DNA from: Oopsacas minuta | Lineage: Eukaryota; Animalia; Porifera | Assembly (NCBI GenBank): GCA_024704765.1 | Contig: JAKMXF010000336.1 | Location: forward strand, 124,001 to 188,000 | Length of the DNA: 64,000 nucleotides | Reading direction: 5' to 3' | In this document: positions 1 through 64,000 of the stretch, piece by piece | Position numbering within the stretch: the stretch's first letter is position 1 | Layout: each line of letters begins with the position of its first letter | Position numbers and translations under genes: made by a program | The notes under the pieces: model-generated | What the model was told of the DNA's origin: nothing | Seen by the model: the letters and a program-made list of their open reading frames with translations, nothing else | Database searches by the model: none

Positions 1-965
1 CAGCTTCTGAAATAGATCCCGATGATACCAAATTCCATTACAGAGCAGCTATTTCTTGGTCAGGTATGGGTAATCACGTGCGTGCTATAGAGGTACTGAG
101 GAATTTAGTAGTGCTAGCTAAAGATAATAGCGTAAAACAGAGTTTTGTGGATAGGGTGAGAGTTGAGGATATGTATCTAACTCAACAACACGTGAGATTA
201 ACTTGCCAGACATGGAGCATATTGTGTTAGTTGGTCTCTCTGTACAAATGGCTGACTTTATCGGATCCATAACACTGAAAAAATCTAGCTTCACTGGTTG
301 TGCTAAGAGAGGGTTATTCGCTACACGTGACATTAAAAGTGGAGAGGTGATACATATTTCTAAGGCAGCTGTCTATATTTGAGATTACAAAACCTGAAGT
401 ATTTCCCTCTCTTGAACTCTTTTCTGATGAACCTGTCTCACCTCCATTCCAAATTCTCATCCATAAGTTTATTGATATAATGAAGACTTTTAAACTATTC
501 GATTACAGAGTTTTGAAATTAGTTGAAAATAACAACACATCTCCATTCTATCATAACATCGACCTCTATACTGATAAGGGATATGATCTCGTGAAGGATA
601 TGGATTATCCAAAATTCTCTATAGAGAAGATTCGCGACATTGCGATTAAAAAGGGAGGTGCGTGTAGTTTAGAAAGTGGCACCAATTTATCTTCTTCAGC
701 CACTATAGGTGAAATGGTAAATAATGCTGTCTCACTAGGAGTTTGGTGTATTCGATCTTTATTGAATCACTCTTGTGTTGGGAATATTGTGAGAGTTGTG
801 AAAGGAAAAGTTTCTTTGTTGAAAGTATTTAGAGACGTTAAAGCTGAAGAAGAACTAACAATCTCTGCAATTGACGGTGCATACAAAATGGAATTGAAGG
901 GAAGAAAGGAAACTCTAAAACTATTAAACGCATACAATTGTAAATGTCTCCTCTGTAAGTATTAA
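1..965 (+). pseudogene. TPR + SET/post-SET (SMYD-like) lysine methyltransferase pseudogene, 5' end outside window
   Basis: Stitching frames gives a TPR end (ASEIDPDDTKFHYRAAISWSGMGNHVRAIEVL, from nt 3), the SET N-lobe (KRGLFATRDIKSGEVIHISKA, ~305-370), the SET core (LLNHSCVGN...RDVKAEEELTISAID) and post-SET CKCLLC. At least 3 frameshifts (~190, ~380, ~470). Confidence 0.75.
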
Positions 966-1089
966 TCTGAACCAAACATCACATTTTGCTGTCTAATGTA
1001 GCAAATACTTGACTAAAACTAACGTGAATATAAGTATATAATTTATCAAAAATTTTTGAAGTGATTTGATATAATTAATCTCTAAATTG

Positions 1090-1900
1090 TGTCAGATCCA
1101 GATAACTCTAGACGATGGTTCAAGCAGTGCTAGAGAATGATATTCGGATATTTTATCGCAAACGCTCGCACCAGCAGAAGCAAATCCGAATAAATGTTGG
1201 CTAAGATAATCTATATTATTAATTCCGTAACTCTCCATACAATTCGGTAGAGTACCCAGGATAGTTGAGGCATCCTGCTTTGCCTGTTCAATGAGATCCA
1301 AAAACATGAATTTCGGACTTTCAAGCTTCGAAGTTTCACACTCTAGATAAACTACTAGTGTAGAAATATTAGACAGAGTAGTTGATTCATCAATAATTAA
1401 CACTATTTTGCCTTCAATTTCCTGTGTACGGAACAAATCTTAAGTATCATTTGGAACTTTATGTGATCAATGATTTCTGTTGCAGAGTAACGGGAATGAA
1501 AATCTACCCCAAGATCAGTGCCATTCAACTGTTGTAGCTCAACTAAATCGGGATGATCGGTATACGGTCAAAGATATTAAGCTGTTTGAATAATTCGTTT
1601 AGTGTCCTCTAATTGTAAACGTTTCAAATTATCTGTGCTTTTCAATACAGGACTTTTCTACACTTAGAAGACTTTCTTCTGAAATAGTGTGTGTGCGTGA
1701 GAAGTTTGGTGTCGAACAATTTTCTTACGTAATGATTCCAATCTTGCTTCTTTTGTATCACCATAATAGTTAACAAGACACTCAGACAATTCTGTAGTGA
1801 CATAAACACCTCTTCTCTTATGCAAGGATAGACAAGACACTTTCTGCCATATTCAACACCCTAGAGTGCTATCTTTTCGAAATAACCATGGGTAATCCTT
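1090..1900 (-). mobile_element. Degenerate hAT transposase (KIAA1586/ZNF862-like)
   Basis: Minus-strand pieces PYTDHPDLVELQQLNGTDLGVDFHSRYSATEIIDHI, IIDESTTLSNISTLVVYL, FGFASAGAS (usually FASDGAS) and II.WHCLNHRLEL. Stops, frameshifts and an internal deletion. Confidence 0.75.
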
Positions 1901-2949
1901 CTTTTTACTTTCCCACATATCGGGAGACCAAATATCTGGAACTCTAATCTCGCCAGAATCACTGCTAAAAGAGGCTTTCGTATTTATAGCAGGCCCAGTC
2001 TTAGTGCTGTCAGAGCTTACTTCAATAATATAATCTTCTTCAGATTGTGAATTATCTAGAGTAGAGTTCTTCGAAGGCGCTTTGTAGGAGGAGATTGATC
2101 AAGTAAATCTAACAGAAATCGGTAATAGGAATTGTAAAATTAGACAAAGGGAAAGTAGACAAAAATGCTTTCAATACATTATAAACAGTCGACTCAGCAA
2201 TCCATTCTTGCCAAACGATTCTATATTTAATAATCGTCCAAAAGGTTCAGTATTGAATTCTAGGTCCGTGTACTACCCCTTGCCACATTCCTGAGTAAGT
2301 TGAAAACATTGAAATAATCTTTTATGGAATTTCACATGACTGTTAGCGTCATGGCCATGAATTATAGAAAGACAGTATGACAATGCCCAATTGTACCGTT
2401 GTCATAATGGTCCAGAATATGCTAAATTGCCACACTGCCAGTGCGATGTTAAAGAATTTCAATAAGCAGAAATTAGTATTCAGTTTTATGCTTGATGCTG
2501 GTTTCTGCCTATTGAAATCAACCCTGTCCGAAAATAGTATGATTCATCCGACAGAGTATGTCATGTTGTATATTTTCATTACATACCAGAAATTCATAAG
2601 CTCGGACTATAGCTGCTTATGATACTCATTGACTGTGTGCAGGAGCCTGTCTCTCCTGTCATGTCGATGCAGCCATTGACTATACTCAAATGGGCTCGTC
2701 GTACAACCAGTGGGGAAATCCCCCACGAGTTACGAAATGCCAAGAAGATCTCCACCTGTCGTCCAAACACCAAAGAAAGCGGAATATATATATATATCAG
2801 CGACTCGTCGACGGATCATCCTCTTTTGATCTCATCTGGGAGCAGCCAGAAGAGTACGAGTTCATACATTCAAACTCAAAGCCATTCAACCTAAGCACAA
2901 GTGTTGATATGTGTGGCTCTACATGACTTGGAAAAACTCCTACAACTTT

Positions 2950-3240
2950 GCGTGGATTCGGACAATCCTTCTACAAGAAACCTCCTAGAGAGCGCTGTTT
3001 AGAAAGGTACTCGTTCGAACGAGTTCTTATATTTAATAATTTCACGGGCAGTACTAATGGAACGCCTGTTGCGATCCAAGTCCCCCACTTCTCGAAGTTA
3101 AGGGTGCTAATCTCCCTAATGCAGCATCGCACTGTATCGTTTTGTCGAACCGCTCCCTCGACGTACAGTGATACCAGATCAAGGAAGAAAAACCACAGGA
3201 ATGGGAGGCATACCGCAGACGTATAACTTCCTCCATCACT
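2950..3240 (-). mobile_element. Possible non-LTR retrotransposon RT remnant; ~110 bp of it recurs at 16790-16900
   Basis: Minus-strand LAPLTSRSGGLGSQQAF (copy at 16.9 kb: PLRSGGLGSWQAF) resembles the LPxRxGGLG motif after the RT domain. No other RT motif recognised. Confidence 0.25.
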
Positions 3241-3770
3241 TGAAACCCCCACTTCTAACTCTCCAGAAACTACTACAGTTATTCGTAACAAGATTACAGA
3301 ATTAGTTATTAGTTATAGTTCTAATATTGATAATTGACCTTTAGTTACAATTGTATATTCCCATGAGTTGACCTTTCTTCTTGATATGCTAGCAAAGTAA
3401 GCTGAAATTTGACAGTTTGCAAATTGGGACAAAGAGATGACTTGGCGCACGACATCTTTCCAGGAGTGGTAGAGCCCACAATACCCCCCGTGGAGACGTC
3501 CCTCGGATTGACTTAGGAATGAGAAGGACTCTTATGGATAACTTGTGGGAATAGGGACGATTCCTATGTGAGAAATCCCACGTGGGAATCCCAAAGAAAT
3601 TCCCATAGATTATCCTGCGTTAATGAGAATCAAAAAGTAATTCACATTTCAAACCTTAAGGGCTCTATGTATTGCATGGGAGGACAAGTTAGGACTACCA
3701 TATCAAATATTAATATAAGAATAGAGTAATATACTGAATTTTATGTAAATTCATTTAATTATATAAATTT

Positions 3771-3972
3771 GATATCTCTCTGTATAGGTCTCTGTATTGA
3801 TTTGTATTTATAGTTAGAGCTCATTACTTATAGTCAAATAGATAAGTTATATTATTTGAATTGTTTCATTATTCTAATTACAGAACTGAACTAATGGCTA
3901 CAGCTAATACTTTAGAGAGAATATTCTCTGTAGACTATAAGAGCAAGATACAACCTATAGTCAGTGTTTGTA
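3771..3972 (+). promoter_or_regulatory. Invariant NHL 5' block (113 nt non-coding ending in a splice-acceptor-like TTACAG, then first codons), copy A
   Basis: gatatctctctgtatagg...ttattct(a/g)ttacag|aactgaactaATG. The gatatc start is exactly 90 nt from the ORF-track start in all six genes (3771, 12739, 16010, 19497, 25481, 27328), so there are no indels. Confidence 0.8.
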
Positions 3973-4757
3973 AATGGGGAATGGGGCTAGAAAATCTTGA
4001 TAGACCTAGCGGAGTTACTAATGATAATTCTACTGGAGATATCTATGTAGCAGATTGGGGGAATAGTTGTGTGAAAGTATTCGATTGTAATGGTGAGATT
4101 ATGTTTAAATTTGGAGATGAGGAAGGAGAAGGAAAGATGTATCATCCAAATGGGTTAGCTATATGTAGAGATGGAATTCTAATTACACAAAGTAGTCACT
4201 GGATTTTGAATTATCAAGTGAATGGGAAGTTTATTTCTAGAATAGGGAAACATGGGAAAGGAGAATTGGAATTTGATCATCCTCGTGGTCTGACATTCGA
4301 TGAATCTAACGGAGAGGTATACATATGTGATTCTGATAATCATCGTATTCAGATACTGTCCAAGGAACTTACCTACAAGACACAGTTTGGACAAGATAAC
4401 CTCTACTACCCTCGTGATGTTAAACTTACAAAAGAATTCATATATACTCTTGATCTATCTAATCCTTGTCTTCATCTGTACGACTATAATCTTATCCTAC
4501 ATAAGAGTATTATTTCTGGAGGATTTGGATTACAGCTGAATTATCCCAAATTCTTCTGTATTGACAATTCTAACAATATTCTTATTACAGATTATTCTAA
4601 TATATTTTCTCCTGGCTCTATTTCTATATTCAACTCTCAATTTGATTTGATGCGCAAGATAGCTATATCTCTTCCTATCGGTATTTCAGTAGATGACAGA
4701 GGAAGAGTTATTATAGTTAGTAGAGGAAGTGAACTGCTTCGTTTCAATATTTTCTGA
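3894..4757 (+). CDS. NHL-repeat six-bladed beta-propeller protein, copy A (propeller only)
   Basis: Open frame from ATG (MATANTLERIFSVDYKSK). Repeated NHL motifs PxGV/L...IYVAD..N.CVKVFD and FDHPRGL...YICDSDNHRIQI. Confidence 0.9.
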   Translation: MATANTLERIFSVDYKSKIQPIVSVCKWGMGLENLDRPSGVTNDNSTGDIYVADWGNSCVKVFDCNGEIMFKFGDEEGEGKMYHPNGLAICRDGILITQSSHWILNYQVNGKFISRIGKHGKGELEFDHPRGLTFDESNGEVYICDSDNHRIQILSKELTYKTQFGQDNLYYPRDVKLTKEFIYTLDLSNPCLHLYDYNLILHKSIISGGFGLQLNYPKFFCIDNSNNILITDYSNIFSPGSISIFNSQFDLMRKIAISLPIGISVDDRGRVIIVSRGSELLRFNIF

Positions 4758-5085
4758 ATACTTTTCCTATTTACTTCTAATTATTTTTCTTAGTACTATT
4801 CATTTTCTATAAACTCTATTATTCCTTAATTGTATTTCTTCCACGTGTTAGTGATATGCTTCTATGTTATAACGACATCTGTGAGTACACACTATCTTTC
4901 TAATTCTATATACATTTGAACCTCTTTATTAAGAACTACTGGATAAGACGAACATATATTTTATAATTTGATCTCAGCAATGGTTATTCAATTGCTATTA
5001 CTCTGGGTAAAGCTGTCTCATTCGACCGTATATACGAACACCAATCGACGGCCAAAATTAGACACCCTTACCCAGAGTAATAGTA

Positions 5086-5723
5086 CAGTAAACATTGGAT
5101 TTAACGACACTCATTTGGACAGGCAAAAAAGGTCGCTATATCCGATTTGTCGCTAAATCCGAGGAAGCTTTAAATATGTATTATATACTTGATGACACCC
5201 AAATTTATTCATGTTATACAATGTAGTATATTATGTTTTGTATTCTCGGCATGTTCATTATCTGCATCAAGCTCTTCAAAATTTCGTATTTTCTAGCAAA
5301 AGAAAAGTGCTTCCTTTTGCCAACTCCGCTCGAATCCATGAAGATAAAATTTTAGCATTACATTGGACGTACAATAGCTTTAAATATGCATTTTCGTAAG
5401 AAGCCAGGTGCTGTTGATTCAAAATAGGGGAGATTTTAATTAGTTTATAATTAAATCAATTATTATAGCTTAATAATTCACTAATTAGTACACTTTTCTG
5501 AAGTCCACGGTACAGACAGCCCAAAAGTCGTAATATCCGATGGGATTTGCATGGAGCAGACACAGAAAATATGTCGCTAAATTCAATTTGTCGTTATCTG
5601 ACAGGTCGTTATACCCGAGGTATGGTGTGTGCAGAATAATGCTGCGAGAATCTGGGTAAGCAAAATGAGTCGTTATAAGCGATTTGTCGTTAAAGCCGAT
5701 GTCGTTAAATCCAATGTTTACTG
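5086..5723. mobile_element. Tc1/mariner-type MITE, 638 bp
   Basis: 24-bp perfect TIR CAGTAAACATTGGATTTAACGACA with TA on both sides. Confidence 0.85.
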
Positions 5724-6719
5724 TAATTGAATAACCATTACTTTTACTGTACGTAGGTTACTGAATTTATTGTTAATTCTGTGCTATGAGATATTACTAT
5801 TCTGTACAGAGGCGATTTTAGATTATTTGGTATTTCAACATTTTGAACATAAATTACTTATTAACGTTCTATATGGTTACAAAGATGGAGTAGTTTTCGA
5901 TCTGAAATTTCACAAATGTGGCCTTTGTGAATTCTTACATACCATTATTGCATTTATTCGGGTTAAAGTGCTCCAGTTTCGTATTATGGGCGATATAGTA
6001 TCGTTTTGACAAAATGGTCCCCTACATAACTGGTCCAGGGGACCAGTTTTGATAAATATCCATGATATTGAATAAAAGTAGTCCCCCCTCACTTTGGAGG
6101 ATTTCTCAAATATTTCTCAATGTTTATATGACTTCAAAGTTCAGACTATTGTAACAATGTATAAGTAATCAAATAACTATTTGTACATATACTGGTTATG
6201 GCCTCGGACAGGGCAATACATCATTAATCCTAACTATATAACAAAATATGAGGGATTGAATCTTCTTTCCACATGCGATTTTGTACACTTAGTAGAACCT
6301 CCAAGATCCGCACCTCTTTGTATGCAGTAAGTAAGAAAATACTATTTTCTTTAGAAATCATACAAGATTTGTTGTTACGATACGGGCACCTCCCTCAACC
6401 GGGCATAGATTACCACGATTATGATATTAGCAAAATCTCATTTGCCATTTGCCTAGACTGCATGAAAGTCTTAATACCGCACTCGATATTAGTCATGATT
6501 TTTGTTGGATATAGTGAGGGTTCCGATTAGCGAGGTGGTTATTCTCCATTGGATTAGTGTTATTTCACTAATGTGAACGAATTCACTAATCCGAACAAAT
6601 TGTGTTTTCATTGGCACAGGACTGTTCGGATTAGCGAGGGTGTACTGTATTCACAATACTGAACAAACCTGCATTCTATTACTGTAAAATAAAAGTACTA
6701 TAATTTAAGAGATCATGCC

Positions 6720-7780
6720 AAAGGTATAATATGTTCTCATTGCATGACCATGTGTGGAGGAAACCTCTATAGAGATTGTACCAATATATTCGCCGATTTC
6801 AATATTTTCCCTTCGCTCTGCCTTACTAGCCAATTCTTTGAAGTCAAATCTACCCTTAGTATTTCCTAATAAGTTCAATTCTTTCTGATATCTGGAAGAG
6901 ATTTTAGAATTATTTGTTATGATATTTTGTAGTATTTCACAGGTCTTTTCGTGATCTCCTAACCCTGACCATGAAGCAGCCATTCTAAATTGAATTTTGT
7001 CAGCAGTGGTGTCATGTTTCGCGGCAGTTTCTGCAGCTAAAAGAGCTCTTCAAAATGTTCCAACTGGATATAGCATTGAGCTCGATTGTTCCAATAGACA
7101 GGATTGACTTTGTCTACATCAATTGCGAGAGTATAGCAACTGATTGCATTTTCATAGCTCTCTGCTTTGTATTATTCGTTTCCCTCCTTCTTCTAATCAT
7201 CCCCAGATTTTAGGATTTAATCTTGTTTCTAAAGTCACAATAACTTCATCTGGAGATTCTTGTCGAATATAATGAAAACCATCATCAGCTAGTTTGCAAT
7301 ATGGATTAGTAATAACAATCTTATCCCTTTTCTTCAATGCATTGAGTAAGATTGAATAAATATTGTAGATACAGACTTAGCACACTAACCATAGTTGTCC
7401 TCGATTACTGTATGGTATGCGGTCATTACGAATCCATCGTATAACAATGTAACGTTTATAAATTAGTTAGTGTGAATAAGACAAGGTACTAATGCGATTA
7501 CTTTCATCTCTTCTAGAGAACCTTTATCAATGGCAGAGAATAGTTTTGACGTACTCAGAGGATTATATACTGTTATCTTATTAGATATAATAGTTTCTTC
7601 ATTAGGTTGTCTAATGTGATGTGTACATGTATGTGGACGTAAAATTCTCTCCATCAAAAATTCCTTAGTGTAATGACAGTTGCTACAGTTGACATAAATA
7701 TCAGTTTCTCTTATGGTTGATATCTGTGATATGTAACGTTCTTCCATTTCAGATACTTTAGGTTCGATAAACATTCATTA
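6720..7780 (-). pseudogene. TPR-SET family pseudogene (N-terminal domain + TPR, broken off at the start of SET)
   Basis: D*KKEGNE*YKAESYENAISCYTLAIDVDKVNPVYWNNRAQCYIQLEHFEE/ALLAAETAAKHD...FRMAASWSGLGDHEKTCEIL...EIGEYIGTISIEVSSTHGHAMRT. Two in-frame stops and frameshifts. Confidence 0.75.
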
Positions 7781-9399
7781 TTTGATCCTCGAGCATGCCA
7801 ATACATTTCTCTCTAACTGATTCTTTAATAACTTTTCTTGACAGAGTTAAAACCCAAATAGCATTGCTCATTTCTTTTATAGATGTCAGTAACGGGTACC
7901 CAGTATTTTCTAAGGATTGTTATATCATCATCAGGTATTTGGTGGCAATAATTTTCCATATATTCTTCCACTTTTAGTGCAATTTGGCATAATACCTCCA
8001 CCATTGTCTGACTGATGACCTACGAGTGCAATATATTAAATAGAAATTTATCATTTTCTTGGTACTATCCCGAAATCACTTTTCAATCCATTTGTTCCTT
8101 CCCAGGCTTACCTGACTTATAAAGTTGTAGAAAGGAGATGTTATACTGATATCAATTTAAATAGTATCCTGATCAAAGAAACCATCAAACTTCAGTGTCT
8201 GTCAGTCTTACCATTTGTTTATATTTTTCTGAAATTACCTTAATGATCCACAATCCAAAAGGAAGATTAGAATAATAACGCAAAGTCGAAACTTGTTTCT
8301 TGTACTTATCAGTTGTTCTATTTCTCAGATTGCAAATAATGTGGGATTTACATATATTTCCATCTTTTACATTTACTATATTTGCCCGAAAATAACTGTT
8401 AGAAATACTGATTTCGGCTGGATGTAAAATTGAAGTTGTTACATATACTAACGAATATTTACGTATAAAAGAGTGGCTCAAACACTAAAATAGAATCTCT
8501 TAAATAATAATTGTATTAATCCAAACATAAATTCATCAAAAGTTTAGTTGAATTATATTGTGTTACCATTCAATTGGTTAGTATGGCATACTGACAATTC
8601 TATGTTTATTCTTCTTCGTCTTGTTGAAAGACTATTTCAGTGGATTTTTCTTGAAATATATTCATTTTTATCTGTATCAGCAGCCTGATTAATTAGACAA
8701 AGTATCCCTACTTCGCGTAATTCAATGAATGATATTCGACTATTTGAATCATTATTACATCAAATTTCCTCAAAATCTGTATTTCATGATTATCATACTA
8801 TATCACTTTCATTTCATATTCCTCGTGCCAAACAACATATAGATTTAGCTAGCATAGATGATAGCCAAAACTATTCTTCCTTACTTATAGCCAAGCTCCA
8901 ATCTATCCTCTGTCAATGAGATAATATATTTATTCCAAAGAACATGCGAAGGTACAAGATAATTACTGTAGTCATATGAATTAAGACTCATCTCATTTCT
9001 CCAGCATGTTATGTATATCTCCATTGTTTAGATTGTCTTTCTCTACTGCATGTCCGACATTAGATAAATATATTCTTCATTTGGCATTGTAAGCGATTTC
9101 TCTACCTATCTCACCCAAGCTACTTCTTCCTTCAGTTCACTGGATAGAAATGTTATAGTTCCAATGGATGAAATACAAGTAAACTCCTACATTATCGAAG
9201 TCACAATTTTTTGATGATTCAAAATATTTTGTTCATTTGATTTTTCTGAAGTTTCTTCTCTATTATAAATTTATGTTATATTATGTGTATATTATATCTA
9301 TCTATATTGTAAATTTACATGTTTGTTTGATTATTTCATTTTTAGGTACTTTATATATTTAATTCATTAAACTCTGATATCTTGTTCCGAAATATTCTG

Positions 9400-9555
9400 T
9401 AATTAAGATCAAGTTGAAACCGATCGAACCGAATATTAGTATTCATGAATAGTTGCTTGACCGAATACTGATAATATTCGGTTTGGACCAACCGAATACA
9501 GAATACTGATATTCGGTTGGTATCCGAATATTGAACTATTCGGTGGCAACCTTGA
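9400..9555. mobile_element. hAT-like transposon end with subterminal (ccgaata) repeats
   Basis: Cluster of ccgaata/tattcgg motifs ending in ggtggcaaccttg. Partner end not found. Confidence 0.45.
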
Positions 9556-9904
9556 TTAAGACACAAATTAGTTTAGAGAGAAAGAAATGTTGTATGTTTA
9601 CAACGGTGGATCGTTTAATATAGTAAAATTTAATTTTTACTTGCACACTTCCTGAAACTCTTATTGACTGTATTAAAATCAAAAAATGTTATTCAATCAT
9701 TTTGCGAACCAAAAATAAGTAAATAATTATCACTTTGTATACTGTATATAGGGAAATATTGTAATTTGTAAGGCACATTACATCTCTAGTGTATAGATAG
9801 TTGAGTATTACAATGAACCACATGTACAATTCGTGTTACGTACTGAAATCTCAGAATTCTATACTCTCCTCAAAATACTACGATATGAGTGTCCATGGCG
9901 TTAC

Positions 9905-9945
9905 TTAAAGCAAACCCAGTGAGCCAAAGTAGCCCCAGTTTACCG
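9905..9945. mobile_element. Terminal fragment of the CAGTAAACTGGGGC MITE family
   Basis: taaagcaaacccagtgagccaaagtagccccagttta matches the TIR of the full copy at 45558-45793. Confidence 0.75.
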
Positions 9946-10346
9946 CAGGGGTGGCGCTAGGGGAACTACAGCCCTCCCATCGGGGGACTGTAGCCCACCG
10001 TCTGGGAAGGAATTGAAAAAATTGACAAGAATATGAATTCTAAAGTTATCTATTTCTGTAAGACTATTCGCCAGTATTTCCACCTTTCAACTTTTTACTA
10101 TTAATGTGTTTGATAATGTACTTTCGATCAATCGCCAATACTGTCAGAGAACCACTATACTACTGCAATTGAATTGCAAAGTTTCCTAAATGTAGAATCT
10201 CATTATAAGCGTAAAATAAATGTCAAGTGTGAATGGTTATACATCTATCTAGTGAACAGTGTAGTATACTAGGATTTATATCACAAATTTAGAGCCCCCC
10301 CCATAGAACTAAGCCCCTTGTCGGGGATTTCCTGGCGCCACCCATG
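9946..10346. mobile_element. hAT-type MITE, ~400 bp
   Basis: Ends caggggtggcgc / gcgccacccatg; degenerate 8-bp TSD gtttaccg / gtctgcgg. Absent from the paralogous site near 29728. Confidence 0.65.
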
Positions 10347-10929
10347 GTCTGCGGCACTCATAAATTGGGAACGGGCTACAGAGGATATGAATATAATATA
10401 TAGGAAGAACCATGGATGTTGAAATTAATGAGAGTTTTGTACTTTGTAGTATTCGATGGATAATGAATTCAGAATCCCATGAATATAGTATTACCTCGAA
10501 TAATATCCGGGGCGAATATATAATCCAAGCCTCCTTGAGAGGGAAGTTTCAATTTTGTAAACACGATAATTTCGATATAATCCTATGTACTAGCATTATG
10601 TGTATTTATCTTAATAAACATAAATCAAAATAAAGGAGAAATGACGATTCACTTTAAGTAGTCATTCATTCCAGGAGCTACAGGGGGCGAATAAATATTC
10701 GAGGTAATACGCTATCTCAAGTCATGAAATATATTGTATATCGTGTGTATCAGCACCACCCGAGGCACGAATTGCGGGTGACAACTAAACAATAACAGCT
10801 CATTACTGATAGTCCGGAATCATTGGGAAGGGGCGATAAATTCAATTTCGGACATAGTCCCCGTAGCCACCATAGCCTCGCCACCCCAAGTAAATGAAGC
10901 TTGTTAGTAACAAATAGATATTAAATGAC

Positions 10930-11321
10930 CATCATAAACGGTACAATCTCAACCAGATCTAACATTACAGATTTTTCTTGAGCAGATCTAGTCTGTGCTG
11001 AGCTATGCATCAGAACTAGTTTATCATTTGAATAATTCAGAAATTTCTCCAATACAGAATGGAATAAAATCAAATTCTGAGAACAGATAATTCGGAATTG
11101 ATAGAGACCATCTTTAGCAGAGGTAGTCTTCCCGTGATCAACACAAAGCTGACAGAATTTGATTGTCACTAAACTCTGTTCACTCACTTTATCTCTGTGA
11201 CGTTTATTCCTGAGAACATCGAATAGAACTTCTATAGCATCGTCGTATTTATCTACTTCAATGAACTCATCTGCACGATTTATAGCAGATTCAGGTTTAA
11301 GGGAAATCCAGGTTTAGACAT
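10930..11321 (-). pseudogene. EIF3A: Duplicated, inactivated eIF3a exon 1
   Basis: 392 bp vs 393 bp for exon 1 at 28757-29149. 1-bp deletion after MSKPG; donor gtgagt changed to gtcatt; no exon 2. Confidence 0.9.
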
Positions 11322-11773
11322 CTGAACTAAACTCAAGAGAATATTACGAGTATAGTACAGTAGTCAAACTTAACTTAAATTGATGGCAACCTCTGTTACA
11401 TAATAGGGGCGCGTGAGTCAACTTTGTATTTGAAATAGCTTAGCTTTAATGAGGAGCGCTCACATCTCATTTCATTCTTTGACTAAACACTAATGTGCAT
11501 CTCCCTAAAGGAGAGGAACTAATGATATCTGAATTATGTGGAATATCGTATCGAGTATTTAGAATAGCAATTTGACGTTAATAGCAAAACTAGAAATCGA
11601 GGGATAGTTCGGCATATGGCGTCGTTGTAACATGAAGCCATCCTCTATAAGAGGTGAAATAGAACAAGGAATAATACATAATATGGGAAGTGTATAGTTT
11701 GTTCAAATGTAAAATAATGTATTCAAAAGGAAACATAAACAAAGGTATGAACACTAGTAAAATAGAAAAATTA

Positions 11774-12616
11774 TCAAAAAATATTGAAACGATGTTCATA
11801 TCCATCACAAACCACAATAACTCTTCCTCTGTTATCTACTGTAACACCGACAGGACTAGCTATAGAAATCCTGTGTATTAAAGCAAATTTAGAGTCGACA
11901 AAAATAATACAGTTATAATCTGTAATAAGAACATTGGTAGAATTGTCAACATAGAGGAAAAATGGATTAATCAGCTGCAATCCATCTCCTCTAGAAATAA
12001 TACTCTTCTGTAGAATGAGATTATAGTTGTACAGATGAAGACAAGGATTAGATCGATCAAGAATATAAATGAATTCTTTTGTAAGTTTGACATCAAGAGG
12101 AGATTTGAGGTTATCTTGTCCAAACTGTGTCTTGTAGGTAAGTTCTTTGGACAGTATCTGAATACGATGATTCTCAGAATCACATATGTATGCCTCTCCG
12201 TTAGATTGATCAAATGTCAGACCATGAGGATAATAAAATTCCAAATCTCCTTCCCCAGGTTTCCCCATTTTAGAAATAAACTTCCCATTTACTTGATAAT
12301 TCAAAATACAGTTGTTTATTTGTGTAATTAGAACCCTATCTCTACATATAGCTAACCCAATTGGACGATTCATCTTCCCTTCTCCTTCCTCATCTCCAAA
12401 TTTAAACATAATCTGACCATTACAATCGAATACTTTCACACAATTATTCCCCCAATCTGCTACATAGATATCTCCAGTAGAATTATCAATAGTCATTCCT
12501 CTAGGTCCTTTAAGATTTTCTAGCCTCTCTCCCATTTTACAAACACTGACTATAGGTTGTATCTTGCTCTTATAGTCTACAGAGAATTTTCTCTCTAAAG
12601 TATTAGCTGTAGCCAT
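11774..12616 (-). CDS. NHL-repeat propeller protein, copy B
   Basis: Intact ORF from MATANT with full NHL motif set. Confidence 0.9.
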   Translation of the reverse strand: MATANTLERKFSVDYKSKIQPIVSVCKMGERLENLKGPRGMTIDNSTGDIYVADWGNNCVKVFDCNGQIMFKFGDEEGEGKMNRPIGLAICRDRVLITQINNCILNYQVNGKFISKMGKPGEGDLEFYYPHGLTFDQSNGEAYICDSENHRIQILSKELTYKTQFGQDNLKSPLDVKLTKEFIYILDRSNPCLHLYNYNLILQKSIISRGDGLQLINPFFLYVDNSTNVLITDYNCIIFVDSKFALIHRISIASPVGVTVDNRGRVIVVCDGYEHRFNIF

Positions 12617-12829
12617 TAGTTCAGTTCTGTAACTAGAATAATGAAACAATTCAAATAATATAACTTATCTATTTGACTATAAGTAATTAGCTCTAATTAT
12701 AAATACAAATCAATACAGAGACCTATACAGAGAGATATCAAATTTATATAATTAAATGAATTTAAATAGAATACAGTATATTCTGGGATGATGAACATTC
12801 TTATGTTTAATCGTTAGGTATATTTCAGA

Positions 12830-13453
12830 GCGAATTAGATCTGTCACAGAATATTCTGTTTGGCATTACTAACTAGTACTCCTATGTCAAGAAATCTTTA
12901 GATTATCCCAGGGATTATCATGATCGGAGGGTAAGTGTGACATTCGTACTGGTGTCATTGTGAAGTAGCTTCCTGACGCGTGGCTAACTAGTAGTTATAC
13001 AGGGGTAAGGGAAGTCTTTATTGTTTGAGAGTGTTGTAGCTTCTAGTTATGGAACAATCTTGTTCCTAGAACCCAATTCCCTAGAACGAGTGTGGAGTCA
13101 GCAGCGAATTTCAGCAGTGAATTATGCGGACAACTGAACGAGTATGAAGTTTAATAGTTGAGGAAGATATATGCAAACTTTTCTGTATACATTCAAATAA
13201 AGCATGCATTTACTTGGCCGATGAACTGTATCAGGAATGTATTTACTGAGTTTTAAGAGAAGGAATTGTTTATGATAAAATTCAGATGCCAACTTTGATT
13301 CTGAATGGAGAACATGATTCTTTTGTCTCAACGAATATGGTTGAAGGTTACGAGACATATGTACAGCGTATGGAGAATCAGATTATAAAGTGTGGACGTT
13401 GGATGCAGCAAGATATACCTGTAGAGGTTAATACTATTATATGTCAGTTTTGA
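12830..13453 (+). pseudogene. Epoxide hydrolase (EPHX3/4-like alpha/beta hydrolase) 3' pseudogene
   Basis: KHAFTWPMNCIRNVF...YDKIQMPTLILNGEHDSFVSTNMVEGYETYVQRMENQIIKCGRWMQQDIPVEVNTIICQF* matches the PTLxxxGxxD and GHWxQQ(D/E)xPxxVN motifs. His changed to Arg; stops and frameshifts upstream. Confidence 0.7.
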
Positions 13454-13857
13454 CTCTGTATTTATTGTGTCAGATTTTTGTGATATGTTTAATTCAAATG
13501 TGTGAAATTGATTCAGCATATTTGATATATTTTGCATATTTACTTCAGTCACAAATTTGACACACTTTCACTTGTCAAAATATTAACGAGATTAATATCA
13601 TTCAATAGAGGAGATTTGAATGTTTTACGGAATGTGATTATCGTACAAATTCTTGAATTTTTTTAGACAATATTAACAACTCGCAGAGTCATGTAATTCA
13701 AATTGTTAATTGGTAAAGAGTGTTTAAGGGTAGTACAGTCTGGAGTAGCGTTTCGAGACTGTATTTAGGGATGCTAATTATCATGGATTGACATTGAAAT
13801 GTATTAAGTTATACTTTCATAATAAATCAAACTTAGTAATGACTATTTTAATGTTTA

Positions 13858-13983
13858 TCAATCAGCTAAAATGTCAGACAATTGCAGTCTCGTTGGATTG
13901 ATTCGTCCAAACTTATCTATAAAATCATTGATGTCTACATAAATATCTCTATGCAGGTGAAGGAGAGAAAGTCCAGTCAATCG
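13858..13983 (-). mobile_element. hAT transposase C-terminal (dimerisation domain) remnant, P52rIPK/THAP12-like
   Basis: RLTGLSLLHLHRDIYVDINDFIDKFGRINPTRLQLSDILAD*. Confidence 0.75.
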
Positions 13984-14122
13984 TTACAAATAAACAAACA
14001 AACAGACAGACAGACGGACAAATAATCATTGAGATTTCGGAATATAGATTGTTGTTTGTCTGTTTGTATATTCTAAAGGAAACATAAACAAAGGTCTGAA
14101 CACTAGTAAAATAGAAAAATTA

Positions 14123-14220
14123 TCAAAAACTATTGAGAAGAGGTTCATATCCATCACAAACTACAATAACTCTTCCTCTGTTATCTACTGTAATACCGGT
14201 AGGAAAAGCCATAGACTTCT
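14123..14220 (-). pseudogene. NHL 3'-end remnant
   Basis: KKSMAFPTGITVDNRGRVIVVCDGYEPLLNSF* followed by the usual NHL 3' flank. Confidence 0.85.
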
Positions 14221-14224
14221 TGTG

Positions 14225-14740
14225 TCATGGTCAGGGTTAGGAGATCACGAAAAGACCTGTGAAATACTACAAAATATCATAACAAATAATTCCAAAATCT
14301 CTTCCAGACTTCAGAAAGTATTGAACTTATTAGGAAATACTAAGGGTAGATTGGACTTCAAAGAATTGGCTAGTAAGGCAGAGCCAAGTAAAATATTGAA
14401 ATCGGCGAATATATTGGTACAAACTCTATAGAGATTTCCTCCACACATGGTCATGCAATGAGAACAACTAGAGATATGAAGAAATGGAAGTTGATTTGTG
14501 TCTCAAAAGTAGCTGTCATTCTCAGTGAATCTAAAGATATGGATTTGAAGAATCCCCAATTAATTGAGTCCATGCCTTTTGGTGAAATGACTGGTAAACC
14601 TCATTCTTCTTTGATTCATAAACTCACCTCTAATTTACTCAAATCGAAGCTAGCAGAAATCCGAGTATTTCACGTATTCAATATGCGACAGCATAGAGAA
14701 CCCATCCCTATAGGACACTACACTTCAAGGGATATTTGCA
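14225..14740 (+). pseudogene. TPR-SET fragment (second copy of the 6.7-7.0 kb sequence, extending into the SET N-lobe)
   Basis: SWSGLGDHEKTCEILQNIITNNSKISSR near-identical to 6705-6983 (-), then HGHAMRTTRDMKKWKLICVSKVA. Frameshifted. Confidence 0.75.
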
Positions 14741-15023
14741 TATTCATAATAGAGACCGTCCTCCCTTAACTTGAAAATGGATAAACAAACAAACAAACAA
14801 ACAAAACACACAACAATTGAGAATATATAATATAGAGAGTATAGTAGTACAGTCAAACTTGACATAAATTGATGGCAACTTCTGTATACATAATACGGGA
14901 ATGGGAGCCAACTTTTCACCAAGTGATATAGGAAATAGCTTAGCTTTAATGAAGTGTAACAAATGAGTTATTCTAGAAAGGAAACATAAACGAGTGTAAG
15001 TATACTGTAAAATCGAATAATTA

Positions 15024-15887
15024 TCAAAATATACTGATACGAGGTCGTCCACTTCCTTCACAAACTACAATAACTCTTCCTCTGTTATCTACTGTAATAC
15101 CATTAGGATAATCTATAGATATCTTGTATATCAAATCAAATTGAGAGTTGAATATAGAAATAGAGCCAGAAGAAGAGATATATGAATAATCGGTAAAAAG
15201 AATATTGTTAAAATTGTGAATATAGAAAGAATATGGATCCAGCAGCTGTAATTCATCTCCTCTAGAAATAATACTCTTTTGTAGAGCAAGATTGTAGTTG
15301 TACAGATGAAGACAAGGATTAGATTCATCTAGAATATAAATGAATTCTTTTGTAAGTATAATATCACGAGGAATTCTGAGGTAACCTTTTCCAAACTGTG
15401 CCTTGTAGGTAAGATCCTTGGACAGTATCTGAATACGATGATTATTAGAATCACATATGTATACCTCTCCGTTAGATTCATCAAATGTCAAACCACGAGG
15501 ATAATCAAATCCCAATTCACCTTTCCCACGTTCCCCTATTCTAGAAAGAAACTCTCCATTCACTTGATAATTTAGAATACAGTGGCTAATCTGTGAAATT
15601 AGAATTCTATCTCTACATATTGCTAGCCCAATTGGACCATTCATCTTTCCTTCTCCTTCCTCATCTCCAAATTTAAACATAATCTTACCATTACAATCGA
15701 ATACTTTCACACAATTATTCCAGGAATCTGCTACATAGATATCTCCAGTAGAATTATCAATAGTCACTCCTCCTGGTCCATCAAGATATCCTAATTCTTT
15801 TTCCCTTTTACAAACACTGACTATAGGTTGTATCTTGCTCTTATAGTCTACAGAGAATATTCTCTCTAAAGTATTAGCTGTAGCCAT
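15024..15887 (-). CDS. NHL-repeat propeller protein, copy C
   Basis: Intact ORF from MATANT. Confidence 0.9.
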   Translation of the reverse strand: MATANTLERIFSVDYKSKIQPIVSVCKREKELGYLDGPGGVTIDNSTGDIYVADSWNNCVKVFDCNGKIMFKFGDEEGEGKMNGPIGLAICRDRILISQISHCILNYQVNGEFLSRIGERGKGELGFDYPRGLTFDESNGEVYICDSNNHRIQILSKDLTYKAQFGKGYLRIPRDIILTKEFIYILDESNPCLHLYNYNLALQKSIISRGDELQLLDPYSFYIHNFNNILFTDYSYISSSGSISIFNSQFDLIYKISIDYPNGITVDNRGRVIVVCEGSGRPRISIF

Positions 15888-16427
15888 TAGTTCAGTTCTG
15901 TAACTAGAATAACGAAACAATTCAAATAATATAACTTATCTATTTGACTATAAGTAATGAGCTCTAATTATAAATACAAATCAATACAGAGACCTATACA
16001 GAGAGATATCAAATTTCTATAATTATATGAATTCTAATAGAATACAGTATATTCTGCTAAGCTCTGACATTCTTATATTTTATTGTCAAATTATATGTCA
16101 GGGCGAATTAGATCTCTTGTCATAAAGGAGGGTAAGTATGACATGTGTACAGGATTGCTTGTGAAGTAGATGTTCTTTATACATCATGACATACAGTAGT
16201 AAAGGGTGTATTCTAACTATTTTGACTTGAAACAAAATCTTAGAAAACACCGGTTTCCTCTGTATATTGAGTATAGATTGGAATTATCGCCATGTCCAGA
16301 TGGATCAGTAATTCGGGTTATTCTGTATAATATATCACCATTGATTAGGTTGTAATATGAGTAACCCATTGATCCATCGTAACCGTGTCCCATCACTAAG
16401 TCAGGTAATAACCTTTCAACACGAAAA

Positions 16428-16563
16428 TTGAATATTTTGAACTCTTAATTTGAATTGATACATAAGATATCTAATCTGAAACCTCTGGTATTACAGTAGA
16501 TAACAGAGGAAGAGTATTATCGTTTGTGATAGAGCTGAACAGCCTCGCATCAATATTCTCTGA
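16428..16563 (+). pseudogene. NHL 3'-end remnant with copy-A-type 3' flank
   Basis: ...GITVDNRGRV/IVCDRAEQPRINIL* with frameshifts. 16560-16720 matches 4757-4920. Confidence 0.75.
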
Positions 16564-16899
16564 ATAGTTTTCCTATTTACTTTTAGTTCGTTATCTTAGT
16601 AATATTCCTTTTCTATAAACTCTATTATTCCTTAATTTTATTACATCTACGTATTAGTAATATGCCTCTATGTTATAAGGACAGTACACACTATCCTACT
16701 AATTCTATATACAACGGAACCACTGTGTTACGAACGCGGTTACGAATTACAGGCTAAGACAAACAAATATTTTCACAAATAGACTGTTATTGGGAGGCTA
16801 CTCATTCGAACGAGTTGTTAAATTTGATGAGTTTACGGGGCAGCACCATAACATTAATGAAACGCCTGCCACGATCCAAGTCCCCCACTCCTCAAAGGT

Positions 16900-17034
16900 A
16901 ATTCTGTATTCGAATTTATCCATAGAGTTTCTATTCGGGTACCTTCTGTTTCTACACAATTGGGAATTACAGTAGATGATAAAGATAGAATTATTGTTGT
17001 TAGCCAAGATAGTGCGAATTCTCTACAGATTTAG
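16900..17034 (+). pseudogene. Divergent NHL last-blade remnant
   Basis: NSVFEFIHRVSIRVPSVSTQLGITVDDKDRIIVVSQDSANSLQI*. Confidence 0.7.
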
Positions 17035-17062
17035 TACTATAACATTTGTATTTCATATATTA

Positions 17063-17130
17063 CTAGGGTGCTTCGCTTATTCGCTACGCGGTTGCGAACA
17101 CTTCGTGTTACACTGGGGCCTACGGCCCTG
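17063..17130 (-). mobile_element. Possible Helitron-type 3' terminus
   Basis: On the minus strand, a GC hairpin (gggcc-tac-ggccc, 17116-17128) and then ...CTAG followed by T. Confidence 0.3.
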
Positions 17131-17139
17131 ATTACATAG

Positions 17140-17450
17140 ACTCATAATCTAGAACATCTGGTCTAGGGAATTGGCTTCTAGGAACAATATTGCGTCACAA
17201 CTAGAAGCTACAATCTCAAACAGTAAAGGCTTACCTTACCTTACCCCTGTATGCTTACTAGTTAGCTTAGCATCACGAAGTTGCTCCACAAGCACTCCTG
17301 TACGCATGTCGAACTTACCCACACTTTATGATAAATTTTGAGAAGATTCATTTGTATGGAATGTGAGGACTAGTTAGTAAGGTCGGACAGAATAATCCGT
17401 ACAGATCAAATCCGCTCTAACATATACTGTAACTATCAAATATAAGAATA
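17140..17450 (-). pseudogene. Partial copy of the hydrolase-pseudogene spacer
   Basis: ctagggaattggcttctaggaacaatattg...ctagaagctaca aligns with 26985-27250. Confidence 0.7.
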
Positions 17451-17804
17451 AACATTGTGAAGTAATTGATAAAAGTATAAAATAGTATCATAGTAGAAAC
17501 ACTAGATTATATGTCCTGTTTTGAAAATGTACCAAAAACAGTCATTCAGTGATCATTAATATTGTTAGAAAACTATTTTCCTACCTTGGATACAATAGTG
17601 CGAAGTAATAATTCATCAAAACAAAGAAAGTCATGGTCCGGCTTTTAGCTGGACCAGCAAATTCTGCCCATAAAACGTCCGGCCAAAGCCGGACCTGCCA
17701 AACCTACTCCTACGCCTATGATTTTAACGATTTAATGTATAAGAATGTCAGTGCATAGCAGAATATACAATATTCTATTTGAATTCATATAATTATAGAT
17801 ATTT

Positions 17805-17917
17805 GATATCTCTCTGTATAGGTCTCTGTATTGATTTGTATTTATAGTTAGAGCTCATTACTTATAGTCAAATAGATAAGTTATATTATTTGAATTGTTT
17901 CATTATTCTAGTTACAG
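17805..17917 (+). repeat. Orphan invariant NHL leader block (no NHL ORF follows)
   Basis: 113 bp matching 27328-27440, ending exactly at ...ctagttacag. Confidence 0.9.
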
Positions 17918-18522
17918 TAATGGAGGATAAACAATCCTAAACATGGATTTAGTAATGATTCAGGTTGTATCGTTGTAATCACTAAATTGTTGTTATACTA
18001 CAAACAACTGATCTTATGGTAGATGACACCTCGCTAATCTGAAATTCACTACATAGTCGAATATTATATCATAACCAATATCGACTGTAATAAAAGCACT
18101 AAAAATGGGATAAATAAGGCAATATTAGATCAATAATAAATTGTTAACCCTTAAAGGATCTTCAGTGGAGCTTTGTGACAGGGAACGCGCGGTGACTAAA
18201 ATTTTCACTAAGTTTTATAAGGAATAGCTTAACTGCCAAAAGGAGCACTCTCATCCTATTTCGTTATTTGGAAAACACAACTGTGTATCTTCCCAAAGGA
18301 GAGGAACTAATGATATCTGAATTATGGGGAATATCATATCGAGGTTTTGGATAAGCTATTTGACGTTGTTCGCAAAGAGAGAAATAGAATGCGGGCTTAT
18401 GGCGTCATTATAACATAAAGGCATCCTCTATAGGATGTGAAATAACAATAAGGAATAATACAAAATATTGGGGGATGGAAAAAAGAAACAAAGCTATGAG
18501 CACTAGCAAAATAGAAAAATTA

Positions 18523-19374
18523 TCAAAACATATGTAGACCTCCGTTACTAACTACGATAACTCTTCCTCTGTTATTAACTGTAATACCGTTAGGATCAGG
18601 TATAGATATCTTGTGTATCCAATCAAATTGGGAGTTGTATATAGAAATCGAGCCAGAAGAAGAGATATTAGAATAATCTGTAATAAGAATATTGTTAGAA
18701 TTGTCAATATCGAAGAATTTGGGATAAATCAGCTGTAATCCACGTCCTCTAGAAAAAATACTCTTATGTAGGATAAGATTATAGTTGTACAGATGAAAAC
18801 AAAGATTAGATTGATCAAGAATATAAATGAATTCTTTCGTAAGTTTAACATCAACAGGAGATTCGAGGTTATCTTGTCCAAACTGTGTCTTGTAGGTAAG
18901 TTCTTTGGATAGTATCTGAATACGATTATTATTAGAATCACCTATGTATACCTCTCCGTTAGATTCATCAAATGTCAGACCACGAGGATATTGAAATTCC
19001 AATTCTCCTTGACCTAGTTTCCCTATTCTGGAAACAAACTCTCCATTCACTTGATAATTCAGAATACAGTCGTTAGTTTGTGAAATAAGAATTCTATCTC
19101 TACATATTGCTAACCCAGTTGGACCATTCATCTTTCCTTCTCCTTCCTCATCTCCAAATTTAAACATAATCTGACCATTACAATCGAATACTTTCACACA
19201 ATTATTCAAGAAATCTGCTACATAGATATCTCCAGTAGAATTATCAATAGTCACTCCTTGTGGTCTATTAAGATTTTCTAGCCTCTTTCCAGACATACAA
19301 ACACTGACTATAGGTTGTATCTTGCTCTTATAGTCTACAGAGAATATTCTCTCTAAAGTATTAGCTGTAGCCAT
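18523..19374 (-). CDS. NHL-repeat propeller protein, copy D
   Basis: Intact ORF from MATANT. Confidence 0.9.
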   Translation of the reverse strand: MATANTLERIFSVDYKSKIQPIVSVCMSGKRLENLNRPQGVTIDNSTGDIYVADFLNNCVKVFDCNGQIMFKFGDEEGEGKMNGPTGLAICRDRILISQTNDCILNYQVNGEFVSRIGKLGQGELEFQYPRGLTFDESNGEVYIGDSNNNRIQILSKELTYKTQFGQDNLESPVDVKLTKEFIYILDQSNLCFHLYNYNLILHKSIFSRGRGLQLIYPKFFDIDNSNNILITDYSNISSSGSISIYNSQFDWIHKISIPDPNGITVNNRGRVIVVSNGGLHMF

Positions 19375-19594
19375 TAGATCAGTTCTGTAACTAGAATAAT
19401 GAAACAATTCAAATAATATAACTTATCTATTTGACTATAAGTAATGAGCTCTAACTATAAATACAAATCAATACAGAGACCTATACAGAGAGATATCAAA
19501 TTTCTACAAATATATGAATTTTAATAGAATACAGTATATTCCCCTATGCTCTGACATTCTTATATATTTATTCGTTAAAGACAAAAGTATTTGT

Positions 19595-20219
19595 CAGGGC
19601 GAATTTGATTTGTCGCCGACTATTCTGTCTGGCTTTCCTAACTAGCCCTCCTATACTAAGAAATATTTAGATGATCCCAGAAATTATCATAAAGGTGGGC
19701 AAGTATGACATTCGTAAGGCGTCATTGTGAAGTAGCTTCCTGACGCGTGGCTAACTAGTAGGCATACAGGGCTAAGCTAAGCCATTACTGTTTGAGAGCG
19801 CTGTAGCTTCTAGTTATGGACAATCTTGTACCTAGATCCCAATTCCCTATAACGAGTGTGGAGTTAGCAGCGAATTTCAGCAGTGAATTGTGCGGACAAC
19901 TTAACGAGTGTGAAGTTTTATAACTTGATAAAGATATGCAAACTTTTCTGTATACATTCTCACAAAAGCATGTATTTATCGGTCCGATTAACTTTATCAG
20001 GAATGTATTTACTGAGTTTTGAGAGAAGGAATTGTTTATGATAAAATTCAGATGCCAACTTTCATTCTGAATGGAGAGCATGATACTTTTGTCTCAACGG
20101 ATATGGCTGAAGGTTACGAGATATATGTCTAGCGTGTGGAGAGTAAGATTATAAACTGTGGACATTGGATGCAGCAAAATATGCCTGTAGAGGTTAATAG
20201 TATTCTATGGCAGTTTTGA
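19595..20219 (+). pseudogene. Epoxide hydrolase-like pseudogene (best-preserved copy)
   Basis: LYTFSQKHVFIGPINFIRNVF...KIQMPTFILNGEHDTFVSTDMAEGYEIYV*RVESKIINCGHWMQQNMPVEVNSILWQF*. Catalytic His retained. Confidence 0.75.
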
Positions 20220-20379
20220 CTCAGAATTATTTGTGTCAGATTTTCCTGATAAGTTCAATTCATATGTGTGAAATCAGATTCAGCATATTTGATTTATTCT
20301 GCATGTTTAGTTCAGTCATTACAACATGTGGCGGGTAGTGTGCACATTATACTGACCAATGCTCTAATATTGGGGTATA

Positions 20380-20960
20380 TTACATTGGCATGTTGGAGAG
20401 GCATATCTTGCTGCATCCAAAGTCTACAGTATAGAAGCTTACTTCCCACAAGCTGGACATATGTCTCGTGACCTTGTGCCATATTCGTTGAGAGAGAAGG
20501 ATCATGTTCTCTATTCAGGATCAAAGTTGTCATCTGAATTTATCATAAAGAATTCCTTCTCTCAAAAAATCACTAAGCACATCCCTGATATAGTTAATCT
20601 GACCGGGAAATGCATACTTTTGTGGGAATGTATACAGATTGCATATATTCATCATGTTTGATTAAATTTCTAGAATTCGCTGCTGACTTCACACACCTTC
20701 TAGGGAATTGGGTAATAGGAAGATTGTTCCATTACTAGAAGCTACAGCACTCTCAAACAGTAAAGGCTTACCCTACCCCTGTTTATCTACTAGTTAGCAA
20801 CGCGTCAGGAAGCTACTTCGCCATGACGCATGTCCTACTTACCCTCCGATTATGAAAATTCCTTGGATTATCTAAAGATTTCTTGGTATAGTAGGACTGG
20901 TCAGTACTGCTGGACAGAATATTCCGCGACAGATCTAGTTCGCCCTGAAATATTCTTTAA
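20380..20960 (-). pseudogene. Older hydrolase pseudogene copy, inverted relative to 19595-20219
   Basis: TTLILNREHDPSLSTNMAQGHETYVQLVGSKLLYCRLWMQQDMP (ORF 20312-20533). Confidence 0.7.
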
Positions 20961-21445
20961 CGATTAAATTGATGGGGAAATTCTATCTAGGACCCTAGTG
21001 TCCTGCATCATTCTCAGACTTACATTTATTGTAATATTTCGTACTATTTCACACCTAGATAATTAATATATAGATGGATTGTTGGATTTTCGGGTTTTAA
21101 ACACTGGTGCAAGTTTTTAAGAAATTTATGGAAGCATTCAGTGTTTAGAAAAATACGAAATGGCGCTCAAAAGAGATATTTATAGAAACGAGGACGTGAT
21201 AGGATTATTTATTGCATTAATTATAAGCGGGTACCATTGGAAGGGGATTAGGGATTTGTTCACTACCTTCTGGCTCTGGGAGTTTTCATTTGTACTCGTT
21301 ATTAAGCTACCTGGGAACGCGTAGATGTGAACTTCATGCTAATTTTGTGTTTGAAATTACTTTTGTTGGAATTCAATTTCAACTGTATGAACTGATTCAT
21401 GATGATTTTCATTGTAGAAATCTACACTATTTAATCTCAACGAGC

Positions 21446-21895
21446 CTTTGGCTCTTCGCTTCGCGATGAACTCAGCGCATTGCGGCTTGAGGTATTCAAC
21501 GGACAAACAAACAGACACACAACAATTGAGATTTAATAATATTGATGTTGTTTACAATATTCAGACTCAGCCTACTCGATTATCCAAGTAGAATCGTTGA
21601 AAGCATGGTTCTACCTCAATTTTGAAATTTGTTTACTCTTCAAACAAACAAACAAACAAACAAACAGACAAACAAACAACATTCTATATTATTGAATCTC
21701 AATGATTGTTTGTCTGTTTTTGCTTGTCCGTTGTCAAGGAAAGGATTTACGGTATGCAATTTTGAAATTGTTACATAACTATGTATTTATCGTGTTTATC
21801 AAGAAAGTAAATAGAATTCAATAAAACTTCAGTAAATATATCGAACATACTGAATCTTATTTTCACACTTTTGGATTAATCATATGTAAAATTAT
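21446..21895. repeat. Dispersed repeat with (ACAA)n/(CAGA)n microsatellites; related copy at 25707-26135, pieces at 13985-14075, 14780-14825, 42680-42720
   Basis: gcctttggctc..cgcgatgaactc.gcgcat...ttcaacgg.caaacaaacag shared with 25707; second half is shared in inverted orientation. Confidence 0.75.
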
Positions 21896-22031
21896 TGTTG
21901 TTTTTATGAATATAAATTAAACAAATTTCAAATTGTTGTGGAAACATGCTTTCAATGGTTATACTGGGGTAATCGAGTATGCCGAGTCCGAATATAGTAT
22001 TGTGTACAACTATTTGGAGAATAATGAAACC

Positions 22032-23151
22032 TCAAGAGGCACTTAACCTAGGCTTCTTTGGCAGAGGACAGAAGCACATGGAATTCCAAGTATCGAGGTC
22101 CGAATATTTATGAAAAGAGGCTCTCTCTTTTTGAATATCATTGAACTTCAGACGAAAGAAATTTTGCTGATCTCGATCAAAACCATGAGTTGAAATAAAT
22201 TGGTCTGCGATTGAACGAGTGCTAAGTAATTTATGCTCACAATAAAACTGAAAAGCTTGAAGATTGTTCATTTTCTAGATAATTAATATATTATTTATTA
22301 ACAATATTGTAAATACAGGGCAAAAAGTAAGATTATATATATATGCATGTTTGTTTATAAGCTTATAATATACATTCTGAAATCTAAGAATTAAGGAACT
22401 TTTGACGAAACGTTTTCTCACAGTAGAAGAGTGTTGATTTTTAATGGAATCTTTGTAAAAATACGTAATGAGAACATTATTTGTATTAATTACAAGCTGA
22501 ATTTTGTAAACACAAGCATAAAATTGTAAATAACTTCACGTTTTGATTATATAGCTAAGCAACCATAATATTTATATAAATTTTGAAAAGAGAATTTTGA
22601 AAAATATTAGATAAATTCAAAAGTTCATGTGATTGAAGCTATATTTACGCGAATTTCGGGAACCTGGAAATTGTTGTATTTTATAGAGAATTAAAAATGC
22701 TATATTATAAAACTCAGGAGACAACTTGACAGAACGCGACAGATGAAGTTATGAAACTTCGAAGTTGAGTGACGACAGAAATATCCAACAGAAAACTTTC
22801 TCAAAATATTTGAGCTATTTTAAGGATTTATTATTTGAACTCCGCTTATATAATCACTATAAATAGAGAGTCGTCAAAAATGCAACGGAATGAAGTCTTT
22901 GAATGTATTAGTTGCTTAGATACTGGAATTTAAGTTCATTGATATAAATGAATATCTGTGATTTTCAAGAATAATTTCTGAGCAAGAATTTGTAATGCTT
23001 ATATACTTTCCAGTTGTTTCTAAACTAAATGATGGATCGTAATAATTTTAGACATTTTAAGTAATTGGATATTTCTCTTTCCAATGAACTTTAATGGTTA
23101 CTAAATATCGGATTGAAATTTTGACCAATTTACAGTGGGTGTGCCACTGTG
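22032..23151 (-). mobile_element. Truncated 5' part of a putative DNA transposon (Transib-like?)
   Basis: Minus-strand CACAGTGGCACACCCACTGTAAATTGGTCAAAAT at 23151, ~880 bp upstream of a 79-aa ORF (MNNLQAFQFYCEHK...PKKPRLSAS, NLS-like) cut off at a repeat junction. No catalytic motif present. Confidence 0.35.
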
Positions 23152-23402
23152 CTCGAGGCGTAATGCACCAAGTTCAAGCTATTTCAGATAAGAAACACTG
23201 TCGGATTATAGAAGTCTTCTGGATTATACAGGTGTCTGTTTATGCAGATTCTATAATATTACCATTGTATTTTTGGTGTAGTTTTTAACTAACTGAATAT
23301 TCTACTATTCGGTTTTAACCCTGGTTTATAGATATTTTTATTCATTGCTGTCAAATTGACTATCTCAGGATCTCTTTAGTTGTATTTGGAGTGTAGATAT
23401 AT

Positions 23403-23870
23403 CAGACTTACCAACCCTTCGTTGATAATTCCCTGGTTTGAAATCTTAAAATCCCTGGATTTTTAACAAATTCCCTGGATCATTTTACTTCTCACTTATA
23501 AACCAGTTTGGAAGTCACCATTATGGAGTTGTTCGGAGATAATTCGTATAGATTATATGCATAGACATATCGGAGATATTATATACTCAACAAGAATCCG
23601 TACGTCTGAGAAGGAGCTTGTAACTCCCTAACTAAAGATCTAGGGAAATATCTGGATGATCCAGGGAAATCTCTGGATATTTTTTAGGTTATATATAATC
23701 TAATTCTGAAGAATAGCTTATTGATTGTTATGTAACACTTATAGTTATTGACATCGTAGTTGAAAATTCACAATTTACCCGGCCGATACAAACTTTCGAA
23801 TCCCTGGATCCCTGGATCAGAGGTCAAATCCCGGGGTAATCCAGGGATCCCTGGAGGGTTGGCAAGTCTG
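23403..23870. mobile_element. hAT-type MITE, 468 bp
   Basis: TIR cagactt(a/g)ccaaccct; 8-bp TSD agatatat/atatatat; subterminal tccctgga repeats. Confidence 0.85.
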
Positions 23871-24497
23871 ATATATATATTTAGTTGTTTGATGAATTAT
23901 CTTAGTTTCTATAAGAAATCTAAGCCAAACCAATTTGTTTATGTCTCCACTGAATTTATTTTTTCACATCTTCTTAGCTTTCGATGATGTTACCTGGCTC
24001 ATGTTTGTTGCGATTTCAAATATATTTTTTAAGTCAGTTTAGATTTTAGTTAATGGAAATGTTAAAGCAGTCCCATTTTTCTGGGAAATTGAAGCTATTC
24101 CTTTGATAAATTAGGATTTGGACAAAATTTCTCCTTTGGTAGGTAGATATCTTATTAGCTATCAATTATATTTCGAATTCTAGCTAATCTCAACTAATTT
24201 GTAAATAATTTCTCCAATAGTTGACAACTATGCCACAGACTTTATAATATTTATACAGCAGAACCTCGTTAATACGTACTAATACAATTAGATAATTGTA
24301 AGATCTAACTTATGTGAGTTAATACCTAATCTAAGTTATCACACAAATCTACAAAATACAAATCTCATTACACATATGTACATACTGTTACTAATTGATA
24401 AGGAATACGACCTGTTCAGAAATAGAATTTACTATCAGCGCCCAGAGGTTATTAATTACTCTCATAATTAAAGTTTAGTTGCGGATGAATGCACTTA

Positions 24498-25358
24498 TTA
24501 AAATATATTGAGAAGACGTAGACCTCCAACACATACTGCAATAACTCTTCCTCTGTTATCTACCGTAATACCAGTAGGATCAGGTATAGATATCTTGTGT
24601 ATCAAATCAAATTGAGAGTTGTATATAGAAATATAGCGAGAAGAAGAGATAATAGAATAATCTGTAATAAGAATATTGTTAGAATTGTCAATATCGAAGA
24701 ATTTGGGATAAATCAGCTGTGATCCATCTCCTCCAGAGATAATTCTCTTATGTAGAATAAGATTGTAGTTGTACAAATGAAGACAAGGATTAGATTGATC
24801 AAGAATATAAATGAATTCTTTTGTAAGTTTAACATCAACAGGGTAGTAGAGGTTATCTTGTCCAAACTGTGTCTTGTAGGTAAGTTCCTTGGACAGTATC
24901 TGAATACGATGATTATCAGAATCACATATGTATACCTCTCCGCTAGATTCATCGAATGTCAGCCCAAGAGGATCAGTAAATTCCAATTCTCCTTTCCCAG
25001 GTTTCCCTATTCTAGAAATAAACTTCCCATTCATTTGATAATTCAGAATACAGTCGTTTCTTTGTGAAATAAGAATTCTATCTCTACATATAGCTAACCC
25101 ATCTGGACCATACATCTTTCCTTCTCCTTCCTCATCTCCAAATTTAAACATTATCTGACCATTACAATCGAATACTTTCACACAATTATTCCAGGAATCT
25201 GCTACATAGATATCTCCAGTAGAAATATCAATAGTCACTCCTCTAGGTCTTCTAAGATTTTCTAGTCCCTTTCCCCATGTACAAACACTGACTATAGGTT
25301 GTATCTTGCTCTTATAGTCTACAGAGAATATTCTCTCTAAAGTATTAGCTGTAGCCAT
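24498..25358 (-). CDS. NHL-repeat propeller protein, copy E
   Basis: Intact ORF from MATANT. Confidence 0.9.
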   Translation of the reverse strand: MATANTLERIFSVDYKSKIQPIVSVCTWGKGLENLRRPRGVTIDISTGDIYVADSWNNCVKVFDCNGQIMFKFGDEEGEGKMYGPDGLAICRDRILISQRNDCILNYQMNGKFISRIGKPGKGELEFTDPLGLTFDESSGEVYICDSDNHRIQILSKELTYKTQFGQDNLYYPVDVKLTKEFIYILDQSNPCLHLYNYNLILHKRIISGGDGSQLIYPKFFDIDNSNNILITDYSIISSSRYISIYNSQFDLIHKISIPDPTGITVDNRGRVIAVCVGGLRLLNIF

Positions 25359-26139
25359 TAGTTCAGTTCTGTAACTAGAATAATGAAACAATTCAAATAA
25401 TATAACTTATCTATTTGACTATAAGTAATGAGCTCTAACTATAAATACAAATCAATACAGAGACCTATACAGAGAGATATCAAATTTATATAATTATAGA
25501 AATTTAAATAGAATACAGTCTACTCCACTATTCTTTGACATTCTCATATTTAGAGAAGTTATTCTCAGGACCCTGGGGTCTTGATAGCAAAATCCAAAGA
25601 TCCTAATGTCCTAGCAATATTTCTGGGATCTCAAGGTTCCAGAGGTACCAAGTCAAAATTTATCCCAGGACCCTATAATTTCTTATGCAAAATTTAACTT
25701 TATTCGAGCCTTTGGCTCGTCGATTCGCGATGAACTCGGCGCATGGCGCCTCGAGCTATTCAACGGGCAAACAAACAGGCAAATAACAATTCATATTTAC
25801 GAATATGGATGTTGTTTACAATATTCAGACTCAGCATCCACTTTAGTTGTTGAAAGTATGATTTGACCCCAATTTCGAAATTTGTGTACTAGAAAACAAC
25901 ATACATTTACATATGATTAATCCAAAAGTGTGAAAATCGGAATTCGCATGTTCGATATATTTAGTGAAGTTTTGTTGAATTCTTAATACTGCCTTTAAAC
26001 ACACGAAAAATATGCTACAATTTCAAATTGCATACCCTAAATCCTTTCCTTGACAACGGATAAACAAACAGACAAACAACAATCTATATTATGAAATCTC
26101 AATGATTATTTGTCTGTTTGTTTGTTTGTTTATTTGTAA

Positions 26140-26265
26140 CGATTGACTGGACTTTCTCTTCTTCACCTGCATAGAGATATTGATGTAGACATCAATGATT
26201 TGATAGATGAGTTTGGACGAATCAATCCAACGAGACTGCAATTGTCTGACATTTTAGCTGATTGA
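26140..26265 (+). mobile_element. hAT transposase C-terminal remnant (paralog of 13858-13983)
   Basis: RLTGLSLLHLHRDIDVDINDLIDEFGRINPTRLQLSDILAD*. Confidence 0.75.
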
Positions 26266-26663
26266 GAAACATTAAAATAGTCATTACTAAGTTTGATTTA
26301 TTATCAAAGTAGAGCTAAATAAATTTCAATGTCAATCCATATTAATTAGTATCCCCAAATACACTCTCGGAACGCTACTCCAGACTGTACTACCCTTAAA
26401 CACATATTACCAATTAACAATTTGAATTACATAACTCTGCGAGTTATTGATATTGTTTAAAGAAATTCAAGAATTTGTACGATAACACATTCCGTAAAAC
26501 ATTCAAATTTCCTCTATCGAATGATATTAATCTCGGTAATATTTTGACAAGTGTGTCAAATTTGTGACTGAAGTAAATATGCAAATTATATCAAATATGC
26601 TGGATCAAATTTCACACATTTGAATTAAACATATCACGAAAATCTGACACAAGAAATTCTGAG

Positions 26664-27250
26664 TCAAAACTGACATAGAATACTATTAACCTCTACAGGC
26701 ATATTTTGCTGCATCCAACGTCCACAGTTTATAATCTGATTCTCCATACGCTGTACATATATCTCGTAAGCTTCAGCCATATTCGTTGAGACAAAAGAAT
26801 CATGTTATCTATTCAGAATCAAACTAGGCAACTGAAATTTATCATAAACAATTCCTTCTCTCAAAAATCAGTAAATACATTCCTGATAAAGTTAATAGGC
26901 TAGGGAAATGCACGCTTTTGTGAGAATATATACAGAAAAGTTTACATATCTTCATCAAGTTTTGTTAAACTTCACACTCGTTCTAGGGAATTGGGTTCTA
27001 GGAACAAGATTGTTCCATAACTAGGAGCTACAGCACTCTCAAACAGTAGAGGCCTACCTTCCCCCTGTATACCTACTAGTTAGCTACACATCAGGAAGCT
27101 ACTTCACAATGATACCAGTATGAATGTCACACTTATCCTCCTTTATGATAATTCATGGGATTATCTAAAGATTTCTTGATATAGGAGGACTAGTTAGTAC
27201 TGCCAGACGGAATATTCCGCGACTGTTCTAATTCACCCTGAAATATACTT
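26664..27250 (-). pseudogene. Epoxide hydrolase-like pseudogene
   Basis: Reverse complement gives ...IINCGRWMQQNMPVEVNSILCQF*; aligns to 12830-13453. Confidence 0.7.
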
Positions 27251-27450
27251 AACGATTAAATATAAGAATGTCAGAGCACAGCAGAATATACTGTATTCTA
27301 TGTAAATTCATATAATTATATAAATTTGATATCTCTCTGTATAGGTCTCTGTATTGATTTGTATTTATAGTTAGAGCTCATTACTTATAGTCAAATAGAT
27401 AAGTTATATTATTTGAATTGTTTCATTATTCTAGTTACAGAACTGAACTA

Positions 27451-28302
27451 ATGGCTACAGCTAATACTTTAGAGAGAATATTCTCTGTAGACTATAAGAG
27501 CAAGATACAACCTATAGTCAATGTTTGTAATTGGGGAAGGGGATTAGAAGATCTTAATAGCCCACAAGGAGTGACTATTGATAATTCTACTGGAGATATC
27601 TATGTAGCAGATTGTGATAATAATTGTGTGAAAGTATTCGATTGTAATGGTCAGATTCTGTTTGAATTTGGAGATGAGGAAGGAGAGGGAAAGATGAATC
27701 GTCCAAATAGGTTAGCTATATGTAGAGATAGAATTCTAATTACAGATCATTGCTGCATTCTCAATTATCAAGTTAATGGGAAATTTACTTCTAGAATTGG
27801 GAAGCCTGGGAAAGGAGAATTGGAATTTTATGATCCTCTTGGGCTGACATTTGATGAATCTAACGGAGAGGTATACATATGTGATTATAATAATCATCGT
27901 ATTCAGATACTGTCCAAAGCACTTACCTACAAGACACAATTTGGACGAGGTAACCTCAGATTTCCTCTTGATGTTAGACTTACAAAAGAATTCATTTATA
28001 TTCTTGATCGATCTAATCCTTGTCTTCATCTGTACAACTATAATCTTATTCTACATAAGAGTATTATTTCTAATCGAGATGTATTACAGCTGAATGGTTT
28101 CAGGTTCTTCTATATTGACAATTCTAACAATATTCTTATTACAAATTATTCTGATACCTCTTCTGGCTCTATTTCTATATTCAACTCTCAATTTGATTTA
28201 ATTCACAAGATACCTATAGCTTATCCTACCGGTATTACAGTAGATAACAGAGGAAGAGTTATTGTGGTTTGTCAAGGATATAAACATTTCCTTACTTTTT
28301 GA
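27451..28302 (+). CDS. NHL-repeat propeller protein, copy F
   Basis: Intact ORF from MATANT; ends 455 bp upstream of the eIF3a ATG. Confidence 0.9.
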   Translation: MATANTLERIFSVDYKSKIQPIVNVCNWGRGLEDLNSPQGVTIDNSTGDIYVADCDNNCVKVFDCNGQILFEFGDEEGEGKMNRPNRLAICRDRILITDHCCILNYQVNGKFTSRIGKPGKGELEFYDPLGLTFDESNGEVYICDYNNHRIQILSKALTYKTQFGRGNLRFPLDVRLTKEFIYILDRSNPCLHLYNYNLILHKSIISNRDVLQLNGFRFFYIDNSNNILITNYSDTSSGSISIFNSQFDLIHKIPIAYPTGITVDNRGRVIVVCQGYKHFLTF

Positions 28303-28756
28303 TAATTTTTCTATTTTATTAGTGTTCATATCTTTGTTTATGTTTCCTTTTGAATAACTTTTTTTTACATTTGGACAAACTATACTCTTCCCATATTATG
28401 TATTATTCCTTGTTGTATTTCACCTCTTATAGAGGATGCCTTCATGTTATAACGACGCCATAAACCCGAACTATCCCTCGATTTCTAGTTTTGCGATTAA
28501 CGTCAATTTGCTATTCTAAAAACTCGGTACGATATTCCACATATTTCAGATATTATTAGTTCCTCTCCTTTAGGGAGATGCACATTAGTGCTTGGCCAAA
28601 AAATGAAATGAGATGTGAGCGCTCCTCATTAAAGCTAAGCTATTTCAAATACAAAGTTGGCTCACGCGCCCCGAATATGTAAGAGAGGTTGCCATCAATT
28701 TAAGTTAAGTTTGACTACTGTACTATACTCGTAATATTCTCTTGAGTTTAGTTCAG

Positions 28757-31700
28757 ATGTCTAAACCTGGGTTTTCTGGTAAACCTGAATCTGCTATAAA
28801 GCGTGCAGATGAGTTCATTGAAGTAGAGAAATACGACGATGCTATCGAAGTTCTATTCGATGTTCTCAGGAATAAACGTCACAGAGATAAAGTGAATGAA
28901 CAGAGTTTAGTGATAATCAAATTCTGTCAGCTTTGTGTTGATCACGGGAAGACTACCTCTGCTAAAGATGGTCTCTATCAATTCCGAATTATCTGTTCTC
29001 AGAATTTGAATTTATTCCATTCTGTAGTGGAGAAATTTCTGAATTATTCAAATGATAAACTAGCTCTGATGCATAGCTCAGCACAGACTAGATCTGCTCA
29101 GGAAAAATCTGTAATGTTAGATCTTGTTGAGATTGTACCGTTTATGATGGTGAGTTAATATCTATTTGTTCCTAGCAAGCTTCATTTACTTGGAGTGGCG
29201 AGGCTATGGTGGCCACGGCGACTATGCCCGAAATTGAAATTATCGCCCCTTCCCAATGATTCGGACTATCAGTAATGAGCTGTTATTGTTTAGTTGTCAC
29301 CCGCAATTTGTGCCTCGGGTTGTGCTGATGCTACGCACGATATACAATATATATATCAGGACTTGAGATAGCGTATTACCTCGAATATTTATTCACCCCC
29401 TGAAGCTCCTATAATGAATGACTGCTTAAAATGAATCGTCATTTCTCCTTTATTTTTATTTATTTTTATTCAGATAAATACACATAATCAAGTACATAGG
29501 ATTATATCGATGTTATTGTGTTTTCAAAATTGAAACTTCCCTCTCAAGGGGGCTTGGAATATCTAATCGCCCCGGATATTATTCGAGGTAATACGATATT
29601 CATGGGATTCTGAATTCATTATCCATCGAATACTACAAAGTACAAAACTCTCCTTAAATTCAACATCCATGGTTCTTCCTATATATTATATTAATATCCT
29701 CTGTAGCCCCTTCCCAATTATGAGTACCATAAACTGGGGCTACTTTGACCCAGTGTGTTTGCTTTAGCCCAAATATTGAAATTTTCTTGCGTATCGAATA
29801 GATATTGTATTTGTATTCGAAATTGTCTATCGATATTTGAAAATTTGTTATAATTTGGCCTGTCATTTTCAGTTATAACACTGAATCTAATCTACTTTCT
29901 TTAAAACTTTGATATTTACCCTAAAGCATACCCAGTAAGCCAAAGTAGCCCCAGACTACGATAAGTATTCTAAACATTAGTTCTGTAAATCTATGAAATG
30001 AGTTTACCCCACTCAAATTCTCGTACTCAACTACTGTTATGAATCTTTATGAAATCACAAATACGCTTCTTATCTAGAAAATTCAATCTTTGGATAATTT
30101 GTGACAGCGTCTAATGTGACTTTTCGATACTCAAAATATTCCTATTATGTCATATTTTGTCAAATATATCAATTTTCTTCCAATACAATGTCGAATTCAT
30201 TTTCAATTGAAAAATATTCGCTTTACTCTGAAAATTCAGAAAATTCGCGTATCGATCACCGAATACATCCGTCGTTCTGGAAATGAGTAATGTTCAATTC
30301 TACTTACAAAAAACTCCCGTTATGTCTAATCTGTTTTAACGAAACTCCCATTAATTGATTCTTTACCCCTTATTGCTTGAAAGTATTTGATTTACTCAGC
30401 TCATAACGAAATGAATCCGGGATACCCTGAACTTCGATATAACTACGTAGAGTTACTGTAATTTTTGCTATTCCATTTAGGTAGATGAATTGGATATAGT
30501 ATACACTCCAGAAGATATAATCTGTCAGTTAGCGAGAACTTCTGGCAGCAGCAAAGATAACTTCTCTCTAATCTCATTCATGCGATTCATTTGGGATAAT
30601 CTTAGAAATATGCTAGACCTAGTTAAGAACAATAAAGATCATGAAAGGTTATATCAAGATATAGCAAAGCGATCGATGGAATTCTGTGCTACATACAGAC
30701 GTAAGGCTGAGTTCAGGAAATTATGTGAAATATTGAGAGGTCATTTAATGCTAATACAAAGACACCAAGAACAGGAAACATCTATAGATTTAACTCTAGT
30801 AGATAGTATACAACGATTGATGGATATCAGATTGGATATTATAGAGACTGCTATCAAGATAGATTCATGTCAAGAGGCATTCAAAGCATTAGAAGAGTGT
30901 CATCATTTGATTGAGCTATCTCGTGCTGCTAGAACTAATCCAAGGTCTCAATTGCTGGCTGGATACTTTGAGAAACAAGCTACAGTGAGTTTAATTTTCA
31001 CTATTTCATTAATACATCGGTTCCAACCCGGTAGCCCATAGTCAGGGGCTCAGGGGCGGTCCCAGGACAAATGCCCCATTTCCTCCACTGCTGCTACCCG
31101 CAGTGGTTCACGGAATGCATCCACATGATCTCATTTTATATTGCAGGCTATGAAATGGGACCCACAGAATATTTTAAATAGTTATAGTCTGGTTACCTCC
31201 TATCTCTTGTTATTTTTACCATGGATGGTGGATTCGTTTACTTGTAGTACCATGGATATTCCTAATCCGTGCTATAGTTGGGAGAGCGACAAGAACCCTC
31301 GTATAATAGCAAATTCGAGTATTATAATTTTTCATTGACATTGAGTGCATTTTTGAATGTATTAGTTCGCTTATTAGCACTGAATTTACGATTTGCTAAA
31401 ATGGCGAACTCCACTGTATATATTTTTTCAATATTCTGACAAGACAAATTACTTTAGTTCAGTAAAATTCTGTATTACTGATACAGTAGACCCTCGCTAT
31501 CCAAACAGGTCTTAATGGCTATACAACTTTTGGAAAAATACTCTAAAATGTTCAAAAATAACTAATTTATTACACATGTTAACAACCGTTTTCTCTTTAG
31601 TACAACTTCCTATAGTATTGTTTTCTAGCTATTTATTTCGATAATCCGAACGCGATATTTCGCATTTGATACAATATAATGTTCGGATTAGCGAGGATGT

Positions 31701-33614
31701 ACTGAGATATACAGTAGAGTCCCCGAATAACGAACAAGTTGGGGATATCGCTTCTGTCCGTATTAGGGAGTTCCCGCTTCCCAGAGACAGCTAAAGTATT
31801 ACACATATGATTGCTAATTCGTTCCGTTCCAGGAGGTTTGTCCGCTTCTCGGAGTGTCCGTTTTGGGAGACTCTACTGACAAGAGTGATTTTTGTACACT
31901 AATCAATATCTTTTAGGTTTACTTGATGGCAAATGATATGGTATTTCATTCTGCTGCACTTGCTTGTGCATATTTAACTTATCGAGAAGATAAACGTTTT
32001 CTTCGTAAAAATCCTGAATTCTTTAAAGATCTTGCTGCAAGAGTTGTTCTAGCTACTCTCTCTACTCCACACACATACCATAGAGATCTGCATTTTAGAT
32101 TCGTAGAAACAGAAGAGAACTTTTATGAAAATGAAAAACAGTTATCTAGCTATTTGTACCTTAACTACATTCCAACTAGAGCAAGCCTTTTGCATCAAAT
32201 AACGAAGAATTCAATACTAGACAACACGCCGAGTTATATTAAAAAAACCTTTCAATTGATGATGTCACCACCGTTAACTAATTTTCCTCAAAAACAAATT
32301 TCTGAAACTCTACAAATTATCGGAAATAATCCGAACTTTTCTGTATATATTCCTTATCTTAAATCCTCATTCGCTATAGAGTTGATTGTTGTTTTATCAA
32401 AGTTCTATGAAAATATTTCGTTTTCAAAGCTGCTCCAGACTATTGATTTTCTAGAACAAGATGAAATCGAATCCTCCCTGATTACAATATTCAAATACCT
32501 TCACTATCATGTTAGAATCGATCATAATACTTCTTGTGTTGAATTCCCATCATCTACAACATTTCCTATCTCTTCCCTACTATCAAATAAAATCATTGAC
32601 TCTTCTGATATGAAACTTTCTCAGTTGAAATTAATACATTCTTCATTCACAAAATGCATAATAAATTCGAATAATAACGAACTGATTCAAGCGTATCAAA
32701 CTCTAAAGAATCACAACAAAGATATATTTCTTAAAGTTGAAGGTAATTTGGGAAATTTTTTTACAAAACGTCGTAAAGATTTGGAAAATTTACAGAGTCA
32801 GCAGGAACAACGGAAAAGACAATTGCCTTTCCAAATAAAAACTGAATCTTCTCCACTTCCTAACCCGAAAGTTGAATTACAAAGTAATCCTGAAAAAACT
32901 TCTGAACAAATTGAAAATATTCCTCGTAATGCAAGTATTGATAATCCTTTAAAAGAAGAATATCGAGAAACGAAAACAGTGAGTCATGTCGTGGAGAAAA
33001 CGCCAGTCGTTGTGAGCAAGACAAAGCCAGAAGAGAAACCGAAAGATCCAAACCGCTACAAACAAAATGAAAAGTCTTTAGACTTCATATTCCGAGCTCA
33101 GAGAGAAAAGGAGATCAGTATTTTAACCGCTAGTAAGAGAGATAAAACACACGAGTTATCTCAAAAATGGGATTTGTCTGAGAAAAATCGAGTTATTATT
33201 GCACGTGATTTGTATTCAGAAAAAATTGCTCTGCGTGATAGAATAAAACCTATATCCGGTGATATTGAATCTCTGAAGAATGAAATTATGGAAAACCGTT
33301 ACAAAACATCTGAAGAAACTCTCAATTTACTTCAATTGTATGATAATGCAAAACAATTGCTGAGAGATGAACGTAAAAAGAAATGGAGAACGGAGCAAAG
33401 ACAAATTCGGAAACGGAATCAGGCAAAACAGGTGAATAAACCTGTTCAAAATCAGACAGAAGATCCTACAGGTAGTCCTAAATTATACAAAAACCCTCCT
33501 TCCAATGCGGATACGTCTCCTGTTCAAAGAAAAAGCACAAAACCAGATAATACATCTGCTTCACCTGGAGTATACGTACCACCTCATCGACAGAAGAAAG
33601 GGAAAGAGCATTAA
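28757..33614 (+). CDS. EIF3A: Eukaryotic translation initiation factor 3 subunit A; exons 28757-29149, 30481-30984, 31917-33614 (~864 aa)
   Basis: KPESAIKRADEFIEV, LCVD..K..AKDGLYQFRIIC, RLYQDIAKRSMEFCATYRRKAEFRKLCEILRGHL, FHSAAL, RVVLATLS match eIF3a. Both introns are GT-AG and phase 0. Confidence 0.92.
29727..29957. mobile_element. MITE (CAGTAAACTGGGGC family) in eIF3a intron 1
   Basis: Aligns over its length to 45558-45793; degenerate TIRs. Confidence 0.8.
31484..31878. mobile_element. Two adjacent CAGT-type MITEs in eIF3a intron 2 (31484-31704 and 31712-31878)
   Basis: Imperfect TIR pairs cagtagaccctcgcta / tagcgaggatgtactg and cagtagagtcccc / gggagactctactg. Related ends at ~6625-6647 and ~54385-54420. 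Confidence 0.7.
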
Positions 33615-34052
33615 CTCGTTTTAGGACAATTTGTTAGGTAAATAAAGGTATATGTTAGTGAATTAGATAGAAGTTTAGTGAATGTTCCTATTGACTACTA
33701 TTAGTTATGTTGTGGTAGCTATTAAATTGTTAGTAAGTTGACACCAGCCTGTAGTTAATAATTGTATATTAGTAGTTCTCCATTTATCATTTTCACAGTA
33801 CAGTAGAACGGGGAAGCTGCATTTGTCAGAATTTTTATGTTGTCAAATGTCAGAATATTCATAGTTGTCTCTTGTCAAAATGGTAGATTGAGAATGTTGT
33901 CTCTTGTCAAAATGGTATATTGAGACTGTTGTCACTTGTCAGAATTGACAAATGAGCTATGCACTCAAATTGAGTGGATATCTTAATGAGAATTATTATT
34001 ATTGAATCTTTGAAATCCCAATATAAATAATTGAGTTTAATAATATTAATAT

Positions 34053-35123
34053 TTAGAATAGAATGGAATTATAAGTAAACATTATAGAAATGAATAAGGC
34101 TTGGCTTATGAGAAGTGAAACGAAAACATATAGGATGGCAATACGAAATGGCAGAGAAGTTATTTGAGTTATAAATGTAGATACAGTAGTTAGACTACCA
34201 CAGAATCCAGTAGCTACTCCATTCAATAGTTCTTTCTTTATTAGCTCAATTTCTATATTGTCTGTATAATAAGCAATTACTATTGAAGTGATTGCTAGTA
34301 TCATCGATCCGATTGAGTTTGCTAGAAAAGTACCCATTGGAAATTCTTTTACACAAATTGATTTAAGCTTGTCGAGAGAACTGAGTTGCCATCGGATATA
34401 TGTACCGATTGAGCCGAACAGCAGAGAGAATAGTATATAATAACTTGACTTATAAATGCATAATCCTATTAAAGTAGCTGTAATCGTTAAGTATCCGACA
34501 ATGACACATGTTGGGAATAGAAAACTTGGAATTTTACATTTTTGAAAATCGAGTTTCTCAAAAAGAGGCGTGCATAGGGTAGAAATATTTTTGCCTAGTG
34601 TTACAGCCGCAATAGGCATTCCAACTCCAAGCAATAACACTGTTACATATCCAACAGTTCGCGAGTAATGTTCTACAGGTTGATTTTGGCTTAAAGTAGT
34701 TTGGTTAATCTGCAGCAGCACTCGAGCAGCTTCTACATTCCATGATGAGAATGTTGTTAATGAACCACAAAATCCTGTTGTTAGAGCTGTATATATTATG
34801 GAGTATTTCCGTTGCATTCTCTCTTTATGCGTTACTAGAACTCCAATAATAGCTGTGCCCAATATTTGTGCCCAAAATGAAGGGAAATGATCAAGTCCAT
34901 CTAAATTTGAGAGTATGATTAGGTAAATACGAGCTGTAACTCCAGCATATGTACATACGCTCAATGCTGCTATAGTCACTGAATGCTGTAGGAAATTGGT
35001 CAAAATATCCATACATTTGTGTTTGTATCCTCCCAGTTTGTTTACATTGGATTCAGAAGTTGATGGGATTGAGCCATAGTTATTTTCGCCTTCAGAACAC
35101 TCTTTTAAGTATGAACCATCCAT
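34053..35123 (-). CDS. FEX: Fluoride exporter FEX (two fused Fluc/CrcB domains), intronless
   Basis: Two signature motifs TTGFCGSLTTFSSW and ATGFCGSLTTVSTF, GTxxR motifs, ~9 hydrophobic segments. Confidence 0.9.
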   Translation of the reverse strand: MDGSYLKECSEGENNYGSIPSTSESNVNKLGGYKHKCMDILTNFLQHSVTIAALSVCTYAGVTARIYLIILSNLDGLDHFPSFWAQILGTAIIGVLVTHKERMQRKYSIIYTALTTGFCGSLTTFSSWNVEAARVLLQINQTTLSQNQPVEHYSRTVGYVTVLLLGVGMPIAAVTLGKNISTLCTPLFEKLDFQKCKIPSFLFPTCVIVGYLTITATLIGLCIYKSSYYILFSLLFGSIGTYIRWQLSSLDKLKSICVKEFPMGTFLANSIGSMILAITSIVIAYYTDNIEIELIKKELLNGVATGFCGSLTTVSTFITQITSLPFRIAILYVFVSLLISQALFISIMFTYNSILF

Positions 35124-36569
35124 ATCAATACCAATCTAAAGCATCAACTTTTCAATTAACTGTTAACTCGTTGACTGTCTTGGAAATTATCCTCAGCGCA
35201 CCTATGGTTTGACCTTGTACTTTTCAGTTTATGAAATTTTGAAGTCAATATTTTCCCAATTTTAACTGTGCCGACTATACTATACTAATGACTACAGTCG
35301 TGCTGTGTTGATATGAGTGTATCATGTGTATATTATATTGTAACAGCAAGACGGTGCACAGCTTATATAATTGAAAATTACTCTGATTTAACTAATAAAT
35401 AATACAAACACAAGCACGTTACTGAACTATTATGGTAACTTAAGCTTCCTAATGATTCTCAAAATACACTCATTTACTATATCACTCTTGAGAAAGGAAA
35501 ATATTAATACAGTAACAAGCAGATGCTTACATCTATTTGTATGTAATCACTAAAATGCTTCTGATAGCTAAAGTGTGGAGTTTATCCTATTTCTCAAGAG
35601 TGTGAGATTTATTGCTATGGGAAAGTATGAGACTCGCTATTACAGCCCTAAAAATATTTATTATTTCGAAGGAATTTTTAGCTGTTCGATTTCTATATTC
35701 TAAATATATGCGTAGAGGTTCCGCTCCAAGTAAGAATGTTCATACTTGGCGCAGCGCAAAGCAGGAATTACTGCATTGTGAAATTTAACGATTGTATTTG
35801 GAAGATATTTTGACAATAATAATTATCCAATTACATCCTGAAAACGGCATGTCTGATACTAATCCAAGCTAAGAGGAAAGAATTCAAATAATTAGGTAAA
35901 TGCACAATACAACAATAAGCATAGGATAATTAACGAATTTGACGGAAATCCTTCTACTCATGCCAATATCGCTTCAACATACACCAACCAACAACCAGAG
36001 GGAAACCTAGCATCTAAACAACTCCCCAACCGTATGTCTGACTCTAATCTAAGGGAAAATATCTCTATTGAAAAAGTCTACGCGGAAATTATACTAGTTG
36101 TTGTGTTCCGAATATATCGATATTAGAAAATATTATTGATATCCTGCAAAATGTCCGAGGGTCTTTGGAATACGAGAATACCTGTGTTTGGATGAATTAT
36201 TAGTTTCCTGATAGGTGACAAGTTTGCAGTTAATCACTAATCACCAATGTATATACGTTCAAAGGTTAACTTAAATTAGCAGTTTGAAATTAATATAATT
36301 TAACTCAAATATTATTCAGGAAATAATCCACAATCTATACAGATGGTTGAACACGACACAACCAGTAAACAACATTATCTGTAATAAGATTGTGTCTCAA
36401 GATCAGAATACATGTAAGAGGTCACACAACACAAACCACTGATAATTATTCTATTTTAATAATTGTGTCAGTTCAGCAGTTTTATATACAAACTATAAAA
36501 TATAGTAAATTTGAAATCAAACAAAACACTAAACAAATTCAAATAAATTCCAACTTTACAACTCTCAAA

Positions 36570-37829
36570 ATGGCGACACAATTTCCTGAGCCAATCGCAG
36601 TGACAATTGTAGACCCCTTAGAACAAGAAATCAACCAATCAATTGACAGGTTGATATTCCTACTCAACCAGAGAAGAATCCATCTCTTAACCACCTTAAG
36701 AAATAAGAGACAAGAGACAAGAGGTAATCAGGTGGCGTGTCAGCAAATGAAACAACAACTGGAAGAGTCCCGAGCTCTTGTAGAAGGTAGAATGACACAT
36801 AATCAACTCCACTCCATGTCAGATAGACTTGTGGCAGAAATGCAAACAAAACTAGCAGAACTCCACCTTAACACACCACCACCTCATGTACTGAGGTTCT
36901 TGTGTGATACACAAGAACTCGAGAGGAGCATTAACCGTCTAGGAGAGATCAGCCAACAAGAGATCCATCCCATCCCTCGTATACCAGTAATCCCTAATTA
37001 TGCTAAATTCCAACATCCTATTGTTGCTGTTGGGAAAAGAGGATCAGCTCCTGGGGAGGTTAAATGGCCAAGAGGTGTCGCAATTGAACCTGAATCTGGA
37101 CACATTTATGTGGCAGATATGGACAATAGTCGTATACAAATATTCTCTCAGTCAGGAGACCATATCAACCAATTCGGTGATCAACACCTGAAACTTCCAT
37201 GGGGTATCCTAATCCATGAGGAGAACATTTATGTTACAGATACAGGGCATCACGCTATCCTCTTATACAAGCTACAGGACCTCAATATGATAAAGCGAGT
37301 AGGTAAGATAGGATCTGGTAGTAAAGAGTTCAATCATCCTAGACAACCCGCCATCTCTCCTATCACACACCTTTATATACCAGATTGTAACAACAACAGA
37401 CTACAAATACTGACAACTAATCTGGCATTTAAAGGCACGCTACAACACCAAACTATGACTGCACCTATTGATGTTAAATTCACAAACAATTAAATATTTG
37501 TCTTGAGCAGGGAAAACAATCCACGTATTCATGTGTTTACTCTCTCAGGAGAGAAGTCTCGCTCATTGATTGCTAGAGCACCAGGAATACAAGTTGATAT
37601 GGCATACTTTTTCTGTCTAGACAGACATAATAACATTATCATAAGCGACATATCGACTAACAATATTAAAGTATTCTCACCAGAAGGATACCTCCTACAC
37701 ACGATAGGACGGTTAGGACAGGAAGCTGGAATGTTTAACTTCCCTCGCGGAATTACAATACACAACAACACAAAACTAATTTGTGTTTCTGAAAACAGGA
37801 ATTTCAGTTTACAAATATTTTCTGTTTAA
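36570..37829 (+). pseudogene. Coiled-coil + NHL propeller gene with a single in-frame TAA (37491-37493)
   Basis: MATQFPEP... helical N-terminus, then NHL blades. KFTNN*IFVLSRENNPRIHVF continues in frame to 37829. Confidence 0.8.
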
Positions 37830-38743
37830 TTGTACTTATTCTGTATAATACGCGCTAAAAGTATAATATATATATACATTTAGTGAATACTTTAGATTTT
37901 AACTGGGACCTTTGTGAATATTTGTACCGTTGGGGAGGGGACAAGTAGGGCGATGAATTCTAAAATATCTGACTCACCCCCCCCCAATCGGGACAAAAGT
38001 TTAATTTAGGCGCGTTAAGACAATAAAATTACCTTGATTATATTCTTCAAAATTTGATTGAATTGAATTCAGGGATCGAAGCATTGTGTAAAAAATTCAA
38101 ATTTCGCTCATTTTATAGTATAAAGTATACTCATATCTTAAAGGGTGTTAATACGTAATGCTATAAATAGCAACTTTTGAATGCTAACTTAATTAATATT
38201 TGATGTCAGAATATTCGCTGAGTATTCCATTTACATATCTCATGTTTGGAATTGTTGCTGGATTTATGCTGACGCAAAGTACGTGTTACATAGAGGCTGG
38301 GGCCTATTTAATAAATCAAAACAAGTCACTCATTAATCTCACAGAGGGTTTCTCAAACTCCCATGGGCTATGGCCACACTTTTTAGAAAATTCGGTTTCT
38401 TTGCCACAACCAAGTTGACTTGCTGGTTAAGGTTAGTCATGATTGGGCAAGTCTGATCATATTGGTCAATTTAGTCAAAATGGACAGATCAACTTGACCA
38501 AAAAGTGACGTAGAATGTCTCTGGGGGTTCAAAGTGTGAACCAATTTGGTCATATGACCACAGATTGGGAATTCCTCACTTACAATATTTAAGTTCTGTT
38601 TTATAAAATTCGACAACGATATGCAAAGTTTATCATATGTAATTTTAACCATTACACTTGTATTATGCTAATTACAGTAGAAACTCATTAGTACGAACAA
38701 GAAAAAGACTAAATAATGTTAGATTTATCCGAATTGTGTATTA

Positions 38744-40120
38744 CAGTCTGTTTCAAAAGTATTGGCAGTAGTTCATATTTCATATTTCCTAAGCCTATTC
38801 AATTGTGTGATAGTATTATCTATTGATCTTTTCGATATTGCATACTTAGATAGTCATCATGAAGTTTATCATTAATCATGATGGACTTTCTTAATGTTTA
38901 CCTCGATTCAGATATTTGAAACGGGGAATTTTGAGGCATAAAATTTCCCACCGCCACAGCTGCCAATTTGATCTCATTTAATAAAACAAATTATATTATA
39001 GCCCTATTTGTAGCTAAATGTCGCAATTAGAACAGAGGAAGAAAATCAAAATATTTATTGATGCAGGTATTACTTCAGCGAAGGAAATCTCTGCTAAAAC
39101 AGGGATACCATTGAGGACAATTTTTCGTATAAAATCTATACTTCGTGAAGGTAAAAGCATAACACATAAAAGTGTTAGTGGGCGTCCCAAGGCTATCACA
39201 TATTCACACAAACAATCAATTATACGAACGTTAAATTCTCATTCTAAGATCTCTATACGTTCTGTACACGCGAATCTCTCTTCCAAGTACACCGATGCTC
39301 CGTCAACTTCAACAATCTACCGGGCAACTCGTGCTTGTGGATTTAACTTTAAACAACCTGTTATGGGACCATTCATTACCCCATTAATAGCTAAAAACAG
39401 AGTTGAATGGTGTAAAGATCATGTGAATTATTGTTGGGAGAATGTATTCTTCACAGACGAATGTTCTATTTGGTTAAATCGGGGAAGTGTTGGCATGTGG
39501 ACTAGAGCAAAAGAAAATCCTATTCTGAAGGTTCAACGGCACACACCAAAATTACACGTTTGGGGAGGGATTTCTTCCATGGGAACCACAATATTGAAGA
39601 TATTTACTTCTAATTTTGTCTCCAAATTGTATATTGATACTCTGAATGAGTGTTTAATCAGAACAGCTGATGTTTACTATCCTGAGGGATGGATTCTGCA
39701 GGAAAACAATTCCCCAATTCATAAATCTAAGCTCAGCAAAGAGTGGAAAGATAGTGAAAATATTCTAGTATTGGATTGGCCTGCCTATTCTCCGGACTTA
39801 AATCCAATTGAAAACATCTGAGGAGTCCTAAAGCAGAGGTTGTCGAAGAGATCTCTCAATAACTTGGCTGATTTAGAAGTAGCTATAATTTACGAATGGG
39901 AGACTTTTACCCCCGATTTCCTGAAAAATTTTATATTATCTATGCCTAACCGTGTAAATATGTGCATAAATTCGAGAGGGGAGAAGATTAATTACTGAAA
40001 TTTTGTTTACAGATATATCTTACCCGTAGAATTTCGTAGTATCATTATCTATTTGCTATTTGTTCCAATTTCTGAAATATTAATATTATAATTTACTGCC
40101 AATACTTTTGAAACAGACTG
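38744..40120 (+). mobile_element. Full-length Tc1/mariner element, 1377 bp; transposase 39018-39998 inactivated
   Basis: 27-bp perfect TIR CAGTCTGTTTCAAAAGTATTGGCAGTA, TA TSD. HTH, FTDEC, QENNSP (canonical QDNAP), SPDLNPIENI*GVLK (W codon changed to TGA). Confidence 0.92.
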
Positions 40121-40209
40121 TAACTGGTTTCATTTGTATTAAACAATTCATTGAAGGGTACAAATATTGTGTTTATACTAACCGAAATTTCGTATTAATC
40201 TGGTCGCTT

Positions 40210-40829
40210 AACCGATTAAGACAGAAGTGTTACGTTCCTAATGAAGAGGAACACTAAAATTTTACCGCTTCCTTTTAACCAATTCCCACGCCAAAAACGA
40301 GATTTTAGCACCATTTTGACGTCACAAAATCCCACATTTCCCCGCAGTATTTGGTTAATAGAAATACGGAGACGAAGTCTCTGCTATTATTTTCCAAGAA
40401 ATTTGAATTAAATTTTACCTAAAAACGGCTAATTGGAAGTTTTTTGTGATTTTGGCTGGAAATTTTCCATAATTTTATTCTCATTGTGTTAGAATTTTAT
40501 TAGAAATTTATTGTTAATATTTGTCACTGAAACTGGGCTCATTTATAGAATGTATTTCCAAAAACCTGTAGACATACCGCTGATATTTTCCCAGTTTTTG
40601 TAATAGAATACCTAACTAGGATTTTACGACACAAAGACAGCTTCATAACATAGCAATATTCAAAATTACTTTACACTATAACCAATTACGGCAGAAGTTT
40701 ACCCATTATAATGAATATGAACACTAAAATTTTACCACTTCATTTTCTCCAATTCCCACACCAAAAACGAGATTTTAGCACCTTTTCGGCGTCACAAAAT
40801 CCCACATTTTCCCGGCCGTATTCGGTTAA
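40210..40829 (+). repeat. ~150-bp direct repeat pair (40210-40358, 40680-40829); inverted partial copy at ~45128-45172
   Basis: aacactaaaattttacc.cttc.tttt..ccaattcccac.ccaaaaacgagattttagcacc shared. Confidence 0.75.
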
Positions 40830-40935
40830 TCATTCACAAATTGATATAATGAAGTATACTTACAATATGTGGCTACAGCATAATAGTATAACAATAGAAT
40901 ATATCTAAAGTGGATATAATCTCGCATAGACAACG

Positions 40936-42108
40936 TTAATTTTCACACAATAAGCCCTGATTAAGACTATCAGGCCTATATCTGATCTTTACGCTAAATC
41001 CAAAGCGACTTTTCAAGTCTCTCCAAACATCACGACCGGCGAAAAATGCAAAAGTTCCGAGCACATATTGACTGATGTATAATATCAAAGCAATGTCCAC
41101 GAAGATGTATAAAATACATTCAACAAGAGCGCGAAAATGATAAAGATACTCGATTTGTTGTGGACTAGTCAGTATTTGTGGAGAATTGCTTACACCGTAC
41201 AAATAAGTATATAAACATGGGCCAAAGTAGACAACTATAGAAAAGAACGTAAAATATTGGTCGAAGAATAGGGCAAATATCAAGCAGAAAAAGATCATTG
41301 CATTAATAGTAGCAATAATGGCAAAATGATATGAAGTAGTCACAGATTTCCGTAGAGTTGCTCGAGATCCGCAAATGATTTTCAAATCAATGGTTTGTCT
41401 CTTCAAAGTACGATGAAAAATTCTCGCATGCTTTATCCAGAAACAGAAAAATATCAATTGGAATAAAGGCTGTATGATATTGCTAAATATCAAAAAATGA
41501 GGAACAGATTCTACAACGAAAAGGAATAAACTCAATATTATTGTCAAGATGAGGAATTTTTTCACCCTCCAAGAAATCCTATGTGATATATAGTAGCTTT
41601 CATGCAAATACTTCATCAAACAAATGCATATCCCCATAGTAGCCAGCATAGTAACTTTACCTAACGCAACTAACACTGATCCAAAGGGCATACTTGTAAT
41701 TAATGTTAGATGGTAATCAGAGTGGTATGTTAGTTCACTAACGCAGCTGGTATTGATAAATCGATTGGCGAATTGGATGGTAGAATTTCGTGAGGAAGAG
41801 TGTTCCGCTATAATATATCCGATTGTGTAGAATATTGGACCGAGCATCTCCGATATGTTGATGGCAAGCAGAAAAGAGTACTTAACAATCTCAACTATCT
41901 GTTGTGAAGATAATTTGAGGTAATTTCCCAGAAGATCATGCTTTGATAATCCTACATACTTATGATATACTTGCCGAAAATATGCAATTCTCCTCACAAA
42001 GTATATATTCCAAATCAGATTAAGAATCGATAAAATGAAAATAGAAGGGAGAAAAGCGTGACTATTGAATATGAGAAAAACGTGATGTATTTGATAAATG
42101 GTTAGCAT
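40936..42108 (-). CDS. Orphan multi-pass (~7TM) membrane protein, intronless, 390 aa
   Basis: About 7 long hydrophobic segments. No DRY/NPxxY motifs or other family signature recognised. Confidence 0.75.
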   Translation of the reverse strand: MLTIYQIHHVFLIFNSHAFLPSIFILSILNLIWNIYFVRRIAYFRQVYHKYVGLSKHDLLGNYLKLSSQQIVEIVKYSFLLAINISEMLGPIFYTIGYIIAEHSSSRNSTIQFANRFINTSCVSELTYHSDYHLTLITSMPFGSVLVALGKVTMLATMGICICLMKYLHESYYISHRISWRVKKFLILTIILSLFLFVVESVPHFLIFSNIIQPLFQLIFFCFWIKHARIFHRTLKRQTIDLKIICGSRATLRKSVTTSYHFAIIATINAMIFFCLIFALFFDQYFTFFSIVVYFGPCLYTYLYGVSNSPQILTSPQQIEYLYHFRALVECILYIFVDIALILYISQYVLGTFAFFAGRDVWRDLKSRFGFSVKIRYRPDSLNQGLLCEN

Positions 42109-42176
42109 GGTAACTTGTAAGGAATGGAAAATGGAAGATTATGTGCCGTAAAAACAAACAATAAGTATATATAGAG

Positions 42177-42404
42177 ATTTCATCAATGGGATAATCTAGC
42201 AAGAATACAATTTCATCCACTGGTAATATAGAAACGCCCAAACTGTAATCCATAGACATTTCATCAATGGGATAGCCTAGCAAGATTACAAGTTAATCAC
42301 TGGTAATATAGAAACGCCCAAACTGTAATCCATAGACATTTCATCAATGGGATAATCTAGCAAGATTACAAGTTCATCCACTGGTAATATAGAAACGCCC
42401 AAAT
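42177..42404. repeat. Minisatellite, 80-81 bp unit x ~2.9
   Basis: atttcatcaatgggata...ctggtaatatagaaacgcccaaa units start at 42177, 42258 and 42338. Confidence 0.9.
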
Positions 42405-42722
42405 TTGTAATTCAAGTATATATTTGTAGCTTTATTAGATTTCAAAGTGGATATTATAGCATAAAGTATGTACCGAATTAATGCTCGTATCAGATTCCTT
42501 TGCAGAAATTGCATTTGACGTAAAATGATAGCATAAAATACTATTATGGTTGTGTGTTAATGTTTGTTTGTTTGTTTATCAACTTTGTAATATACTAATA
42601 GAGGAAAATGATCTGTATATATAATATAGGGAATAACATATCCTTCTGTTGAAGGTATAGCAAATGTATACAATTACATTGGGATAATCGAGTATGCTAA
42701 TTCCGATTTTCACACTTACAAA

Positions 42723-43589
42723 TTAATCATATGTAAATTTATTGTTGTTTTTATGAATATAAAGTAAACAAATATTTGATCTCCAAATATACTTAGAGAC
42801 CTGCTCTTGGTCTCTCTTGGACGGATTCAGTGGCTTCATGTCTTCCTCTATTTCAGGATCTACATAGAAAATGAATTCACCCTCAATAGCGTGCCTCAAC
42901 GCTCTTCTCATACAATCTGAACGCCAGGGCTCTGGAATGGGATAAGTCCCCATCTTTAAGATCTCTTCCTTCAGCCTCAGTCTTTGACATTCGTATCTCT
43001 TTACAATCACACTCTCTATTTGTTTGGGAAGATTAGGATTTAGTTTTTGAATTTTCACGATCTTTTTCTCAGCTGTCTCCTTCCACATGATGAGACCATT
43101 TAGGGAGTAGAGGGAAGGTTCTGCAAGAGTTCTCTCTATGTAGAAGAGGCTATCTTTGTAATCAATTGGTAGCACATCAATAACTAGTAGAGTTATTTTC
43201 TGCAAATGATTGTAGTATCGTTCCTTAAGCGAATCCTTGAGAAGGACAGGAAGTGTTTCACTTAACATCTTAGTTTCGAACTCTTGGTATACTGGTACTA
43301 TATCTGCTACTATTCCAATATTCACTTTTATATCATCAGCAGCTATCACATGTTCCATTTCACAAATCTAGCCTAGTAGATCCATTTTTTGTAAATGTTC
43401 TTTGTATCGCATCATCAAGGAATCTTTCAGAGGGGCAGGAATTGTTACACGTGATATCTTAATTTCGAATTCTTGGTATAGTGGTGACATCTCTTCTACT
43501 AATCCCATATTCACTTTTACATCATCTGCAGCCATTATACCGTTCATTTCTTCCAGTAAGTTAATTAATACAGCTGTATTCACTTCCAA
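42723..43589 (-). pseudogene. Orphan ORF with an internally duplicated ~55-aa domain, split by an in-frame TAG (43368-43370)
   Basis: IMAADDVKVNMG..YQEFE..LKDSL..RY..HLQK occurs twice; MDLLG*ICEMEHVI is in frame. Confidence 0.6.
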
Positions 43590-44484
43590 ACGCTCATCAG
43601 CAGTTAATGGTGTTAGCTGGCTCGTGTTTTTGCCAATTCAAAAATACTTTACATTCAGTTTTTATCTTATTTTATTAGAAATTGTGTAGCCGTTCTTTTA
43701 TAGAAAATCTCTTAGATATTATTTGTATAATTATTTAGTAATACTTTCAATGTAAGATAGCTTTCTATGTGAAGTCATGTGTTGATAATGTGGCTTATTT
43801 GACACAATCAGAGACAATAATACATAATCGTTTCTGTACAATTGAAATTTAAAAGTATAATCAGATGTTTGAAGTTATCTTATTTGTAAGAATTAATTAA
43901 TCGGGACGCGAAAACTGTTTTCTAAATGATTCTTTAAATATCGTATTTCTATGAATAAGCTCCGACAGCTAGAAATAGGCTCCAAGACTTGTGAATACAA
44001 ATTAATTCATATAAGCCTCATTTGGCTAAGCAAAAGATTAGGATAATTCTTTTCCCAAAATCACTGTTTATTTTCAAAAATTGTGACAATAATGGCCTCT
44101 AAATGAACAACTCCCGGGAGGTAATTCAGGGAAATACGGTAATCGAGTTTTTAAGTAAACAATCGGCTGACCAAAGCGAGCCAGCAGGTACATTAAACAG
44201 CAACCCCCTGTATATTTTAATGTTATGAATCCAATCGACTATTTTAAACATTATTGCCCACCCACATTACAGTCGAACCTCTGAGATAAAGTCTGTATCT
44301 CGAAGGTCCGACTGTAATGTGGGTGGGCAATATCCATCTTAAAATAAGACTCTTCATCACCGATTATATAAGCATAACTAGTGAAAAAGTTGATTATTTT
44401 AATAAAGAAAATTTTCAAACAGGAATAAAGCGAATGTAATGAGACCAAAGTTGAATAGAAATTACACATACACTATAAAATTAT

Positions 44485-44934
44485 TTATTCTACTATAGAA
44501 GCTTTCCCATCTTTCCACGTAATAGTTTTTATCGTTGTTTTCTTATATCCACGATTAGAATACACACCAGCTAACGTAGCTTCATCACTCTTGTATCTTA
44601 TCGTCTGTTTCACCAAGTTAACTAATCTCATACCAACTTCATCAATATCTTCTAATGTTGTGTATACACATATGACTAATTGCTCAGGATTTGTTGCATT
44701 AGGATTTGGCTTCATTGTAGATACTTTAGCTCCAGTGGCTAGAAGATAACCAGATTCTACTTCTTTACTCACTTCTTCCCATAGCTCGTCCATTTTTGAT
44801 TTGTGTTTGAATACCAACCATTTGCCATAAGTATTACCTCTTGATACTACCACAGAAGGAGCCATGGCGGATAACCAATACGCCATGTCTGTTTGAGATG
44901 GTTTAAGGGATCTCATATCAATGTTACTAGCCAT
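44485..44934 (-). CDS. DUF1917 / UPF0696 (C11orf68-like, eIF4E-like fold) protein, intronless
   Basis: GKWLVF...DELWEEV...GAKVST..PNPNA.....VICVYT...IRYKSDEATLAGVY. Confidence 0.75.
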   Translation of the reverse strand: MASNIDMRSLKPSQTDMAYWLSAMAPSVVVSRGNTYGKWLVFKHKSKMDELWEEVSKEVESGYLLATGAKVSTMKPNPNATNPEQLVICVYTTLEDIDEVGMRLVNLVKQTIRYKSDEATLAGVYSNRGYKKTTIKTITWKDGKASIVE

Positions 44935-45557
44935 TACGATGCTAAAACAAGATACAGTAGAACTCGGAGAGGACGTACTCCTGGAAAATGTTGACCCCCA
45001 TTCCCTGTGTCATGCTTTTTCACCGTTTTGTTATACAAAAAGAGTTTGGCTGTCACACTTCGCATACCACCTTCTCCGCTTGTAGCGTTACGTAACTTTT
45101 AAATGGACTCTCATTCAAATATTCTTAACCGAATACGACCGGGAAATTTTGTGATTTTATGACGTCAACATTATAATCAACATTTTACAACTAAGCTAAG
45201 TTGTTTAATACGTCTTTTAACGAAGACGTATTATACGTTCAATCTACAATATTTGGTGACGTAACTAAAATTGGGCTGATTTCTGCAATATTTATTTTAC
45301 ATAAAAACAGAAGTTCTCGAATTGTTAATGAGAAATATCAGCACAGCTGACCAAATGATATAATACTTGATAATTATGTGATATATACAAGTCTAAAAAT
45401 GTCAAAATCTCATATTTCGAGATTAACCTAGACGTATAATACGTACAATAGATTACGCATAACGTATTATACAACTTAGCTACTACCAAAGTATTATATT
45501 TTTGTATATTGTTTATATAGAAATGCTTATGTTCCTTCGATTTTCAGCTATAAAGTA

Positions 45558-45793
45558 CAGTAAACTGGGGCTACTTTGGCCCACTGGGTTTGCTTTAGCC
45601 CAAATATTGAAATTTTCTTACGTATCGAATAGATATTGTATTTGTATTCGAAATTGTCTATCGATATTTGAAAATTCGTTAAAAACTTGGCAAGTCATTT
45701 TCAAGTATAACACTGAATCAAATCTAATTTCTTTGAAACTTTGATATTTGGGCTAAAGCAAACCCAGTGGGCCAAAGTAGCCCCAGTTTACAG
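45558..45793. mobile_element. Tc1/mariner-type MITE, 236 bp
   Basis: 50-bp TIR (one mismatch) CAGTAAACTGGGGCTACTTTGGCCCACTGGGTTTGCTTTAGCCCAAATAT, TA flanks. Confidence 0.9.
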
Positions 45794-46144
45794 TATTAAA
45801 TAAGGTGGTTTTTACAGTCAACTTTACTAATTTAGTGCAAATATGTTATATTTCATATGTTAATGTAGACAAGTCTAGAAAACTAGGACATCAAAAGACG
45901 CCGATTATACCACATAAGAGGCGGAAATTTAGTGGAAGGGGCAGTGTGGAGCGTTGCCTTACTTTAATACTTAGGAGTATATCCCTGAAGATACAATATG
46001 GAATAAGAAAAGATATTACATAATAAAATAAGCGCATGTTATTATTTGAAATATTCTATCGTAAAGATACAAAATATTATGTAAAAGGATAAATAGTTCA
46101 TTTCTAACTTATTATTCGTAAAGTGATGATGACGTCATTCGTGA

Positions 46145-46450
46145 TTAGCAACCATAGCAACAGCACATCAATATCCATACAAATATCCACCATGGACAGA
46201 AACAAGTGATGATACAGTGAAGCAGGTGGTTAGGCCTGTTATCTGTATATGTTACATGTTTAACTTCTACGTGTGGTGGGCTAGCTGGAGCTGGTGTTGG
46301 TGCATTCTGTTGGATAACAACTACCTGAGGATTAGGTGCATACATTGGTTGTGTTTGTACAGGTGCGTACATCGCTGGTTGTCCAGGTGGAGCATACATA
46401 TTTGGTTGTGCAGGTGACGGTATCTGTTGGTTATATTGAATTTGCTGCAT
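46145..46450 (-). CDS. Small Pro/Gln-rich protein with C-terminal TM and Cys-rich tail (CYSTM-like), paralog 1
   Basis: MYAP repeats; DNRPNHLLHCIITCFCPWWIFVWILMCCCYGC*. Confidence 0.8.
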   Translation of the reverse strand: MQQIQYNQQIPSPAQPNMYAPPGQPAMYAPVQTQPMYAPNPQVVVIQQNAPTPAPASPPHVEVKHVTYTDNRPNHLLHCIITCFCPWWIFVWILMCCCYGC

Positions 46451-47430
46451 TTCCCGCTTGTTGGCTAGAGGTAGTTAATTAGGCTATTTAAAGTTATATA
46501 CTTGTCTCACATTTTACTAGTTGTATAGTTGAAAATTCAATATTTTTAATGCCCAGAGAGAATGTGGTGAGATAATCGAAGGGTGAAAATATTTATTATA
46601 TTAACTGGCCTATAACGAACGCCATGACAGTTTCCGAAGAAATTCCGGATTTTGAGAAACAAGTAATTAATTTTACATGGCATAACAAATGACAATCTCT
46701 AAATTATAACAAATGCATGCACCTTCAGTAAAAACGAAATTCGCTATCCATGGTTAAATAACAAATATTCATAAAGGGGATCATTTTCGTCAAAACAAAG
46801 TAACTAGATAAATCCCTGGTCAACTGTATACAATCAATTCCCGTGTATACAATCAACCATCAACTACATGTTGGACATGGCTATATACGTGTAAAATACC
46901 CGCTTATATCGAAGTGTGGAATTGTACAAATATGGCCACAAACCGTCAAAGTAACATAATTTTCATCGGTTCTATCGAACTCCGCTTATATCGATTTAAC
47001 TCTCGAGGTACCTTGAGCTTCGATATCACGGTAGTAGCCGAGAAAATTGGTCCTTTTTTAACCAAGGATAGTAGATGTCGTTTATCTGCTTGGCTTTTGT
47101 TCAAGGTCCTTTTGAGTCACTCGCTCGCTTTGTTGGATTGTGTATTCCCCCTGGATTAGTGACAATGCATGCTTGGCTGTTGTTCTAGGATGTTTTGATG
47201 TGGGATCGGAGAGATAATTTCACTATAACTTAGAAAACCCGAAATTCGCCATCCATGGTTAAAAACCATAACCAAAGAGGTGACAATTCAAGAGGATACT
47301 CTATGGAATAAGAAATTATAGTACATACTAAGTGTATGTTATCATTCGAAATATTTCATCCTAAAGATACAAAAATTATTAGTTCATTTCTAAATTATTA
47401 TTAGTAAAGTGATAATGACGTCATTCGTGA

Positions 47431-47685
47431 TTAGCAACCATAGCAACAGCACATCAATAGCCATACAAATATCCATAATGGAAAGAATATAGAGATGATA
47501 AAGTGAAGCAGGTGGTTTGGTCTGTTATCTGTATATGTTACACGTGTAATCTTTACGTGTGGTAGCCTAGCTGTAGCTGGAGCTGGAGCTGGTGCATTCT
47601 GTTGGATAACAACTACCTGAGGATTAGGTGCATATATGGGTTGTACAGGTGGTGGTACCAGTTGGGTATATTGATATTGCTGCAT
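47431..47685 (-). CDS. CYSTM-like small membrane protein, paralog 2
   Basis: DNRPNHLLHFIISIFFPLWIFVWLLMCCCYGC*. Confidence 0.8.
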   Translation of the reverse strand: MQQYQYTQLVPPPVQPIYAPNPQVVVIQQNAPAPAPATARLPHVKITRVTYTDNRPNHLLHFIISIFFPLWIFVWLLMCCCYGC

Positions 47686-48175
47686 TTCCCGCTTGTTGGC
47701 TAAAGGTAGTTAAACAAAATATTAGGAGCCGTGCTAACCTTATGTAACGCAAATCCTGGAATTTTGACACGTTATTATATAGAAAGTTCCTAAAGTTCAT
47801 GCCAAGAGTGTGTGAAAAGTTCTTAGAAAGTTCCTAACACTTTACTATGTTATTACCTCTGTTCATAATCTGGTCCCATTTCTTGAAAAGTACAGGGAAT
47901 ACAGTGTTAACACTTCTTCTTTTCTATAAAAGGGACCAGATTAACACTGCAACCCTATATCTAGAATTGTTACGTAACTATTGAATTACCCCTATCTATC
48001 CTTAAATTGCTGTTGTCAGCACTGTAGCCACAGCTTGAATAATAACCAAATAGGAAAATTATAGAAAAATCAACAACAAAGAATAAATATCAAATATTTC
48101 GTTCCTAAAGATGCAAAATACGAAGTAGAAAATACATAGTCAATCCTTATGAGCATGTGACACCATTCATCCCTC

Positions 48176-48484
48176 TTAACAACCATAACAACAGCAAATA
48201 CACAGCCATATTAGTATCCACCATGGACAGAAGAGAGTGATGATACAGTGTAGCAGATGGTTAGGTCTGTTATCTTCTATATAGGTTACATTGCTCACTT
48301 GTACAGGGGGCCTCCTAGCTGGAGGAGCCTGGTGAATAATGACTTGAGGATTAGGTGGATAGGCCGGCTGGGGAGGGGGCGCATACGTCATCGGTTGGGG
48401 AGGAGGTCCATTATTAGGATCGGTGTCAGAGTAGACTGGTGGATTAGCAGGCAGCTGCTGATATTCATACTTGTATCCCTGCAT
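48176..48484 (-). CDS. CYSTM-like small membrane protein, paralog 3
   Basis: DNRPNHLLHCIITLFCPWWILIWLCICCCYGC*. Confidence 0.8.
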   Translation of the reverse strand: MQGYKYEYQQLPANPPVYSDTDPNNGPPPQPMTYAPPPQPAYPPNPQVIIHQAPPARRPPVQVSNVTYIEDNRPNHLLHCIITLFCPWWILIWLCICCCYGC

Positions 48485-48669
48485 TTATCACTTGTTGGCT
48501 AAAATATAGTTTGTCAAAAATAAAATAATTAAGAGTCGAATTATAAATAAATACGTACAGTGAAACCTCAACAAAACGGGGCCTGGGAAACAGAGTGAAA
48601 GTGAATTCATATGATCATACAAATGAACCTACGCAATCGGGGAAGTTGGCAGGATCGGGAACTCTAGGC

Positions 48670-48814
48670 TAGGGCGTAACTAACATTGAGCCAGAGGAGC
48701 CAATTGCCTCCTCGCTTTTTCGGGCGTTGCCTCATCTCCCTTTTGTAATCGTCATTATATTGAGGCAAATATCCATCCTTGCCTCCTCGCTCTTAGATCT
48801 CTAGTTACGCCCCA
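48670..48814. mobile_element. Short hAT-like MITE
   Basis: tagggcgtaacta / tagttacgcccca termini (12/13); no TSD seen. Confidence 0.55.
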
Positions 48815-49740
48815 GCGAGGTAGCATTTTTCGGAGTTCCTGGCACCTCGTTAGTGGAGATTACAATGTACAGTAAAACCATTAGGAAGTGAAGACCCTGG
48901 GGACTAGCCTAAACGTTCACAGATGAGAAGTGTTCACTTCTTATGACATATTGTGTGTCGCAATTGAAAACATTTGGGACGGAGAAAGGTGATCATCCTT
49001 TGGAAGGTGTACTGTACTAAGTAGCTCATGAACGGAAATTTATACGTACAGAATTGTGAAAATTTAGTAGACAGGTGTTCCTGAATGCGATCCAAAGTGA
49101 AAAGTACAACAAACTTGACACTGTCTGCTGTCAATATATAAAGACTATAATTGGGGCTCCAATCTTACGAACTGAGAAACAATGTCCTAGAACTGGGTTT
49201 CTCAACCTCAGGTTATATGTTAGGCCACTGTTTGTTGGAAACATATTTCAGCTCCACCGCCCGCATCTGATTTGGCTACTGCATTAATATCGTCATTATT
49301 TCACCATTTACTTAATGTATTCAACTACAAGTTGTATAAACTGGCTAGAGTACATTAGAAGTATCTTTTTCATAGTCTAGCTATTGCCATATCAAATTTG
49401 ACTTGAGTAATTATAATATTTTCTATGAATGAAGTCAATGAACCAATTTTCCAGCTAATACCTCACAAAATAATAAGATAATGATAATAAAACCGACCAA
49501 CCGCCCGCCCGCATGCATGTTCAGGTGGATTTAATGTGAAGCTGAAATAAGTTTCTCATTAATCATAAACGGTGTGGGGCTGTACGAGCGAATCTGGAAC
49601 TGCCAGAAAAAGCAATAACGCACTGAGATCTTGCCTAATACTAAAGTATAGTCAGCACAGCAAACAGTTAGGGAAGCTGGGTTATCATGTGCATCAATAG
49701 CCTGCTTTCCAATTTGTTCAATCCCATAATTACATCATAT

Positions 49741-49934
49741 TTCTAGAATATTCTATACTTTTATCTTAATTAGAACATTCACAAGTCATCCTATTAGATC
49801 CACAATAATAATGTAACTAGCTTCTAGAATATTCCATCACTTCTACAGAATCTAATTCAGATTGTATTTGCACTAAAGCAGCAATAATATTCATCATATT
49901 GGATTTCTGTTGAATAATTTCGAATATTCTAGAA
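49741..49934 (+). promoter_or_regulatory. Heat-shock elements upstream of HSP90
   Basis: Three perfect three-unit HSEs: TTCtaGAAtaTTC (49741, 49822) and GAAtaTTCtaGAA (49922). Confidence 0.85.
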
Positions 49935-50024
49935 CATTTTCTTATATCTATAAGTTCATCATGTATTCCTTGATATCTAAATTTCATTTTACACACTCGC
50001 TACCTTTCGGCACTAATATTTACA

Positions 50025-53000
50025 ATGGCAGAAGATATGGATTCGCAATCCGAGAAGGAGACTTTCGCATTTCAAGCGGAAATAGCCCAATTGATGAGTT
50101 TGATCATCAACACGTTCTACTCGAACAAAGAAGTATTCCTTCGCGAGATGATCTCAAACAGTTCGGATGCGCTGGATAAAATTCGCTACCAGAGTTTGAC
50201 TGACCCAGAAGCACTCGATACAGAGAAAGAACTGAAGATAACGATTATTCCCGACCCCGCAAACAAGACTCTAACCATGATAGATACAGGAATTGGAATG
50301 ACGAAATCAGATCTGATCAATAACTTGGGTACAATCGCGAAATCTGGCACTAAAGCTTTCATGGAGGCTCTTCAAGTATGTTATTTCTTGTTTTATGTTT
50401 TGAATATATTTCATTGAATTTTTCGCGTAATTTCGACGTTTGCTATACCTATTTTAGTTGTGTATTTCGCCGGAATTTTACCTGTGTTTTTCCACCAATT
50501 CTTTTCGTTGTTCTAAAATTGTATTTTTGCGTTCGATTTGACCGATTTGATACTTGCCATATCTCCCAAGATTTGAATATTGCAAATTTCTGTGTCTTTT
50601 AACCCAAATATTTTTACATCGAACACGTATATCGAAATACCCGCTTATATCCAAGTAATTATCCCGGTCCCTTGAGCTTAGCTATAATGGGAGTTGACTG
50701 TAATTGATTTTATTTCGCTTACAACGAAATTATACTTTCCAACATTCCTTGGGATTTCACATGGTATCGAGGGAAAATTACTAAATTCAGGGAAATTTTT
50801 GGATATTTCTCGTATTTTTTCTGATAAAAATAGTGAAAATTCATATTATTTGCATATAAAATTAGAATTCAGGTCTTAACTTGAAAACCTTCAGATGCCT
50901 GAGATTCGTCAAAAATTTCACAATTCTATCGTGAGAAGTGCAATTTTTTATCAATAAGTTCAGGCATATTGCAGTGTTTGTAGACCCGAAATCGTGAGAG
51001 TTGAGAGCCCTGGAAATACCGCTTGTAGCAAATGAATCCTGGTTCCCTAACACTTAGTTATAACGAGAGTTTTACTATACATTTACAGGCTGGAGCTGAT
51101 ATCAGTATGATCGGTCAATTCGGTGTTGGATTCTATTCCACATACCTGGTAGGACAGCGAGTACAAGTTATAAGTAAACATAATGATGACGATCAGTATT
51201 TATGGGAGAGCTCAGCTGGTGGAAGTTTCACCGTGGTACGTGATAATAGCGAGCCATTGGGCAGAGGTACTAAAGTGATTATACACTTTAAAGAGGATCA
51301 GACGGAATTCTTGGAGGAGAGAAGGATCAAGGAAACTGTCAAGAAACACTCTCAGTTCATTTCATACCCTATCATGCTTGTTGTGAGTTTATTATTGTAA
51401 ATATGTTCATGTAATACATTTCCGTTTGGATATAATAACTTATCTCATTTTTATGACGTCATCATTATACTAGTCGCCAATTCATAGTGGTTTATTGATG
51501 ACGTAAATTTTGAAAGTGACATTGGAGTCCTCTTGAAACTGCCACGGCCATATTTTTAACCCAGAAACCTGTTTGATATGTAACTACAGTGAAACTTCGT
51601 TCATCTAACAAGGTTAATACGAATTTCAGTATAAGAGTCATAAGACAAGGAATATTTACACCAAATCTGGTTCCTATAATTGTTATTCAATTGATATTAG
51701 CCCGGGTAAAGCGAATACATTTTTACCGTTCGTTGGTGTTCATATTACTGAAGTTCTACTGTAAGGGACAATTTTGGACAGAACAGGCTTTATCAAAATC
51801 CGCTTCCATCGAAGTAATTATCGCGCTCCCTGAGCTTCGATATGACTTGAGTTACTGTACTATCAATTTCAGGTTGAGAAAGAGAAGGATGAAGAAGTAA
51901 CAGACGATGAAGCAGAAGCAGATGATGCTGATAAGAAACCAGAAGAGCCCAAGGAGGCCAAAGAAACCAAGGAAGGAGACGAGACTGACAGTACTGAGAA
52001 GAAAGATGAGGACAAGAAGGAGGGAGATGAAGCTAAACCCGACGGAGATGGTGAAGATAATAAAGTTGATATGGATGAGATTGTTGAGGATGATGATGAA
52101 GCTAAGAAAGAGCCGAAGAAAAAGACAAAGAAAATTAAGAAAAAGTACACTGATAAAGAAGAGCTGAATAAAACTAAGCCTATTTGGACACGAAGTCCTG
52201 ATGACATCACACGTGAAGAATATGGGGAATTCTACAAGACTTTGACCAATGATTGGGAAGATCATTTAGGCGTAAAACACTTTTCTATCGAGGGACAACT
52301 CGAGTTCAAGGCTTTGCTTTTCGTACCAAAACGTGCTCCTTTCGATCTGTTTGAAAATCGTAAGATGAAGAATAATATCAAACTGTATGTCCGACGAGTT
52401 TTCATTATGGAAAACTGTGAGGAAATCATTCCTGAGTATTTGAACTTCGTTAAGGGTGTTGTTGATTCAGAGGATCTGCCTCTTAACATCAGTAGAGAGA
52501 CTCTACAGCAAAACAAGATTCTTAAGGTAAATTTCAACTTATTTATATTCGAATATAATTGACGGTAGAACTCGATTAAGACGTATACCTTCGTGAAACA
52601 AATTTATACGTACTAGTAGCCAGAGACCCTGAAAAATGCTACCCTGTTTCCCCTTTCTTCCAATTTCCCGTTTGTCTAGGTTCATGAGTATGGACGACTA
52701 GGAATTCGCTCCTTTAATTTTTCACTCCATTACCAGAGGTTTCCCTTTTCCTCGGGTCCAATTAATTGAGGTTACCAAGTCTACGTACTATCCCAATAGA
52801 TATTGTATTATAGAAAGGGAACGAATTTGTTGATTTGAAAGGAAGAATTACAAATTAACGGATTTGTACCTTTGTCATAAATTATCCGAGTTAACCGTAA
52901 TTGGCCATTAGCACAACAGCCATAACTTGCTTCAATTCATCCAAGCTGCTTGCATCTTGTTAATTCTTAAAACCTATAATATACATTATTTATCCTCAAT

Positions 53001-54854
53001 TTGTCGGTTCCCTACGTCAGTGTTTCACAACTTGTGGTCCACAGCTTGTGATCTAATTCCACATGACCATGATATACAGTGTAGTTACAGGCCCAATAAA
53101 GGTCAGAAACTGGCTTTTGGTCAATTGTAATATACGAGATGTCTTGCCTTTATTTATTGTTATATTTCACTATAGATGATAAGGAAGAATTTGGTCAAAA
53201 AGTGTGTCGAACTATTCCAGACTATTTCAGAGAATGCAGAGGACTACAAGAAGTTCTACGAACAATTCAGTAAGAATTTGAAACTTGGCATACACGAGGA
53301 TAGTCAGAACAGGAAGAAGATAGCTGATCTCTTGAGATATCACAGCTCATCATCTGGTGAGGATATGACTTCATTCAAGGATTATGTGTCTAGGATGAAG
53401 GTTAGTCTGTTTTCTTGAATTCAATTGTATATTACTCTGGAATATTTCCGATTTTGTGTTGATTTTGGTGTGAGAAATTCTTTATACTAATGATAATTTC
53501 TATAAATCTATTTCTCTATATGTATTCTGGAACTGTATTCAATTCTCTTCAATAATATAGGACAATCAGAAACATATATACTACATTACAGGCGAATCAC
53601 TTGAGCATGTACGAAACATAGCCTTTGTAGAACGCGTGAAAAAGCGCGGATATGAAGTACTATACATGATAGAGCCTATTGATGAATACGCCGTACAGCA
53701 ATTGAAAGATTACGAAGGGAAGACCCTAACCTCCGTCACAAAGGAAGGCCTCGAACTCCCTGAGGACGAAGACGAGAAGAAAAAACTCGAGGAAGACAAA
53801 GCTAATTACGAAGAGCTCTGTAAGGCAATGAAAGACGTGCTAGACAAGAAAGTTGAGAAAGTGCTTGTATCAAATCGTCTCGTAGATTCTCCCTGTTGTA
53901 TTGTAACAGCTCAACACGGATGGACTGCGAATATGGAGCGTATAATGAAGGCTCAGGCACTGAGAGATACTTCTACTATGGGATATATGGCTGCTAAGAA
54001 ACATTTTGAAATCAATCCTGATCACCCAATTATTAAGCAGGTGAGTTACTATATTCAATTCATATTCTCGCGTGAAAACCTACCTTATTGTGTTAGAAAT
54101 CTGTCCAGATTCTAACATGAAAATATTCGGGGAAGTCAGAAATTTCGTTACAGGGCATTCCCGCTAATCCATAGTAAATCCCACTCTAACTACTCGAGGA
54201 GTCTCCATGGACGTAGTCTTGGGGTCGCTCCCCCAAATACTCAAAATGAAATGTCGGTATCCGATTTACATTTTCTGAATTATTTGACTGATATGTCCAC
54301 TTCCCAGAGATTGATTAAGTATTATTTACAAGTAGTATTTACTTATTTCGTTCCATGAGCTTGTCTGTTGTAGAGGTGTTGTTCGCTTTTCGGAGTGTCC
54401 GTTTTTGGGAGACTCCTCTGTGGTCACTATATTTTCAAATTTCCCACTGGATAAACGTGAAATCCCGACATATTCCAGGGTTGCCGGTTGGCAAGTATGG
54501 AATTGGTCCATATCCATCCTCTACATGTAAATTGTTACCATAACCTATAATTGTATGACTTATATCTGATATTATATTATTCTACAGTTGAAAACAAAGA
54601 CAGACGAAGATAAGAACGACAAATCCGTTAAAGATTTAATCTTCCTTCTATACGAAACATCTTTAATGTCATCTGGATTTACACTAGAGGATCCTAGTAC
54701 ACACGCAAGACGTATCTACCATATGATAAAACTAGGCCTAGGTGTAGATGATGATGATGAACCTATTGGACAGACAGCTGGTGCCGCCGACGCTATGCCC
54801 ACTCTTGAAGGGGAAGAGAAGGCTGACGTGACTCGGATGGAGGATGTTGATTAG
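50025..54854 (+). CDS. HSP90: Cytosolic HSP90; exons 50025-50375, 51089-51382, 51873-52526, 53176-53400, 53561-54040, 54588-54854 (~756 aa)
   Basis: [56 protein letters not shown], charged linker, C-terminal MEDVD. Five GT-AG introns keep frame. Confidence 0.97.
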
Positions 54855-56776
54855 ATCTATTGACGTTATAGTTTAGATAGCTTGTTCTTCCTTATTCTTT
54901 AGTGATTCTATTTTGTAGTCTATAATTGTTCCCATTTGATTTTGTTATGGCGTTATTTGTTATCAAAAGTTTATATACACAGATGTCTCTAATTTTCTAC
55001 TCAAATCAGTGTTCTCTCTAACTTTCTGAGGGCAGGACTTATGACTAGGGTTTCGGGGGTACAACGACTATTCCGAGGGAATACTGACTGAGATTAGTGG
55101 GATTCTAACTGGGCCATGCGAGCAATGCCAAACGACAGAGATCTTGGAGCTAGCAAGGTTTTCCAAATATCGATATCGTTAAAAATATAGATTAAGATAA
55201 ATTTCGTAAAATAGTTTTTGCACCTTAAATATATCAGTGAATACTACATCAATGCTGATAGATTATATACACTGACTACAATGTTATACTTTCAAAAGAT
55301 AGCAAACGCAACGGAAACACAGTAACTGTATATTTCCTCATCTAGTCGCAAAGAATTTGACCTCGCTAATCCCAACAGAGTCTAATGGTTAGACAATCTT
55401 TGGAGGAGGTACATGAAATCTTACATAAGGCAGAATTCGATCCAATTCTAATTCGGGCAAAATATGTCCTCCTGGTTCCTGTAGTATTGCTGCAATGCAT
55501 TTCATTAAATGGCCACTTTCTCAAAAGCCTGTACCTCAAAGAAATTTGAATATTCCAACCCTAAGGTTGTTTGTTGACAATATACATTTGTAAGAAATTT
55601 CCAGTTTATCATAGCGATAATTCCGTCTTGTTTCGAAATTTTGCACAGAATTTCACATCGTACCAGAAACTATATAAATCCAACTATGTATTAGTTTCTG
55701 TGATAATTACCAAACTAGATACACCTAGAACTGGGATCGATACTCCTTGGGTAGCGATTCCCAAAATTTTTCACCCATGGACTCCCTATACCAATTTATA
55801 CCCATTATGTAGAGCCTAGACCCCTCCCATAGATTACAATACAAATTTTGAGGTCATGTGGACCCCTTGTTGTCGTTGGGATCATCAAGGGGTCTCGCTT
55901 TTATGGATATATGTCGAAGGTCAATGAGGCTAGTGTCACGCCAAAACTTCCAAAACCCTTAATTGCCCAGTTTTTTGTAGTCCAGTCTAATCCAAATATG
56001 CTACGTCCCGCGATGTCCCGAAAAATTTGTGTCATCCATCCAGTTTTTTTCTTCACTCAGATTGGCAAGTATGAATACACAGCTGTCTATAGATAATCAC
56101 TCATTATATTCTATATTTATGCTAAAATATTCTCACAAATAATGTCCTTTCTGAGAATTATTTTGGAAACGAAGACACTGAGAACATCTCAAGGGACATT
56201 GGGGGTAAGGATTTCTGCCTCATCCAATCATATGCTTACTGTTCTAACCCAATTAGTGTATAGAAATTGGTGGCTTCTAAATTCTTGAGTTGAATATATT
56301 CTTATATGGTATTATCAACGTGTTCATGTTTAGCTTCCCAGAGAAATCGAGATTTAAGAATATACATCATATTTACAGAAATATTCACGTCCCACAGGCG
56401 CCGAACCAGTGGAGGCTCGAATCCCCCCTCGATTAATTGCAGCCCCATAGAGCTAATACAAACAATATGTGTGAACCATCTGGATAGTGCGACTCTGATA
56501 AGTACAGATATGAGAAGAATTAATTTGTATAATTTGCAGAACATTGTGGCTAGATAAACACATCATGTGATGCTATTAGAAATACAATGAAATAGGATAT
56601 TGTATTGAATTATATCTCATCATTATATATGCAACAAGTTATGTGAATTGATAAAACTGAAGATGTAATGGTAATTGTATTACATTAATATTCAAAAAGA
56701 TTTTATCGATCTCAGTTCTTAATACATCTTTGCTGAAGTAAGAGGTAAATACTATTTGTAATTATTCGTATTCATT

Positions 56777-58753
56777 ATGAAGAAGACAGGCAATATGTGT
56801 CTGTTGTTAGTAGGTTTAGTGATATGTTTGTATTGTTATGTTGAGGTTGAGATGTCGGATTGTAATAATGGAGCAGGATATTGTGATTTTGGTAATTCCT
56901 CCCTCAGTTGCTACGTCACCAATAATGAAACTCAGGTTATCAAGAGTTTGTTAAGCAACTGTAGCGGTCAGAGTACAGCATTTGTTACAATATATATCTA
57001 CAAAGACTACGTATCAACAGTATACGGGAATCTAATCATTGATGTAGAATTAGCCTCAAATATCCAATATTTACTCATTTACAATTACGAAGATCAAGAT
57101 AATATCCGTTTAACTACATCTAGTCAAAATACTGGATTAACGAGGATATATGTTAGTAGTAGTTATAATATCCAGCTCGAGTCTAAAAACTTTTTCAATT
57201 ACTTCACAGGTCTAAATTCTATCTACATGGGTAATTGTATTACAATAGAAACACCATCTTTTACAAATCTACAATATCTAACTGATCTAAACATTAGAAT
57301 AGTAGGTTCGTCCACGCGTACATTTGATAACACAATCGTTAGAGGATTATCTAACCTGATTACACTAAGTTTCTCTAACTCGGATTTCAGTAGCATAACT
57401 AAAGGAGCATTGGATGGTTTGAACTCGTTAACACTTCTGAGCTTTGAAAACAATAAATTAAGTATTATTGAAGATGGTACATTCAGTGAACTATCAAGCC
57501 TGTTAAGACTCTATCTTCAAAATAATGGAATTAAGATTATATCAAATAATGTTTTCGAAGGTTTAACTGAACTGACAAGACTGAATTTAGATGAGAATCC
57601 AGGATTCCCTATTGAAGCATTGATACATGCAAGCTATCTTGAACAAATATACTTACAGTACAATGATTATCATACTCTAGACTCATATGTATTCCAGCAA
57701 TTGAAATCATTTACCGGCATATATATATATGTAAATGACCCGTTCATCTGCGACTGTAGATTACAATGGACGTCAATGGTATCGCAATATGGGGTATTTA
57801 TAAATAATGGATATTGTTCCGAACCAAGCATTTTCTTCCAAAAGTCTATTAATAATCCACTGTTGTATACCAATTGCTCACAAACAGAAGCTTATCAATG
57901 CTTTGACAAGTCCATAATCTGTCCCAGTAATGAAATATGCCATAATACACAAAATGGCTACCTTTGTAGTTGTCCAAGAGGATATTCACTGCATAATTCA
58001 GGAGAATGTAGAGACTTCGATGAATGTAATGAGGCAACTACCTGCGAGCATACCTGTGTCAACACAGACGGTTCATACCATTGTGGATGTGATGAAGGAT
58101 ACAAGATAGCTACTAATGGATATGACTGTGAAGATGTTAATGAGTGTCAGGAATTGAATGGAGGATGTGAATTTGGTTGTAGAAATTCTATAGGTTCATA
58201 TCAGTGTTTTTGTGAGTATGGACACAAACTGTATAACGAAACTCAATGTGAGGAAAGTATAGAGTGTGAATTAATGGGAGATGATTGCATTAATCCTATA
58301 GAGAGTAGTTATAATTGCAAAGGAGGGTTCAATCTATCGATCTTTAACCTTTCTTGTCCTAATGTGAATTCTCAAGGGAACACTTCATCAATGCAAACTT
58401 GTCCACAAACTGATTCAGGATTGATTATACTTCCAATAGTTGTTGTTGGTACTTCTTTCGTTTTCAACATTTTTACAACAATTGTAATAATCACACTATT
58501 AATTATAATAATCTACATCGTCAGGAAGTCAAAGAATAAGACAAGTAATCCATCTGACAAGGACACAGAAACACAGATAAAACAAAAGTCTTTCAAGAAT
58601 GAATCGATCAATAGTTCTATTGATGAACTACCACAAGCAGATAACTCTAAAACTACAGCAGCATTTGAATCAAGTCCAATGCTAGGGGAATATCAAAATC
58701 TAGCAAAACCACAGAGCTATCCTGCTAAATTACAAGATGAAACTTCAGATTAG
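56777..58753 (+). CDS. Type I membrane receptor: signal peptide, LRRs, LRRCT, EGF/cbEGF repeats, TM, cytoplasmic tail; paralog 1, intronless
   Basis: Hydrophobic N-terminus; LxxLxLxxN repeats; DPFICDCRLQW; DFDEC/DVNEC EGF domains; TM at IILPIVVVG...IIIYIV followed by RKSK. Confidence 0.9.
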   Translation: MKKTGNMCLLLVGLVICLYCYVEVEMSDCNNGAGYCDFGNSSLSCYVTNNETQVIKSLLSNCSGQSTAFVTIYIYKDYVSTVYGNLIIDVELASNIQYLLIYNYEDQDNIRLTTSSQNTGLTRIYVSSSYNIQLESKNFFNYFTGLNSIYMGNCITIETPSFTNLQYLTDLNIRIVGSSTRTFDNTIVRGLSNLITLSFSNSDFSSITKGALDGLNSLTLLSFENNKLSIIEDGTFSELSSLLRLYLQNNGIKIISNNVFEGLTELTRLNLDENPGFPIEALIHASYLEQIYLQYNDYHTLDSYVFQQLKSFTGIYIYVNDPFICDCRLQWTSMVSQYGVFINNGYCSEPSIFFQKSINNPLLYTNCSQTEAYQCFDKSIICPSNEICHNTQNGYLCSCPRGYSLHNSGECRDFDECNEATTCEHTCVNTDGSYHCGCDEGYKIATNGYDCEDVNECQELNGGCEFGCRNSIGSYQCFCEYGHKLYNETQCEESIECELMGDDCINPIESSYNCKGGFNLSIFNLSCPNVNSQGNTSSMQTCPQTDSGLIILPIVVVGTSFVFNIFTTIVIITLLIIIIYIVRKSKNKTSNPSDKDTETQIKQKSFKNESINSSIDELPQADNSKTTAAFESSPMLGEYQNLAKPQSYPAKLQDETSD

Positions 58754-60423
58754 TCTTACTTTGTAATATACCCAAGTTTCTCAAAGCTTTTACGGACATT
58801 AGTTTAGTAACCAGGACTAAACTATAGGTTTGTCCTCATAGTGTGATTACATATGTCTCCACAGTATTGTATATTTGCTAGGTTTACTCTTGGATTTGAG
58901 TTCTTAGATTTAATTCCTGAATTAGCCAGGAAGTATTGTGAGTGATTTATCATTAATTGTGTATAATTGCCTCGGGATTAATGGACTAACAATACTAATA
59001 GGCAGAAACTAATAATTCCAATGTTAATAGTATTTAGTGCCAGTGATGACAAAGGATTTATTGAAGTCAGTATTCCTTCTAACTTTCGGGGCAGTACTTT
59101 AATGGTGGTGTCAATAATCTGATAGGTACTGGCAATATTGTGATGAATTCGGACAAATATCCTGGGATCGAACAGATTTAAGCAAAATTCCGAGGGAACT
59201 CTGATTGAGATTGGAAGGATTTTAACCGGGGTATGAGAGCAGTGGCAAACTGCCAGCGATTATGAAGCTTGCAAGGTTTGGCAAATATCGTCTTGTTTTT
59301 CAAATTTACGCAGAATTACATCCAACTACGCTGTATTAGTTTCTGTGATAATTATCAAACTAGATACACCTAGAACTGGGTTTCGATACTCCTTGGGTAG
59401 CTGTTCCCAACTTTTTTCACTCATGACTACCGTATACCAATTTAGACTATTTATGTAGAGTCTAGATCCTCTCCCATAGATTACAATACAAATTTTGAGA
59501 TCCTGTGGACCCCTGCTGTCGTTTGGAACATCAAGGGGTCTCGCTTTTATGGATATATGTCGAGGGTCAATGAGGCTAATGTCACGCCAAAACTTCCAAA
59601 ACCCTTAATTGCCCAGATTTTTGTAGTCCAGTCTAATCCAAATATGCTACGTCCCGCGATGTCCCGCAAAATTTGTGTCATCCATCCAGTTTTTTTCTTC
59701 ACTCAGATTGGCAAGTATGAATACACAGCTGTCTATAGATAATCACTCATTATATTCTATATTTATGCTAAAATATTCTCACAAATAATGTCCTTTCTGA
59801 GAATTATTTTGGAAACGAAGACACTGAGAACATCTCAAGGGACATTGGGGGTAAGGATTTCTGCCTCATCCAATCATATGCTTACTGTTCTAACCCAATT
59901 AGTGTATAGAAATTGGTGGCTTCTAAATTCTTGAGTTGAATACATTCTTTATATGGTATTATTACTGTGCTCATGTTTAGCTTCCCAGAGAAATAGATAT
60001 TTAAGAATATCCATCATATTTACAGAAATATTCACGTCCCACAGGCGCCGAACCAGTGGGGGCTCGAATCCTCCCTCGATTAATTGCAGCCCCATAGAGC
60101 TAATACAAAGAATATGTGTGAGCCATCTGGATAGTGCAACCCTGATAAGTACCGGTATGAGATGAATTAATTTGTATAATTTGCAGAACATTGTGGCTAG
60201 ATAAACACATCATGTGATGCTATTAGAAATGCAATGAAATAGGATATTGTATTGAATAATATCTCATCATTATATATGCAGCAAGCTATGTGAATTGATA
60301 AAACTGAAGAAGTAATGGTAATTGTATTACATGAATATTCAAAAAGAATTTATCGATCTCATTTCTTAGTACATCTTTGCTGAAGAAAGAGGTAAATACC
60401 ATCCGTAATTATTCGTATTCATT

Positions 60424-62451
60424 ATGAAGAAGACAGGCAATATATGTCTGTTGTTGGGTTTAGTGATATGTTTGTATTGTTATGTTGAGGTTGAGATGTC
60501 GGATTGTAATAATGGAGCAGGATATTGTGATTTTTATAGTAGCTATCTCAGGTGTTACATATCCAATAATGAAACGCAGTTTGTCAAGAGTTTGTTAAGC
60601 TACTGTAGCGGTCAGAGCACAGCATTTGTTTCAATATATGTGTACAAAAACTACGTATCAACAGCATACGGGAATCTAATTATTGATATAGAATTAGCCT
60701 CAAATATCCAATATTTACGCATTTACAATTACGAAGATCAAGATAATATTCGTTTAACTACATCTAGTCAAAATACTGGATTAACGAGGATAGGTGTTAG
60801 TAGTAGCTATCACATCCAGCTCGAGTCTGGTAACTTTTTCAATTACTTCACAAGTCTAAAATCTATCTCCATGGGTTATTGTATTACAATAGAAACACCA
60901 TCTTTCACAAATCTACAATATCTAACTTATCTCTACGTTAGAATAGGTTCGTCCACGCGTACATTTGATAACACAATCGTTAGAGGATTATCAAACTTAA
61001 TTTATCTAAGGTTCCCTAACTCGGGTATCAGTAGCATAACTAAAGGAGCATTTGATGGCTTGAACTCGTTAACATATCTGAGCTTTGAAGACAATAAATT
61101 AAGTATTATTGAGGATGGTACATTTAGTGAACTCTCAAGTCTGGAAAGACTCTATCTTCAAAATAATGGAATAAAGATTATATCAAATATTGTTTTCGAA
61201 GGTTTAACTGAACTGACAGAACTGAGATTAGATGAGAATCCAGGATTTCCTATTGAAGCATTGATACATACAAGATCTCTAAGGTCTCTTGAATATGTAA
61301 ACTTACAGTACAATGATTATCATACTCTAGACCCATATGTATTCCAGCAATTGAAATTACTAAGCCGCATATATTTAAACAACCCGTTCATCTGCGACTG
61401 TAGATTACAATGGACGTCAATTGTATCGCAATATGGGATAAATATATATAATGGATTATGTTCTGAACCAAACAATTTCCTCCTAAAGTATATTACTAAT
61501 CCACAGTTGTATACAAATTGCTCACAAACAGAATCTTATCAATGCTTTGACAAGTCTATAACCTGTCCAAGTAATCAAGTATGTCATAATACACAAGATG
61601 GTTACCTTTGTAGTTGTCCAAGAGGATATTCACTGCATAATTCAGGAGAATGTAGAGACTTCGATGAATGTGATGAGGAAACTGAATGCGAGCATACCTG
61701 TGTCAACACCGAAGGTTCATACCATTGTGGATGTGAAGAAGGATACAAGCTAGCTACTAATGGATATGACTGTGAAGATGTTAATGAGTGTCAGGAATTG
61801 AATGGAGGATGTCAGTTTGGTTGTAGAAATTCCATAGGTTCATATCAGTGTTTTTGTGAGTATGGACACAAACTGTATAACGAAACTCAATGTGCGGAAA
61901 GTATAGAGTGTGAATTAATGGGAGATGATTGCATTAATCCTATAGAGAGTGGTTATATTTGCAAAGGAGGGTTCAATCTATCGATCTTTAACCTTTCTTG
62001 CCCGAACGTGAATTCGCAAGAGAACATTCCACAAAATAACACAATACACCAATCTTGCGAATCAGCAACTACATTTAGACCAGTACAAACACCTACACAG
62101 ACCAAATGGGAATTTCTACCATTAGCTGTTGTTGGTATTTCTTTCGTTTTCAACATTTTTACAACAATTGTAATAATCACACTATTAATTATAATAATTT
62201 ACATCGTCAGGAAGTCAAAGAATAAGACAAGTAATCCATCTGACAAGGACACAAAAACACAAATGAAACTAAAGTATTTCAACAATGAATCGATCTATAA
62301 TTCTATTGATGAACAACCACAAGCAGATAACTCGAGAAACACAGCAGCATTTGAAGCAAGTCCAATGCTAGGGAAATATCAAAATCTTGCAGTACCTCAG
62401 AGTTATCCTGCTAAATTACAAGATGAAACTGCAGACTATCAGACTTTGTAA
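60424..62451 (+). CDS. LRR-EGF-TM receptor, paralog 2, intronless
   Basis: Same architecture; tail contains SIYNSI, KYQNL, DYQTL. Confidence 0.9.
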   Translation: MKKTGNICLLLGLVICLYCYVEVEMSDCNNGAGYCDFYSSYLRCYISNNETQFVKSLLSYCSGQSTAFVSIYVYKNYVSTAYGNLIIDIELASNIQYLRIYNYEDQDNIRLTTSSQNTGLTRIGVSSSYHIQLESGNFFNYFTSLKSISMGYCITIETPSFTNLQYLTYLYVRIGSSTRTFDNTIVRGLSNLIYLRFPNSGISSITKGAFDGLNSLTYLSFEDNKLSIIEDGTFSELSSLERLYLQNNGIKIISNIVFEGLTELTELRLDENPGFPIEALIHTRSLRSLEYVNLQYNDYHTLDPYVFQQLKLLSRIYLNNPFICDCRLQWTSIVSQYGINIYNGLCSEPNNFLLKYITNPQLYTNCSQTESYQCFDKSITCPSNQVCHNTQDGYLCSCPRGYSLHNSGECRDFDECDEETECEHTCVNTEGSYHCGCEEGYKLATNGYDCEDVNECQELNGGCQFGCRNSIGSYQCFCEYGHKLYNETQCAESIECELMGDDCINPIESGYICKGGFNLSIFNLSCPNVNSQENIPQNNTIHQSCESATTFRPVQTPTQTKWEFLPLAVVGISFVFNIFTTIVIITLLIIIIYIVRKSKNKTSNPSDKDTKTQMKLKYFNNESIYNSIDEQPQADNSRNTAAFEASPMLGKYQNLAVPQSYPAKLQDETADYQTL

Positions 62452-64000
62452 TACCGCCAAGTTTCTCAAAGCTTTTACTGACATTAGTTTATTGAACAGG
62501 ACTAAACTATAGGTTTGTCCTCATAGTGTGATTACATAGGTCTCCACAGTATTGTATATTTGCTAGGTTTACTCTTGGATTTGAGTTCTTATATTTAATT
62601 CCTGAATTAGCCAGGCAGTATTGTGAGTGATTTATCATTAATTGTGTATAATTGCCTCGGGATTAATGTAATAACAATACTAATAGGTAGAAACTAATAA
62701 TTCCAATGTTAATAGTATTTAGTGCCAGTGATGACAAAAGATTTATTGAAATCAGTGTTCCTTCTAACTTTCGGGGCAGTACTTTAATGGTGTTGTCAAT
62801 AATCTGGTAGGTACTGACAATATTGTGATGAACTCGGACAAATATCCTGGGATCGAACAGATTTATGCAAAATTTCGAGGGAACTCTGACTGAGATTGGA
62901 AGGATTTTACCCGGAGTATGAGAGCAGTGGCAAACCGCCAGCGATTATGAAACCAGCAAGGTTTGGCAAATATCGTCTTGTTTTTCAAATTTACGCAGAA
63001 TTACATCCAACTACGCTGTATTAGTTTCTGTGATAATTATCAAACTAGATACACCCAAAACTGGGTTTCGATACTCCTTGGGTAGCGGTTCCCAACTTTT
63101 TTCACCCATAGACTCCCGTATACCAATTTAAACTCATTATGTAGAGTCTAGACCCTCTCCCATAGATTACAATACAAATTTTGAGATCCTGTGGATCCTT
63201 GCTGTCGTTTGGATCATCAAGGGGTCTCGCTTTTATGGATATATGTCGAGGATCAATGAGGCTAATGTCACGCCAAAACTTCCAAAACCCTTAATTGCCC
63301 AGTTTTCTGTAGTCCAGTCTAATCGAAATATGCTACGTCCCGCCATGTCCCGCAAAATTTGTGTCATCCATCCAGTTTTTTTCTTCACTCAGGTTGGCAA
63401 GTATGAATACACAGCTGTCTATAGATGATCACTCATTAAATTCCATATTTATACTAAAATATTCTCACAAATAATTCCTTTCTGAGAATTATTTTGGAAA
63501 CGAAGACACTGAGAACATCTCAAGGGACATTGGGGGTAAGGATTTCTGCCTCATCCAATCATATGCTTACTGTTCTAACCCAATTAGTGTATAGAAATTG
63601 GTGGCTTCTAAATTCTTGAGTTGAATACATTCTTTATATGGTATTATTACTGTGCTCATGTTTAGCTTCCCAGAGAAATAGATATTTAAGAATATCCATC
63701 ATATTTACAGAAATATTCACGTCCCACAGGCGCCGAACCAGTGGGGGCTCGAATCCCCCCTCGATTAATTGCAGCCCCATAGAGCTAATACAAAGAATAT
63801 GTGTGAGCCATCTGGATAGTGCAACCCTGATAAGTACCGGTATGAGATGAATTAATTTGTATAATTTGCAGAACATTGTGGCTAGATAAACACATCATGT
63901 GACGCTATTAGAAATACAATGAAATAGGATATTGTATTGAATAATATCTCATCATTATATATGCAGCAAGCTATGTAAATTGAAGAAACTGAAGAAGTAA

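What the first reader, a model, noticed from the sequence alone, without database searches (positions are those of the whole stretch)
56777..62451. Tandem LRR-EGF receptors diversified on the concave LRR face
The two paralogs have nearly identical EGF domains, TM and convex LRR segments (EDQDNIRLTTSSQNT, KLSIIEDGTFSEL, GFPIEALIH) but differ in the exposed x positions of almost every LxxLxLxxN strand: YLLIY/YLRIY, RIYV/RIGV, NSIYMGN/KSISMGY, TDLNI/TYLYV, ITLSFS/IYLRFP, TLLSFEN/TYLSFED, LRLYL/ERLYL, TRLNL/TELRL, EQIYL/EYVNL. This pattern is known from VLR, TLR and plant RLK/RLP ligand-binding surfaces. An intronless LRR+cbEGF+TM array without TIR or kinase, continuing past the window, is a candidate undescribed innate or allorecognition receptor family.
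Basis: partly seen in the sequence, partly recalled or inferred. Interest (0 to 1): 0.75.

Follow-up and report, generated by a model that had tools for sequence, protein, structure and literature searches.

The report
Diversifying LRR-EGF surface receptors, glass sponge
Two neighbouring single-exon genes of the glass sponge Oopsacas minuta belong to an undescribed family of membrane receptors whose predicted ligand-binding face changes amino acids faster than silent sites, the signature of fast-evolving recognition receptors; what they bind is unknown.

Summary
Window 56777-58753 (A, 658 aa) and 60424-62451 (B, 675 aa) are intact single-ORF paralogs, 83% identical. Each has a signal peptide, LRRNT, about 11 LRRs, LRRCT, one EGF, two cbEGFs, a stalk, a TM helix and a 72-89 aa tail. 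They are units of a 3.65-kb tandem array. A third copy lies just past the window and a fourth is badly assembled.

A and B differ at 19 of 50 canonical concave positions against 18 of 192 other LRR positions (p=5e-6). Across 11 close paralogs, omega is 3.0 on the concave class and 0.5 elsewhere (LRT against omega=1, p about 7e-6). For A/B/C alone omega is 3.5 (p about 0.015). Tree-free pairwise estimates are weaker (1.7, or 1.4 with the class's own dS).

A syntenic array in another, unnamed assembly shows the same pattern. Paralogs also exchange LRR segments. The tail carries a conserved C-terminal Tyr-x-Asn-Leu/Met motif, and there is no TIR or kinase.

The genome is Oopsacas minuta. The databases call these proteins "fibrillin-like" or hypothetical, and no paper I found describes them. 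The only relatives are in unnamed ENA assemblies. The ligand and biological role are untested.

The scan has already reported other members of this family elsewhere in this genome.

The parts
55675..59321 (+). Tandem unit 1 of the array (period 3647 bp to unit 2); contains gene A
   Evidence: blastn of the units: 55675-58386 matches 63002-65708 at 91%, and 58430-60423 matches 62116-64108 at 95%. Identity profile.
55900..56075 (.). About 170-bp dispersed repeat element at the 5' edge of each unit
   Evidence: At least 35 copies across the genome at 77-87% identity.
56078..56776 (+). Array-specific upstream non-coding region (putative promoter/5'UTR), 93-100% identical between units and so more alike than the LRR-coding DNA
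   Evidence: only units A, B and C at 95-96%; copy D at 72-76%. No tRNA or Rfam family. The 80-aa antisense ORFs lie here and have no support as genes.
56777..58753 (+). Gene A, single ORF, 658 aa, LRR-EGF-TM receptor
   Evidence: An identical 658-aa protein is already in public collections.
56777..56980 (+). A: signal peptide (res 1-26) and Cys-capped LRRNT (res 27-68)
   Evidence: Model helix 5-25 and hairpin 34-47. Conserved Cys residues.
56981..57736 (+). A: LRR solenoid (res 69-320). Ten scored repeats start at res 69, 96, 121, 146, 168, 194, 218, 242, 266 and 288, with an eleventh at 312. The hypervariable concave positions lie here.
57737..57892 (+). A: LRRCT cap (res 321-372), with a variable stretch at res 341-346
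57893..58267 (+). A: one EGF and two calcium-binding EGF domains (res 373-497)
   Evidence: Pfam EGF_CA, cEGF and FXa_inhibition. Model pLDDT 84-91 up to about res 480, lower beyond.
58268..58534 (+). A: low-confidence Cys-containing stalk (res 498-552) and TM helix (res 553-586)
58535..58753 (+). A: cytoplasmic tail (res 587-658) with YQNL and a YP motif. The family's terminal Tyr motif (YQTL in B and C) is lost through a TAG stop and a 1-bp difference.
59322..63001 (+). Tandem unit 2 (period 3685 bp to unit 3); contains gene B
60424..62451 (+). Gene B, single ORF, 675 aa. LRR region about 60625-61380, TM about 62119-62211, tail ends in YQTL. The database model starts at Met25 and lacks the signal peptide.
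63002..64000 (+). Start of tandem unit 3: upstream region of gene C, whose ORF starts 109 bp past the window end (C336:188109-190131, 673 aa)

Best explanation
A and B are recently duplicated members of a glass-sponge family of type-I membrane recognition receptors.

Shown: a capped 11-repeat LRR solenoid sits on a short stalk of one EGF and two calcium-binding EGFs, followed by a single TM helix and a disordered tail. Within the solenoid, the framework, EGFs and TM evolve under purifying selection (omega about 0.35-0.5). The outward-pointing residues of the concave beta-sheet evolve with omega above 1 and are rich in Tyr and Arg. New variants arise by point substitution and also by exchange of LRR segments between paralogs, including genes about 76 kb away and on another scaffold.

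Inferred: the concave face, together with the variable parts of LRRNT and LRRCT, is the ligand-binding site and is under diversifying selection from variable targets. These could be microbes or food particles, or non-self sponge tissue. The signal or uptake step goes through the conserved tail motifs, a YP(G/A) element and a C-terminal Tyr-x-Asn-Leu/Met. That terminal motif fits both an SH2 (Grb2-type pYxN) docking site and a YxxPhi endocytic sorting signal.
For: Architecture; AF2 model with the LRR domain above pLDDT 90 and strands at motif positions 3-5; best structural neighbours are LRRTM2, Nogo receptor, FLRT2/3 and NGL ectodomains.

Concentration of differences: Fisher p=5e-6 for A/B. 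Diversity by motif position alternates as a strand should: p1 0.07, p3 0.64, p4 0.09, p5 0.63, p7 0.47.

Selection: NG86 for A/B gives concave dN 0.24-0.27, against gene-wide dS 0.155 and LRR-rest dN 0.05. ML over 11 paralogs gives omega 3.02 against 0.50; lnL is -1123.0 against -1133.1 with omega fixed at 1. A/B/C alone give omega 3.5 with 2dlnL=5.9. Five independent pairs give 1.72, CI 1.23-2.41.

Replication: in a syntenic array of another assembly, concave positions differ at 50-58% against 16-18% elsewhere, and dN is 0.38-0.49 against dS of about 0.3.

Composition: Tyr is 21.5% of concave residues against 5.8% elsewhere, and Arg 9.3% against 2.0%.

Segmental exchange: four tracts with p<=0.0005, including B-C res 27-73 and C with the gene at C336:264 kb res 84-116. 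B and C are identical in signal peptide and LRRNT and have dS of about 0 from the stalk to the TM (0.03 in the EGFs), but dS is 0.14-0.17 in the LRRs.

Tail: Y-x-N-[LMIV] lies in the last 35 residues of 39 of 81 family tails, against 2.2 in shuffles. At least 60 SH2 matches occur in the genome.
Against: There are no expression, binding or polymorphism data.

Omega above 1 depends on the estimator. The tree-based LRT assumes one tree although recombination is demonstrable. The tree-free estimate that uses only the class's own silent sites does not exclude 1 (1.42, CI 0.92-2.38). The A/B pair alone is marginal.

Solvent exposure was inferred from the LRR motif and the model's strand positions, not computed from coordinates.

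The tail-motif count is inflated by relatedness of the sequences, and gene A has itself lost the terminal motif.

The upstream non-coding DNA (4-5% divergence) is less diverged than coding silent sites (15%). Part of the LRR divergence was therefore probably imported by conversion rather than arising in place.
Confidence: 0.7

Rival explanations
1. The proteins are endogenous cell-adhesion or matrix receptors, like FLRT, LRRTM, NGL or vasorin. The paralogs would have been sub- or neo-functionalised for different internal partners, for example in building or fusing the syncytial tissue. The concave-face changes would then reflect partner switching, not an arms race.
For: The closest folds are neuronal adhesion ectodomains: LRRTM2, FLRT2/3, NGL and Nogo receptor. 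cbEGF stalks are typical of matrix and adhesion proteins. Family members carry stalks of very different EGF number on the same type of LRR head.
Against: Omega above 1 recurs on the same face in many recent duplicates and in a second species. Segmental shuffling occurs among paralogs. At least 40 loci carry the family in a genome of 16,413 genes. All of this is more typical of recognition repertoires facing variable targets than of fixed ligand-receptor pairs.
Confidence: 0.15
2. The proteins act in gamete or larval recognition and evolve fast under sexual selection or conflict.
For: Only the general fact that reproductive surface proteins also show omega above 1 on binding faces. Nothing specific was found here.
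Against: The family is large and arranged in tandem arrays. The arrays are conserved in synteny between species. No ZP or other reproductive domain is present.
Confidence: 0.04
3. There is no adaptive diversification. The pattern would come from relaxed constraint on exposed residues in redundant or decaying duplicates, or from an assembly artefact such as haplotypes laid out as tandem copies.
For: Gene A has lost the terminal Tyr motif. The fourth copy is broken. The tree-free omega with the class's own dS has a CI that reaches 0.92.
Against: A, B and C are intact ORFs with omega of 0.35-0.6 outside the concave class. The ML LRT rejects omega=1. Two independent long-read-style assemblies carry similar arrays of four genes. 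The fourth copy's break coincides with a sequencing-adapter sequence and an N gap, which points to assembly rather than decay.
Confidence: 0.06

Closest known systems
Animal extracellular LRR (eLRR) receptors with LRRNT/LRRCT caps: LRRTM2, FLRT2/3, Nogo receptor, NGL, LGR4, LRRC15
   Same: LRR_8-type repeats with Cys-rich N- and C-caps. These give the best sequence matches among solved structures (E 1e-27 to 1e-13) and the best fold matches (TM by target 0.7). They are type-I membrane proteins or membrane-anchored.
   Different: None of them combines the LRR domain with cbEGFs and this tail. Identity is only 16-24%. The N-terminal half of the sponge domain (irregular 25-27-residue repeats with conserved motifs such as IRLTTSSQNTGL) matches about 70 representative clusters as a whole module in 1.84 billion; the other hits of the 112 at E<=0.001 are generic LRR stretches.
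Vasorin (SLIT-like 2) and Slit
   Same: They combine capped LRR domains with EGF domains. Vasorin is also a type-I membrane protein. This comparison rests on established knowledge, not on a test here.
   Different: Vasorin has an FN3 domain and Slit is secreted with four LRR blocks, LamG and CTCK. None of these domains is found here. Neither appeared among the sequence relatives, and neither family is known for concave-face diversification in tandem arrays.
[quoted passage not shown]
   Same: An LRR ectodomain on a TM protein without TIR, proposed to act as the sensing half of a split Toll-like receptor. The Amphimedon protein also carries EGF-like domains (review PMC6043800). O. minuta has TIR_2 loci, including a Death+TIR MyD88-like ORF.
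   Different: Orthology was not tested and no such protein turned up among the relatives. Ig domains are absent. No partner TIR membrane protein was identified. The conserved tail motifs point to phosphotyrosine or sorting rather than TIR signalling.
Diversifying LRR recognition repertoires: lamprey VLRs, expanded invertebrate TLRs, plant LRR-RLP/RLK and R genes
   Same: Variation is focused on the xxLxLxx concave strand with omega above 1. The genes lie in tandem arrays with birth-and-death evolution and segmental exchange. The binding face is Tyr-rich.
   Different: No somatic assembly is involved, since the genes are complete in the germline. There is no TIR or kinase, the repeat type is not the plant-specific one, and the stalk is made of cbEGFs. 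The resemblance is functional or evolutionary, not family membership.
Fibrillin / fibulin (the names given in public records)
   Same: Two cbEGF domains.
   Different: No TB or fibulin-type module is present. The protein has an LRR head and a TM helix. The name is an annotation artefact of the cbEGF matches.

Membership tests
Toll-like receptors | Cytoplasmic TIR domain after the TM helix | tested here: not met
   Pfam scan of A and B finds no TIR. The tail is 72-89 aa, is modelled as disordered and carries Tyr motifs only.
Toll-like receptors | Capped LRR ectodomain on a type-I membrane protein | tested here: met
Lamprey/hagfish variable lymphocyte receptors | Incomplete germline gene completed by somatic insertion of LRR cassettes, with a GPI/stalk anchor and no EGF | tested here: not met
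   Complete germline ORFs with EGF domains and a TM helix. Cassette-like exchange is seen only between germline paralogs.
Plant LRR-RLK/RLP | Plant-specific 24-residue LRR and, for RLKs, a cytoplasmic kinase | tested here: not met
   No kinase, and animal-type LRR_8 repeats with an LRRCT cap.
Animal eLRR superfamily (LRRNT-LRR-LRRCT ectodomains) | LRR_8-type repeats flanked by Cys-rich caps, extracellular | tested here: met
   Pfam LRR_8 at E 1e-18 to 5e-23. PDB sequence and fold matches. Conserved cap cysteines.
Vasorin / Slit | FN3 (vasorin), or multiple LRR blocks + LamG + CTCK (Slit) | tested here: not met
   None of these domains appears in the Pfam scan.
Fibrillin / fibulin | Long cbEGF arrays with TB (8-Cys) or fibulin C-terminal modules; secreted | tested here: not met
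   Only two cbEGFs and one EGF, no TB, and a TM helix is present.
Glass-sponge LRR-EGF receptor family (defined here and by earlier notes of this scan) | N-terminal module (LRRNT plus irregular repeats) + regular LRRs + LRRCT + EGF/cbEGF + TM + Tyr-motif tail, in a single exon | tested here: met
   A, B and C align end to end with at least 40 loci of the same genome and about 85 proteins of unnamed ENA assemblies.
Split Toll-like system (HyLRR/HyTRR type) | Functional pairing with a TIR-bearing membrane protein | not testable with these tools
   TIR_2 loci exist, four matches including one MyD88-like ORF, but pairing cannot be tested in silico.

The most novel reading that the evidence does not exclude
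Glass sponges lack the demosponge aggregation-factor system and canonical TLRs (from general knowledge, not tested here). They may instead use this germline-encoded LRR-EGF repertoire as their main self/non-self or microbe-recognition system. The repertoire would be diversified by positive selection and by cassette-like exchange of LRR strands between paralogs, and would be read out through phosphotyrosine or endocytic tail motifs. That would be an independent invention of an LRR-based variable recognition system in one of the earliest-branching animal lineages.
Probability: 0.25. Interest if true: 0.8.

Novelty: new variant of a known kind. Interest (0 to 1): 0.6.

Why it matters
Almost nothing is known about how glass sponges, which are syncytial, deep-branching animals, recognise microbes, food or foreign tissue. 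This family gives a concrete and testable candidate. It comprises at least 40 receptor genes with a defined, rapidly evolving binding face, a conserved cytoplasmic motif, and syntenic arrays in at least two other assemblies.

It also corrects public annotation ('fibrillin-like'). And it shows that LRR concave-face diversification with exchange between paralogs, known from VLRs, expanded TLRs and plant R genes, occurs in Porifera on a different receptor chassis.

Tried and rejected
- **TIR coupling.** PF01582 has no match in the genome. TIR_2 has four loci, one of them a Death+TIR MyD88-like ORF. That ORF is not linked to the array, so the split-TLR idea remains only a possibility.
- **RNA gene upstream.** A tRNA or other RNA gene might have explained the near-identical upstream DNA. 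ARAGORN and Rfam find nothing. The 80-aa antisense ORFs there are treated as by-products of the conserved DNA.
- **Transposon upstream.** Only the first 170 bp or so is a dispersed repeat; the rest is specific to the array.
- **Fourth copy as pseudogene.** Its N-terminal break coincides with a 19-base sequence that I recognise as the Nextera transposase adapter, followed by an N gap. This is at least partly an assembly artefact. A frameshift in its second EGF remains unexplained.
- **ESM Atlas.** It returned only generic LRR clusters and a weak ATRAID lead at 0.85, which I did not pursue.
- **Naming the two ENA assemblies.** The collection gives no names, so 'glass-sponge-restricted' is inferred from synteny and 76-86% identity of neighbouring genes.
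- **Not done.** Recombination-aware site models (no HyPhy or PAML installed).
Full report
**What is there.** The window is G000:C336:124001-188000 of a 61.46-Mb assembly in 365 contigs. That size, contig number and GC content match the published Oopsacas minuta genome (365 scaffolds, about 61 Mb, 36% GC; PMC10280926). Paralogs of the query carry NCBI/UniRef names from Oopsacas minuta. They are 83% identical. Pfam finds LRR_8/LRR_4, EGF_CA, cEGF and FXa_inhibition, with no TIR and no kinase.

**Structure.** I built an AlphaFold2 model of A on a 56-sequence family alignment. The mean pLDDT is 79, and it is above 90 for residues 30-370. The model shows a signal helix (5-25), an LRRNT hairpin, eleven parallel strands, an LRRCT, three EGF-like domains, a poorly modelled Cys-containing stalk, a TM helix (553-586) and a disordered tail. 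The nearest solved folds are LRRTM2, Nogo receptor, FLRT2/3 and NGL ectodomains. The nearest solved sequences are designed LRRs, LGR4, ALS, LRRC15 and VLRs. The public gene model of B starts at Met25 and lacks the signal peptide, but is otherwise collinear with the ORF, so the gene has a single exon.

**The array.**
- A and B are units of a direct tandem repeat that starts at 55675, with periods of 3647 and 3685 bp.
- Unit 3 begins at 63002. Its gene C (673 aa) starts 109 bp beyond the window.
- A fourth copy follows but is interrupted. Its ORF stops at residue 153, right at a 19-base sequence that I recognise as the Nextera transposase adapter, about 100 bp before a run of N. After the gap there is a frameshift in the second EGF. 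I treat this copy as badly assembled rather than as a shown pseudogene.
- Each unit begins with a dispersed repeat of about 170 bp (at least 35 genomic copies).
- About 700 bp of array-specific upstream DNA follow, 95-96% identical among A, B and C. That is more alike than the LRR-coding DNA, which is 79-94% identical in 150-bp windows. No tRNA or Rfam family lies there.

**Is the variation focused on the concave face?** Before counting, I defined the concave class as positions x2, x3, x5, x7 and x8 of ten LxxLxLxxN repeats, starting at A residues 69, 96, 121, 146, 168, 194, 218, 242, 266 and 288. The model's strands begin at motif position 3 in every repeat.
- A and B differ at 19 of 50 such positions against 18 of 192 other positions of the LRR region (Fisher p=4.9e-6). 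A/C and B/C behave alike.
- In eleven close paralogs from scaffolds C336 and C340, amino-acid diversity alternates along the motif as expected for a strand with one exposed side: p1 0.07, p2 0.31, p3 0.64, p4 0.09, p5 0.63, p6 0.27, p7 0.47.
- 22 of the 60 most variable sites fall in the class, against about 8 expected.
- Other variable patches lie in the LRRNT hairpin (res 38-48), the eleventh repeat and the LRRCT (res 341-346). From canonical LRR geometry these elements border the same sheet, but I could not check this on coordinates.
- Tyr makes up 21.5% of concave residues against 5.8% elsewhere, and Arg 9.3% against 2.0%.

**Is it selection?** The table summarises the estimates.

| Data and method | Omega, concave class | Omega, other sites | Test against omega=1 |
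|---|---|---|---|
| 11 paralogs, GY+F3X4 | 3.02 | 0.50 | lnL -1123.0 vs best -1133.1; 2dlnL about 20, p about 7e-6 |
| A, B, C only (no topology uncertainty) | 3.5 | 0.59 | 2dlnL=5.9, p about 0.015 |
| Five independent pairs, NG86, domain-wide dS | 1.72 (CI 1.23-2.41) | 0.47 (CI 0.36-0.61) | bootstrap P(<=1)=0.0008 |
| Same pairs, class's own silent sites | 1.42 (CI 0.92-2.38) | n/a | does not exclude 1 |

For A/B by Nei-Gojobori, concave dN is 0.24-0.27, the gene-wide dS is 0.155, LRR-rest dN is 0.05 (omega 0.35) and EGF omega is 0.38. The five-pair estimate was added because recombination is present, and pairwise counts do not depend on a tree. My conclusion is that purifying selection on the framework and a several-fold higher replacement rate on the concave face are certain. 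Omega above 1 is well supported but depends on the estimator.

**Mosaic evolution.**
- B and C are identical over the signal peptide and LRRNT (67 codons). Their dS is 0 from the stalk to the TM and 0.03 in the EGFs, but 0.14-0.17 in the LRRs.
- A GENECONV-style permutation test on variable sites finds four tracts that pass Bonferroni correction (p<=0.0005). These are B-C at res 27-73; C with the oppositely oriented gene at C336:264 kb at res 84-116, which is one LRR strand plus its flank; C with a gene on C340; and one more pair.
- LRR segments are therefore exchanged among paralogs.
- The upstream DNA has diverged by only 4-5%, against a coding dS of 0.15. This suggests that part of the LRR divergence was imported by conversion.

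**Family and distribution.**
- The genome holds at least 86 matching stretches in roughly 40-45 LRR-bearing loci, clustered on C336 and C340 and scattered elsewhere. Some carry much longer EGF stalks on the same type of LRR head.
- Outside O. minuta, about 85 full-length relatives at 34-57% identity come only from unnamed ENA assemblies.
- Two of these assemblies (ERZ25071281 and ERZ25072740) carry four-gene tandem arrays beside Fe-S-biosynthesis, CobW and F-box genes.
- O. minuta has the same neighbours, at 76-86% identity, beside its own LRR-EGF genes at C340:65-72 kb. That array is therefore ancestral and syntenic.
- In the first assembly, the three close paralogs show the same pattern independently: 50-58% differences at concave positions against 16-18% elsewhere, and dN of 0.38-0.49 against dS of about 0.3.
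- One neighbouring housekeeping gene has dS of about 1.0 between the two species. Pairwise dS averages about 0.17 in the window's clade. That clade therefore expanded, or was last homogenised, well after the species split.
- A profile of the unusual N-terminal module finds 112 representative clusters at E<=0.001 among 1.84 billion. About 70 are true whole-module matches. All 20 that I looked up are from O. minuta or from unnamed ENA assemblies.

**Tail.**
- 39 of 81 family tails carry Y-x-N-[LMIV] within the last 35 residues, usually 4-5 residues from the C-terminus, against 2.2 in shuffled tails. Relatedness inflates this contrast.
- Most others carry a Tyr variant at that place (YQTL, YETL, YEHM). 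A YP(G/A) element lies 12-15 residues upstream.
- The motif fits a Grb2-type SH2 site and a YxxPhi sorting signal. This reading comes from established motif knowledge and is an inference. SH2 domains are abundant in the genome.
- A has lost the terminal motif through a TAG stop and a 1-bp difference.

**Comparison with what is known.** The proteins belong to the broad animal eLRR class. They fail the defining tests for TLRs (no TIR), VLRs (complete germline genes with EGF and TM), plant RLK/RLPs, vasorin/Slit (no FN3, LamG or CTCK) and fibrillin (no TB domain; a TM helix is present). [quoted passage not shown] Orthology with these is untested, and no such protein surfaced in the searches. Neither glass-sponge genome paper mentions LRR proteins, and the literature searches found no description of this family.

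**Earlier notes of this scan.** Earlier notes describe other members of the same family in this genome, with the same reading. I took the species name from them as a lead and verified it myself. Two of the genes they covered are in my 11-paralog set.

**Verdict.** The finding is a new variant of a known kind of system: diversifying LRR recognition receptors on a new chassis. The ligand, expression and polymorphism remain unknown.

Noticed in passing
L031:7208-7226 (G000:C336:193207-193225), just before the N run at L031:7330-8100: A 19-base sequence that I recognise as the Nextera transposase (mosaic-end) adapter sits where the fourth array copy's ORF breaks off. Unrelated sequence and an assembly gap follow. 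The break is a scaffolding artefact, not evidence of a pseudogene.
   Followed up: partly
L031:8095-8340 (fourth array copy, second EGF): The reading frame shifts inside the second EGF domain of the fourth copy, after ...CDEGYML. This is either a real frameshift or a sequencing error next to the gap.
   Followed up: no
window 58735-58760: Gene A ends four codons early. The Tyr codon of the family's terminal YQTL motif reads TAG and there is a 1-bp difference, so A alone lacks the conserved C-terminal Tyr motif.
   Followed up: yes
window 60424-60496: The public gene model of B starts at Met25 and omits the signal peptide, which is conserved in all paralogs. The longer ORF from 60424 is the likely true start.
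   Followed up: yes
window 55900-56075, 59546-59720 and 63232-63400: A dispersed repeat of about 170 bp (at least 35 copies genome-wide at 77-87% identity) lies at the 5' edge of each tandem unit. It may be a SINE- or MITE-like element. Whether it played a role in the duplication is unknown.
   Followed up: partly
window 56124-56273: 150 bp of upstream non-coding DNA are 99-100% identical among units A, B and C, although coding silent sites differ by about 15%. This could reflect homogenisation or a constrained regulatory element. No Rfam or tRNA match was found.
   Followed up: partly
window 53636-54854: Exons of a cytosolic HSP90 gene ending in MEDVD (the usual ending is MEEVD) lie just upstream of the array.
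   Followed up: no
L038:436-1878 (G000:C343:322061-323503): A 480-aa ORF has a Death-like middle region and a C-terminal TIR_2 match (E 1.3e-9), which makes it a MyD88-like adaptor in O. minuta. The classical TIR model PF01582 finds nothing in the genome.
   Followed up: partly
G000:C340:56727-71602: This is the ancestral syntenic LRR-EGF array of O. minuta. F-box and Fe-S-biosynthesis neighbours (76-86% identical to those in ENA assembly ERZ25071281) sit beside three LRR-EGF genes. The fourth gene of the foreign arrays (X4/Z4) is a divergent subfamily, as shown by the alignment.
   Followed up: partly
G000:C336:204000-278000 (minus strand): Close relatives of A/B/C (71-78% identical LRR heads) carry much longer stalks made of repeated EGF modules, with ORFs up to 1395 aa. 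The family therefore varies in stalk length as well as in binding face.
   Followed up: no
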